Positions 1 through 64,000 are shown, counted from the stretch's first letter. The stretch: DNA of 64,000 nt from Blastocladiella emersonii ATCC 22665 (GCA_025594325.1 JANHCV010000005.1:186001-250000); one strand, 5' to 3'. Notes: generated by a model from the sequence alone, not told the origin. Made by a program: numbers and translations.

Positions 1-76
1 TTCGCGAGGTATACACCGTGCTCGCGGCACCCTCGCCCTCCATCATCTCACTCCAACGCACCGCGCTAGCTAGACC

Positions 77-3000
77 ATGCCCACGCTCGCGCACCCGCTC
101 GACGACGCGGTGCGCAAGGTGGCGGTGCCGAGCCCGCTGCTCAGCCTGCTCGCCGACTGCGTCGTGGCCGCGCGCCAGTGGAAGATCGCCTACGCCGCGC
201 ACGAGCCCAACGTGCTCGCCGCAGAGTACGCCCTGACCCAGGCCGCCGTCGCCCTCGCCGCCCTCGTCGACCTGCACCACGCCGCCGCCCGCCGCGCCGC
301 CCACCGCGACTCGGTCGGCTCCATCTACCAGGTCCCCGTCGGCCCGAGCCCCGTCACGTCTACGCTCGGCCCGCCCGCCCTGCTGTCCGCCGACCGCGCC
401 GCGCAGGCCGCCGACCTGCTCGAGGCGTTCCGCGCCGCCGTCGCCAAGGTCTCGAGCAATGGCACCGCGTCCTCCTCGAGCAACGAGCCCGCGATCCTCG
501 GCACCTCGGCCCGCATGGCCGCCAGCGTCGTCGACATGGCCGCGCACCTCGCCGATCTGCTGGTCGCGCTCGCCGACGGCGTGCAGCTCGACTTCTTCGC
601 GCCGGTCCCGCCCGCCGTCGACCCGGCGCCCGCGGGCTCGCGCCAGCACCCGACCGTGTGGCCGCTGCTCGACACGATCGGCCCCGCCGCCATGACCGCC
701 AACGACTGGCCGTCGCTGCTCGCCGCCCTCAAGGCCGCGACCGCCCGCATCAAGGTCGCCAACCCGGCGCTGCTCAACTACCTGACCTTCTTCGCCGCCA
801 ACCCGCTGCCGCCGTCACGCGCCATCCCCGTCGACTTCCAGGGGCTCCCCGACTTCTTGCAGCTCCCGCACCAGCACGCCGCCGTCATCGACTTTTGGTG
901 GAACCACAACCGGTTCCCGCCGCTGCAGCCGTTCCCCGCCGTCGCCGCCGCGCTCGCCGAGTACCTCCGCCCCGACCCGCTCGCGCGCGAGCTGTGGAAC
1001 AAGTTCCGCCAGTGCGCGCTCGACGGCAGCAGCGGTGCCGCGAACGGGGGGACCGGCGGGGGGCTCGTGTGGCTCGCCGACGACCTCGGGTCGCCGCGCA
1101 TGGACCCGGGCCAGCAGCTGACGCCGGCCGACCTCGCGCAGATCCTGCCGGCGGACGCGAGCTACGACACGTCGATCGGCGATTGGCTCGTGTGGCGGCT
1201 GCTCGGGTGGCTGTACCTGGCGCTCGAGACCGAGAACCAGCTGTACGCGATGCGCAAGCAGCTACCGCTCACCGAGCACGCGCGGCCCGTCGCCCTCATC
1301 CAGGCCGCCATGAACCAGCTGCGCGCGCGGTACGGGTACACGCGCGACGTGCACGCGCGGCTCGCCATGCTCGCCCTCAAGCTGCTGCACCGGCCCTACC
1401 CGCTCTTCGCGCCGCGGTTCCACCAGGTCACCCACTTCCTCAACTCGCTGCACGCCCAGGTCGCCGACCTCCTCGCCCGCCCGTACCTCGACGCCGACGC
1501 GTCGGCCTGGCGCCGCGTCTACGACTCGGTCACCAAGGCCGTCCGCGGGTGGGGCGCCGCCCACGCCATCGCGGTCCCGCCCGAGGCCGCGCGCGCCGCG
1601 ACCGAGGGGTCCGCGCACCTCCCGACGGACCTCGGCCCGATGCTCGCGCGCGTCGCCGACCACGCGCGCGGGCTCGCCGGCCGCTTCTTCATCAACCCGG
1701 TCTCGCTCACCAAGGACCCGGCGACCGCGCCCGACGCGCTAAGGTGGATGGGGATCCCCGTGTCCACGACGCCCATCGCGCCCGCGACCTCGCTCGTTCT
1801 CGCGCCCGCGCTGCTCGACGCGACCGCCCGCGCCATGGCCCTCGCCGCGCACGCGTGGGTCCACGTCATCTACGGCGTCACCATCGTGCACGGCCACTGG
1901 GCGGTTGTGACGGAAGCCGCGGCGCCCGTCGCAGACGACCACGACCGGTCGCAGCTCGACGTGCTGGCCGAATGGACCGACGCCGACCGGCTCGCGCTCG
2001 TGCGCGGGCTCGCGTCGGCCCTGTGGGTGCTCGCGAGCGCGGGGATCCACGTGCGGTGCTGGCCCAACGGCCGCCCGCTCAAGCTCGTGCGCGTCGGTGG
2101 CGTCGTGAAACTGCCGCTCGCGGATATTGTCGCGCACCTCGCGTCCCTCGACGAGGCCGCGGCGAGCGCGTGCGATATCCCGGGCATCGGCCTGTTCCTC
2201 GGCACCCTCGTCAAGAACGGCGGCGGGCCCGCGCTCACGGCGCTCGCCGACGACCTCGAGCGCGCGTCGCGCGACTGTAACCCCGCGCGACCTGACCACT
2301 TTTTCCTCGCGGCCACCCAGGCCATGGCGAATGCCGCCAACGCGGCGGGTGCGCCGGGCACGCTCAAGAAGCGACACTCGTCCGTGTCCTCGTCGGCGGC
2401 CCCGCAGAAGCAGCACCAGCACCTCGCGCAGAACCACGTTCGGCACGGGTCCGCCGCGACGATTGGGGGTGCCGCGTCGCCCAGCTGGTCGGGCGTCAAC
2501 GCGGCGGCGCCCGCGGCCATCGCCGACGGCCGCGCGCAGTCCCCCGGGTACGGCCTGTACCGCGCCAACACCATGAGCCCCGCCGGGATTTCGGGGAATG
2601 GGAACGCGTCCTCGCCGCACCTGCACCACCAGCAGCAGTCGTACTACCCGGGCCGGCCCGACTCGGCCAACCCGCTCGACCGCGCGGCGGCCGCCGATAC
2701 TGCAGCTGCCCTCGCGCGGCGCAACACGACGGGGTCGGCGGGGTCCGGCGGCAACGGTCCGTCGACGCCGCAGAAGCTCGCGGTGCACAGCCGCCAGGGG
2801 ACCGCCGGGTCCGAGCAGCTCACGGCGCTGATGCAGGCGCTCCCGCTCGACATGGGCGGGCACCGCGCACAACCCTCGTCGTCGTCCGGGCTCGCGGGCC
2901 GCGTCGCGACGCCGCCACTCCCGCCGCCACAACTCCCGCCGCCCGCAATGACGGCGCCGACGTCGACGTCGTCCTCGCTCGACCCGGCGCTCGTCGCGGA

Positions 3001-3796
3001 AACGTGGTCGCGCGCTTTGTCGTTCTACCGGCACGGGCAGGGCGACCTTTCCGCAGCGTTCGCCCTCTTCGCCGAGGTGGCCGACGCGATCCCGGCCGCG
3101 CTCTTCTACATGGGCGAGATCCTGTACTACGGGTCCAAGACGTCGGGTCTGCGGCAGGACACGGCGCAGGCGGCGGCATACTACGCGCGGGCGCGCGACC
3201 GCGGGTGCCGGATCGCGGCCGTCGGGCTCGGCGACTGCGCCGTGTTCGGGTTCGGCAGCAAGCGCAACCTCGCGCACGCGCGCGCGTACTACGAGGCCGC
3301 GCTCGAGCTCCCCGCGTCGAGCGACGCGGACCTCGCGACCGACCGCCCCGCGGCCCACCCGCTCGTCACGGCGCGCACGCGCGCGCGCGCATGGGCCGGG
3401 CTCGGCGACTGCTGTTTGGAAGCGGGCGACGCGGACCAGGCGCGCGTGTGCTACCAGCGCGCGGTGGCGCTGGACCCCGGCCCTGGCGGGCTGCCGCTGC
3501 CCGACATCGCGGGGGACACGGGCGAGTTCGAGACGGCGAGCGCGGCCGAGACCGAGGCGCTGGGCGGGCTCGGGCCCGGGTGCCGCAAGGCGCACGCGCG
3601 GCTGGCCGAGCTGTACACGCACGGGCAGGGCGGGCTGCCGCAGTCGCTCGACGCGGCGCGCGAGTTCCTCAAGCGCGCGCGCGGGTGCCGCCGCGAGGTG
3701 CTCGCCAAGTGCGCGTACCTGCGCGCGTGCGGCGAGCCGCGCCAGGCCGACGAGTACCAGGACGAGTACCTGTGGCGATACCCGCTGGATTTCTAG
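77..3796 (+). CDS. Helical N-terminus + TKL-like pseudokinase domain + C-terminal Sel1-like repeats (1239 aa, apparently intronless)
   Basis: The segment at ~1684-2330 (LRWMGIPVSTTPI...AHAWVHVIYGVTIVHGHWAVVTE...WTDADRLALVRGLASALWVLASAGIHVRCW...VKLPLADI) follows the TKL kinase layout but lacks the VAIK Lys, HRD and DFG. Sel1-like repeats lie at ~2995-3720 (ALFYMGEILYYG, AAVGLGDCAVFG, AHARLAELYTHGQGGLPQSLDAAREF). Confidence 0.7.
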   Translation: MPTLAHPLDDAVRKVAVPSPLLSLLADCVVAARQWKIAYAAHEPNVLAAEYALTQAAVALAALVDLHHAAARRAAHRDSVGSIYQVPVGPSPVTSTLGPPALLSADRAAQAADLLEAFRAAVAKVSSNGTASSSSNEPAILGTSARMAASVVDMAAHLADLLVALADGVQLDFFAPVPPAVDPAPAGSRQHPTVWPLLDTIGPAAMTANDWPSLLAALKAATARIKVANPALLNYLTFFAANPLPPSRAIPVDFQGLPDFLQLPHQHAAVIDFWWNHNRFPPLQPFPAVAAALAEYLRPDPLARELWNKFRQCALDGSSGAANGGTGGGLVWLADDLGSPRMDPGQQLTPADLAQILPADASYDTSIGDWLVWRLLGWLYLALETENQLYAMRKQLPLTEHARPVALIQAAMNQLRARYGYTRDVHARLAMLALKLLHRPYPLFAPRFHQVTHFLNSLHAQVADLLARPYLDADASAWRRVYDSVTKAVRGWGAAHAIAVPPEAARAATEGSAHLPTDLGPMLARVADHARGLAGRFFINPVSLTKDPATAPDALRWMGIPVSTTPIAPATSLVLAPALLDATARAMALAAHAWVHVIYGVTIVHGHWAVVTEAAAPVADDHDRSQLDVLAEWTDADRLALVRGLASALWVLASAGIHVRCWPNGRPLKLVRVGGVVKLPLADIVAHLASLDEAAASACDIPGIGLFLGTLVKNGGGPALTALADDLERASRDCNPARPDHFFLAATQAMANAANAAGAPGTLKKRHSSVSSSAAPQKQHQHLAQNHVRHGSAATIGGAASPSWSGVNAAAPAAIADGRAQSPGYGLYRANTMSPAGISGNGNASSPHLHHQQQSYYPGRPDSANPLDRAAAADTAAALARRNTTGSAGSGGNGPSTPQKLAVHSRQGTAGSEQLTALMQALPLDMGGHRAQPSSSSGLAGRVATPPLPPPQLPPPAMTAPTSTSSSLDPALVAETWSRALSFYRHGQGDLSAAFALFAEVADAIPAALFYMGEILYYGSKTSGLRQDTAQAAAYYARARDRGCRIAAVGLGDCAVFGFGSKRNLAHARAYYEAALELPASSDADLATDRPAAHPLVTARTRARAWAGLGDCCLEAGDADQARVCYQRAVALDPGPGGLPLPDIAGDTGEFETASAAETEALGGLGPGCRKAHARLAELYTHGQGGLPQSLDAAREFLKRARGCRREVLAKCAYLRACGEPRQADEYQDEYLWRYPLDF

Positions 3797-3863
3797 GGCG
3801 AGGGAAGAGAAGAGTGTATTTTGGAAAGCGGAATAGGATGATTGTATGAGAACGAGTCTATGT

Positions 3864-6800
3864 CTAGTAGTTTATGTACACTGTAGCGGTCCCCGCCGTC
3901 GCCACGGTCTCGGCCGCAGCCGGCAGCGCGACCGTCGTCGATATGCCCTCCTCCCCGCCCAACCTCACGAGCACCGTGGCCGACGTCTCCTTCTCGCTGC
4001 GGTCGCGGTCGCACGCGCGACACCCGCCGCCGGCACCTCCGCCGCCAGCCGCTGCCGCATTGATGGTCGCGACCCACCCGGCGGCGATCCCGCGGCACGG
4101 CGTCTGCACGAGGTACGTGTGGCCGGCGAGCTGCAGGAGGAAGCACCCCGGGTGCTGCGCGGCCAGGTCGCACGCGAGCGGGATCGCCGACACGCCCCGC
4201 GTGTACATGTCCCCGCGGCCGTCCTACACGCAGTCGGGAAAGGGTGAGTGGTGGGAGAGGAGGAGGGAGTGAAGGCGACGTACGCGTTCCTGCGCCGGCG
4301 TCTGCGTCATGACCATGGGCCGGTCGCCCAGCAGGACGAGCAGCCGTACCGCGCGCCACGACGCAAACAGCGACCCGGTGCGCTTCATGGCGTAGACGGG
4401 CGAGATGCGGAAGATCTATTTGCGATTCAGAGTGAGCACTGAGACCTGCAGAACCGAGCGAGCAATCGCACCATGTTGCCGACCTGAACCGTGTCGCCGT
4501 CCTCGACCGGCTGCACGGACCCGCCGCTGCTCGACGCGCTGCCCGTGGCGCCGAGCGTGTCGAGCGAGTGCGCATCGCTCTCCGCCGCCGCTGCGGCGTG
4601 TTTCCCGGCGCCCCACCTCGCCCACCGCCACTTCTTCTGCTGCTGGTGCCTCGCGTGGTGCTGCGCGTCCTTGACGCGGGCGAACGCGACCGTGACAACG
4701 GGGCGGACGACGAGCAGGACGACGATCGTGACGAGGGCGAGAAGCACGCCGCCGCCGCGGACCGCGGCCTGGACGAGCGGGTCGATGACGTCGTTGTCGA
4801 CAGCGGCGATGGGCACGACGAAGGCCGCGGTCAGCAGCACCGTGTACCCGGCGAGCGCGATGCTCTTGGACTCGTTGAACGCGGTCGCCGTCTTGCGGAT
4901 GCGGAACCCGAGCCAGCACGCGCCCGCGAGCTGCATCGCGTGGAACGCGTACAGGACCGCCGAGACCGCCGTCGCAAAACCCGGCGAGTCGGGCTGCGTG
5001 CGGCACCCGAGGACCACGGCGGTCGCGGACACGGGGAGGTACGTCGCGCGGGGCTGTGCGACGAGGGTCCACGCGAGGAGGAGCGCGGCGTTGGCGACGG
5101 CGAGGACCGAGAGCGCGGCGAACAGCGTCGCGTTCGAGACGCGCGTGCGCGACGTGATGCACCGCGCCGACGCCGCGAGGTGGAAGATGCGGTACGTCTT
5201 GACGACGAGCGACCCGAGGACGACCGTGGTCCCGAGCGAGAGCAGCCACGCACGCGCGGCGCACGTCCCGGCCGACGCGTCGAGCGTGTCGAGGAACACG
5301 GCCACGTCGACGAGCGCCGCTCCCAAAAGAATCTGGCGCATGAACGGCGGCGACTGCGCGCGGATCGCGGGCGCGTCGCCGTACCGTGCGAGGCCCGCGA
5401 GCGTGACGCCGAGCGCGGCGAGGACGAGCGCGCACAGGAACGAGACGACGGTCGCGGTGGCGCCCGCGGACCGTAGCGGGAGGACGAACCGGGCGTAGTC
5501 GGCGGGCGGGCTCGGGATCCACCGCGCCCATTTTTTCGTGGACGCGCGGATCCACGCGCACGCGGCCGCGTCGGCAGACACGTTGCCGACGTTGTAGTCG
5601 TGCTGCATGCGCGAGATGTCGACGTCCGTGAAGGAGAGGAACCGGAGGAACGTGTTGACCTGCGGCATCGCGGCGGGCAGCGTCGCGGCCCCGAGCTTCT
5701 GCAGCATCTCGACGGGCCAGTCGCACCCGTACCACGTGTCGGTGGTGCCCGCGAGCGACGCGTTGAACCGCTCGACGCACGTCGAGTTGTACCGCGGCAG
5801 CGCGAGGGGCTGGAACGGGTGCTCGTTCAGCAGCGACTCGGGCTCCCAGTAGAAGAACAGGCACGCGTACGCGGCCTGCTGCGCGCACTCCCTGAGCCGC
5901 TTGACGTGCTCGTCGCCGTTGTACACGACGACGAGCGGCAGGTTCAGCGTGGTGATGGACTGCTCGATCTGGCCGAGCCCGAACGACGGGCGCGCGTGCC
6001 AGAACTCGCGGCACTGCGTCGGGTCGGCGCGGCACTGCGGCGGAATGAAAATCCCGTCCGTGCAGAACCGGTACGTCTGCGAGTCGCACAGGTACCCGCC
6101 GCTGCCGTCGGGCGCGCGGGCCGTCGGCGTGGTGTTGTAGCGCGGCAGCAGGTCGAGCGTGTCGCGGCGCGTCAGGGACTGCCACGAGGCGAACGAGACC
6201 TGCGGGTTCGACTCGACGGCGCGGCTGTTGACATACCACCCGCTGTGCGCCGTGTACCCCGTCAGGCCCAGGTCGTCGACGGCGTTGCGCCGCACCACGT
6301 ACTGCTCGTACTGCGCCTGCTTGTTGCTCCCCCACACCTCCGGGTTAAAGTGCACCACGCCCGAGGCGAGCCGCTCGTGCACGTCCATGGTCGTCGACGC
6401 CTCGATCAGCGTCACGTTCACGCCCATGGCGTCCTGCAGCAGCATCCCCGCGACAATGGACGACAGGTTTGAACTATACGGGAGGTCGGTTAGACGATGT
6501 GGTATTGTAGGTTTGGACGAAGCCTACGTACGAGAGCCACTGGTCAACCTCGATCCGCACGTTCCACGGATCTCGCGGGACCCGGTCCTCCCGCATGTCG
6601 GCGGGCTGGATCCAGCCAAACGAGTGGACCTCGTCGGGTTTGAGACATGGTGGCACCTTGCGCGGGATGAGGGACTGTGCTGCGGAGAGCGAGATCATCC
6701 ACGACAGCAGCAGGAAATAGGCTGCGAGGGTCGCAAGGGTTCCTGCTGGATGTCGCCTCCTCGAGGCGAGTTGCGAATGTGGCGGTTCAGCGCTGACGGA

Positions 6801-6968
6801 CAGTTGACTTGGTGTCGTTGTAGGGCATGCGGGAGCGGCGACAGCGCGCCGCCGTGAACGGGAAGCGAGGTCCAGCCTCGGCGAACGGGTACGGTGCTCG
6901 CGGCACCGATCGACGGGTGCTGCTGGAGACCGCCAGCGCGGCTCTGATAGTGCAAGATGCGGTTCCAT
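3864..6968 (-). CDS. Class C (7tm_3) GPCR with glycine-betaine-binding (OpuAC/ProX)-like ectodomain and PH-like C-terminal tail
   Basis: The 7TM region has class C motifs IRAQSPPF, VKTYRIF and FNESKSI. The ectodomain reads DQWLSSNLSSIVAGMLLQDAMGVNV...FNPEVW...GYTAHSGWYV...LFFYWEPES. GT-AG introns at 6474-6531, 4416-4471 and 4224-4283 keep the frame. A signal-like stretch TLATLAAYFLLLSW is present. The start codon is uncertain (6968 or 6986). Confidence 0.8.
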
Positions 6969-7618
6969 TGGTTTGCATATAGTCATGGTGCGAGGTTCAT
7001 GCGAGCGAGGTCGCCGTTGAGCGAGGGCGGAGAGAGAGAACAGCGGGGGCGGTCGGAGGTGGCGGACCGCCGTGGCGCAACACGACGCACGCCTCGGAAG
7101 CAACGGGGTCCGGATCCGACAACGAGGCAGAGCGAGCGCGAAGGCGACGATCGTGCGGAGGTCTAACCAAAAGGAGCAGCGACGACTGAGCGAGGCCCGA
7201 TGCCGGCGGCCACAGCGGTCGGCCGGACCCCTCGCCAGGCGCCCAGTCCCCCGCCGATCCTCTCTCAGGCGACGCTCGCAGCCGTCAGCAGCGGTGGTTC
7301 TCGAGGCGGCGATCCGGTGGCGACGCGAAACGGCCACACCTCATGATCCGCTTGTGCGATTGCGAGTGATGCCGCCGCCGGCGAATCAAGTTGCGCCATG
7401 GCGCACGCTTAGCTGCGGGATCACAGCGGGGATCACGGCCGACCGAGGTCGCCCCTGCGTTCACGACACACTGCGGAGACAGAGATGAGTGAAGAAGCAC
7501 GATGTCGATTGAGCGACTGGGTATGGTTTGCGGGCGAGGGAGGGAGTAGAGAGAAAAAGGAGCTAGTGGGCTATGATACACGGTTCAAAAAGACGGATCA
7601 GGGGGGTCACGGTCACCG

Positions 7619-8933
7619 TCACGGCGACGCGGTGTGGTTCGACTGGTACGACGGCGGGCGCGACGAGTACGTGGACGCCGACGACGCAACCGAGGACCGG
7701 GACGCGGCGCGGGTCGGCGGCGACGGGCCCGCGGAGGCGAGCATCGACACGCGCGGGTGGTGCGGGTGGTGGATGGCGCGCGGGAGCGAGCTGGTCGGGG
7801 ACCCGCTATCTCGCAGGCTGCGCGGGAGCGAGCTCGGTGCCGACGAGGGTGGTGGCCCGGTATCGTCGTACCCGGGCGGGAGCGAGCGGAAGCTGTTGAG
7901 CGACCACCGCAGGACGGCGCGCGGGAGCTCGATCACGTCGGCGTCGGCGCGGAGCCCGTCGGCGGCCGTGAGGTCAATGTCGTACGATGGCAAAAAGTCG
8001 GTCATGTAGCCGAGGTTGTGCTGGACGGCGGGCGCAAAGGCGAACGGCTCCTGGCCAAAGTTGACGTTGAGGAGGACGCCGCGCGTGGCGCCGATGGATG
8101 GGTACAGGGCAATGTCGCTCGGGAACGGCGCGGCGGCGACCTCGAGGGCGCGCCCGTTCTTGGTGAAGAAGACGGACCCGTTGGTGTTGCTACGCGAGAG
8201 AGGTGGAGGAGGTCAGTACGACGCGTTGGCGGCGACCACGCAGTCGCGTCGAGGAAGACGTACAATCCGCAACCAATGATATCGCCGCCGGTAAACGCCT
8301 CGCCAAACGGCTCGCCCGAGGTACCCGAGCGGCCCTCGACAAACTTGCGCCCGTCGGAGCGGTACCCGACGCTCCACTGGGTCCATCCGGGGCCGAGCAT
8401 GTAGTTGGGGTAGCCGCGCGGGGCGAGGCCGATGGAGACCATGGATCCGCCGGGCTTGTTCATGACCGTGACCTCAAAGTAGAAGATGTTCTTGAGGTGC
8501 AGCGAGACGGGGACGGGGACCGAGGTCTGGCTGGTGCGCATGCGCGACAGGAACAGCATGGTGACGCCCTCGCGCACCAGCATGTTGGGCGACTCTTCGA
8601 TGGGCGGGTGGAACTGCCACGCGGCGGGGCCGTGTTCGCTGATCCTAGACGTGTGAAGGTGGTGAGCGCGCGAGTCTTGATCCGCAGAGGGCGGGAGCAG
8701 CCGTACATGAGGCGGAACTCGGCAGTCATGGCGGCGTCGTGCTCCTCGAGGACGAGGCCGAAGCGGCGCGCGTCGTCGGCGTCGTCCGTCTTGGAGGGGT
8801 CGGCGACGCGGAAAGCTCGCCGGCGGAAGAAGATGTAGAAGAAGAAGGCGGGCCCGACGAGCAGCACGACCACGGCCGACAGGATGATCAGGACCAGCGC
8901 CCATTGCGGCAGGCGGTTGTCGGGCTGGATCAT
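7619..8933 (-). CDS. SSH4: Single-pass membrane SPRY-domain protein, Ssh4/Ear1-like adaptor
   Basis: An N-terminal TM (WALVLIILSAVVVLLVGPAFFFYIFF) is followed by SPRY motifs YFEVTVM, VSIGLAPRGYP, SVGYRSDGRKF, GDIIGCG, VFFTKNG, LYPSIGA and VNFGQEPF. A PPGY motif lies in the tail. Two introns. Confidence 0.8.
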
Positions 8934-9789
8934 GGCGCGGGTGGGGGCCGGCAGCAGCAGGAGGAGGAGCGGGCAGGGACGAGTGGGAGCCAAGGCAGGT
9001 CGGGCTAGCGCTCAGATGGTCGATCGGGCGTGTGGCGCCGCGGTGCAGGGAGTTGCGGCGGGCGGCAGCGAGGAGCGTCGGGCTCGAGCGCAGCGACGAT
9101 GGGCGGCGGCGGGCGGCACGCGGATGGGCGAGGTGTGGCGGCGAGTGCGGACACGGGAGTCGGCAAGCGCAGGCGGCGGGCGTCGAGATCTGCGCTCACG
9201 CGCGATGGGGCATCGGGGGACGCAGGGAGCGGGCGAGCGTGTGCGCGCGGACGGGCAGCGCGAATTTGGTCGCTGGTCGCCGGGGATGGCCTCGGCACGA
9301 TGGGCGAGAGCAGTGGGGGTGCCGATGGAGAGAGGCGGCAGCGGGCGCGAGAGAGCGCAGTGGATCCACGCCGTGGGAGCAGCGGGGCGTGGGTGGGCGG
9401 AGGGCGAGGGCGCGGGGCGAGCGCACGGCCGGTCGAGCTCGCTGGCGGACGTTGGCGCTCCGCGTTGCAGCGACTCAGGAGGGTTGCGTGAGCGGCGGAT
9501 CGCCTTGCATTGCAGAAGATCCGTGAGGATGACGAGCGGGTTTGCTTGATGTCCGGTCCGCTGCCTGCCCGCGAACAAGGGCGCCGACGTCATGCTGCCT
9601 GGCCGAGAAAGCGCCTCGGCGCGTTTCGGAACCAGTGCCGCAACGTGACCTTGACGCGACCCGCGTCTCCGTGCGCTTCCGGCTCGAGGCCTCGTCCTGG
9701 CCTCCCTCGCTCTCGTTGCAAACCATGCATGCAATACGGGTTTGTTACAGTTGGGACAGGTGGTTGGAAGTCAATCGTCGTCGTCATCA

Positions 9790-11782
9790 TCACAGCTCGT
9801 CGTCATCGTGGGCGGGCGCCGTGCACGCCGCCTCCCAGTCGGCCACGGACCGCGCGCGCAGGTCGGCGCGGAACACGTCGAGCGGGCAGGACGCGTCGCC
9901 GAGCGAGCACGGAGCCGCGAGGTCCGCGTCCGTGCGGAACGGCTTGCCGTCGTGCAGCACGCGCACGCGCCGCTCGCCCGTCGACGGCACCGTCCACACC
10001 TCGACCGCGAGGTTGGACCGGTACGCCGGCCACACGTGGTGCTCGGGCGACGCCCGCAGCGCGCCCAGCATCCCCGACACGGTCCCGTCGTGCGTCAGGT
10101 ACACGAACAGCTTGGCCGGGTTGTTGCTGGCCTTGGCCGCGTCGCCGTCCTGGGCGTCCTTGGCGTCGAACGCCGCGTCCATCTCGCGCAGCAGCGGGCC
10201 CATCTCGAGACCGACAATCTCGGGCACCACCTTGTTGGGCACGTAGTTGTTGCGGTACCAGAAGTCAAACGACTTGAACAGCTCGATCTGGTCGACCGTG
10301 GCCTCGTCGAGGCACACCTGCTCCTCGTCCTCGCCGTTGTCGGTGGTGTGCGTGTGCAGCGACTTGAGCAGGCCGGCGAGCGCGCGGCGCGTGGTACGGT
10401 CGTCCTCGGCGTCCATCATGGCGCGGACGCGGCGGCGCACCGTGGCCGCGGGCACACACGGCTGCGGCTTGTCCCAGCACCGGCGGCACAAAATGTTCTC
10501 GGTCACGGACGGCACGCCCTTCTTGGACGGCGCCTCGACGACGGCCCGCTCGCGCGCCGTCTTGAGCGGCGCCACCGTCTCGACGGTTGCGCGCACCCGC
10601 AGGCTCGCCGCGAGGAACGCGTGCCACACGTCCGTCGTCTTGCCGGCGGCCTGGATCGACATGAGCCGCGGACACTGCTCGTCCAGCTTGTTCGAGTGCA
10701 GCGGATCCACGGCCACGGCCTGCGTGTGGATGTTCACGTAGTTGAGCGTGCCCTCGGCCATGCTCGTGCGCGGGAACAGGCCGTCGATGAGCGACTGCGC
10801 CGAGTGGATCGTGCGGCTATGATACACTCGTGAGCGTCAGTGGTCGTGGTTGCCCCGCTCGGCGTGCGCGCGCAGGAGCGTACCTGATGTCGGTCGACCG
10901 GACGTGCACCTCGGACGGGTCGAACGTTGGCGACAGGAGACCGAGCTCGTCCACTGCCACCGCCGCGCGAGGGTCAGTCCATCGGCGCCTCGTCACTCTC
11001 GCGACACACGCGATGGCGTACCGTACAGCTCGCGCAGCGACCGGCCAAAGTCGATCATCATGGCGCGTCCCTTGGCCGTGAGCTCGCCCTGGGCGCAGTT
11101 GCCGCCCCACGTCCGCGGCTGCCACGCCTGCCGCGTGTGGTCCGTGACGCGCTGCGTGAGAAGGGCGCCGCCCTTGCTCTTGCCGCCGCTCGCCCCGCCG
11201 GGCTGCGGGCCGGACCCGGCCGCGCGCGACGTGTCGTCAAGGAACGAGAACTCGGCGTTGGAGCACTCCCACGCGACGTTCCCGTTCACGTCGTCGCGCA
11301 GCACGTTCTCGGGCGACCGGTCGCCGTGCCGCGAGTACAGCTGCACCATGGCCAGGCGCATCGGCTCGCCCGTCGCCGCGTCGCGCGGCACCGCGTACTC
11401 GGCCGCGCTCGGCACCGACGCCTGGCAGTACGCGAGCGGCGACGTCGCGTTGCGCATGCGCGCCAGCACCGAAGCCACGACGGCTGCGCCGCGGCCGTGG
11501 TCGGAATCGGCTACACGGTGCGCGGTGATGAGTGCGCAGCGCGGCGGAGAGATGCACGCGCGCGGAGCGTACCCCGGTGAGAACTCGGTGGTATGCTCGA
11601 GAGCGACCAGGACCGCGAGTTGGACGTGAGCGGGACAAAGAGCGCGTCCGCGTGCGACGCGAGCAGGACCAGCGCGGCCAGCAGCGCGACCGAGGTGAGG
11701 AGTGGAGACTGGGGGGCGCTCGCGCGTCAGTGAGCATTCGGGTCCCGCCGAGCGACGCAGCGAGCGCGCAGCGCACCATCAT
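9790..11782 (-). CDS. Secreted/vacuolar histidine acid phosphatase (His_Phos_2)
   Basis: Catalytic RHGDRSP and LTHDGT motifs, GELTAKG and WPAYRSNLAVEVW. Signal peptide LLTSVALLAALVLLA. Several short introns; the start is approximate. Confidence 0.85.
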
Positions 11783-12341
11783 CGGCGAGTGTGCAACGGG
11801 GAGAGAGTGCGGGCGGTGCATGCGTGATGTGATGGGAACCGTGATGAAGTGGGTGGGAATCCGGTGGGGTTCCCGTCGGTTGCAGGCAGTGCAGATGCTG
11901 GTGGAGGTCTATGCGATGGTCTCCGGGGGGTATGGAGAGCAGATGGGGGTCGGTGCGACAGCAATGGTGCGGTTGGGCTTGGAGGAGAGAGGGGGGAGGG
12001 AGAGGGAGCGCAGAACGCGGACGGTGAGGCGCCGCCACCACCCACCCCTGCTTTCGAGTCCGGCCGTGTGCGTCGATGGAAGCAGCACGTTTTCTCGCCC
12101 TGTTGTGTGCGCAGCGTGTGTCTCCCGCCTGGAGCGCCTGGGGAAGCGCCTGCTCGAAGGGGAAGCTCGAACGCGTTGGTGTGGCGCAACACGTGTGGAG
12201 GCCCCAGACGACCCGTCAGCTGGGGTCACCCGACCTCGAATACGCGAAGCTCTCACCTGCCACGCTTCGCGTTTCACGCGCGCTCACCTCCCGACTTGCT
12301 CTCAAACAGCGTGCCACCACCACACGAAGCAAGTCAACACC

Positions 12342-14042
12342 ATGTCAACCACGCAGCCCATGTACCAGGACGACCCGCACGAGGGCGAGATCGACCTCGA
12401 CCTTGCCATGGCCGAGGCCGACGCACCCGAGGACGCCATGGACGTGACGCCCGCGGTCGCGGCGCCGGCGCCGGCGTCGGTCGCGGATGTGGCCATGAGC
12501 GACACGACGGCGCACCGCGGCGATGCTGAGGCGGAAGCGGACACGTCCGCCGACGAGGCCGAGCGCGACAGCGACGACGGGTCCGGCTCGGACACGAGCT
12601 CGGCTGTGGGCGACGATGACGACGACGACCTGCTGGCCAACATCGCCGCCGCGGTCGCGTCCGACGACGAGGACGGACCCGTCACGGCCGCGATTCCCCG
12701 CACGCAGCACGAGATTGATGTACGACGTGACCTCGCGCGGCCCGCTGCCTCGAACGCTTCACTCACTGCAACCACCCCTCGTTTATAGCGCCCCGTCATT
12801 GCACCCATCAACATCGTGATCACCAAGGAGATGGTGCTCGAGGTGGCCGGCACCGTGCACATGGTCGTCGGCGACCAGGTGATCGTGCGCGCGTCGATGC
12901 CCGGCACGCAGCGCGTGCTGGACGACGGCACCATCCTCGTGTTCGACGACCGCGCGCCGCTCGGCCGCCTGTTCGAGACGTTCGGTCCCGTGGCTGCGCC
13001 GCTGTTCTCGGTCCGCTTCAACTCGCCCGCCGACATTGACCACGAGCGCACCGTGGTCGGCCGCACCGTCTACTACGTGCCCGACCTTTCGGTGTGGGCG
13101 CTGACCGACCAGCTCCGCCAGATGCGCGGGTGTGACGCCAGCAACATGTACGACGAGGAGGTGAGCGAGGGCGAAATGGAGTTCTCGGACGACGAGCAGG
13201 AGGCCGAGCACAAGCGCCGCGCCAGCCGCGCCAAGGAGCAGCGCCGCCGCGACAAGGCCGGCCGCGGCCAGTTCGAGGCCAACGACCACCAGCGGAAACG
13301 CCAGCGCGGCGGGCCCGTTGGTGGCGCTGCGTCCGGGTCCGCGGCGACCGCTGCTGCGCCGACGAGCGGGCTGTCGATTGACCAGCTGTTCAGCCAGCAC
13401 CTCAATACGGGTCCGCCGTCGACCATGGCCGCGGCATCTCGGGCTGCTCCGCCCGCCGGCCCGCCTGTCAACGCCGAGCCGCCACGGCGCCCGGCGCCCG
13501 CGCAGTACCAGCACCAGCAGCCGCTCCATCAGCCGCCGCCGCAGCAGCAGCAGCGTCAGCCGCCATCGACGACCGGCGGCCGTCCCTCGCCCGGCTTCGC
13601 GCCCATCACCTCGTTCGGCGCTACGCCCGCGCCACCAGCACCGATGATGCCGGCACCGGCACCCGCACCCGTCGCACCCGTCGCACCCGCCGCACCCGCC
13701 CCGGCCGCTTCGATGCCCACGGCGCTCGAGCTGCAGCAGGTGACGCAGCAGCAGTACCTGCTCGCGCTCCAGACGATCCAGACGATGCAGGCGACCATGG
13801 CGCAGGCCGGCATCCTGCCCGCGCCGGGCGCCACGGCGCCCTTCGAGCCGTCGACCATGTTCGTGCAGCCGCAGATGTCGTTCGGCAACACGTACGAGCG
13901 GAGCGGCGGCCGCGTCCGGCTCATGGCGCCGGGTGTGCTCGGGGTCGCTGTCGAACAGCAGCAGCAAGCGCCGCAGCCGCAGGCTCAGCAGCCGCAGCCG
14001 CGCGGTGGGCCCGCTGATGATCGCGAGGAGGGCGAGTTGTAA
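12342..14042 (+). CDS. NAF1: H/ACA RNP assembly factor Naf1
   Basis: Acidic N-terminus, Gar1/Naf1 domain (GRLFETFGPVAAPLFSVRF), GCDASNMYDEEVSEGEMEFSDDEQE motif and P/Q-rich tail. One intron at ~12720-12787. Confidence 0.9.
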
Positions 14043-15134
14043 TACATCGTGATGCGTCACTTCCCCACTGCTTGTCGATTGTTCCAGACCTCAAACCGGG
14101 CCGCGCCATCATCATGCAGCGCTCGGCGAATCCACTGCGAGGTCGGCGCCGGAGGAACGGCGGGGCCCGGGTGTGGCGGAGCGCCCAATGACCACCGCCG
14201 GATCGCCGGATGCGATGGAACGGCGCCCGCGTCGGGTGTGCTCGTCGACTTCGATGAAGCAAGCGTGGGGAACCCACTCGCATCGTCGCCGTGTTTGACG
14301 ATGGTGGTGGCGATGGTGGCTCAGCGAGGGGCAGAGCGAGACGACGGGTGGGCCCACGCTGGCCAGCTCGCAGTTCATTAACGCTCAACGCGTCACGCTG
14401 GCCGACCGAGATCACGCCTTCCATCATCCCGTCGCGGTGACTCGTGCTTGCGAGGACTTGGCGATTAACTCGCTCGGCAGCGTCCACGACGCCGCGTGTG
14501 ACGGCGCAAGCGGACGCGCGTTGGTGGCGGCGACATCTGTGGCGGAGGCGGCGGCGGCGGCGTCGGCTTGCCGCCAGAGATTCTATCATGGCGGCGCACT
14601 GCGGCTATCGCCCCTAAATTTACGCCTGAAGCACGCGCGCAAGCGCATCGCTCCGACCTGCTCCGCCACCGGGCGCTCGGCGTTTCAGCGGCCCGAGGCG
14701 ACTCCCGTCCTGCAAACTTCTTTAGGCCGGGCATCCCCCCGCGGCCCTCGTCTTCTCTCTCACCGATCGTTCGACAACGTCTATCCCGACGCCCCCGCCT
14801 TCCTCTTTGCGCAGCAAGCTCGCCGCCGACGCCGCCGCCACCCACTGATCGGCGACGCCACGGCTTCGCTCCGCCTCGCGACACGCCTCCACCCGACCTC
14901 GCGCCGGCCTTGCTGCTGCGCTAAGCGCTCCTTCCAGCCACCCGGCTCGCGCGTCGCCGCGCGCAGCACCCGCAGCATCAAGCACCGGAGCCACCAGACG
15001 CGCGTCATACCCTCGTCGCCGACGCGTTGATCGGCCTCGATTTCTGCGCTCCGCCTTCGACTGCATCGTCCGAGCCCTCAAGGCTCGGCCGCTCCTCCCC
15101 CCGTCGGTCGCGCATTGACGGCATCAACATCATC

Positions 15135-17855
15135 ATGTCTTCCACATCCGCACCACCAACACCATCTCGCGCGTCCATCGCGACCGCCCTTCGCGCGCTC
15201 GTGGCCGTCGTGGCCATGGTCGCGCTCCTCGCGCGGTCTGCCGCCGCGGCCCAGCTGCGCTACGTCGTGGCGATGCCCACGACCTCGACTGCCGGTACGC
15301 TATATTTGCACTCGAGAGGGAGAGGGCGCGAGCGATGAGCAGGCAGTGGTCCAGCGCGTTCCGCCACTCACGTCCCGCGAGCACTGTTCCGCTAAACTTG
15401 GCCACTCACTTACACGACGCATCCTTCGCCCTGTCTTCTAGACGGTGCCGGAGCGCGCGCTATCCTCGACGTCCTGACGCTCGCCGTCGACGATATCAAC
15501 AAGCAGGTCGCGGGTCCCGCGGGCCACAACGTGACGCTCATGGCCATGGACACGGGCGACGGCAACTCGCTGTCGCGGAGCGTCAAGACCGTGTTCGACG
15601 CGGCGTCGCCCTCGACCAACGCCGCGGCCGTGATCGGCGACTTCTACTCGGGCAGCTCCATGGCCATGGCGCTCGCCGCGTCGAACCTCGGCCTGTACCA
15701 GTGCTCGGGCGCGGCCACGTCGATCGGGCTCTCGGACAAGCGCAACTACCCGACCTTCTTCCGCACCATCCCCGCCGACGACCAGCAGGGCGTGCTGCTG
15801 GCCAAGTTCGTCCGCAGCATGGGCTGGCGCACGTGCAACGTGCTCGCGTCCAACAGCGCCTACGGCCGGTCGATCGCCGAGTCGTTTGTCGCCACGGCCG
15901 AGGGCATCGACCTCGACGTGCCCGTTGTCCAGGTCCTCAACTTTGGCGCGAGCCTCATCACCGACATGCCCATCGACGCGGTGCAGAACTCGGGCTCGCG
16001 CGTCGTCGTGTTCCTCGGCGAGCAGTTCGAGCTGATGCAGCTGCTCGCGCCCGCCGCCGCCGCGGGCATCATCGGCGACGAGTGGGTGTGGCTCGCGTCC
16101 GAGGGCGTCGCGCCCATCCTCGACATGGCCGAGGCCAAGGCGCCCAACATCCGCCGTGCCCTGCAGGGCCTTCTGTACGCGTTCCCCAACGAGAACGCGG
16201 GCAACGCCGAGGCCCAGGCGCTGCAGACCTGGTACAAGGCCGCGTACCGCCGCGATGCCCTGCCGCCCTACGCCGTCTTCTTCCGCGACTGCCTGCACGC
16301 GCTGACCGCCGGGTTTGTCGCGCAACTCAAGTCGGGTGCTTCGGAGCAGGCCGTGCTCGGCCGCACCAACCTCGCCCCGCTCAACAAGTTCCTCACGTCC
16401 TTCTCGGGTCCGTCGGGCAAGGTCGCCTTCAACGAGAAGGGCGACCGCATTGCCGACTACACCATCTTCAACGTGGTCGACGGCAAGGCGACGCCCGTGT
16501 ACAAGGTCGCAGGCGACGGCGGGTCCGTGACGGCGCTCGCGGCCAAGCCGACCTTCTACTCGGGCTCCAGCAGCGTGCCGCAGGACCGCCCCGACGCGCT
16601 GCTTGCGTACCTGCGCTTCTCGGGCGGGTTCGGCGGGTGGGTCGTCGCGGCGGTGACGGGACTCGCGGTCCTCGCGATTGCCGCGTCGCTCGTCATGCTC
16701 GCCGGCGTCCGCCACACGCCCATCGTGCACCAGAACAACCTCGTTGCGCTCTCGCTCAAGGGCCTCGGCATCATGCTCGTGCTCGGGTCCACGGTCCTGT
16801 GGATCGACGAGCAGACGGACCTCAAGTGCAACGCCTACCTGTGGTCGGTCAGCATCGGGTTCGAGCTCATCGTCGTGACCATGCTGTACCAGACCTTCTA
16901 CGTGTGGAAGTGGTTCGAGAACTCGGTCATGCTGCGCAACAAGACCACCACGGCCGTGTCGCGCGCCCTGCCGTTCGTCGGGCTCGCCCTGGTCGAGGTC
17001 GTTCTGCTCGGAGCGTGGACGGCCGTCGCGCCGCTGCACGCGACCAACGTGTCAACGGCAACCTCGTTCTCGTTCAAGTGCGTGTCGCGCAACGAGACCA
17101 CGGGCCGCGTGTTCCAGGCCGTGCACCTCGCGTGGAACGCGGTCCTGCTGTTCGCCCTCCTGTACCTCGCGCGCGCCGCGCGCCGGCTCCCCGCCGCCGC
17201 CAACGCGCCACGGTTCACCCTCTACGTTGCGCAGAACATCCTCTTCTCGTGCCTCGTGCTCTCGCCGCTCGCCATCGTGGCGTTCCCCGGGTTCGCCATG
17301 GGCTCGTACTGGATCCACCTCGCCGTCGTCACGTACGCGTGCGCATTCGCGTGGACGCTCACGCACCTGCGCGTGCTGCAGGCGGCGCGCCGCCCCGAGG
17401 ACCGCGACGGCGAGTACCGCCACACGGCCATGAAGCCGGGCGTCTCGGGGACCGGCGCGACCGCGTCGACCGTGTCGGCGGACCTGGCGGCCATCTCGGG
17501 CAAGCCCGGCAGCGTCACGGGTGATTTCCCCGTCAAGGTGCCCGGCCGGCTCACGTCGACGTGGCAGCTGCACCGCATCGTGCTCGCGCTCAACGAGGGA
17601 TACCTCGGCGTGCTCCGGATCGGCGGCGACACGCACATCGGTGACGTGTGGGCGCTCAAGCATCTCCTGCTCGTGCCTGCCAAGGACCTCGACCTGTGCG
17701 TCGAGGTGCACGTCGCGGGCAAGGTCGCGCTCCTCATCCAGATGCGCAGCGAGGAGCAGCGCCAGCGGTTCCTCGCCATGTGCGCGTCGCGCCGGCATAT
17801 CCCTGCGCCCAACGAGGCGCTCAACCTGAACCTCGGCCACGGGGTCCGGTTGTAG
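15135..17855 (+). CDS. Class C GPCR-like receptor: ANF_receptor (Venus flytrap) ectodomain, divergent 7TM, PH-like tail
   Basis: Signal peptide; AVIGDFYSGSS, LSDKRNYPTFFRTIPADDQQG, WVWLASEG and FSGPSGKVAFNEKGDR; seven hydrophobic segments at ~16640-17380. One intron at ~15295-15442. Confidence 0.85.
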
Positions 17856-18090
17856 AGCGGCGACGTTGTGTCGCGCTATTCCACATTTGCTTTCTTTTTT
17901 TTTATATATATACACGAGTGCTCCTACATCAATCTCGTGCTCGATAGTCACTGCGTATGAGAGACCAGTCCGCCACCGTGCCAAGCCACCGGCCGTGATT
18001 TGAAACGCGCCGCTCATAGGCACGTGTCGCGGGTGACCGATCCAGGGACGCGTCGGAGCGCGAATCGTTCTTGCGATCGACCAAACGAAC

Positions 18091-18768
18091 GTGTCTCGGC
18101 ACAAATCAGTGACGGCGCGACAAGACCCTGTCCTCGCTATTGGTTCGAGCGCGGTCATGTATTTCGAGTGCGGCCCGAGAAGTATCACAAACCAGCTCCC
18201 CGCCTGCGCCGCGGCCCGCGCGACCACGCCGCCGCCGCATCCGTGGAAATTCGACGTGCGCGGGCACTGCCCACCTCTCGAACGACTACACGGGCCGGAC
18301 ATCCAGACCAACGCGCACGCCGTCCGCCTCGAGCAGCGCGCGGTCCGCGTCGCGCTCGCCGTCCGCGTCGCGTGGACGCAGCAGTCGGTCCTCAACAACA
18401 AGGGCGCGCACGCCGGGCTCCCGCAGCAGCATTTCGAGGCGAGGAAGCCGCTCGTCGAGCTCACGGACCTGCGTGTCCTCAACCAACCCGCGTACGGCGT
18501 CGACGGGCGGCCGCGGCACCCGCTCGCGGGTGTCGTCGCACGACAACCCGAGGCCGTGGCCGCGGACCTCGCCGACCTCCACGGCGCGCTCCTGCGACGC
18601 ATGCGCGAGCAGCTGCGGCCCGGCGAGGCCGCGTACGTGCACGTCGCGGCGTGCCGCGTGCGGGCGGTCCCCGTCCTCGAGGTCCGGGTCACGAAACGAC
18701 AGTGGTTGCTGCGCAGCAAGACGTCGGCACCTGATGAGATCAGGCCTGCCGCGACGGCCTCGTGCTAA
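18091..18768 (+). CDS. Hypothetical protein (225 aa)
   Basis: ORF with the G/C-ending codon bias of neighbouring genes; no recognised motif. Confidence 0.45.
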   Translation: MSRHKSVTARQDPVLAIGSSAVMYFECGPRSITNQLPACAAARATTPPPHPWKFDVRGHCPPLERLHGPDIQTNAHAVRLEQRAVRVALAVRVAWTQQSVLNNKGAHAGLPQQHFEARKPLVELTDLRVLNQPAYGVDGRPRHPLAGVVARQPEAVAADLADLHGALLRRMREQLRPGEAAYVHVAACRVRAVPVLEVRVTKRQWLLRSKTSAPDEIRPAATASC

Positions 18769-18829
18769 GCGTCAGGCGACCGCGGTGCCGGCCCGGACCC
18801 GAGTACAACGAGCTGCACAAGGCTTATAT

Positions 18830-21800
18830 CAACATTTATAGTGGTCGCGAAATAAATTCCTCGCTATGTTAAGGCTAGGAGAAGCGCTGAGGGTTCGCGG
18901 CACGCCGGCTGGGCAGAACGCGACGCGTCGTGTCGCGATCAGCGCCGCCGGAACTCGCTCGGCCTTCAAGCTCGCTGGCGGCTTCGCTCCCGTTCCCCCA
19001 CAACAATTTAAGCCTCTTGCAATGAATGCACTTCCTAACACCCTGCAATACGAGGCTCGAGCGCTTGAGCTTCGCGTCAGTCAAGGCGTCAAGAAACTTC
19101 GCCCACGTTGGCATCTGGACCTTCTTCGCTGGTTTCGCTGGTTTCGCTGGTTTCGTCATCATCTTCACCCTGGACCAAAAAAGCCAAACTGGGATTTACC
19201 GGCCGTATCATCGTCACTATACCCTTTGTCGCTCTCGGGGCGTCCGTGGTCCTCGGTTGGTTCACTATCTTGTTTTTCTTTTTGGCGAGTGATGCCGCGC
19301 GGAACAACGGCCAGATTCAGGTGCTCATCACGGAGCAACCGTTAGCCCGCCCACACTAACCACGAAAATGCCTCGGCTAGCTGCGAGGTATTGTACGCGA
19401 GATGCGCCTCGTTAGCGCTCTCGTGGTAGGGTCCCTCTGGTTGTTGTGGTACTTTTGGACTGTTTTGCTCGCAAACGAGCTGTTCATCGGCGACGCGCCG
19501 ACTACGATCACGTACGCGTCCGACTCTTGAAAATTAATGCGCTGATGATCCACAGAACCACTAACCTGCGCGCGATGTTCGTCTATCATCATTTCTCTTT
19601 CGTTGACACTGACGCCCGCATCACCCTTGGTCATGTACTACATCATCGCTCCGCCGTCTGTACCACCGCCACCCATCGCGACCATCGTGCTTACGTTCTG
19701 AACCATGCTCGGCATCCGGCGGTGCACCAGCTGGGCAAGTTGAACGAAGGCTCGGCCAACATGTCCTTGGTGTCGCAGTTCAGCAGCGTCTTTTTGGCCA
19801 TCAGCTCTCGTTTCCTGTCGTTTCCCGCACATGTTTACGCTGGTTTGCGTGAGCAAGGAGCAATACACCCGTATCGACTCCAACACAAGTTCGAATTGCT
19901 TTCACCAACATCATGCTTGGTGCAACTGAGGCGGCAGCAAGTGGTTCGGTCCTTCAACGATGAGCGGCAGATGAAGGTAAACGAACACGCGTGCGCGTGC
20001 GCGTGCGCTTTCGTCTCACGCACCGTTGTTGTACACCAGGATACGGAGCGAAAGGCATTGCTCCTCGCACATAAGTTTCGGTTATGGGATGAACTGAGTC
20101 TCGCGTGGCGCAACGCGTATCAAGCCGGGCTCACGCGGACCTCGCGTGATGCGCCGCCGCTCATCCAGGTGTGGTTGCGCCAGGGGGGCTAAGTGGTTGC
20201 GCCACTCCTCCCGGCGAGCCAAGCGCGCTCGCTTCTCCTCTCCCTAAACCGACCTCCATGAACCATCAAAACTCAACTAGACTAGCTGCAATGCATTCCA
20301 TGTAAACTGACGCAACTCTTGCCGCTTTTGTTCCAAACGTTTTAAGCTGGTTGGCCAGCGAGGTCAAGGCCAGAGCTGCGGCAGGTCTCGCATCCGATTG
20401 CACGCGGCTCTCAACACTTGGAGCCGCTTTTCCTATTGGCCTACTCGCAATTTCGCGGATTCGCGGTCGCTTTGTCGCACCGTGAGCTGCTGCAATGAGC
20501 ACAGCGCCTAGCGTGCTGAAACTAGTTCCGACTACGCTCACACCGGCAGGTGACCAAATTCGACTTGACGCATCAACACCCGTTACCTATCCTATACGAC
20601 GGAGAATTGCTCGCCCAAATCTTTGAATGTGCAGCGGGTGCAGTCATAAGCGTGCTTCAGCTTTGACATGCCCGTGGCTCGTCCCAGGCGCTGTGATCCA
20701 TCAACTTCATGGTAGAGAAGGCCATAGCTGTTGTTGATCATTGCCTCAAACTGCTGGTGCGATGTTTTTAGTTGTTAACGACAGTGCTATCTGAAGCCGT
20801 TGCTTACGCGATAGCACGCGCGCATCACAGTGATTTCATCCCCATGGCAACGAACAGCGTATCGAGGATCAACGCGCTGCGCCCATTTACCGATATTTTC
20901 TCCGCGACGATGCGCTCCTACCATACCAACTGGCGTAGCAATCGCGCAAGCCGTAAAGCGTTACATCGTCGGCAACCCGGTCCAAACCGACTCTGAACTC
21001 TCACCTTCAACCACACCTGAGCCCTTGGCTCGAATCCTGGTCGAGACGGGCAGCGTGAGTCGCGGCTCATGAGTGACGTACGTGCTGCGCCCACACCAAT
21101 GGCCTCCCTTGCGTTGCTCACCGTCGCGTCGTTACTCCCCAGCTGGGCTCAGCTATAGGCCCCGCCCAGGAGCGCACGGGTTCGCGAGACGATCATCTTG
21201 CCTGCCTCGGCCAGGCTACGCATCAAGGGCATCAAGTGTGGTCAGCCGTCGAATGTGGTTCACGGTCGCTGTGTGTCCAGAGCGCACGGCACTGAGAACC
21301 GTTACGGTATCGAGGGCTGATCTTACAATATAACTCGTTCGTTGCACAACAAGCATCGCGAGACGGGAATCCGAGACGGGAGGCTCGCCGGTTTCAAGCC
21401 GAGTCGGACGAGGGGAGGCGGTCGTCACCGACGCTTCGACGTCCAGCTCCATCGCACAACACCCGAGGGCAAAAATGTTGCGTGATCCCGCTTTAAAACG
21501 GCCAAAACGATGAGGAGAGTGGGATTCGAACCCACGCCTCCGAAGAGAACAGAGCCTAAATCTGTCGCCTTAGACCGACTCGGCCATCTCCCCACCTGCA
21601 GGAGCTGCCCTGCGTGCGGTGTTTAACTGTACTGCTTTCATTTCGCAACGCCTCGTGGGCGTTTCGCGCCCAGCTCGCGCGCTTGCTTTCACCATCAAGT
21701 CATGACTGAGCGCGGGCCGCTTGTCTCCCGTGAGCGGTGTGCGTGCCAAGTTACGATTACTTGTCACGGCTCCGTGACACACTTGGAGATCGATGGAAGA

Positions 21801-22560
21801 GTTGTGGGATCAGCGGTGGGGCTCCCACTGCCGTGTGATGCACGTCACGAATCCCGCACACGGACCCAACAGTCGACGCGTGAATGCCCTGTCCTTGAAA
21901 GCTATCGAGAGCTGCACCGAATGCGTTCGCGCTCAGCTGCGGTCGCTCGTCCTCGCTCGCGCGGGCGACGGCCGCGACGCGACCCGCGGCTCTTGGTTCG
22001 GACGCTTCAATTGTTACCGGTACAAGCGGGAGAGAACCGGCCATACTGCTAGGTCGACCAGAAACGCTGTCACCCACTTCGATTCAGCTCGCACATCGCA
22101 CTGGGCGACCGCCGTTGAGGCCAAGCGGAGTGCGATCGAGTGGTTCACACTATACTGGACGACGAGTGACTTGTGGCCGTGTGAACTGCACCTGGTTCCG
22201 CTACCCTCGATTTGCGCATTTCGGGGGTAATCGCAGTCGATGCGACCCCCGTCGCGCTCATTGCGAGAGCGGCTCGCGTCAGCGACGCGTCGTTCAGCCG
22301 CGGGCCGACGTCACGTGCAGATGAGCGGCGCGACCCAAACCGCAGCCGGCTGCCCGTCGTACCCCGCTCCATCGACGGCGCTTGTTGTGGAGGCAAAGGG
22401 TTTGTTTAAGTCGCACCATTCATTCCAAAATAGTTGACGGTTTGACAGTGCGACGTGCGACGCCCGACATCACAGAAACATGGACGAGACCCAGGACTCC
22501 TCCCACTCAACTCATCGAACCCGAGCCCCTCCATTCGTGCGTGAAATAGAACCAATACTC
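18830..22560. other. Lower-GC island with short broken ORFs around a tRNA gene
   Basis: A/T content is visibly higher than in the flanks and stops are frequent in all frames. Contains a 9-bp repeat (TTCGCTGGT)x3 at ~19125-19154. Confidence 0.55.
21511..21593 (-). tRNA. tRNA-Leu (anticodon UAG), intronless, long variable arm
   Basis: Minus strand: GGGGAGA TG GCCGAGTCGGTCTAAGGC G ACAGA TT-TAG-GC TCTGT ... GTGGGTTCGAATCCCAC TCTCCTC A. Acceptor, anticodon and T stems pair, and T4/T5 runs follow downstream. Confidence 0.96.
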
Positions 22561-22633
22561 AATTAAATACTGAACTGAACGCACAAATCTAAGTGACTAG
22601 CACCCCGCCCTCCGCTCCGCTCTCGGCCAGTCA

Positions 22634-24679
22634 TCACGCCTCGTCATCGTCGTCTTCAGCGTCCGACGAACCAGGCGCGGATGAGAGCTCGGGCGACGTC
22701 CTGCGCGCCTTACCGTTCGCCCCCGCCCCCGCCGCCGCCTTCCCCGCGGCGGGTTGTGGCGGCGCCGGTTGTGGCGCGCGGTTGAAGTCGGCGAGCCGCG
22801 AGAGCGCGCGCGGGAGCGACTTGGTGTCGCCGACGGCGGCCTTGGCGTGGGGCGGCGAGTTGGGGCGGCTGGTCGGCGACTCCTCGCGGATCGCGGCGAG
22901 CGCGGCGTGCGAGCCGGCGGCGGCCGCATCCTCGGGCTCGGTCGACGACGAGTGGCTTTCGTCGAACCCGCGCGGCGCGGAGGTGGGCGGTAGTGGCGGG
23001 ACGTGTGGGCGGCCGTAGTCGACGAGATCCGACGAGCTAAGGCGCGGACGCTTGGTCCCGGGCGACGGCGGCGCCGCCGCATGGTGATGGTGGGACGAGG
23101 CGGACCCGAGGCTGTTGAGCGAGGCTGAGCTCGAGTTGGCGGACGAGAAGGCCGAGAGCCCCGTGGGCGTCGAGGAGCCCGAGAAGAACGACTTGGCGAG
23201 CGGGCTGCGCGTGAGCTGGCCGAGGATCAGGTGCTCGCTGGCAGTGAGCGAGCGGCGGCGGCGGCGCGCGGCTGCAGCGGCTGCCGCCGAGGCACCGGCC
23301 GAGCTAGGTGCAGCGCCGCCCGAGGGGAGCAGGCTGCCGAGAGAGGGCCGGCGGCCCGACGACGCAGGCGTCGAGATGCCGCTCGCGCTCGCGCTGCTCG
23401 ACGCGGACCCGTTCGCGGCCGGGTGCCCGTGCGGGCCGAGGAGCGAGGGCCGGTGCGGGAGCGCCGAGTGGCTCTTGGTGCGGCGGCGCGACTCTGGCGC
23501 GTTGAGCGACGAGGTCGACGAGGAGCGGGACATCGAGTCGGCGGCAGGCGCGTCGTCGGACCCCTGGTCCTCGGCGGACGCAGCAGCAGCGGCATCACCG
23601 CCGTCGTCACCGTCCTCCTCCTCGTTCTCGTCCTCTTCGGGGACCGATTCGGGCACGCCATCCATGGCGCGTCGGCGCGCAGCGAGCGCGTCCAGCATGA
23701 GGAGCGGGTCGGGCGACCCGGGCGGAGTGGGCGAAGAGGATGAGGACGACTCGCGCATGGCGAGCGGGCGGGCGGCCGTGTCGTCGATCATGCGCAGGAT
23801 GGCGAGCGCGGCCTCCTCCATTTCGGCGTAGGCGGGCTGCGGGAGGAGCGAGGGCGACAGGGCGGGGAACGCGGGCGCGAGCGGGGTGAGCCCGGGCATC
23901 CCCGCCATGCCGGCGACAGCCGCGAGGCGCGCGAGGCCGCCGTGCAGCGGGTCGCTCATGGCGGCGACCTGGGCGGGGGCGAGCGGCGGCGAGGTGAGCG
24001 GGAGAGCCGAGGGGCGGTGCTTCTTCTTGTGGCGCTTGGTGTCGGCGGACGGGATGGTGCGCGCGCTGGTGCCGCGGACGCGTTTCCCGCCGATGCGGGT
24101 GGCGAGGAGCGGCGGGAGCGGCGGCGGGGCGTCGCCCGTGACGACGTGGATGGACGCGACGCTGTTGCCCTCGGCGACCGTGTGCGAGATCGGGGCGAGG
24201 CGGTGCGGGCCGTAGACAGGCAGTGCGGGGGGCGCCGCGGCCGGCGACGGATCGGAATGGGCGCCATGGGCGGCCGAGGCGGAGATAAAGGGCGAGGGCG
24301 CGAGCTCGCGGTCGTGCTCAAGGTACTGCGGGCCCGTGGCGAGGTGGTACTCGACCTCGGGCGGCGAGTCGTGCACGGTGGGGACGCGCGGCGGGCGGTC
24401 GGCCAAGGCCGAGGCCGAGAAGTGGGCAATGGCGGCGGGCGGCGAGAAGGGGCCCGGCGCGGGCGTCCACTGGTAGGCGAAGGTGCCGTCGGATGTGGTG
24501 GACGCGGCGCGGTCGTCGAGCGACGACGTGGGCGATGAGGGCGACGCGAGCGAGAGGCCCGACGACTTGCGCGCGGCCGCGAAGGGAGGAACGGTCGCGG
24601 CGCGATGGTGGCCGTGGCCGTGGGCGTGGGCAGCCGCAGCGGCGGCGGCGGCGGCGGCGGCGGCGCGGGCGCGCTGCAT
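22634..24679 (-). CDS. Hypothetical low-complexity S/A/P-rich protein with a basic patch (KRHKKKHR)
   Basis: 681-aa ORF with coding-like codon bias and acidic tracts; no domain recognised. Confidence 0.6.
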   Translation of the reverse strand: MQRARAAAAAAAAAAAAHAHGHGHHRAATVPPFAAARKSSGLSLASPSSPTSSLDDRAASTTSDGTFAYQWTPAPGPFSPPAAIAHFSASALADRPPRVPTVHDSPPEVEYHLATGPQYLEHDRELAPSPFISASAAHGAHSDPSPAAAPPALPVYGPHRLAPISHTVAEGNSVASIHVVTGDAPPPLPPLLATRIGGKRVRGTSARTIPSADTKRHKKKHRPSALPLTSPPLAPAQVAAMSDPLHGGLARLAAVAGMAGMPGLTPLAPAFPALSPSLLPQPAYAEMEEAALAILRMIDDTAARPLAMRESSSSSSPTPPGSPDPLLMLDALAARRRAMDGVPESVPEEDENEEEDGDDGGDAAAAASAEDQGSDDAPAADSMSRSSSTSSLNAPESRRRTKSHSALPHRPSLLGPHGHPAANGSASSSASASGISTPASSGRRPSLGSLLPSGGAAPSSAGASAAAAAAARRRRRSLTASEHLILGQLTRSPLAKSFFSGSSTPTGLSAFSSANSSSASLNSLGSASSHHHHAAAPPSPGTKRPRLSSSDLVDYGRPHVPPLPPTSAPRGFDESHSSSTEPEDAAAAGSHAALAAIREESPTSRPNSPPHAKAAVGDTKSLPRALSRLADFNRAPQPAPPQPAAGKAAAGAGANGKARRTSPELSSAPGSSDAEDDDDEA

Positions 24680-26140
24680 TCGCAGGTGCGAGGCATGGGC
24701 GGCGCGGATGCGGTCGAGGCGGCCCGAGCGGTCGAGGTGCTCGGTGGCGCGCTTCAGGTTGGCGCGGAGGCGGTGCTAGATGATGGGGGTGGGACGGCGG
24801 CGGGTGAGCGGGGTCGGCGGCCATCACGCTCGGGGCTCGGAGTAATCGCGTACGGCGAGGCCGGCCACGTCGTTCGCGGCGCGCGCATGGGGCGGCTGTG
24901 CCACCGCCACCGCCACGGCGATGGGCGCGGTCGCTGGTGGGGCGCCGCGGTCCACGAGCATGCTTGTTCGGGGCGGACCGTCTGAGACGAGGTGCATCGG
25001 CGGCGCGCGGGACACGGTCCGCTCGCTCGCTCGCTCAGGCCGGCTGTTCAGGTGCGCGGTGCGGCTCGAGCGGTGTGCATGCACGGGTCGGTGCTGCAGT
25101 ACGATGCGATGCGAGGCCGGCGTCGTGAGGGGCGACGAGAGCGCATATCGCGCCATTTCGTCGCGTGGCGCCGAAACCAAACGCGTTTCCGGCGCGGCGC
25201 GTGCCGTCACCTGACGCGGTCCGCCGCGCTGCACCGCTCACGTGCCGTTGCTACGCGCGAATGCACGCGCCGCGCCCCTCTGGAGCAGCCAGCCACGCTC
25301 GCGGACACGCCGCACGCCCGCCATCGATCGCGCCGGCTGCTGCGCCACCACGCAGTCTCGTCTGCCCCGCACCGGCCCCGCGACGTCGTGTCGCACCGTG
25401 TCGCATCGCATCCGAGACTGCAGCGACTGCGGGGGCGTTTGCGGCGAAGCAGCAGTGCACCGCGACGGAGAGTGAGGCGCTGGCGGAATGACGAACGCGG
25501 ACGACACGGACGCACAGCAGACACAGCGCTGCGCTCGCTTGCGAGTTGGGGCAAGCATGTCCGCGGTGAGAAGAGAGCAGCACCGGGATGATCCCTTTGC
25601 CGCGGCAAGGCAAGCGATGGGGTGGGGATCGGCGGGCCGAACAAGGCATGATCAGCGGCCAATCACGTCGCGCCGCCACCGCCCGGAAAGCTTCGGGAAC
25701 CGGTCATGCGGGGGGCCTGCGTGGTCAGCAGCCGCGAGCACGCGACCGCATTAATCTGGCACAGAAGCTTGTGGCGCCGGCCGGAACACTTCGCGACGCT
25801 CGCCTCCGACCAGCCCTCCGCCCCGCCCTCTCTCTCGGCGTCGTCGCTCCTAGGCCACCCTGACCCCTCACCCTCTTCGCTCCTGCAGGATCTTTGGATT
25901 GCTCCGCATCACGCTTCCGTCACCGCTCCGCTCCGGCTGCTCCCGGTTCCGTCCTGCAGAACCCCCGCTCACCCGGCCTGCTTCGTCAGACCCTGCCTGC
26001 GCGAAGAATACACCTTATCCGACCGTCGCGTGCCGCACCCGCACCCGCGCGACCCGCCCGCCCGCCGCTGCGCCCTCACCGCTGCTCTATAAGTCCGCGT
26101 CTCCCGCGTCTCCCCTCCGCCGCTGCTTCTCCTCTCCACC

Positions 26141-27379
26141 ATGTCCTCGGCCCTCTCCATCACATCCACCGCTGCCCGAGGCCTCGCCGCCATCGACATA
26201 ATGCCCTCGCCCTCCTCCGCCCACGTGGTCCCCGAGGCCGCCGACCTACGCTCGCAGATCGCCAGCGCCTCGCTCTCGCTGCACGATGGCGCCGACCGCG
26301 CCGTCGGCACTATCCGCAACGCCATCGGCTACGTCGACCAGGCCCTCACCGCCTCGGTCGTCGCCGTGACGCGTGCCGCCGCCGAGGCCGGATCCGAGTC
26401 CACGGCGACGCGCTCGCAGCGCAGGGCCCTCGCCGCCAAGCTCGCGGCCGTGATTGCCGACGTGCAGCTCGTGGTCGCCGACGACGTGCTCGCCCTCGAC
26501 GACGTGGTCAGCACGCTCCTCGCCGACCTGCAGACCATGATCAAGGTGCTGCGCAAGCGCGGCGCGCCCGTCCCCGACGCGATGCTGTCGCTCGTCAAGG
26601 CGGCCGAGGCCGACGTGGAGCGCGCCACCGACCACTACATCATCCTCAAGTGCCGCCTCGAGGACGTGGCCAACGCGTCGCTCGTGCAACCGCCGCCGAC
26701 CAGTCCATCCGCCATGTCGTTTGCTTCCGCGCGCCGGTCCAACAGCACGGGCACGGGCAACGCCGAGCTCGACGACGAGTACTCGCCCGCGTACCCGTCG
26801 CCCGTCGTGAGCCTCGCCGTGTCGCGCACCTCGTCCTTCTCGTCCACCACCGCAACGGCAGCAGGACCACGGCCCATCGCGGTCCCGATTTCCTCTGCTT
26901 CGCTCTCCGCCAACCCGTCCACCACCTACCTGTCCAAGCTGCCACCACAAATCGTCCGGCTCGCTGAGCTGCAGTCGCGGCTGCGCGCCACGTCCGAGGC
27001 CATGGCGCGGCTGTCGAACGTGGTTGCGCGGGCACCCTCTAGAGCCGAGCCGCTGATCCCGCTCGGCCTGCCCTTCTCGCGCACCAACTCGTCGACGGGG
27101 TCGTCCAAATCGCCGTCGCTGTCGCGGTCGAGCGTCTCCTTCTCGCGGCGCATGTCGCTGTCGTTTGCGCCCGCGACGCCGCGGTCAGCGTCGCCCGCGT
27201 CCAACGCCGACAGCGACGATCTGGCGAGCGCGCGGTCGCACTCGTCGTCGCTCGCCAAATCGCTCGGCCGCTCGCTGCACAAGATCTCGGACGCCATCAA
27301 GCGCGTCACGCTCTCGTCGCCGCCGCCCGAACCGTTCCACGTCCCGCGCGCGCAGTCGCCGCCGCCCTCGTCGGCGTGA
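26141..27379 (+). CDS. Hypothetical protein: helical N-terminal half, Ser-rich C-terminal half (412 aa)
   Basis: Coding-like codon bias; upstream CTATAAG at ~26086; no family recognised. Confidence 0.65.
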   Translation: MSSALSITSTAARGLAAIDIMPSPSSAHVVPEAADLRSQIASASLSLHDGADRAVGTIRNAIGYVDQALTASVVAVTRAAAEAGSESTATRSQRRALAAKLAAVIADVQLVVADDVLALDDVVSTLLADLQTMIKVLRKRGAPVPDAMLSLVKAAEADVERATDHYIILKCRLEDVANASLVQPPPTSPSAMSFASARRSNSTGTGNAELDDEYSPAYPSPVVSLAVSRTSSFSSTTATAAGPRPIAVPISSASLSANPSTTYLSKLPPQIVRLAELQSRLRATSEAMARLSNVVARAPSRAEPLIPLGLPFSRTNSSTGSSKSPSLSRSSVSFSRRMSLSFAPATPRSASPASNADSDDLASARSHSSSLAKSLGRSLHKISDAIKRVTLSSPPPEPFHVPRAQSPPPSSA

Positions 27380-28161
27380 CTCGGCATCGTCATCGTCGCG
27401 CGCCCACCGCGATGGGCAGCTGTTTGCCCATCACCTGTACCATTCTCGCCTCGTCCTCCCCCTCAGATTGCACCCCACCACCACCCGTTTTGTCCCCCCC
27501 GCCCTCGCACACATGCGCTTCCCACGCAGCTTGATATCAATAAACACATGTACCCCTCTCCATCCCGTCGGCCCTGCATGAGCTCCGCGCACGCGTGAAC
27601 GAACGACGACGACGTCATCCATCTATCGGCTGACTCGGCCGGCCGTGCAAACGGTGCGACGCGACGCGAGGCGCGGTGCGGCAGCGACCCACGGATCCGA
27701 AACGCGTTTCGCGTCGCGACCTAAAATCAGCTGACGGTCACGCGGGCTGCCAAAACTGTCTCCCGACCGCGTGGCGCGGCGCGTCGCGTCGCGTCGTGTC
27801 TCGCGTCCCGCGCCCCGCCGGCAACCGACCCCGCGCGCGCGCGGCGCGACACGGTGGAGACAAACACGAGTCTGAGCATCGGCGGCGCCCCGCACGCGCT
27901 GACCATGGACCTGGCCCCGCGCGCGCACGCGCCCCGTCGGGTCGTTGCCGATTCGGACGACGCTGCTACGAGTACACACACTGCAACCCACTGGTTTTGA
28001 ATGCAACTACGCGCCGTAACGGCACCTAGACCGAGACTCGGGTCGTGAGCATCGCTCCACTCGATTCGATACGACACGCGCGCGCGATTTCCTCCCCCGC
28101 ACCGACCGACCTCGCCGCGTCCGACTGCCACCACCCGCAACCACCTACCCACTCTTCCGCC

Positions 28162-31100
28162 ATGGCGTCGTCTGCGCCCGCCGGCTCGGTCCTGTCGACG
28201 TTTGGGCGAAGGAGGGTGTCGGGAGTGCCCAAGTCGAGCATCCTGGAGCGGCACATCCACGTCAACTCGGCGCTGCCCGCGGCGGCGCTCGACGCCAACG
28301 GGCGGCCGCTCATGCACTTCCCCGGCAACGAGGTGGTCACGTCCAAGTACTCGCTGCTGTCGTTCCTGCCCAAGAACCTGTTTGAGCAGTTTCGCCGGCT
28401 CGCCAACATCTTCTTCCTGCTGCTCATCATCCTGCAGACGTTCCCCGAGTTCATCACCGTCGACCCGATCATCGCCGCGCTCCCGACCATCATCATCGTG
28501 CTCGCCACGGCGCTCAAGGACGGGTTCGAGGACCTCAAGCGCCACGCGACCGACAACCAGGTCAACAACCGCCCGACCTACTCGATGCCGCACTGGAAGA
28601 ACGTCAACTACGTCAGCCCCACGGCGCAGCGCCGCTGGATCCCCTACTACTGGTTCCGCAAGACGGTCCTCGGCGTCGCACCCTCCGATCTCGACATGCA
28701 CGCCGGCAAGGACAACCACCACCAGCAGCCGCCCGTCGAGCTCCATGCCGCCGCCTCGCACAAGCCGGCGGGGCGTGCGAAACCGGACGTGGCCGTCGAC
28801 ATCGACGACCCGGCCAAGGTCCCGCTGCGCGCCGACGACGACAACGCGGGCCCCGAGACCATGAAGCGGCGCGCGCGGCAGCGCACCGCGGGGTCGCGTT
28901 CCGACCCGGACCTCGACCCGTCCACGTCCGCGGCCGACGCCGAGGCCGAGGAAGGCGCGGGCGACCCGACCACGTTCCCGGACCCATGGAAGTGCGTGAC
29001 GTGGCGCGACCTGCGCGTCGGCGACTTCGTGTACCTGCGCAACAACGAGTTCATCCCGGCGGACGTGGTGATCGTGTCGACGTCCGAGCCCGACGGCGTG
29101 TGCTACGTCGAGACCAAGAACCTCGACGGCGAGACCAACCTCAAGGTGCGGCGCGGCATGTCCGAGACGGCGCACGTGCGGCACCCGGCCGAGTGCCGCG
29201 GGCTGCAGATGGTGGTCACGGCCGAGCCGCCCAACAGCAACATGTTCTCGTTCAAGGGCGCCGTGACGCTGGCGTCGCTCGGCGACCCGGGCACGCCCGC
29301 GGCCGCCGCCGCCGCCGCGTACCAGGACATGGTCCGCGTCCCGCTGCCCGCCAAGATCGCCGTCACCATCAACGGCGTGCTCCTGCGCGGGTGCGTCCTG
29401 CGCAACACGGCGTGGGTCATTGGCGTCATCGTGTACACGGGGCCCGAGACCAAGCTGCGGCTCAACTCGGGCGAGACGCCCAGCAAGCGCAGCATCATCG
29501 AGAAGCTCATGAACCCGCAGATCGTCATCAACCTGCTCGTCATGGCCACCATCTGCCTCGTGTGCGCCATCGCCGGCATCTTCTGGAGCCGATGGGCCGC
29601 CGACGTCCGCGCGCCGTTCCTGCCCATGGGCGCCGCGGGCGGGTACGACTACGCGTATACCGCGTTCCTCGCGTTCTGGTACGAGGCCACGGTCTGCGGA
29701 TGCACCGATTCGACTGCTAACGCCTTGATTTCGCGTGGATACAGGTCATCGCTTATTGCGTTCCAAAACATCGTGCCCATCTCGCTGTACCTCACGGTCG
29801 AGATCGTCAAGACGCTGCAGGTACGCGAGCTCCCTCCTCGCACACGCGTCTCCGAACCATGGCCACTGACTGCCACCGTCCGCCGCTCGCGTAGGCCTAC
29901 TTCATCTTCACCGACGCGGAAATGTACTACGAGCAGCTCGACCTGCCGTGCGTGCCCAAGTCGTGGAACCTGGCCGACGACCTGGGCCAGATCGAGTACG
30001 TGTTCAGCGACAAGACGGGCACGCTGACGCGCAACGTCATGGAGTTTCGGCGGTGCTCCATCAACGGCGTCGTGTACGGTGCGCCGCTCGCGTCGTCGTC
30101 GCCGCACTCGGCGCGGCCACCCGGGTCGCAGTACGCGCCGCCCGCCGACTACACGCCGCTGTCGCAGTACGGGTCCAAGGCGCCGACCTTCTACGACGCG
30201 ACCATGTGTCAGGACATGGACGAGGACACGGAGCACGCGCGCATGATCAGCGAGTTCTGGCGGCTGATCGGGATCTGCCACACGGTGCTGGTCAGCAAGC
30301 CCGACCCGGCGCAGCCGTACCACATCACATACAAGGCGCAGTCGCCCGACGAGGCGGCGCTCGTCGACACGGGCAAGGACGTCGGGTTCACGTTCATCGG
30401 CCGCCACATGACCGAGATTTTCCTCGACGTGATGGGCGACGAGGAGCAGTACACGCTGCTGGCGGTGCTCGACTTCAACTCGACGCGCAAGCGCATGTCG
30501 ATCGTCGCGCGCCGCCCCGACGGCGCCATCGTGCTGTACACCAAGGGCGCCGACAGCGTCATCTTCGAGCGGCTGTCGCCCGCGTCGGACCAGCTGGTGC
30601 TCGACGTGACGCTCAAGCACCTCGAGATCTTTGCCGACGAGGGCCTGCGCACGCTGTGCCTCGCGTACCGGATCCTCGACGAGAACGAGTTCCTCGCGTG
30701 GATCGACACGTACAACGACGCGTGCTCGTCGATCGAGGGCCGCGACGCCAAGATCGACGCGACCGCCGAGGCCATTGAGCGCGACCTGATCCTGCTCGGG
30801 GCCACGGCCATCGAGGACCGCCTGCAGGAGGGCGTCCCCGACTGCATCCAGATCCTGCGCGACGCCGGTATCAAGGTGTGGGTGCTGACGGGCGACAAGA
30901 TGGAGACGGCGATTTCGATCGGGTTCTCGTGCAACCTGCTGTCCAAGGAGCTCAACCTGATCGTCGTCAAGGGCAGCCCCGAGGACCCGTCGGCCGTCAT
31001 GACGCAGCTGCGCGAGGCCCTGCACACCTTCTTCCTCCACGGCACGGGCGCCGGCGCCATGGCCAAGTCCAAGCTCCGCGGGTCCGACGACGATATCGAT

Positions 31101-34100
31101 CCGGCCAACGTCCTCGACGAGTACACGGAGCACGCCCTCGTCATTGACGGCGCCGCACTCAAGGTCGCCCTCGAGCCCGCCAACAAACGCTTGCTGCTCG
31201 ACCTCAGCTCGCGGTGCAAGGTCGTCATCTGCTGCCGCGTCTCGCCGCTGCAGAAGGCGCAGGTCGTGACGCTGGTCCGCGACGGGCTCGAGGCTGTGAC
31301 GTGCGCGATTGGCGATGGCGCGGTACGTTTCTCGTCGGTACGTCGCGAGTGCGCTGCGAAGACTGACACGCGTCCGCCGCCCGTGTAGAACGACGTGAGC
31401 ATGATCCAGGCGGCGCACATTGGGATCGGGATCGCGGGCGAGGAGGGCCTGCAGGCGGTCATGGCCAGCGACTACGCGATCGCGCAGTTCCGGTACCTGT
31501 CGCGGCTGCTGCTGGTGCACGGGCGGTGGAGCTACCACCGGATCGCCGAGCTCATCTACAACTACTTCTACAAGGACGTGATCTTCGTTTTCGTCATCTT
31601 CTGGTTCCAGTTCTACTCGGGGTTCTCGACGCAGGCGCCGTACGACTTCACGTACATGCTGTACTACAACCTCTTCTTCACCAACTGGCCGGTCATGGTG
31701 CTCGGCATCTTCGACCAGGACCTGCCCGCGTCGCTCGCCGTCGGGGTGCCCAAGCTGTACCAGTCCGGGATCCGCCAGACGCTGTACACGACGGCGCGGT
31801 TCTGGCTGTACATGGGCGACGGGCTGTACCAGTCGCTCGTGTGCTTCTTCATCCCGTACGGCGTGTACGCGTCGAGCCAGGCGTCGTGGGCGGGCGGCGA
31901 CATCCCGGATATCTACGAGATGGGCACCACCATGGCCGCGTCCGCCGTGACCTCGGCCAACCTGTACGTGGCGCTCAACACGCGCACGTTTACGTGGCTC
32001 AACCACGTCGCGATCTGGGTGGCCTCGCTCGGCGTCTTCTACGGGTACCTCGGCGTCTACTTCTACCTCGACGGGCCCATCACGGGCATGTACCGCATCC
32101 TGTGGTCGTCGCCGCTGTTCTGGCTCGGCACCGTGCTCTCGGTCACGCTGTCGCTGCTCCCGCGCTACGTCGCAAAGTACATCAAGCGCACCTTCTTCCC
32201 GACCGACGCCGACATCGCCCTCGAGTACCACAAGTTCAACCTCGACCTGCGCACGCTTGTCCCGGAACCCGTCGTCGTCGAGGAACCCCCGCCGCCGCCG
32301 TCCGCGCACCCGGACCGCCTCTCGGTCCAGATCCCGTCGCCCCGCGGCCACTCGACGTCCTTTTCACAGTCGCAGACGGGATCGCAGCTCGAGATCGTCT
32401 CGACACCCACCATCCTCGCGTACGCCGCCGCGCACCTCGCCATGTCTCCGGCCACGGCGGCCGCGGTCGCGGGGGCCACGACCACCGAACCGGCGGCGAC
32501 GGGGCTCGAGACCAAGTCGAGCGAGAGCGTCGCGACCTCCGCGGCCGGGCTCCCCAACTCTTCATCGTCCGTCGCCCCGACAACCGCGGCGCCCGTCGCC
32601 AACACGCGCCGGTCGACGTCCACGTCGATCCGCGCGTCGGCCGAGCGCCAGGCGTCGAGTTCCGGGCTCGGCGTCCCGCCGCCCAAGTCCGCGAGCGCTG
32701 TGGCGGGGTCGACCGAGATCCGCACCTCGTCTTCCCTCCTTCCCGCCGGCCACGAAGAGGACGCGCGCGACCGCATCCGCACGCTGCGGAGCACGGGCAG
32801 TGGCGGCGGGCTCTCGGCGAGCGCGAACGCGGGGTCCGGCGCGGGCGCGGCCAAGCCGTCGCGGCACAAGCGGTCGCTGACGACGGGCGGCGTGATCACG
32901 ACGACGGGGCTCACGGCGTCGGGTACGAGTGGCGGCGTGGCCCCGCTCGCGATGCCGAACCGGTCCATCAACCAGAGCCACGTCACGATGATGAAGACCA
33001 TGACGGTGCAGCGCAACCGCGGCTTCTCGTTCTCGACAGACGAGTCGGGCGGGATGCGCAGCGTGCTCATGTGCGAGTTCGTGACGGGATCCACCAACCT
33101 CGGCGGCAGCACGGGCGGCGGGGCCAGCGCGGGCGGCAACGGCGGCGTGCTCGGGCTCTCGATGCAGGCGCAGAAGATTGTGCGCGAGCGCCAGAAGTCG
33201 ACCGTCTCCGACTGGGAGCTGTACCGGCCCGGGTCCCCCAGCACACCGCTGTCGGCGGGCCCGCCGTCCGGCCGCGCCGGGCGCAAGTTCGCACTGCACC
33301 TGCAGACGCTCCCGTCGCAGTCGTCGACCATCAACCGGACCGCATCCGGCTCCCCCTCGAGCCCGACGGCCCCGCGCTCGGCGCCGCCGCTCGGACGCAC
33401 GCCGAACGCGTTCGCCAGCCCGACCGGGACCGAGTCCCCGACCTTCCCCGCGGCGCCCGCCGGGACCCCCATGTCGCCCGCGACCGCGGCCATGTCGGCG
33501 CTCGCGGCGCACCCGGTCGCGACGGCGCCCGCGGCCGACCTCGTCCGCCGCACGAGCAACGCCGCCGCCCGCGCGCATCACGGGCCGGGCCACGCGCGCG
33601 CCATGTCGACGAGCGTGCTCGCGCAGAACCACGGGGCCGCCGAGCTGTCGGCGCAGTACGGGCTCGAGGTCGACCCGCTCACGGGCCGCGTCATCAACGT
33701 CACGCCGCCGACACCGACCCGCGGCGCGCTGCCCACGCGCATCGAGATCCCGGGGCTGGCGCCGTCGCCCAAGTCGCCGTCGCCCGCCGTCGCGGCCGCC
33801 GCGCCCGCGGTTCCACCAACACAAGACGCGCCGCCGAGCCCGAGCCCGCGCAGCCCGCCCAGCGCAGCGGCGTCGCGGTCGAACCACGACCTCCCGACGA
33901 GCCCAAGCACGGCCAGCAGCAGCAATGGACCAAGCAGCCCGTCGTCGCCGACGTCCACGGCGGGCCGCGGCGGCGTGCGCGGGAGCGCGTTCCGGCAGTC
34001 GACCAGCAGCTCGCGGCCGTCGTCGGCGCTACGCCACGAGGTGCGCGCGCATCCCGCGGGCGAGGACCACGCCGAGGCCGACGAGGATGAGGAGGATGAC

Positions 34101-34499
34101 GGGCCGGGCAGCGGGTCCGCGGGCGGCGGGACGCGGATGCAGTCGGCGGTCGCGAGCAGCCACGCGTCGTTCCGGTCCGCCGCCGCGTCGGCCGCGTCGT
34201 CGCTCAACCGCAGCAGCGGCGGAGGGGCGGGGAGCGCGCGGGCGAGCCAGCGGTCGCTGCGGATCCAGACGAGTACAAGCGGCGGCGGGGTCGTCGAGGC
34301 ATCGGTGCCCATCTCGCCGAGGTCGCCGGTCGAGTCGGACAAGCCAGAGGCAGCCGAGGCGGAGGAGAAGGAGCAGCCAACACGGCCGCCGCGCAAGGCG
34401 TGGACCGAGCAGGAGCAGGCGGCGGCGGACGCAAGGGCCAAGGACGAGGCGGCGGCGGCGGCCGCTGCGGGGGCACCACCAGGGCGGCCGGCAATGTGA
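28162..34499 (+). CDS. DNF1: P4-ATPase phospholipid flippase, Dnf1/Dnf2-like, with a very long disordered C-tail
   Basis: Motifs TSKYSLLSFLPKNLFEQF, ETKNLDGETNLK, QNIVPISLY, PKSWNLADDLGQIEYVFSDKTGTLT, KGAD, TGDKMET, CRVSPLQK, GDGA/NDVSMIQ and LLVHGRWSY. Introns at 29679-29744, 29821-29894 and 31324-31388. Confidence 0.93.
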
Positions 34500-34603
34500 G
34501 ATTTAGATATAAACTGTACCGTTTTCTCCATCGTCGCGTCGGGTGTGAGTAAGAAGGACGTGTATACAAATCGGTGGTGGACGAGCAACCCGAGCGGATC
34601 GGG

Positions 34604-35241
34604 TTAGATCTTGATGTTGAGCTTGCGCTCCATGGCGGCGTGGAAGTCGATGTCCTCGACAAAATCGCGGTCTGGATGTCGTCGGGGGAAGTCGGTTAGT
34701 GTCGTGTAGTGCGACGACGTGAAGGGCGGGAGCGTACCGCCGAGCACGTCCTCGACGTCGATCGTCTCGTCCTTGCCGGTGAGCACCTCGAGGGCGAGGT
34801 TCCGGGACGCGAAGAGCAGCTGCGAGGGCTTCTACACTCGCGATCACGGTGTGGTCAGCGCGGATCGCTCGGCACGCAGCAGCGAGAGCACGTACCAGGG
34901 ACACGAGCGAGCGCTCCATCTGGAGGCGCAGCGGGGCGTGGAGGCCGTAGACGGTGCGGTGCATGGTGATGTTGCGCTTGAAGTAGAGGTCGTCGGCCTG
35001 GTGCAGCACGGGCTCGAGCGGGTGGTGCGGCGACACCTCGTGCTTGACGGCGTGCATGCCGTGGCGGAACGTGTCGTGGATGCCATACTCGGCGTGCGCG
35101 TTGGCCAGCGTGTGCGTGGCCTTGGCGTCGGCGGTCGAGGGGGCGAGGCGGAGGGACTAGACGACGCGGGGAGGGTAATGTGTTCGGTTGGTCCGTGCGC
35201 GAGTTGACGACGACGCGGCGGCGGGCGAGGGCACTGACCAT
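34604..35241 (-). CDS. UMP1: Proteasome maturation factor Ump1/POMP
   Basis: Spliced product M-SLRLAPS...YGIHDTFRHG...HHPLE...VYGLHAPLRLQMER...LEVLTGKDETIDVEDVL...FHAAMERKLNIKI. Three introns. Confidence 0.9.
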
Positions 35242-35471
35242 GGCGTTGATTCGTGTAGTTCAGAAGCGTTCCATGCAAGCCGAAGCTGGTAGCGGGCGGG
35301 AGAGAAGGGAACGGGCGCAGAAGAACGGCGCGTCGACGCGCGGGCCGCCCGCCGCGGTGACGAGGCGGTCACGCGTGCATCACGGCCGCATGTTTCTCCT
35401 CCCTCCTCTTAAACCACCACCACGACGACCACGCACGGCAGCCCCACCATCCAGCCGCGCAACTCGCTGCA

Positions 35472-35624
35472 ATGGTGTTCCCCAACTTCCGCCGCATCTA
35501 CTCGTCGTTCCGCACGCCCGAGGAGGAGGCCACCATCCGCCGCGCGTCCTCGGTGCGCCTCGCCGTCTACCTCGCGCTCTGCGTCTCCATGCGTCTCGCG
35601 CGGCAAGCCGTACTGCACGAGTGA
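35472..35624 (+). CDS. 50-aa small membrane protein, possibly Tom5-like
   Basis: MVFPNFRRIYSSFRTPEEEATIRRASSVRLAVYLALCVSMRLARQAVLHE has strong codon bias, a PEEE motif and one C-terminal hydrophobic segment. It is divergent from UMP1 and below the ORF-track cutoff. Confidence 0.55.
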   Translation: MVFPNFRRIYSSFRTPEEEATIRRASSVRLAVYLALCVSMRLARQAVLHE

Positions 35625-35717
35625 CCGCCGTGTGATGGATAGAAATGTGTATATATACGCGTGTGTAAGATTCTGTACTGTGTCGGTGCCGAGCCGGCTC
35701 GGCGTCCTCGCGCCGCC

Positions 35718-36047
35718 TTAGGCGACCGTCACGGTCTTGCCCGTCTTCTTGATGGCCTCGAACACCACGTCCTGCGCCAGGTCCGTCTCGACCACCACCG
35801 TCTGCTTCTCGAGCGAGATGTCGAGCTTGCTGATGCCTAGAGGGCCGCGCTCGCGTCAGTTGCGTTTCTCGTGGCGAGCGTGTCACCGCGCCGACGTACC
35901 ACCGAGGCGGTTGAGCGCGCGCTCGACGGCGCCCGAGCAGCCCGAGCAGGTCATGGTGACGTTGAACGTGTACGACTAGACGTGGCGCGCGTGAGTGGCT
36001 CGAACTCGCTGCGTCTCGACGCGTGCGCTGCTGCGACTTACGGGCAT
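35718..36047 (-). CDS. ATX1: Copper chaperone Atx1 (HMA domain)
   Basis: Spliced MP-SYTFNVTMTCSGCSGAVERALNRLG-GISKLDISLEKQTVVV...EAIKKTGKTV, with MTCxxC and KTGK motifs. Two introns. Confidence 0.93.
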
Positions 36048-36125
36048 GGTGATGATGGTGATGGTCAGGCGGTTCTGAACGAGTTCCTGAGGAGAGCGGG
36101 TGCCCGAAGACGCGACGCGGCCAGT

Positions 36126-36132
36126 CTTTATA
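36126..36132 (-). promoter_or_regulatory. Candidate TATA box (TATAAAG) for ATX1
   Basis: The only TATA-like element in a GC-rich stretch, ~80 bp upstream of the ATX1 ATG. Confidence 0.45.
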
Positions 36133-36776
36133 CGCCTCCCGTCGCCACCTGCTTGACGCCGCTGCTCGAGCGCGACGGCGGCCGCGCTGCCACAGCCGTC
36201 GGGGATGGCGTGACGGCTGTGTCAGCCAATCAGCTGTGCGCGTCGCCAAGCGTGCAAGCCTGCGTGCCGGGCGAGCGAGCGAGCGAGCTTACTGGCGGCA
36301 AAGGAGAGCGACTACGGCGCGTCGCGTCCCTGGATTTTCGCTGGGCCGAGCGGCTCGAAAAAAGGGCTCAAGGGAGAAGGGCCAAACTGCAAACTGAGTG
36401 AGAAGGAAAATCGCGCGTGAGGGCAAGCTCGCAGCTGGAGGAAAAATCGCTCACCTCGCTCACCCCATCGCGCCATCACGTCGGACATCGCTCGACCAGC
36501 CGTGGCCATGACCATGGCCGCGGGCCGCGACCGTGGCCATGGAGACGGCGATCGCGCCGAGCCGCGCTCGCGATGCCGCCGAGCCGTGGCCGTGAGCCCC
36601 ATCGCTCTCGCCAAGACGCAGACGGGACGGGATGCGATGGAAAATGATGGTATATGTATCACACGACGCGGCGCGACGCGACGCGACGCGCCCTGCCCGT
36701 CCGTGTCAGATGCGTTCCGCGAGGTCAAAAATGAACGAGGTCGGACACGGGCGAGGCGCGCACGCAGGTCGATCGC

Positions 36777-39700
36777 TCAGCTCGCGCCGCCCTCGGCGAG
36801 CTCGTCCTCCTCCTCGTCGGCGCGTGCGCGATCGGCCTCGTCGTCCCACTCGTTTGCAGCGAGCGCGGGCGACGATGCAGGCGCGGATGCGGAAGCCGCC
36901 GTTGATGATGCTGCTGCAGCTGCAGCGGCCGCCGCCGCGGCGGCCTCCTGGCTGCGCGCGAGCTGGGTGCGGGCGATGAGGCTGACGAGCGCGATGCGGT
37001 GCTCGCGGGCCGCGTTGCACGCGCACGCCGCGAGGAACTTGGCGCACTCGTCGTACGGGATCCCGCACCGCGACCGGCGCGTCTGGAAGCGTTGCCGGAG
37101 CTACGAGTTGCAAGGCGCGGGGAATGGAGAGAGAGTCAACGAGCTCACGGGAACGGCTGACGGGGAGCGCGGGCATGCGAGCGCGATGCGGCCAAGGGGA
37201 AGGAGACGCGAGCGTACCGTGAGGTAGGTCTGCTTGAGCGACTGGTGCACGATCTGGCCGGTATCGGGGTGCACGTAGGTATGGGCGGCCTGGATGTGCC
37301 GGTTCCAGTCCTAGACGGTGAGCGGAGTGATCAAGGGCGAGCGAGTGAGTGAGTGAGTCGGTCAGCGCGCGAACATGATCAACTGGCGAGCGGCGAGCAC
37401 AAGCCCGATCGGAATGGTGATCATGCTTGGCGGAGATGATCGTCGGCGAGTCATGATCCCTGCCATACAGACACGGCGGAGAACAGCACACTGGATCCAG
37501 GTGCAGAGCACCGAGTGCCGAAAAATTCGGTGCCAGCGGCGGGGGCATGGACCGGAGTGGAGTCAAGCAGGTCGACGCCGCGCACGCGAGTAAAGAAAGA
37601 AAGTCACGGACCTCTCTTGGAGCAATGATGAGCTTGCACCCGATCCACGACAGACACTGGCGCGGCCCGCGGTCCGGGTACAGGTCGATGCGGTTCTTGA
37701 GCCGCGTCCACTTCTTGCGCCGCATCCCCGCGACGCGGTGCGACTCGTTGAGCGTCGTCGTGCCTGCAATCACCAAGCGTCAGCGCTCGCGTCCACGCGT
37801 CAACGTCGAGCACACGTACTCAGCGTCTGGAGGATCTCGAGCGGCGCGTCCTCGGGGACCGGCGGCCACGCGTCGTCCGCGTCGCCGGCGGCGCCGAGCC
37901 CGTGGTCCGTCGACGCGGCGGCGCACGCCGCGTGCTCGGGCGACTGCTGGTCGAGGTACAGCCACCGCGACATGTAGAAGTAGGTTGCGAGGTTGAAGAC
38001 AAAGTAGTCGCGGCGCTACAATCGGGCGAGAGAAACGAGTCAGAGAGACGTGGAAACCAACTCCCACGACGCGAGCGCGACGTACTGCCGTGCCGTTGGC
38101 GTTCTGCGCACCCTCCTCGTCGCCCTCGTCCTCGTCGCCGTCGCTCTCGCGCTCAGCTGCTGCGGGTTCCGGCACCGAGGCTGCTGCCGGGGCCGCGTCA
38201 CCCGAAGTCGGGACCGACGCGTCGCCGCGCGAATCGGGATCGCCGTGTTGCGGAGCGACGGGCGCGCGTGCCGACGAGGAACCCGTGCGTGCCGCTTTGG
38301 CGGGACTCGTCGACGCCGTGGCGGCCGCAGTGCTCGTCGCGCTGCTTGCGGCTGCCGTCGTCCCAGCCGCGCTACCCGCGGGAGCCAGCCAGATGGCGCT
38401 CGGCCTCCCGCCGCGCCGCCGCTTTAGCGCCGCCGCGTCACCTCCTGCTGCAGCAGCAGCCGCCGCCGCTGCGGGCGCCGTCGGGTTAGGCTGCGGAGCG
38501 GGTGCGAGCCATGGATGCCGCGCGACGTACGGCTGCAGGCTGAGCTGGATGGCCTGCGCGCTCGTCGGACTCGGCGCCGACGGCGACGCGCGCGTCTGGT
38601 CGTCGGGCAACGGCGCGTCAGGTGCGGGGAACCCCGTCGCGTCGACGCGGTCGAGCCAGTTGCTGGACGCGAGCACGGCGTGCGGCGGGGTCAGGGCGAC
38701 GGCGGGCGGCGTGAGCTGCTGCTGCTGCCGCTGAGACCGAGTGTGCGCGGGCGGCGGGCCCGGCCGATCTGGGACCCCAGAAGATGGCGGTTCCGGGCGC
38801 TCGGGCGCGGGCGCGCGGCATGGCGGTGGCGGGGGAGGGGAAGCCGGGCGGTCGTGGTGGTGCGACGCAGAGCTCGGCAAATGGGCGCGCGGCGAGCAGG
38901 GCAGCGAGATCGGCGGGCCTGGCGGCGGCGGGTGCCTGGCGACGGCGTAGTACTCGGGCTCGACGTCGTGGTCGTACTCGTGGCGGACACGCGCGCGGCC
39001 GTAGTCGGGATCGTGCGCGACGTGAGGGCCGTACGCGTGGTAGCCGTGGCCGTAGTCGGGGCGGCCGTAATCGTAGTCGTAGTCGTGGGCGTAGTCGAGA
39101 CTGCGCGCGCCGAGCTCATATTCGTGCGGGTGCGCGTAGTAGTCGAAGCCGCCGCCGTAGTCGTGCGGGTGCCCGTACGGGTCCCAGTGCGGCGGCGGCC
39201 GTCGTGGTGGAGGCGGCGGCGGTCGCGCATAGTACGGGTCGTGGCGGCGAGGCGCGGGCGCGTAGTGGGCGGGCGGCCACGGCGGGAGCGGGAGGCCGTC
39301 GGGCCCGAGCGGCGGCGGCGGCGGGTGCGAGTGCGGATACGCGTGCGGTGGCGGTGCATGATGTGGCGGGCCGGTGAAACGTGGTGGAGGAGAAGGCGGA
39401 GGGCCGGGAAGCGGTGGCGGCGCGTGGCGGTGCGCGAGCGACGCGTCGGGGGCCATGTCCGACGCGTGGCGCGCGCAGGGGCGCGCGTGCGGGTGCGGCG
39501 CGCCGGGCCATCCCGGGACCGCGTCGACCCACGCCTCACACTCGCCCGGAAACGGCAATCGGTGCGCGTGCGGCGGCGGGACCGCGACAGGCGCCGCCGC
39601 TGCTGCCGCCGCGCCACCAACTTTGCGATCACGATCACGCGCGGCGCGTTGTTCGGGCGTCAGCGGCGACGAGAGCGCGTGCGAGCCCGAGGACGAGGCG

Positions 39701-40947
39701 GCGTGGTCGAGCCGTGCGCGTTTGGACGGCCGCGTTGCCGACGACACGGACGACGGCGGCCCGCTTCGTCTGGGAGGTTCGAGCGGGCGGGCCGCGTCGG
39801 CCTGGCTCGCGGTACGCACACGCGGCGGCACGGGAGCGGGCGCCGAGGCCGATGGAGAAGCGCCGGGCGCGATCGTGCGAAGGTGCGTGTCCTTGTGGCC
39901 GGCCGCGTACCGAGGCCGCGGGCTCGGGCCCGACATACGCGAGGGCGGGGGCGGCGGGGGACGCGCGGGGCCGCCGCTGCGCGGTGGGAAGCCGGGTCCC
40001 CTTGTCGCGTACGGGGGCGGCGGGTGCCCGAAGTGTGTCTCCGATGGCGGTGGTGGTGGCGGCGGCGGGTAGCCGTGGTGGTGGTAATACTCCAAGTACG
40101 GGTCGGCGGCATACGAGGGCGGCGGCGGTGGTGCGTGCACGGGCGCGGGGCGTGGCGGGTACCGGCTCGGATACATTTGCTCGAGGTGGCCGCGGTGGTC
40201 GCGGTCGGGCGACGGTTGGCGATCGTCGCGGTGGCGCGGGGGATGACGTGGATCAGGATGAGGGTCGCGAGCGGATGTTGGAGGCGGCCGGCCCTTAACG
40301 GGGGCGGGGGAGGGAGCGCGCGAAGCGTCAGCGGCGGACGGCGGACCGCCGGTCCCCCGGCTGCCAGGACGAGCCGCGGGCTGCACGGGAGGGGCGTGTG
40401 CGGGCCCGGCCGCCGCCGAGGCCGCGAACGAGGATGCATGCGAGGACAAGGGCACGGCGCGGGCCAGGTGGGCGCCGCCGCCTGCAGGAACTGTTGCACG
40501 TTCGATGCCGCCGCCGCCCGCGGACGCCCCCGCCGACGCCGCACCCGACCCCGCCGCGTGCTCCACCACCGCCTGCCCGCCCGGGTGGCGGTCCTGCGGC
40601 TGCGGAGCGGGCTCACGCGGCGGCGGCCGCACACGGGGTCCAGGGGCGGCCGACGACGCGTGGGCTCCGGCAGGGCCGTGGCCGCGGTCGCTGATGTAGT
40701 GCGGTGGTGGTGGCGGCGGCGGCGGGGAAGCTCGCACACGGTAGGCGTCGTAGCCGTAGTCGTAGCCGTAGCCGTAGCCGTGATCGTAGGGGTGATAGTG
40801 CGGATGATGGGGGTGGGGGTGAGGTAGGTGTCGCGGCGGCGGCGGCGGGTGGTGCAGCGCTGGATCATGGTGCCCGAGTCGGCGGTCGTCGAGCACCGGG
40901 GCAGCACCTGGCGCAGCTCGCCGGCGCGGGCTCGGTCGTCGCTCCAT
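36777..40947 (-). CDS. Pro/His/Tyr-rich protein with a C-terminal integrase zinc-binding (H2C2)-like domain
   Basis: A long first exon (ORF 37780-40947) is joined by short GT-AG introns to KLIIAPRE-DWNRHIQAAHTYVHPDTGQIVHQSLKQTYLT-LRQRFQTRRSRCGIPYDECAKFLAACACN. Stop at 36777-36779. Confidence 0.65.
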
Positions 40948-41783
40948 GGCCGCCGCTCAGGGCGAGGCGAGGGACGAGGCGGATGGGCCGGCGCGAGTGG
41001 CTGGGTGGCTCACGGGCGAGAGCACCGATCGTGGCCCGAGGGAAGGCGATCGCGTTGCTGCGGACGCGGGCGAGGCGATGTTGGCGAACGTTGCGCACTA
41101 CGCGGAGGGTGAGCGCGAGGGCGAGCGGGCGAGCGAGGTCAGCAACGGCGACGAGCGAAGAGCGGCGGCGGCGGCAGAGCGGATCCTCACGCTTGGCACG
41201 ATGCGATCGGGACCGCGGTGGCGGCGACCAACGCGGTGTCCGTCCATGGCATCAGGGCCGTGGGCGAGCCGGATGTGGGCAAGCGCTAGGGGATACTTTG
41301 CGTGGCAGGTTGGCGTACCCGTCGTGGCGTGGCGTGTCGAGCGAGCGGATCCTCGCGCTCGAGTGAGCGGGCAAGCGAGCGGGCGGGTGAAAAGCGAGAA
41401 GGCGGCCTGCCATGGGCCGGCGCGACTGCTCGCTGGACTCGGTGCAGCCGGCGGTTGGCCTTGGCTTTTGGGGGCGTGTGTGTGGGGCAGCCTGGCCGAG
41501 CAAGGCGGCAGGGCAGCGGCGGCGGCGGCGGACAAGAGGGGAGAGAAGGAATCACCGCGAACCGAGGCCGAGCGGCTCAACGAGCCCGACCAAATCAAGC
41601 GCGAGCGGGGCGAGCGGCGAGGGGGGGTTGTGTGCCGATGTCTTCTGTTCCACTGTGACGAGTGCGGCTGCGGCGGCTCTCCTCTCACCGCTCTGGTTGG
41701 TCGCGAGAAGACAAGGGCTGCCGAGGTCGGGCTGCGCGCCACGTCCGGCTGCGCCAACTGTTGCAGTTGAGGGCTTTCGTTAC

Positions 41784-41842
41784 TGCTGTAGGTAGCAGGA
41801 ACGTCATGGCGGATCCGTTTTGTCCACTCTCACATCATAGCA
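41784..41842 (+). repeat. 5' LTR (59 bp)
   Basis: tgctgtaggtagcaggaacgtcatggcggatccgttttgtccactctcacatcatagca, identical to 42046-42104. Confidence 0.95.
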
Positions 41843-41856
41843 GGTTATGAGCCCTG
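41843..41856 (+). promoter_or_regulatory. Primer-binding site complementary to the anticodon arm of initiator tRNA-Met
   Basis: GGTTATGAGCCCTG is the reverse complement of CAGGGCTCATAACC (fungal tRNAiMet anticodon arm, recalled) and abuts the LTR. Confidence 0.88.
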
Positions 41857-42045
41857 GCGGAGTTCGATCCTCTGCGCTAAACAATTTATAGTTCGGGGGA
41901 GCGGGACTACAGCATGACTCTGGCACTCACCATCGTGAAAAAGGCTTACGACACTAAATGGAGATAAATGCGGAAGGAAAATGCCCGCCCCAAGAGACCA
42001 GAAGCCTGATGGACCAGCGAGCTGTGATGCTCGAGTGCGGGGGAG

Positions 42046-42104
42046 TGCTGTAGGTAGCAGGAACGTCATGGCGGATCCGTTTTGTCCACTCTCACATCAT
42101 AGCA
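42046..42104 (+). repeat. 3' LTR (59 bp), preceded by PPT GGGGGAG at 42039-42045
   Basis: Identical to the 5' LTR and followed by TSD GTTAC. Confidence 0.95.
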
Positions 42105-43259
42105 GTTACCGCTTCATTCCGCACGACATGTGCCTCGCGATCCGTGGCAGAGGTGTCTGCCCGCCGTCGGCGCGCTCCGTCCCTTCCTGCGCGGTGCCGG
42201 CGGCCTCGGACGGCCAAGCACCCAGAACGGGATGCCACGGGCGCCGTGTCTCCCTCGCTCGCGGCGGTTCCAGTCGCGCCGCGTGCGCGCTCCCAGGGGC
42301 CATGGCGCCATCAACCCGAGCCGTGCCCCGTCTCCTGCCCCGTCTCCCACACGGCCCGCGCGCCAGGCTCCGGGCGGCCCACCGGACGCGCGCTGCGCAG
42401 CCGGCATCGGGCGGCAGGCGTGCGACCCGTGGCGGATCCACGCGTCGCGCGTCACGTCCGCGCCTCGCCGCGGGGTCCGCGGGCGCGCGCCGCCACGCAG
42501 ATGCGGACACGCCCCGCTGCTTCACGCGCTCCCGATCGAAACGCGTGACCCGCTCACGTGCCGGGTTGCTAGGGGGTGCCGGGCCCGCCGCCGCGGATCA
42601 CAAGCATCAAGCCCGCCGTCGCTCCCTGGCTCCGAGCCCTTGGCCGTTCTCTCCCGCTCGGATCATCCGATGCGGCTCGGCGCTCTGCTCGGCGCTGCGA
42701 TCGTGAGGAACGACTGCTCTCGCGTACGCCGGACGTGTGGACATGGGCGTGTGGGCGAGTCGCCGCCTGTCTCGCGCTGTGCTCGGGCGATGTGTTCGCC
42801 CCGCGCTTGACGGATCGGCACTCGTCGCTGCTCATGCGAGCGCACGCGTCAGCCCGTTGAGGGACGTCCTCGCTCTGAACGAGCGGTCGGCAGAGCGTCC
42901 CCGCTCGGGCGATTTCTCGCTTGTGAGTTGCGCATCGAAGACAAGCTTGGGACCGAGTTAATTTGCACGAGGTTGGAGAGTATTAAGAGTCGAGGGGAGT
43001 GGAGTTCGTGGTCGGGCGGAATTATATTTTCTCTGATCGGAGCCGTGATCAATCACGCCGACGTGAACGACGCGTCGCGGCGTCACCTCCCGCGCCCGAC
43101 GGCGTGGTGGCATAGTACCTCTGGTGGTGGCTGTTGCGACCGCGAGTGGGTGAGCTCAGTTCACCGCGTTGCGCCACTCAGCGCGGACTTCGCTCAGTCA
43201 TGCGTGCGACTCGGCCATCGCGGCTCCCCATGCTGCCGACCACACATTCCCTGCCTGGT

Positions 43260-44660
43260 GACCACCGACCGCCGCGATCACAGCCTCGATCGTCGTCCTG
43301 ATCCCTCTGATCCAGTTCGCCGATCGCTTGCTCTGCATTGCACAGACTTGTGCTCCCACCCAACAGCGCGTCACAGCTCGCTCGGCATCGCTCGGGGCAG
43401 CCTCTTCGCCAGCCCGGCGCGAAAAGGGTTGACACGGCGCGACGCGTTCTCCGCGACCTGTCCGATCATGGCCGCCGGCCAGCCACGATCACAGCCTCGA
43501 TCACGGCACCGCGCTCGCACCGGATTCTGACGACGAGGAGGTCATCGACAGAATACACGATCCACCCAGAACGCCGGCGCGCACGCTTTCATAGCTCGCT
43601 CATCGTCAGCTTGCGCAACGACTTGGCCGGCTCCGCGTCGACCGCCTTCGCGCGCGTCCAAGGTGAACCGGGTTGCGCCGCGCCGGGTTCCACTTCGACA
43701 TATCTCGCACTGGCATGATGCGGCAGGAAGCGTCGTTTACGACGCGTTCGGCTCCCTGAACTGAACGGGTCGTGTCGTGTCGTGTCTCGACCCAGGAGTC
43801 TCGCTCCGCTCGCCTGCGCGCCTCGGATCCACCTCCTTCCCTTCTGCGTCGGTCGCATGTACTCGATCCTGTGAGCACACGCCTCGCTGCGCGGGTCACA
43901 ACGTGACCGCGCGGATCAAGGATCACTCCAACGCCGCGCCCGATGATGGCCGCCCGCCAGCCACGATCACAGCCTTGATCACGACACTGTCCTTGCACTG
44001 GATTCTGACGAGGAGAGGACCGACAACGGAACACATGAGGTCCACTTTCTTTCGACATACCCCCCACCGTCCGGACGTACGTCCCCACAACTCGCTCAGG
44101 GTTCGTTGGTGCGGCGCCCTCACCAGCTCTACGCCGACCACCTCACGCGCGTCTAAGGCAAAGCGGTTCGCGTCACGCCGGTTTATCTTTCGACACATCT
44201 CGCACTAAGAAAGTGTTGCTTGCGACGACCCCAGAGGCCCGCGTCGGTTGTGAAACGGGCCGCGTCGCGTCGCGTCGTGTCTCGACCTGAGAGTCTCGCT
44301 CCGATCGTCCGTGCGCCTCGGATCCACCTCCTCCTCCCTTCCCTCGAAGCTCGCCCGTCGTCGCTCCTGCGAGCACACGCTTCACTACTCGGGCCACAAT
44401 GTGGCCATGCGCGCAGACCATGGATCTCTTCAGCATCAGCGCCGTGTCCGATGATGGCCGCCCGCCCGCCGCGATCGTATCCTTGATCACGGACGGCTCC
44501 GCTCTGCTCGCCCTCCCGCCACATCGGATTCAGAATACATGAGGTTCTCTTGCTCTCCACACACCCACAGCGCAGCGCAGCGCACACTTACAGCTCGCTC
44601 AGCGTCAGCCGGCGCAGCGTCTTGGCGAGCTCCGCGTCGAGGCTGCTGACGCGGACGCGG
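43260..44660 (-). repeat. Degenerate tandem array (~500-bp units) derived from the GYP7 C-terminal codons and 3' flank
   Basis: Tail copies end at 44588 (functional), ~44085, 43589 and 43371. Shared gatgatggccgcccgcc...gatcac blocks lie at ~43464, ~43942 and ~44450, and gtcgtgtctcgacc...cctcggatccacctcc blocks at ~43778 and ~44274. Confidence 0.8.
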
Positions 44661-47050
44661 GCCGCGTTGGGCGACGTGCGGCCGCCAGCAGCCGGCGACG
44701 CGCTGCCAGCCGCCGCGGCACCCGCGCCCGCGGCGGGCGACGCCTGCGCGGACCGGACGATTGTGGCCATCTTGTTGTCGAACACCTGGAACAGCTCGTC
44801 GGCGGTATCGAGGACCGAGTCGACGAGTAAGTTTTCGGCGAGGTTGTTGACGAGCTTGAGGACCTCGTCGAACGCGGAGCACTGGGCGAGGACGTCGGCG
44901 CGGGCGTGCTCGAGCATGGCGAGGGCGACGAACACGGGGTACTCGGCCGACCGCACGTCGGCGAGGCACACTTCCCACACGCGCATCACGTCCGGCGTCG
45001 AGTACTCGCGCTTGAACCAAATAAGCAGCCACCGGAACGCGAAGAACATGTTGAGCGCGTCGCACTTGGCCAGGTGCCGGAACAGCGGGAAGTCGACAAA
45101 CTGCACCAGCGCGCGCAGCGTCGTCAGCTGCGCGTGCATCGCCTGCTGGTCCATGTGGAAGTTTGGGTGCTATACGGGGAGCGCGCGCACGTCATGGTCA
45201 GCCATCCGGGATTGCGAGAGAGCGGGCCCGCCGTGATCGGAGCCAAGTACTCAGACCCCGATCGATCACTCGCGGCGCCGCGGCTCCGCGCCCGCGCTGA
45301 GCCGCGACGGTCGCCGGGATCCGGCGTCAAAGCGGGCCATCGTGCGAGTGCGGTGCCAACGTACCAGGCGCTCCATGAGCCCGACGAAACACCAGAACGT
45401 GTCGACCTCGTCGCCGGCGTGCAGCATGAGAAGGACCGAGCACAGGTCGCTCATGCCCTGCACGTAGCCGAGCTCGCCGCGGCCAATCTCGTCGAGGTAC
45501 TGCACGTACGACGCGAGCACGTTGGTGAGCTTGACGAGGCTCGGGTTGACGAACTGGGCCGCGGCCGCGGCCTCGTCGAGCGCGCCCGTGGCCATGAGGA
45601 ACTCTTCCTCGTCGAGGTTGGTCGCCTTGGGCGTGTCGCCGTCGGCCTCGAGGTACGACGCGTAGAAGGCGTGATGGCGGTCGGTGCGCTACGACAAATC
45701 ACGCGTCAGTTGCAGTCGAGGTGATCAAGTTGATCAAGCGGTACGCACGATCACGTCCTTGACGATGCGGTGGCGCCAGTCGAGCCAGATCTCCCACTGC
45801 GCGGGGTTCATGGTGGCCTCGGAGTAGGTCTGCCACTTGGCCTTGAGCTCGGCGTAGTGCTTCGACTTGGCGCGCACGATGGCCTCCTGCTCGTCCATGG
45901 TCGACCCCCACGGGAGGAAGCCGAGCAGGAATTTCCACACCTGCGGGCGCACGTCGGGGTCGATGCCCTGGGTTCGAAGGAGCGTGTGAGTGACCACTGG
46001 GCACGGAGCGGTGATCAAGAAAAGAAGAAGAAGAAGCGTACGCCGAGGAAGATGCGCTCTTTGATCTCGAGGATCACGTCCGTGACGTTGGGCTCGCCGC
46101 CGTCCGAGTCCTCGCCCGACGGCACGGTCGAGGGTTCGGACCCGTCGAGCGGGATCGACTGGCGGAAGTTGGACGTGTAGTACTGGACCCAGAGCTCGGC
46201 CGTGAGGCGCTTGGCGGGGCTGCGCTTGGACGCGGGCTTGGGGAGCGACGAGCCCGTCTACAGCAGCGCGTGTGAGCATCTCCGCGAACCCGGTGTAGCA
46301 GCAGAGTCGCGTACCGAGACGAGTCCAAACTCGCCGAGCTCCGTCTCCTCGTCGCTGTCCTCCCACACGTCCTCGTCGGCGACGACGGGGCGGCCGGTCT
46401 GCGCGTCGGCGGCGCCCATGACGCGGTGCGAGACCCAGCGCGCGAGGTACAGCGAGGCCATGGGCAGCTCGCGGACCACCTCCTCGACGACGGTGCCCGT
46501 GTGCTCCTCGGGGCGGTACGTGGTGGCCAGGCCCTGCACGTCGCGCGGGAGGACGGGCAGGATCGGGCGGCTGAGCGGGTGGTCGAGGATGCGCGCTACG
46601 GTAGGTTGTGGTGGGTCGGTGAGTGTCGGGCGGGAGGGCAGTGGGATGAGATCGCGTACTGGCCGTGTCGCGCGACGCCCGCGTCACGCGCGCGAACCGC
46701 TCGAGAATCGACCAGCCGACCTCGCGCACCTGGCTGCTGACCTCGGGGTCGAGCTGCTCGAACAGCGCCGACGCGGCCGAGAGCACGTTCGGGTGCTGTT
46801 GCTGCGACTGAGGTGTTGCGCGCGTTCCCGCCTCCGACGCGGACGCAGCGGGCGGCGCGGGCAACCGCGGCTCGTCGGGCGGCATGACGGGCTGCAGCGG
46901 CGCGGCATACTCGAGCATGACGGTCGTAGTGGCTGTTGTCGGCGAGGCAGGCACAGCGGCGTCGGACGCGTGCGCGTGCGCGTCGTCGTCGTGCGCAGCA
47001 GTGGCGGCGGGGGCGTGGTTGCGCTCGTCGCCGGCCATGATGTCGGTCAT
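44588..47050 (-). CDS. GYP7: TBC-domain Rab GTPase-activating protein, Gyp7/TBC1D15-like
   Basis: Motifs GWSILERFARVT, GIDPDVRPQVWKFLLG, IVKDV-RTDR, LGYVQGMSDL, TFWCFVGLM and FFAFRWLLIWFKRE. Multiple introns. Confidence 0.9.
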
Positions 47051-47249
47051 TTGATGATGGTGATGGGTGCGATGCGTGGTGTTGATTACGTTGCTCCGTG
47101 CGTGGTTGGTTGATTTGGGGAAGAAGGAGAGAGGGGAAGGCGCGCGGGAAGCGGGCGCGCGTCGCTCTCCGGTCGCGACAGCCAGGGACCGCGACCGCGC
47201 CGAGCTCCTTCGAGAAGGCCAGCTGGTAGAAACGATTTTTACTCCCACT

Positions 47250-48387
47250 TCACACGTTGACGGCGCGCGCCCCGCGGGTCGCCTCCATGGCGGCGAGGAT
47301 GGCCTCCTCCTGGGCAAACACGTCGTCGTCGACGCTCATCGAGAACCCGTGCTGGTGCGCGAACGCGGCGATGTCGGGCACCTGCTGCTGCCCCGCGCCC
47401 GTGCCCGCGCCCGCCTCGGCCTCGGGTGGTAACTCACGCCCGCTCGCCCAGCTCACCGCCTCGGCCGACTTGACGAACGCATCGTCGTGCGCGCGGGTCC
47501 CGCCCGCGACCACGGCGCGCGCCGACGCGACGCGAGCAAACTGCACCACGCCCGTCGTGCGGGTCCGCCCGCGCCGCACCAGCACCTCTTCTACGGCGCC
47601 GTGCGCGGACATGAGCCGGCGCAGCGCCGCCTCGTCGACGCCCGGGTGCAGCGACGCGTCCCACTTGATCTTGACGGTGCGGTGCTCGGCCGGCGATGCC
47701 GCCGCGGCGACGCGTTCAGAGAGTGACGCGGCGAGACCCTCGCGGTGTACCGCGGCGCGATTCAGCTCGCGCAGTCGCCGTGCGTTGTCCGACCGGAGGC
47801 GTTCAATCTAGATGCGATCGCGCGGCGGGTCGTGAGCGGATCGCACTCGTCCGAGTGTAACGGCAAGTGACATACCTCGGCTGCCCGGTTGAGCACGCGC
47901 GGATCGAGCTTGGCGCGCTTGGCCCGCATCGCCGCGCGCTCGCGGTCCTCGAGATCTACATCCGCCACACACGCCGAGGTCAGCGCGGTCCCATGCACGC
48001 CCATCGCGCAACGTACCCTCGCGCAGCTTGCGCTTGGCCGCGTCCATGGCGCGCACGCGTTCCTCCTGCTCGCGGCGCTGGCGGAGCACCGCGTCGTACT
48101 GCTCGCGCAGCGACTCGTTGGTCAGCATGTCGTAGGCCACCTTGATCGCCTGAAACTGCTCGGCCGCGTCCGGGTTGTCGGGGTTCTTGTCTACGCGTTG
48201 GACCGCGTTAGTGCGGTCCGGTTCACGAGACGATGGGGACCGGCCACGGACCAGGATGCAGCTGCCGCGACATGGCGTAGTACCCGCGCTTGAGCGCGGC
48301 CGCGTCCGCGTCGGGCGCCACGCCCAGCAGCGCGTAGTAGTCGAGGGTCAGGTCATACTGGCGCAGCGATGCGGGCGGTTCCGTCAT
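47250..48387 (-). CDS. CWC23: DnaJ + RRM-like spliceosomal co-chaperone Cwc23/DNAJC17
   Basis: DYYALLGV...QLHP-DKNPDNPDAAEQFQAIKVAYDML (HPD split by an intron), MDAAKRKLRE-DLEDRE, and RTVKIKW. Confidence 0.85.
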
Positions 48388-48655
48388 GATTCCATTCGCT
48401 TTCGTCAAACCGTTGAAGAAGGGGAGGAGGAGCCATTCGTTCGCGTGCGGGCGCAGCTCGACGGCGCGCTGGCGACTCGTCACGTGGCTGCCACGGCTCG
48501 TGCCAAACACTTTTTTCGACCCACCGACGTCGCCGCTCCTCCCCGCCGTCGTCGACTCGGACCGACTAGTCGCTGCAGCCTGCACCCTGGCGAAGAACAC
48601 GGCGCACACTCGCACGCCACGTAACTTGATCCGCCGCCCGCTGCCGCCCGCCGCC

Positions 48656-49801
48656 ATGTTCTCCAAGGTCACGGCCACCTTCTACATCCACCTGGCCCCC
48701 AAGTTCGTGGGGTCGCCCATGCGCGGCGTCGAGGACCACCTCAACCACATGCTGCTCCGGTAACTATCATCTCTCGATGCCGGTTCCACCCGGATGGTGC
48801 TGCGGAGCCGCTCGCTCACCCGCCTCCGCCGTCGTAGCTTCAGCGACAAGGTCGGCGGCGTCGTGCTGTCGTACAGCAACGTCGAGTTCCTGACGGACCG
48901 CGCGCCGATCCTCTACGACTCGCCCTTCATGCACTTCCACATCTCGGCCGACCTGCTCGTCTTTGCGCCCAAGGTCGGCTCGACGATCCGTACGTCGTCT
49001 GGCCCGCTGATTCGGTTCGCCCGCACCCAACTCACCCTCTTTATCGGTGTAGGCGGTGTCGTCAACAAGCAGTCGCCGACGCACATCGGTCTGTTGGTCT
49101 TCAACCTGTTCAACGTGTCGATCGCGACCGCCGACATCCCGTCGGACGTGTTCGCCTTCCACGCCGACGAGTCGGCCGCTGCGCCCGCCGCCGCCGCTGA
49201 GCACGAGTACCCCGGCAAGCGCCATCGCCGCGGTCCCGGCGGCGCCGCTGCGGCCGCCGCCGCCCTCGCCGGCAACTGGGTGCACACCGAGTCGGACGTG
49301 CTGATCGAGGTCGGCACCGAGCTCGAGTTTGCCGTGACCGAGGTCCTCAAGTCGCACGACTTCGTCAACATCAAGGGCTCGCTCGTCGACGTGCCCTTCA
49401 CCCCCGCCGCCGGCGCGCGTACCCACGCCGAGTTCACGGCCGCTAACGCCGCTGCGGCTGCGGCGACCGCGACGTTCGACGGCGCCGCCTCGGCGGCTGC
49501 GTCGACGCTCATCACGTTCGGCGACGATGACGAGGAGGAGCAGCCGCAGCAGGAGGCCGAGGAGGCCGAGGCCGCGGTCGAGGAGGAGTCCAAGGCCGAC
49601 GAGGCCGAGGAGGAGGAGGCACCAAAGCGCAAGCGCAAGCGTTCCGCCGACGCCGAGGCCGAGGCCGAGCCCGCGGCGGCCGCCGCGGAAGAGGAGACCT
49701 CGTCCAAGAAGTCCAAGAAGAGCTCCAAGAAGGAGAAGAGCGCCAAGAAGTCGTCCTCGGACGAGAAGGCGACCAAGAAGCGGAAAAAGTCGGCCGAGTA
49801 A
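48656..49801 (+). CDS. RPA43: RNA polymerase I subunit A43
   Basis: YIHLAPKFVG...GVEDHLNHMLLR-FSDKVGGVVLSY...ILYDSPF...VFAPKVG...QSPTHIGLLV, with a Lys/Glu-rich tail. Two introns. Confidence 0.9.
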
Positions 49802-49932
49802 CTGACGGACCGTCTGCTTGCTCCCTCCCACCCTCACACGCTTGTTCGCGCAGCGGACGAGTATAAGTATATACGATAGTTCTGTTTCTCTCCATCGGTC
49901 GCGTTTCTGTACAGGTTCCCCTCCGTGGCCGT

Positions 49933-51043
49933 TTACGTGAAGGACGCGGACTCGATGCCCTTCTTGATCTTGAGCAGGATCGACGTCTTCCACGCGTCGA
50001 GCTTGGTCAGCTTGTCGTACTCGACGACAAAGCCCGTGAAGGCGTCCGCGTCGCCCGCCTCGAGCGTGTCGAGCAGGTTCTGCAGGAAGATGCACTCGCG
50101 CTGCGTCGCAAACGTCACGTCCAGGTCGCAGTACCGCTCGATGGCCTGGCGCGCGCCGACGTGGTCCTAGATGTTGGGAGAGGGTGAGCGATGGTCGTTG
50201 AGAATGCGAGCGAGGAAAGTACCTCGGCGGCGAGGTGGCACAGACCCGCCTTGAGCAGGTACTCCTTGACGCTCCACTTGGTCAGCGAGTTGTCCATGCT
50301 GGACGCGGCAATCTTCTCGAACAGCTCGACGGCCTTGGGGAACTGCTCGAGCTGCGCCGCGAACGTGGCCACCTTGAGCAGGCACCCGTTGGCGAGGCTA
50401 CACACGCGCGGCGAGTGAGATGCCAGCCGCATGCACGATCGACGCGAGATTGAACGTACGCCGACGCCTCCTCGCCCTGGAACCACTCGGCGGCCGTCTC
50501 GTAGGCGGCCATGGCCTTCTCGAGGTCAACGAGGTCCGACTCGTAGATCTCGGCAATCGTCTTCTGGTGCTTGGCGGCCATCTGGAACCGGCCGCGCTCC
50601 GTCAGGATGTCGATGGCCTGCTTGAGCGCGTTGATGGCGTCTACACGACGCGTTGCCGACCGTGTTAGCGAGGGTTGCGCCAGGGTGCACGCAAGACAGC
50701 GTACCGCGCGGGTCCACCTTCTTGTACGCGTTGGCCGCGTCAATGAACCGCGACGCGGCCTCGTCGCGCTCGCCGAGCCGCAGCTGCATGTCGGCGGCCT
50801 GCGAGAAGGCGTCGCCGGCCTCCTTCCCTACATCGACAGCGGTTCAACGACGGGTGCGAGACACGCGCAACACGGCATCGGCATACACTTCTTGCCGAGC
50901 TTGTACTGGTTCGCGGCCTTGGTGAAGAGCTCCTCGGCCTCCTCGTGCTTGTTGCCGCCGAACAGGCTCGAGAACACGCCCGCGTTCAGCTTCTTGTTGG
51001 CCTTCTCCATGAGGAGCTCGGCCTCGGCGATTGCGGCGGCCAT
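49933..51043 (-). CDS. SEC17: Alpha-SNAP
   Basis: [36 protein letters not shown] and [19 protein letters not shown]. Four introns. Confidence 0.95.
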
Positions 51044-51683
51044 GGTTACGGGTGGGGTTGGTTGCTCGGAGTGGGTGCTCGCGGCGTTGCGCGAGGTCGT
51101 TGATTCGTTGCACAGACTGGAGCTCAAGGGGAGTGAGGGAAAGCGCAGGAGCGGGTGTTGACCACCTCGCCGAGCAAAGGCGACCGACGCCCGCGCCGCG
51201 GCGGCGCACGCGTTTGTGGCGCCGGCTCGCGATAATATACCATCACGTGTGGGTCCCTTATAGCAGGAGACACTCGGAGGCCGGCGAGGCGAGGAGAGCA
51301 AGGAGGATTTCTCATTAATGACGTGACTATTACGCAGGGGCCGTGTATCAGGGCGAGCGAGCGGCGGCCGAGAGACGGACGGTTGAAGGGGGAGGTGATT
51401 AGAGTGTATTTCGCGGTTAAGGATAGGGGTTACGGGAGACGAAGATGATGGGCGACGATGAGTAGAGGAGGAGAGTGGGTGAGGTAGGGTAGAGGGACAT
51501 GTGGTACAGGACCGCGCCCGCGCCCGCGGCGCGCCGTGTCTACTCGCGCACGCGATGACCCTGACGTGAGAAGGCGGTTCGACAGCGACGACGACGACGA
51601 GAAGCAAACAAATTGACATTACAAACCTAGTGGGACAGACACAAACCGCCGGGCGCGGGCGCGCGGCGCGAGACGGGTCGAGC

Positions 51684-52069
51684 TTACTGCTCGGCCTCCG
51701 ACTCCTCGAGGAGCGCGCGCCAGTGGCCGCCGACAATCGGGATGTTCTGGAGCACGTCGCGGCGGATCATGGGGATCTTCTCGGCCATGTAGAGGAGGCC
51801 GACGCCGGCAACACCACCCCAGAGGGCGAGGGTGGGGGTCCTGGGCGTGGCGCAATGCGGGCCGAGGCGGGCGGGGCGCAGCAGGAGCAGCGAGGCGGTG
51901 GTTGATAGCATGGTGTTGATTACATGGTGGGAGTCGGTTCGAGTATACATGGCAGTGTCCGGTCAGCAGCGGTCCGGCACGAGGAGGTCGCGGGCAGCAC
52001 GCACCACTGCGCGAGGCGCTTGACGCCAAAGCCAGAGACGTGGAGACCGGGCTGGAGCTGGGGACGCAT
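51684..52069 (-). CDS. QCR10: Cytochrome b-c1 complex subunit 10
   Basis: Spliced MRPQLQPGLHVSGFGVKRLAQW-TPTLALWGGVAGVGLLYMAEKIPMIRRDVLQNIPIVG. Confidence 0.8.
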
Positions 52070-52362
52070 GGTGATGGAGTGCAGGGAGTCGCTAGCGTTC
52101 GGGACGAGTGCGAGGTCGAAGTCGGCGAGTGGGCCGATAGTCGTTGACGATGGCGGCGGCGGCGGCCGAGCGCAGCGCCAGCCGATTTTGAGTGTTTGGC
52201 GGCGGTCACCTGCCCGGCGGGAGACAATCCGGATGCTTTTCGCGATACCGCCGCGCGCCGCGTATTACGCGGAATATCACGCGAAATGTATCCCACCCGC
52301 AGGGGAGACCGCGGTTCTATAACCTGGGGCATTCTCTCCTCTCTCGCACAAGCATACGCGAA

Positions 52363-53504
52363 ATGGCGAACATGAAGCAGAAGCAGAAGCAGTCCACGAC
52401 GGCCAACCCGGCCACGGCCACGGCCACGGCCACGGTTACGGCCGCTCCATCGCGCGAGTCGACGCGCGGGCAGGGCAAGGTGCTCAACCTGGTGATGCTC
52501 GCCGTGTTCCTGGCGTGCGCCATGCCCATGCTCCGGTCGGCCGCGGGCGTTGATCTGGTCCCGAACGGGCAGGGCGTGTTTGTGCTGCAGGCCACGGCGG
52601 CCAAGGGCAGCCTCGTCCGCCGCCAGGGTACGGGTGCTGCCGATGGAACGCGGGATCGAGTGCTGATATTGGTGTGCGCGTAGCGTCCTCGTCGACGGCC
52701 TCATCCTCGTCGTCGACGACGGCGACGAGCGCTAGTTCGAGCGCGAGTTCGAGCGGGACCACGACGGCGGCCACGGCCACGGGCACCGCGAACGGCAGTG
52801 CTTCCGCCTCGAGCGGCGGCGGCAGCAACACCAACAACCCGGCGCCGACGAACGTGAGCGTCAACGGGACCGTAACGGGCAGCACGAACGGCACGGCGGC
52901 CAACGGCACGGCGACCGCGGGCGGGAACAGCACGATCCCGTCGGGCAGCGGTGTGGTGGGCGACAACCAGGACGACCTGGTGATCGACCCGCTGACACCG
53001 GCGGGGACGGCGACGTTCCTGGTGCCGGTGACGTACGCGAGCGTGCAGGACATGACCATCTTCCCGATCGGCGAGGTGATGCGGGTGCAGTGGGCGTTCC
53101 AGAACCTGGCGCTGCCGCCCAAGCTGATCACGGTGCAGGTCAACAACCCGGCGCAGGCCAAGAAGCTGACGGGGTCGACGCTCAAGAAGCCCGAGGACCG
53201 GTGGCAGCCCGTCGCCGTCAACATCTCGGGCACGGCGACCAGCGTCAACTGGACCGTCAACGTGCCCGACGGGCAGGGGTACCAGCTGCGCCTGTTCGAC
53301 AGCGACGTCGGGCCCGCGCTCGTCGGCAAGCCCGGTCGCCTCGCCATGTCCACGTCGTCCAAGTTCAACGTGTACCTCGGCGGACGCGACTCGTCCTTCG
53401 CCTACACGCACGCCGCCGCGCCCAAGGGGATCGGGGCCGCGGCCGGCGCAGCGATCGCCGCGGCGCTCACGGCGGCCGGCATGGCGGCGGTCCACTTGCT
53501 CTGA
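52363..53504 (+). CDS. Ser/Thr-rich, probably GPI-anchored surface protein with an Ig-like (Kre9/Knh1-type) domain
   Basis: Hydrophobic signal, S/T/N linker, beta-rich domain (IGEVMRVQW...VNWTV...YQLRLFD) and hydrophobic C-terminus. One intron at ~52629-52683. Confidence 0.7.
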
Positions 53505-54083
53505 AGACTGCATGGTGTGTGTGAGCCCTGATGGCGATGATGATTCCCTGGCATAAACCGTCTCCGTGTGTGCTGGCTGGAAGGAGGGGGAGAGAGGGCG
53601 AGCGGGGTCGCGGCGCGGCAGATCTCCTCCGCCACGGTCGCGGCGCACGTGAGGGCGCGAACGTGGCGCCATGCGTGTGGTCCATGGTGCATGGCGGTGG
53701 CGGCGGCGGCGGCGAGAAGAAGAAGAGCGGCGAGCGCGAGACATGGGCGTCTCGCGAAGGCGACCAACCGTGACCGTGGCGACCGACGCCCTCCGCGGCC
53801 GTCTTCTTCTCCTCCTCCCCTCTCCTCCCGCGCCGTGAACGGTCGTCCGTGCCCCGCACCCACTGCTACGCATCGAGTCCCACGCAAGCCTGCCCGCGCA
53901 ACTACTTGCTGGCGTGGCATTTGTCGCCGCCCGTTCTTCTTGCACCTTCTGTCCCGGCGCGTCCGTCCCCCGACTCGGAGACCGCCGCCAACGCCAACGC
54001 CAGCGCCGACGCCAAGCGTTTCATCGTCACACGCAAGCACGCAACCTAGTCCAGCGCCACCGACCCCCCACCCAGCACCCGCC

Positions 54084-55211
54084 ATGGCTCTCTTCCCGAC
54101 CACGCCGCACGACATCAGCGTGTACGCCGTGACGCAGCACCTCGCCGTGTGCCCCGCGCCCGTCTCGATCGTGAGCGACGACTGGCACTGGCGCATGGGC
54201 CTGTCGTCCGCTGCCGCATTCGCGCCCGCCGTGTCCTCGTCCTCCAGCATGTTCCCGCCGCCGCCGTCCCCGCCGCCACCCGCGCGCGACCCGCTCGCTG
54301 CCGCTGCCGCTTCGCCCATCTGCCTCGGCGGCGGGCGGCACGCCGGCGCGCGGCTCGCCGAGTCGCTCGCGGCACGGAAACAACAGCAGACTGCCCCCGC
54401 GCCCGCACTTCCGCGGTACCGGTACCTGACGCCGCCGGCGATCGCGTGGCTCGACCCGTCGTCGCTGATCCCGCACGAGCCGACGTCGCCCGCGCACCTA
54501 GCGCGGCTCGTCGAGTACCTTCGCTCGCTCGACGCCGCGGCGCTGCTGCCGACCATCATCGTCACGCGCACCGCGCCGCACGTCATCCTCGACGGGCACC
54601 ACCGGTGGCAGGCGAGTCTCGCGCTCGGGATCCCGCGCGTGCCGTGCTGGGTCGTCGACGACACCGAGGCCGATGCGCCCGGAAACCCGCCGGCCCTGCT
54701 CCCCGTGCCCGCGTCGCAGTTCCTCAACGCCTCGCGCATCCACACGCTGTCGAACGGCGCCGGCGTCGCGGGCGCGTACACGGACGCGTACGAGTACTAC
54801 CGCGTGCGCGTCTACGACACGCGCAACTTCAGCGTGCTCCGGATCCGCGACATTGCGGCGCGCGCCCGCGCCGCGTGGGCCGCACACCGCGCGGATCCGG
54901 TCGCCGCGGTCGGGTTCGGCGTCAAGGGCACCAAGCACGTCGCGATCCGCGTGCCGGGGGCTGCTGGCGCGCCTGCGGTCCCTGCTGATGCGCTCGAGGG
55001 CGAGGAGGAGGCCGAGGAGGAGGTGCGCCTCGAAAAGGTCGCGCCGCTCGTCGAGTGGGGCCTGTGGCGGCGCGCCGGCGAGTCGTACACGGTCCCGGCG
55101 CCCGGCGGCGAGTCCGCCGACGTCGCCCGCGCACGGCCCAGCTTGCCGCTCGGCGAGGCCGGCGTGTCGCTCGTCGGATCGCGCGCTGCTGCCGCTGCTG
55201 CTGCGTCCTAG
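54084..55211 (+). CDS. ParB/Sulfiredoxin-fold protein, SerK/SbnI-like
   Basis: LIPHE...PTIIV...VILDGHHRWQASLALGIPRVPCWVVD...FGVKGTKHV. Confidence 0.8.
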   Translation: MALFPTTPHDISVYAVTQHLAVCPAPVSIVSDDWHWRMGLSSAAAFAPAVSSSSSMFPPPPSPPPPARDPLAAAAASPICLGGGRHAGARLAESLAARKQQQTAPAPALPRYRYLTPPAIAWLDPSSLIPHEPTSPAHLARLVEYLRSLDAAALLPTIIVTRTAPHVILDGHHRWQASLALGIPRVPCWVVDDTEADAPGNPPALLPVPASQFLNASRIHTLSNGAGVAGAYTDAYEYYRVRVYDTRNFSVLRIRDIAARARAAWAAHRADPVAAVGFGVKGTKHVAIRVPGAAGAPAVPADALEGEEEAEEEVRLEKVAPLVEWGLWRRAGESYTVPAPGGESADVARARPSLPLGEAGVSLVGSRAAAAAAAS

Positions 55212-55410
55212 TTTCTCAGATGTCGCTACTACTACTACCTTACCCACACATAGATTCATTCATTCACTGCTAGCGCGCCGTGTATGAGAGAAGGAGATGC
55301 AGTCACACTGGGAGGGATGGGATCGGGATGGTACAGAAAGGGATGAGGAACACGCGGAGGAGGGAGAGGTACAACGACAAAAACACACACAAGTCAACGA
55401 CACTCTTCGG

Positions 55411-58400
55411 TCAGGCCATCACGGCCTCCTGCTCCACGACCGCGGCCGACGCCAAGGCCGAGGCGCCGAGGAGCGGCGACGTGGCACGCGTCGCGTCCTC
55501 GTCGTCCTCATCCTCGTCCACCTCCATCGGCGGCGGCGGCGGCATTGCGAGCTCCTGCGGCTGCTGAGGCGGCGGCGAAGGCGAAGGAGCAGGCGCCGAC
55601 GCCACGGGCACGCGGTACCCGCCCGGCTGCTGCACGTACACGACGCGCCCCGGCGCGGCAGCCTGGGGCGCCAGCGCAGCGAGCGCGGCCGCGGCAGAGT
55701 CGACGGACGGGGCGGCGGCGGCCGGTGGTGGTGCGCTGGTCGTGGTAGCGGGGGGCGCGGAACCAGCGCGCGACACGGGGACGGGGAGACCCGTCGCGTC
55801 GTACGCCTGGTGCGAGAAGGCGGGCGCGGGCGCGGGCGCCTCCTGCGGCAGCTGCCGCTGCTCATGGTGGTGCTGCTGCTGGTACTGCGGCTGCTGGTAC
55901 TGATGCTGTGATGGGTGGTGATGATGCTGCGGCGGGAGCTGGTGCTGCTGCGACTGATGCGGGTGGTGCTCCATGGGCTGGGACGCAGCAGGCGGGCGCG
56001 CGGCCTTGCGCGCGTTCGCGGCCGCGAGCGACGCGGCGGCGGAGGGCGAGAGGTACAGCGGCGGCATGCCCGCGCTTGTCGCGGGCAGGATGACGGCGCC
56101 GGGCGCGGTAGACGAGTTGATGTGGTTGTGCTGCGGCTGCGGCTGATGCTGATGCGGCTGCTGCGGCGGCGGGGGCTGCGGGATATGCGCGGGCGCGCCG
56201 GGCGCGTTGACGACGGTGGCCGCACCGGCCGCGACATCGAGAGCAGCCGCGGCAGCCGCGGCCATGCTGCACGTGAACTCGTGGCGCGAGAGCGCGTCCT
56301 GGCGCGAGAAGGCCGACTCGCAGCGGGCGCAGATGAAGGGTCGGTCGTTGGTGTGGATGCGCTCGTGGCGCAGGCAGTCCTGCTTGCGGGCAAACGCCTT
56401 GGTGCAGTGGCGGCACACAAACGGCTTCTCGGACGTGTGCGTCTTGAGGTGCGACTTGAGGTTGTAGGCGCGCGAAAACTGCTTGCCGCAGGTCGGGCAC
56501 GGGTACTCGCGCCCGCCGTTCTCGGTCGCCACCGGGTGGATCACCTTGCCGTCGACCGTGATCGAGTTGCCCGCGCCCGTGTTCACCACGGTCGTCGTCG
56601 CCGCCGCCATGGCCTGCACAAACGACGCCGTCGCAGCTGCCACGGCCGGACTGTCCGTCGGCTCTTGCTTGAGGTTAACCGCGGCAGACGCAGCGGCAGC
56701 GGCAGCCGTGGCATTGGCAACCGCAGCGGTGGCGGGCGACGCCTGGGCGGTGGACGTCGCATCGCCGCTCGACACGGCAGGCGATGCGCCCGCCTCGCTC
56801 GACGCCGGCGTGGCGATCGCAGCCCCAGCGCCAGTCCCGGCGCCCGACCCGCTGCTGGCGTCGTCCACCTCGACGTGCCCGCCAGTCACGGCGGCGTGCA
56901 TCGGGATCGGGCCGGGGACGCCCGGGATGTAGACGAGCCCGCGCTTGACGGCCTCGCGCTGCTTCTGCGACATGTAGACGCGCTTGCGGGCGAGCGACGG
57001 GATCGCGATCGTGGCCGGGGTGCCGGGCGACGACCCGCCGGCCGAAGAAGGCGCAGTCCTGCGCCGGCGCGCTGGCGCGCGTTGCTGGTGCTGCTGCTGC
57101 TGCGTCGCGGCGGCGGCCGGCTGCGCGTTGGCGAGCGACGACAGGACCGACGCGGCGGCCTCGGCGGACGCACCACTGGACTCGTTGTTGGCCGGCGGCG
57201 GCGGCGGGGGAGGCGACGGATCGCCGTTACCGCCCGCGGGGTGGCGCCCGCGCAGGTGCGGCGGGTACGAGTAGGCGTGCGGCGGCGGGGGCAGGTCGTC
57301 CGGGTACGCGTAGTAGTCGGCGGGGTGCGGGTGCGAGTAGCGCGCGTGCGGGTGCGGGTGCGGCGGCATCGGGTAGCCCGGGTGAGGGTGGTAGTGGTGC
57401 GGCGGCATGGGCGGGGGCGGCGGGGGCGGGCCGTGGTGGCGGTAGTAGTCGGGGTGGTCGGGCGGCGGCGGCGGGTAGTCGAGGAACTCGGGGTACTCGG
57501 CGGGCGGCGCGGGCGGGCTGCCGGACCCCGACCGCGGCGCGCCCGCACCGTTCGCACCGTTCGCACCAGCACCATTACCGGGCGGCGGCGGGGGCGGCAG
57601 GTAGTCGGGGTGGTAGTGCGGCGGCGGCGGGGGCAGGCGGGCGTGCGGGTGCGGCGGGCGGTCGCGGTAGTAGATGTGGTACGGGTAGGGGTGGCGCAGG
57701 TGCGGCGGCGGGAGGCCGTGCAGGTGCGCGTAGTACTCTTCGTGGTACCGGGCGTGGTACGCGGCGGTCGACGCGGCCGAGGCGGCGGCGGCACCGCGCG
57801 GCGGCGGGGGAGGCGGCGGGTATGGGTACGGCCAGTGCTCGAGCTCGGCGTCAGCCTCGGCCTCGTCGCCCGACGCACCACCCTTGGCGGCAGCGGCGGC
57901 GGGGTCCTTCGCGGAATCCGCGTCACCGTCGGCAGCCTCGGGCGAGGCGCGCAGACTCACGTTCTTGGGGGCGGGCCCGATGGGCGAGTTGAGGGCGACG
58001 GCGGGCGAGTTCTCGGCGGACGGCACGATCGAGAACTCATGCACGAGCTCCTCGGGCGGCGGCGCGTCCTCGTCGCCGTCGTCCTTGGGCGAGGCGGGCG
58101 CGGACGGGCGGCGGGGCGCCTTGGTCGAGTTGAGGCGCTGGCGCTTGGGCGCGGGCGGCTGGACGCCGGCGGGCGGCGACGGGAGCGAGGCGGCGATCTC
58201 GCCGCTACCGGGTGCGGGCTCAGCGCCGTCGTCGGCGGGCCGGCGCGTAGGCGGCGCAAGCCGGACGGATCCCGAAGCGGCGCGCGCCGTAGCCGCCGAC
58301 CCCGTACGGGAACGCGGGCGAGAAGATGACGTGGGCGGGCTCGAGACGCGGCTCTGCGGGCCCGAGGGCGGCGGCGAGGGCGGCGAGTACCAGGCGGGCG

Positions 58401-58929
58401 GCGGGTGGGCCATGACCATCATGGGGTGCATGCGGCGCGCGCGGTACGCGGCGAGCATGTCGGGCGACCCGTACCCCGTGGCGGCGGCGGCCGCGGCGGC
58501 AGCAGCAGCCGCAGCAGCAGCAGCAGCAGCGGCGCGGCGCGCACGGTGGGCGGCATTGATGATGAGCGGCGAGGGGACGACGGGCGACTCGGGGACCCAG
58601 CCGTCGGCGGGCGCGTCCACCTCCCACGGCGGCACGTAGTCGGCGGGGTGGCCCGGTGGTGGCGGTGGCGGGACCGGGTAGGCGCCGGGCGCGACGGCGG
58701 CAGGCGGGCCCATGTGTGCGGCAGCGGCGGCAGGTCGTGGTGGAGGCGGGACGAGCGGTAGTGGAGCAGCGAGGGCGGCCGGCGGCGACGCGATGGTTGT
58801 CGTGGGCGGGCTCGGCGACGGCATGTGGGACTGGGACTGTGCGGGCTCTGCCTTGACCTTGACGGGGGCGGGCGAGGCCGAGGCCGACTCGCGCTGGTCG
58901 GACGATGCTACAGGACGCGGATGGCTCAA
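55411..58929 (-). CDS. C2H2 zinc-finger transcription factor, Crz1-like fingers
   Basis: CPTCGKQFSRAYNLKSHLKTH-TSEKPFVCRHCTKAFARKQDCLRHERIH-...CARCESAFSRQDALSRH at ~56270-56510, within P/A/Q/H-rich sequence. The start could be further upstream. Confidence 0.85.
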   Translation of the reverse strand: MSHPRPVASSDQRESASASPAPVKVKAEPAQSQSHMPSPSPPTTTIASPPAALAAPLPLVPPPPRPAAAAAHMGPPAAVAPGAYPVPPPPPPGHPADYVPPWEVDAPADGWVPESPVVPSPLIINAAHRARRAAAAAAAAAAAAAAAAAATGYGSPDMLAAYRARRMHPMMVMAHPPPAWYSPPSPPPSGPQSRVSSPPTSSSRPRSRTGSAATARAASGSVRLAPPTRRPADDGAEPAPGSGEIAASLPSPPAGVQPPAPKRQRLNSTKAPRRPSAPASPKDDGDEDAPPPEELVHEFSIVPSAENSPAVALNSPIGPAPKNVSLRASPEAADGDADSAKDPAAAAAKGGASGDEAEADAELEHWPYPYPPPPPPPRGAAAASAASTAAYHARYHEEYYAHLHGLPPPHLRHPYPYHIYYRDRPPHPHARLPPPPPHYHPDYLPPPPPPGNGAGANGANGAGAPRSGSGSPPAPPAEYPEFLDYPPPPPDHPDYYRHHGPPPPPPPMPPHHYHPHPGYPMPPHPHPHARYSHPHPADYYAYPDDLPPPPHAYSYPPHLRGRHPAGGNGDPSPPPPPPPANNESSGASAEAAASVLSSLANAQPAAAATQQQQHQQRAPARRRRTAPSSAGGSSPGTPATIAIPSLARKRVYMSQKQREAVKRGLVYIPGVPGPIPMHAAVTGGHVEVDDASSGSGAGTGAGAAIATPASSEAGASPAVSSGDATSTAQASPATAAVANATAAAAAASAAVNLKQEPTDSPAVAAATASFVQAMAAATTTVVNTGAGNSITVDGKVIHPVATENGGREYPCPTCGKQFSRAYNLKSHLKTHTSEKPFVCRHCTKAFARKQDCLRHERIHTNDRPFICARCESAFSRQDALSRHEFTCSMAAAAAAALDVAAGAATVVNAPGAPAHIPQPPPPQQPHQHQPQPQHNHINSSTAPGAVILPATSAGMPPLYLSPSAAASLAAANARKAARPPAASQPMEHHPHQSQQHQLPPQHHHHPSQHQYQQPQYQQQHHHEQRQLPQEAPAPAPAFSHQAYDATGLPVPVSRAGSAPPATTTSAPPPAAAAPSVDSAAAALAALAPQAAAPGRVVYVQQPGGYRVPVASAPAPSPSPPPQQPQELAMPPPPPMEVDEDEDDEDATRATSPLLGASALASAAVVEQEAVMA

Positions 58930-60809
58930 GAGTCAGGACACTGCTGCGCCACCACGGACAGACGCGCGCGGGAGACACGCGTTTCGGGGATGGGTCTGGA
59001 GCCGGCGGCGACGCGACGCGCGTGAAAATGCGCTCGGAGCGACACGCGAGGCAGGAGCCAGCGCCAAGGGTGGGAAGCGGGCGGGATGGGACGGCGGAGT
59101 GGAGTGAGGCGCAGCACCCGGACCCGAGGCGAGGCACGCGTGCGCAGCAGCGCAGAGCCACCCACGGGCCGAGCCACCCAACCCGCAAAGCATCCCGGCC
59201 CACACCCGAAACCCGAAACGGCCACATCAACACGGGGCTCTTGCCGACGGCGACGCTGCAACCCCCGCACACGCTGACAAGGCGAGATGGCGTACCGTTG
59301 GCGACCATGGCGAGCACGAGCAGCGGATCCTGGGCGTCGTCCTGCGGCGGCGAGCCGGGTTGCGGCGACGGCGACATGGTTGCTGGGGGTGGGCGGCGAG
59401 ACGGACTCGATGGCTGGACCGGGCACTGCGGCGCCGTGGACGGGTGGGCGAATGCAGCGAGTGCGTGAGTGTGGGGTGCCGGCGTGGCGGAGAGAGGGCA
59501 GAGGGGAGGAGAGCGGTGGGAAGGCGGGCGAAGGGTGCCCGCGGCGATGAGGCGCAGGCGCCCGCGGCCCACCTGCATCATCACCGCCCTGCCTGCACCA
59601 GCACCCGCGTCTGTCTGTGTCGGTGTCTGCGTCTGCACGGCACTACGACACTGCTGAGAACACATCTCGTACCGCCGAGTGGCTTGAAGCACCTTGACCC
59701 TCGTCTTCGCGGCGACTGCGACGGGAGGGGCTCGCAAGAACGGTGTGGCTCAGCGGAGGGTGGGAGGGGTGGGAGATCGAGTCGACGCGACGGGCGGACG
59801 AGGTCGGCGCGGGGGGAGAGGCTCAGCTCGCGCAGCAGCCGCGCACGGGGACGGAGACGCGTGTTCGCCGTGGGGGGTGGCGAGGGCGGCGCGAGGGAGA
59901 CGCGCGAGAGGGAGACGGGCGGACGGACGGACGAACAGACGCACACTAGAAGCAACGCGCGATCGAGTCGGGCAACGCTCGGCGAGGGAGAGAGCGAGCG
60001 AGCGGGACGGCCGAAAATGTCGAAGGGAAGGGGGCGGCGGCGGGCAGCGGCAGCAGCGTGCGCGCGAGCAACCGCGCCCTTCGCCCCTGCCTTCGACTGC
60101 ACCACCCAACCCAACCCAACCCAGTTCGCTGCATCGCCGTGCTTGATTTGGCCTTGATCATAGCCGCGTCGCGCACCTCGCCTGTCGTTCGCACCGCGGC
60201 GCTTCCGCTGCCGCCCCGCTGGCGCGCGTGGACGTCCAACTTCGCCACCGTCGCGCCACCCCATCGCAATCGACTCCCACTTGCCCACCGCCGCCCCTGG
60301 AACTCTGTTGGTCTCCGCTGCGGTGGACCTCAGGTCGCGTCGCGTCGTCCTCGTCTGCATGATCGAAGCTTTGCTGCCATCATCGCCGAGGCCGGCGAGC
60401 GACGCGTGGCCCACGACGCACGGGCGGCCAGCCGAGCCACTCGAGAGGTGCCACACTCGCCCTCGCGCGTTCCCGCGCGTTCCCACGGCCGCCGCCGCCG
60501 CAACCACGACCGTGCACGCGAACTGAGCGCCCCCACCACCGCGCCACGTTGCCGTGCCCGCGTGCATGGTCGCTCCCACCATCTCGGGGCTCGGCGGCGG
60601 CCGGCAGAAGGCGGCGCGCCGAGCGTGGGAACCGCGCCTCACCTGACGCGCGAGATGAGCCACTCGCGTGAGCGAATGCGCGTGTTCGCGGCCGGTGCGC
60701 CACCCGCGTGACCCACGCGCTGAGCTTGCGACGCGCTACGCCGCCCGTCCTCTCCGCTCGTTAAAGTCAAGTTGGAAAACGCGCAATCGTGTGTATTCAT
60801 CCCGAAACC

Positions 60810-61958
60810 TTACATGGCGCACGCCATCTCGGCCAGCTTGAGCGCGCCCTCGCGCGTCTTGTGGCCGCCAATGAACCCGGACGCGTGGATGAACACGCCG
60901 CCGGGGACGCCCGTGACCGCGTCGAGCGCCGCGTCGCGCAGCCCGCGCCACGCCGCCGGCAGCGGCTTGCGGTTCTCAAACGACCCGGGCGCCAGCGGCA
61001 CCGCCTGGATCCGCCACCCGGCCGACGCGTCCGGGAACACCGTGTACAGGGGCAGGCCCGCCGGGATCGCGGCGCCCTCGGCCAGCGGCGCCGACACGCA
61101 CGCCGTGTCCACCTTCTCCTCGGCCTCGAGCGACTCGAGGTGGTCCTTCCACGGCACGTACGTCTCGAACACGACCACGTGCCCGTGCGCCGCGTGGCCC
61201 GCGGGCCAGGCGCCGCCGTTCGCCGCGAACCGGCCGACCAGCACCGCACGCACCGTCTCGCGCGCGGGCAGCCACGCCTTGCCCAGGTACAGCGCCGTGC
61301 GCTCAAAGTGCGACCCGACCGTCGCCATGGCCACCTTGAACTGCGCGTCCACCTCGAGGTCCGTCTCGTTCCAGAACGGGTTGAGCTTGGCGACAATCGA
61401 CGACAGCGTCGTCGCGTCCTTGTACGCCTCGGGCGTGCCGCGCGGGAACCGGGACACGCCGTTGTCGATGCCGTCGAACGCCTCGATCAGCTCTTCGTAC
61501 AGCTTCCAGTACACGGTCCCGACGCCCGCGTCCGTCTCGGCCAGGTTGAGCAGCTCGCCGAGGATCCGCTTGCCGAAGTGCTTGTACACGAGGCCCGCCG
61601 ACGAGAGCCGCGTCTTGTGCGCGGGCGAGAAGGTGTCGACAAACTCGCGCTGGTGGTGGTCGTACTTGTGCGCGGACGGGTCGTACACGGCACCCACGTC
61701 CACCAGCACGTCCGCCGTCGCCCACACGGCCGGGTCGCGGCTCCGCACAATCTCGGCGCCCTTGTACTCGGGCAGCAGCATCAGCATGTGGCACGCCAGC
61801 GCCTCGTCCGCGTGGAACGACCCGCTGTGCGTCACAATCGTCGCCTACACGCGGTGCATCATCCCTCGTCAGCATCCATCCGTGTTCATCATCGCGAGCC
61901 GTGGCGGGCATACATGGGTGCGCGTGCGCTTGTGCGAGGGAGACGTCGGGGTGGCCAT
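60810..61958 (-). CDS. MYG1: MYG1 family exonuclease
   Basis: THSGSFHADEALAC, VRSRD, DVGAVYD, YDHHQREF, LSSAGLVYKHFG, DGIDNGV, SFENRKPLP and FIHASGFIGG. One intron. Confidence 0.95.
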
Positions 61959-62340
61959 GGTGGTGAGGGGAACGCTGCGCAGAGAGCTTCGGTGCGGCGG
62001 GAGCGAGCAGAGTCGAGAAGGGGCCGATGCAAAGCGGCGGCGGCACGAGCTCGCCACGAGACGGACAGCCAGTTGACAACGCCACACCATCTCAGGTGAC
62101 GGGTAACCAGCGCGCTCATGGGAGAGAGCTGACCTGGCCGAGCCGGGCACGTTATTTCGTCTCCCTCCGCCGGCGCGGCGCGCGGGCCGGCGCCTTGCAT
62201 CAGCTGATGGACTCAACAACGTCGCTCCTGCGCCACCGCTGCCGATACCCCATGGATCAGACGCCCTAAAGCCGGCCCAGACCGCCTGCAACTGCACGAC
62301 CATACACTTGCTTGCCTCATAGAAGCAACCCCGCAACGCC

Positions 62341-63661
62341 ATGCAGCCGCAGCACGACCCCGCCCTCGCCCAGGCGGCCGGCCTGCACCCGTGGGTCATT
62401 GGTACCCGCTATCCACATCGCCCTGTGCTCACGGACCCGAGCTGACGCGCGCGGACCCACGCTCGCTAGACTCGATCGCCAACTGGTGCGAGTCCGATTT
62501 TGACGTGGTGTGGTTCATTGCCGAGTTCATCAACACGCTCAGCAACATCCCCATGATCCTGCTCGGGCTCTACGGCATGTACAACGCGCGCAAGTACGGC
62601 TACGAGGCCCGCTTCCTCCTCGGCTACGCCGCCCTTGCCTTCGTCGGGTTCGGGTCCGCCGCCTTCCACGGCTTCCTCACGTACCGCGCACAGTTGCTCG
62701 ACGAGACCCCCATGGTCGTCGGCACCTCGCTCTACATCTACGCTGCGTACGTGAAACCGTGGTTGTGCGACCCGCCGCGCGTGCTGACGCGGATCCCGCG
62801 AGCGCGTGTAGCTTCCAGCCGTGGCGCGCCCGCCCGCCCATGTGGCTCAACGCCATCATCTTCGGCGTCCCCGCGCTCGGCATCGCCGTGTACATTGTCA
62901 ACCGCGACGTCGACTTCTTCCAGACGCTGTACGGCAGCATGGCCGCGACCGTGACCGCGCAGATTGCATTCAACTCGCGCAACTACTTTGACCGTGCGCG
63001 CCGCGTCATCCGCGCCCCGGCACCCGCGGGCACCACCCCTGGCTCGCCGCACTCGACCATCACCGTGATCCCCGCGACGCTCGGCACCTGGCTCGTGACC
63101 CGCGGCATCGCGAGCTACCTGACGGGCTTCGCTTTCTGGATCGCCGACAACCTGCTGTGCTACTCGCACCTGATCCCGCTCAAGACCGCGCTCGGGTACC
63201 CGCTGCGCTTCGTCCTCGAGGGGCACGGGTACTGGCACCTGTTGTCCGGATACGGCACCTACCTCGTCATCACGTCCATGGTCGCTACCCGCGCCAACGC
63301 GCTCGCCCGCTCCCCGCTCGCTGCGCGTGCCCGCCGCATCGTCAAGGGCGGCGCAAAGGACGCGGCCGTCCGGTTCGACTACGCGATCATCCCCGTCGTC
63401 GTGCTCGGCGAGGAGGCCCGCGAGATCACGCTCGAGCAGGAGGTCGAGGCGTACGGCCGCGGCAAGGCGGAGATGCGCGACCACGCGGAGGGCACCGCCC
63501 GCCCGAAGCCCATCACGCGCCGCATGAGCAGCATCTCGCTTGCCGACTCGCAGGCCATGCTCCACAAGTCGCTCGCGGCGTCGTCGGTCGCAACGAGCGC
63601 GCTCGAGGAGACATCCGAGGTCACGCAGCGCGCGTCCCGGCGCACTCGCGACTCGTCGTAG
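62341..63661 (+). CDS. Alkaline ceramidase (CREST family, Ypc1/Ydc1/ACER3-like)
   Basis: NWCESDF...IAEFINTLSN, GFGSAAFHGFL, QLLDETPM and EGHGYWHLLSG. Two introns. Confidence 0.92.
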
Positions 63662-63692
63662 TACAGATATAGGGCTACGCTAATATATTAGT

Positions 63693-64000
63693 CTAGAACT
63701 CACCCCTCGCAGTCACCTCGAGATCCTCGAACCAGGGCTCGCCGCCGCCGTCGCGCTTGGCCTCCTCGATCAGGCGGAGCGCGGGCGCCATGACGGCCAT
63801 GCCCTTGCCCAGCACCATGGCATCGCCGCAGCACAGGTGGGCCTGGAACTCGTCGACCCACACAGCCTCGCAGTACCCGCACCCGACGAGGTACGCGCGG
63901 ACCTGCAGCCGCAGCATCGTGTCGAGCGAGGCCAGGGCGGCGGCGCACGTCTCGCGGTACCCGGCGGCGTTGAAGAAGAACCACGCGTGGTGCAGCTCGT
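63693..64000 (-). CDS. Partial (5'-truncated) hypothetical protein with a possible zincin motif
   Basis: The frame reads xAC-ELHHAWFFFNAAGYRETC...VWVDEFQAHL to a stop at 63693. Confidence 0.55.
   Translation of the reverse strand, partial: ELHHAWFFFNAAGYRETCAAALASLDTMLRLQVRAYLVGCGYCEAVWVDEFQAHLCCGDAMVLGKGMAVMAPALRLIEEAKRDGGGEPWFEDLEVTARGEF

Follow-up and report, generated by a model that had tools for sequence, protein, structure and literature searches.

TRIMs of very small size have been described in plants. CcaRetroS9 of Cajanus cajan (Gao et al.) is 233 bp long with 52-bp LTRs (PMC4717578), and SMART/FRetro129 of grasses measures 292 bp with 85-bp LTRs (PMC3281118). FRetro129 and FRetro64 illustrate how little a TRIM can have in common with its putative copia partner: one short motif in the LTRs, the PBS and the PPT (PMC3281118). 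TRIMs are also routinely annotated in fungi. [quoted passage not shown] A PBS of the tRNAiMet anticodon type, together with half-tRNA priming, is likewise found in Ty5 and Drosophila copia (PMC5371799, PMC10886601), and Ty1 and Ty3 make extended or bipartite contacts between template and primer tRNA (PMC5371799).

Here we analyze a 321-bp element of this kind in a 64,000-nucleotide stretch of DNA from Blastocladiella emersonii ATCC 22665 (GCA_025594325.1 JANHCV010000005.1:186001-250000), referred to as the window. The element is very probably an intact copy of a low-copy, recently active TRIM family in B. emersonii. The literature library that was searched contained no publication about its retrotransposons.

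Structure of the element and its setting

The element is bounded by LTRs of the TG..CA type (TGCT...AGCA), and its parts are listed in Table 1. The sequence-only reading had described 321 bp with identical 59-bp LTRs, GTTAC on both sides, a 203-bp interior and a GGGGGAG tract, and this description was borne out to the base. A repeat search of the window returned an exact direct repeat of 60/60 nt (41784-41843 and 42046-42105). Its 60th base, a G, is a chance match of the PBS start with the target duplication; because other copies have a different base here, the LTR proper is 59 bp. The purine run GGGGGAG occupies 42039-42045, directly 5' of the 3' LTR. The element has 52% G+C and its neighbourhood 70%, with values of 51-57% within the element and 70-80% in the region around it. 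It combines the features by which TRIMs are recognized: short TG...CA repeats, a PBS after the 5' LTR, a PPT before the 3' LTR, a small, non-coding body and dispersed copies that have their own 5-bp duplications.

Table 1. Features of the TRIM, with positions counted from the first letter of the window
Feature	Position	Strand	Remarks
Left target-site duplication GTTAC	41779..41783	+	Pentamer identical to 42105-42109; other copies carry other pentamers
5' LTR, 59 bp, TGCTGTAG...CATCATAGCA, 3' tip ATAGCA	41784..41842	+	100% identical to 3' LTR
PBS GGTTATGAGCCCTG	41843..41856	+	Complementary at all 14 positions to nt 26-39 of the host tRNAiMet in linear count (27-40 in standard numbering)
Post-PBS boxes TTCGATCCT (41863-41871) and TCCTCTGCGCTAA (41868-41880)	41863..41880	+	tRNAiMet complementarity; putative function
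Non-coding interior, 203 bp	41843..42045	+	Opens with GGTTATGAGCCCTG, closes with GCGGGGGAG
Polypurine tract region GCGGGGGAG	42037..42045	+	Adjoins 3' LTR; partner copia has GCGGGAG there
3' LTR, 59 bp	42046..42104	+	100% identical to 5' LTR
Right target-site duplication GTTAC	42105..42109	+	Pentamer as at 41779-41783

The 59-bp LTRs had also been called unusually short. They are indeed short, but a plant TRIM of 233 bp with 52-bp LTRs is in print (PMC4717578). A 59-bp LTR must still contain U3, R and U5, and no recognisable promoter was found in it. An Rfam scan of 41500-42400 with E up to 10 gave two chance-level matches and no tRNA, 5S or ribozyme; at the same E value, the terminal repeats held no hammerhead ribozyme, the mark of a retrozyme. 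ARAGORN called no tRNA at the TRIM, and RNA folding is not unusual for the interior (z -0.18) or the whole element (z -0.80).

The minus-strand gene at 36777-40947 has its ATG at 40947. The TRIM is located 832 bp upstream of this start, in agreement with the earlier estimate of about 830 bp, and an effect on the promoter is conceivable. The last exon of a neighbouring gene, at 44591-45169 (-), is 100% identical to 'GTPase activating protein [Blastocladiella emersonii ATCC 22665]', and the host is thus a fungus, as had been supposed. A homologue search with a neighbouring 1055-aa ORF found none.

The probable primer tRNA and a candidate copia partner

All occurrences of GGGCTCATAACCC in the genome fall within 11 tRNA-Met(CAT) genes. 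Nine of these genes belong to a tandem repeat of 7371 bp with which C1 begins, and C16 carries the other two. The three genes that were read (L031, L040 and L041) specify an identical 72-nt tRNA that has A54, A60, an A1:U72 pair and an anticodon stem with three G:C pairs (GGG:CCC), the established hallmarks of a eukaryotic initiator tRNA. All 14 nucleotides of the PBS are complementary to nt 26-39 of this tRNA, that is, to the anticodon stem-loop and not to the tRNA 3' end. The half-tRNAiMet type proposed from the window alone is thus matched exactly by the host's own initiator tRNA. The PBS begins directly after the CA of the LTR, and complementarity ends one base short of the G26-equivalent. 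G26 is commonly dimethylated and blocks reverse transcriptases; this modification would explain the 14-nt length of the PBS. Outside tRNA genes, GGTTATGAGCCC occurs at 32 sites, at most of which it follows an LTR end, and these include every copia family found.

The Pfam RVT_2 profile gave 25 copia reverse-transcriptase matches in the genome. An active copia partner had been predicted, and a search for a full copia element with the same LTR ends and PBS yielded a live-looking candidate, a 6242-bp family designated copia-255. Its 255-bp LTRs start with TGCTGTAG and end with AATAGCA, so that the first 8 nt and the last 6 nt are identical to those of the TRIM LTR. Its PBS is that of the TRIM plus one further shared base, and its PPT is GCGGGAG. 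Three loci (C5, C6 and C8, the last duplicated) contain open frames of 1857-1875 aa with Pol_BBD, rve, SH3_retrovirus and RVT_2 domains, an HHCC-like motif and YVDD. The copia-255 ORF ends with ...PVKTK*, 26 nt upstream of its LTR. RVRGSA, which the sequence-only reading had likened to a copia C-terminus at the end of the TRIM interior, is instead the PPT and the LTR start read in one frame.

Insertions of copia-255 carry 5-bp target duplications (CTGGT, GTATC, GTATT, GCGCT and AACGC). Its solo LTRs have perfect duplications in four of five cases (AGCTT, CAACC, TTCCA and ATGGG), the fifth matching at 4/5 positions. The two LTRs of a copy differ at 3-11 of 255 positions. The C5 and C6 copies are 97.5% identical; the sampled copia-255 copies have thus diverged from one another further than the young TRIM copies, a point against the pairing.

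On these sequence comparisons, copia-255 is likely to be the partner of the TRIM. Because the PBS is common to all copia families, the assignment rests on the 14 nt of the LTR tips, the PPT and the composite element described below. Mobilization by a different copia family, or by several, would be compatible with the identical PBS GGTTATGAGCCC in every copia family found and with at least three further autonomous families in the genome. However, the LTRs of those other families end with ...AACT or ...TATA, not ...AGCA, which is why the partner was assigned to copia-255. The 8-nt and 6-nt tips and the PPT core are common only to copia-255, and the sole composite found joins the TRIM to this family. 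We consider mobilization by other families to be quite improbable.

The composite is a copia-255 copy at C6 of 6565 bp, i.e., 6242 + 323 bp. The extra 323 bp consist of the TRIM interior (203 bp), a 59-bp LTR, the dinucleotide AG and a second 59-bp LTR, and this TRIM unit is placed exactly between the 255-bp 5' LTR and the copia PBS. With the unit exactly at the copia PBS, the composite has this site twice, and its outer duplication, CTGGT, is perfect. At the CA-AG-TG junction between the two short LTRs, AG represents the last two PPT bases, as expected if the plus-strand primer was cut two bases upstream. This arrangement is expected if a 2-LTR circle of the TRIM recombined with a copia copy through one crossover in the 15-nt PBS that both have. 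Switching of templates at the PBS while the minus strand is being made fits less well, as it would leave only one 59-bp LTR. The composite can be regarded as a rare relic of such a circle that returned to the genome through recombination.

The LTR tips, PBS and PPT held in common could also mean that the TRIM is a mere recent internal-deletion derivative of copia-255 and not a separate lineage, and such derivatives of copia-255 do exist (5051 bp at C21 and 4549 bp at C3). However, beyond these signals nothing can be aligned between the two elements, neither the LTR bodies (59 versus 255 bp) nor the 203-bp interior, which shows no similarity to the partner's interior or ORF except at the PBS and PPT. 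Such a lack of alignable sequence is also on record for FRetro129/FRetro64 (PMC3281118) and for Helenus and copia (PMC10886601). The start of the TRIM interior and an LTR motif are instead common to two other mini-LTR families. A simple deletion origin is therefore very unlikely, and we treat the TRIM as a lineage of its own with copia-255 as its likely partner.

Sequence behind the PBS and two sibling families

Two overlapping boxes behind the PBS are complementary to further parts of tRNAiMet. TTCGATCCT matches the complement of the T arm at 9/9 positions (shuffle p=0.006), and TCCTCTGCGCTAA matches that of nt 7-19, in the D arm, at 12/13 positions (p<0.0005; 0/2000 shuffles as high). With an exact 10-mer test, p was 0.002. 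In the leader of copia-255, CCTCT.CGC and AAGACGC are collinear but weaker matches (p about 0.05).

A related module, (G)AGTTCGATYCC.GTCTGCGC, is positioned directly after the PBS at five other sites. These were assigned to two other mini-LTR families, with sizes taken from match coordinates only. In the first sibling family (C4:266735-267013 and others), the LTRs measure 60 bp or more, the interior is 158 bp long, and the LTR matches number at least 12; the second is found around C21:1046037-1046333. The LTR motif GTTTTRRTCCACTCTC is common to the window TRIM and both sibling families, and the sibling LTRs end with ...TTCA or ...AACT, as in other copia families. All four autonomous copia leaders examined lack the module. 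Derivation of the module from the 3' end of a host tRNA was considered and rejected, as no genomic match within 2 mismatches exists outside the mini elements.

These comparisons suggest, with low confidence, an extended primer-binding or packaging module of a related TRIM group. A more specific reading, which we regard as rather doubtful, is that 41863-41880 is a parasite-specific extended primer-binding module that would make the miniature elements better than their partners at capturing the primer tRNA or at entering particles. Since a 5' half does not include the T arm, binding of the complete tRNA would in that case precede its cleavage. TRIM lineages would then share one primer-grabbing core, with LTR tips adapted to different copia integrases (..AGCA, ..TTCA/..TATA and ..AACT). 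We know of no description of such extra boxes in half-tRNA-primed elements.

The same stretch can be read as part of a TRIMp3-type element comparable to Helenus or Cassandra, in which pol III would start from a tRNA-like internal promoter with GAGTTCGATCC as the B box and the TTTT of the LTR as terminator. It is possible to draw CGGAG-TTCGATC-CTCTG as a hairpin that resembles a T arm and contains the core of a B box, a similar GTTCGATYCC motif follows the PBS in the sibling families, and GTTTTRRTCCACTCTC recurs in their LTRs. However, no credible A box is present at the right spacing, the hairpin shows no covariation in the sibling families, and, with 2 mismatches allowed, such a 3' end is found in no host tRNA gene. 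Neither ARAGORN nor Rfam (E up to 10) detected a tRNA, 5S or ribozyme here. With a TTTT in the 5' LTR, moreover, pol III would stop there, or strand transfer would be left without terminal redundancy. Helenus has its tRNA-like part in the LTR and not in the interior (PMC10886601). TRIMp3 elements are recognized by tRNA- or 5S-derived promoter boxes in the LTR; the window TRIM has only a B-box-like GTTCGATCC, in the interior. With the A box absent, the hairpin not conserved and the TTTT wrongly placed, the pol III reading was rejected as highly improbable.

Dispersed copies, proposed life cycle and known systems

The whole 32.65-Mb genome of B. emersonii ATCC 22665 was searched for copies, followed by inspection of their flanks. 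Five full-length copies were found (C17, C9, C16, C5 and C20). Four of them are 99-100% alike, differing at 1-4 of 321 positions, and their target duplications (GTTAC, AAGGA, GGGCG and GGCGT) are all perfect and all different. The fifth, at C20, is ~5% diverged and its flanks have no matching target duplications. In two deletion derivatives, all that is left of the 5' LTR, its initial 17 or 9 nt, is joined to the distal interior, and both keep perfect target duplications (CCCCA and CTGTC). One further copy is recombined into a copia element, as described above. Solo 59-bp LTRs number ~14, with a perfect pentamer duplication in 13 and a 4/5 match in one. The sequence-only reading had envisaged further copies with different 5-bp duplications, and 19 independent insertions with their own perfect duplication, each a 1-in-1024 signature, were identified. 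The recurrence of this element with 19 perfect duplications, all different, places its structure far beyond chance.

Logan unitigs of the source sample span both flank/LTR junctions of the window copy. Unitig depths of 121 for the flank, 680 for the interior and 2900 for the LTR correspond to ~5.6x interior and ~24x LTR relative to the flanks, in agreement with the assembly, and place the genome total at ~6 interiors and ~24 LTRs. Small size is the one feature that speaks for a chance local duplication or an assembly artefact, and the 19 independent insertions, together with unitigs that cross the junctions at depths matching the copy numbers, leave that explanation with a negligible probability. 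In source-sample sequencing (contigs only), no joint skipping the element was seen, and two 28-mers, one for the predicted empty site and one for the LTR/PBS junction, had 0 matches in metagenome contigs. Targeting to tRNA genes was not seen, with a tRNA gene within 1.5 kb at 2/24 insertion loci. The insertion flanks are less GC-rich than their surroundings (58% versus 62%; window, 69%).

A very recent insertion had been proposed from the identity of the two LTRs. With only 59 bp to compare, the absence of LTR divergence says next to nothing about age; recent activity is better shown by the near-identity of the four dispersed copies. Together with the three open-frame partner loci, the near-identical TRIM copies suggest ongoing activity, and the window TRIM is probably still mobile. 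If activity is ongoing, insertions could serve as strain markers and can alter nearby genes.

A life cycle can be proposed on this basis. An RNA running from the 5' LTR start to the 3' LTR end would be packaged in particles of an autonomous copia, the likely donor being the 6242-bp family with 255-bp LTRs. Minus-strand synthesis would be primed on the 14-nt PBS by initiator tRNA-Met, whose priming 3' end would be internal, near nt 40, in the half-tRNA mode, and plus-strand synthesis would begin at the GGGGGAG tract. The partner's integrase would recognise the shared tips, TGCTGTAG...ATAGCA, and insert the cDNA with a 5-bp duplication, and later LTR-LTR recombination would give rise to solo 59-bp LTRs. 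Within this scheme, we infer trans-mobilisation by copia-255, cleavage of the tRNA, and start and end sites of transcription within the 59-bp LTR. Tips of 8 + 6 nt, a 14-nt PBS, a 7-nt purine tract and an LTR of just 59 bp would then illustrate how small the sequence requirements for mobilisation can be, and the TRIM and copia-255 would make up a compact, well-defined parasite-host retroelement pair in a high-GC, early-diverging fungus.

The family is a TRIM of the kind known from plants, animals and other fungi, without the defining feature of Helenus, and it leaves the current understanding of LTR retrotransposition unchanged. Its remaining interest lies mostly in the 2-LTR-circle composite and in the post-PBS module common to the sibling families. 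Like plant TRIMs, it is tiny and non-coding with TG..CA ends, a PBS, a PPT, a 5-bp duplication and solo LTRs, and its putative copia partner shares little more with it than a short LTR motif, PBS and PPT, as for FRetro129/FRetro64. Unlike plant TRIMs, it resides in an early-diverging fungal host (Blastocladiomycota), has a PBS to the tRNAiMet anticodon stem-loop in place of the tRNA 3' end, and is present at very low copy number (~6 interiors and ~24 LTRs). Helenus resembles it in its fungal hosts, 5-bp duplications, a PBS in common with copia, LTRs unlike those of the partner and many solo LTRs with duplications. However, Helenus is defined by tRNA-derived sequence with A and B boxes in the LTR, which the 59-bp LTR lacks.

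As with Ty1 and Ty3, complementarity of the template to tRNAiMet extends to segments outside the PBS, which match the D arm and the T arm; those elements, however, prime from the native tRNA 3' end, whereas the boxes here are statistical observations only. A parallel in priming exists with Ty5 of S. cerevisiae and Drosophila copia, which have an anticodon-region tRNAiMet PBS, an implied internal primer 3' end and a 5-bp duplication. Both are autonomous, whereas the TRIM is not, and its priming mode is deduced from sequence only. In B. emersonii, the same type of priming would serve the TRIM and every copia family of the genome.

Composite and rearranged TRIM copies

On contig C6, one copy of the autonomous copia family with 255-bp LTRs (LTR255) contains TRIM sequence. 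It reads LTR255, PBS, TRIM interior, 59-bp TRIM LTR (LTR59), AG, LTR59, PBS, a 1875-aa open frame and LTR255, exceeds the standard 6242 bp by 323 bp, and has a perfect 5-bp duplication, CTGGT, at its outer edges. The composite fits a TRIM 2-LTR circle that would have recombined into the PBS common to both elements.

A 58-bp LTR variant (CCACT-TAACATC) is found both in this composite and as the 5' LTR of the C5 TRIM copy. The full-length C20 copy has diverged by about 5% and lies between differing flanks, CGCTG and TTGGG. The C5 and C20 copies each suggest recombination or conversion between copies. In the 5'-internally deleted derivatives on C11 and C20, the distal interior is fused directly to LTR nt 1-17 or 1-9, and perfect duplications, CCCCA and CTGTC, flank these derivatives. 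Because the flanks are identical at both C11 sites, this pair indicates a segmental duplication. Segmental duplications that are large and inverted are indicated by the C8 copia pair and the C12 solo-LTR pair, whose members stand in opposite orientation between identical flanks. On C12 the pair is close to a contig end, next to tRNA-Thr, tRNA-Cys and tRNA-Ala genes.

Coordinates of elements, repeats and genes (C numbers, contigs of the B. emersonii genome)
Feature	Location	Strand	Remark
Composite copia copy	C6:796248-802812 (within C6:794000-803999)	minus	
TRIM copy with unlike LTRs	C5:932426-932745		
Diverged TRIM copy	C20:1672215-1672535		
5'-internally deleted TRIM derivative	C11:624563-624686; C11:761435-761558		
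5'-internally deleted TRIM derivative	C20:1086391-1086553		
One copia copy, two inverted places	C8:120887-127129; C8:146331-152573	+; -	flanks identical
One solo 59-bp LTR, two inverted places	C12:13570; C12:45152	-; +	flanks identical
Second mini-LTR family	C4:266735-267013; C19:268578-268855; C17:605260-605634; C19:1474468-1474579
Third mini-LTR family	C21:1046037-1046352
Matches related to third family	C16:697135; C5:1003241; C3:643402; C3:680278
7371-bp tandem repeat	C1:4812-63781		nine copies
1055-aa open frame	window 37780-40947	minus	gene downstream of TRIM

Primer-binding site, tRNAiMet and the adjacent gene

Every copia family found in the genome has the identical PBS, GGTTATGAGCCC (32 non-tRNA sites, genome-wide), whose target is the tRNAiMet anticodon stem-loop. 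These sites show at least four leader types among autonomous copia elements and three kinds of LTR end (..AGCA, ..AACT and ..TATA). Each copy of the C1 tandem repeat contains tRNAiMet, tRNA-His(GTG) and tRNA-Pro(CGG); only two tRNAiMet genes lie outside it, both on C16 and each adjoining a tRNA-His. The open frame next to the window TRIM is without a homologue at E <= 1e-10 among 8000 candidates scored.

Sibling mini-LTR families

A second family of short elements, with at least 12 LTR matches in the genome, has LTRs that end in ..TTCTTCA and measure at least 60 bp, and a 158-bp interior (sizes from match coordinates). Two of its copies carry the LTR end of another copia family (..TTCTATA) on the 5' side and the mini LTR on the 3' side. 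The third family's LTR is partly palindromic, since it matches itself on both strands. The second family and the window TRIM are alike in the post-PBS module, the boxes directly after the PBS, and in an LTR motif. The third family's LTR end, ..CAACT, is as in the 'AG..CT' copia families.
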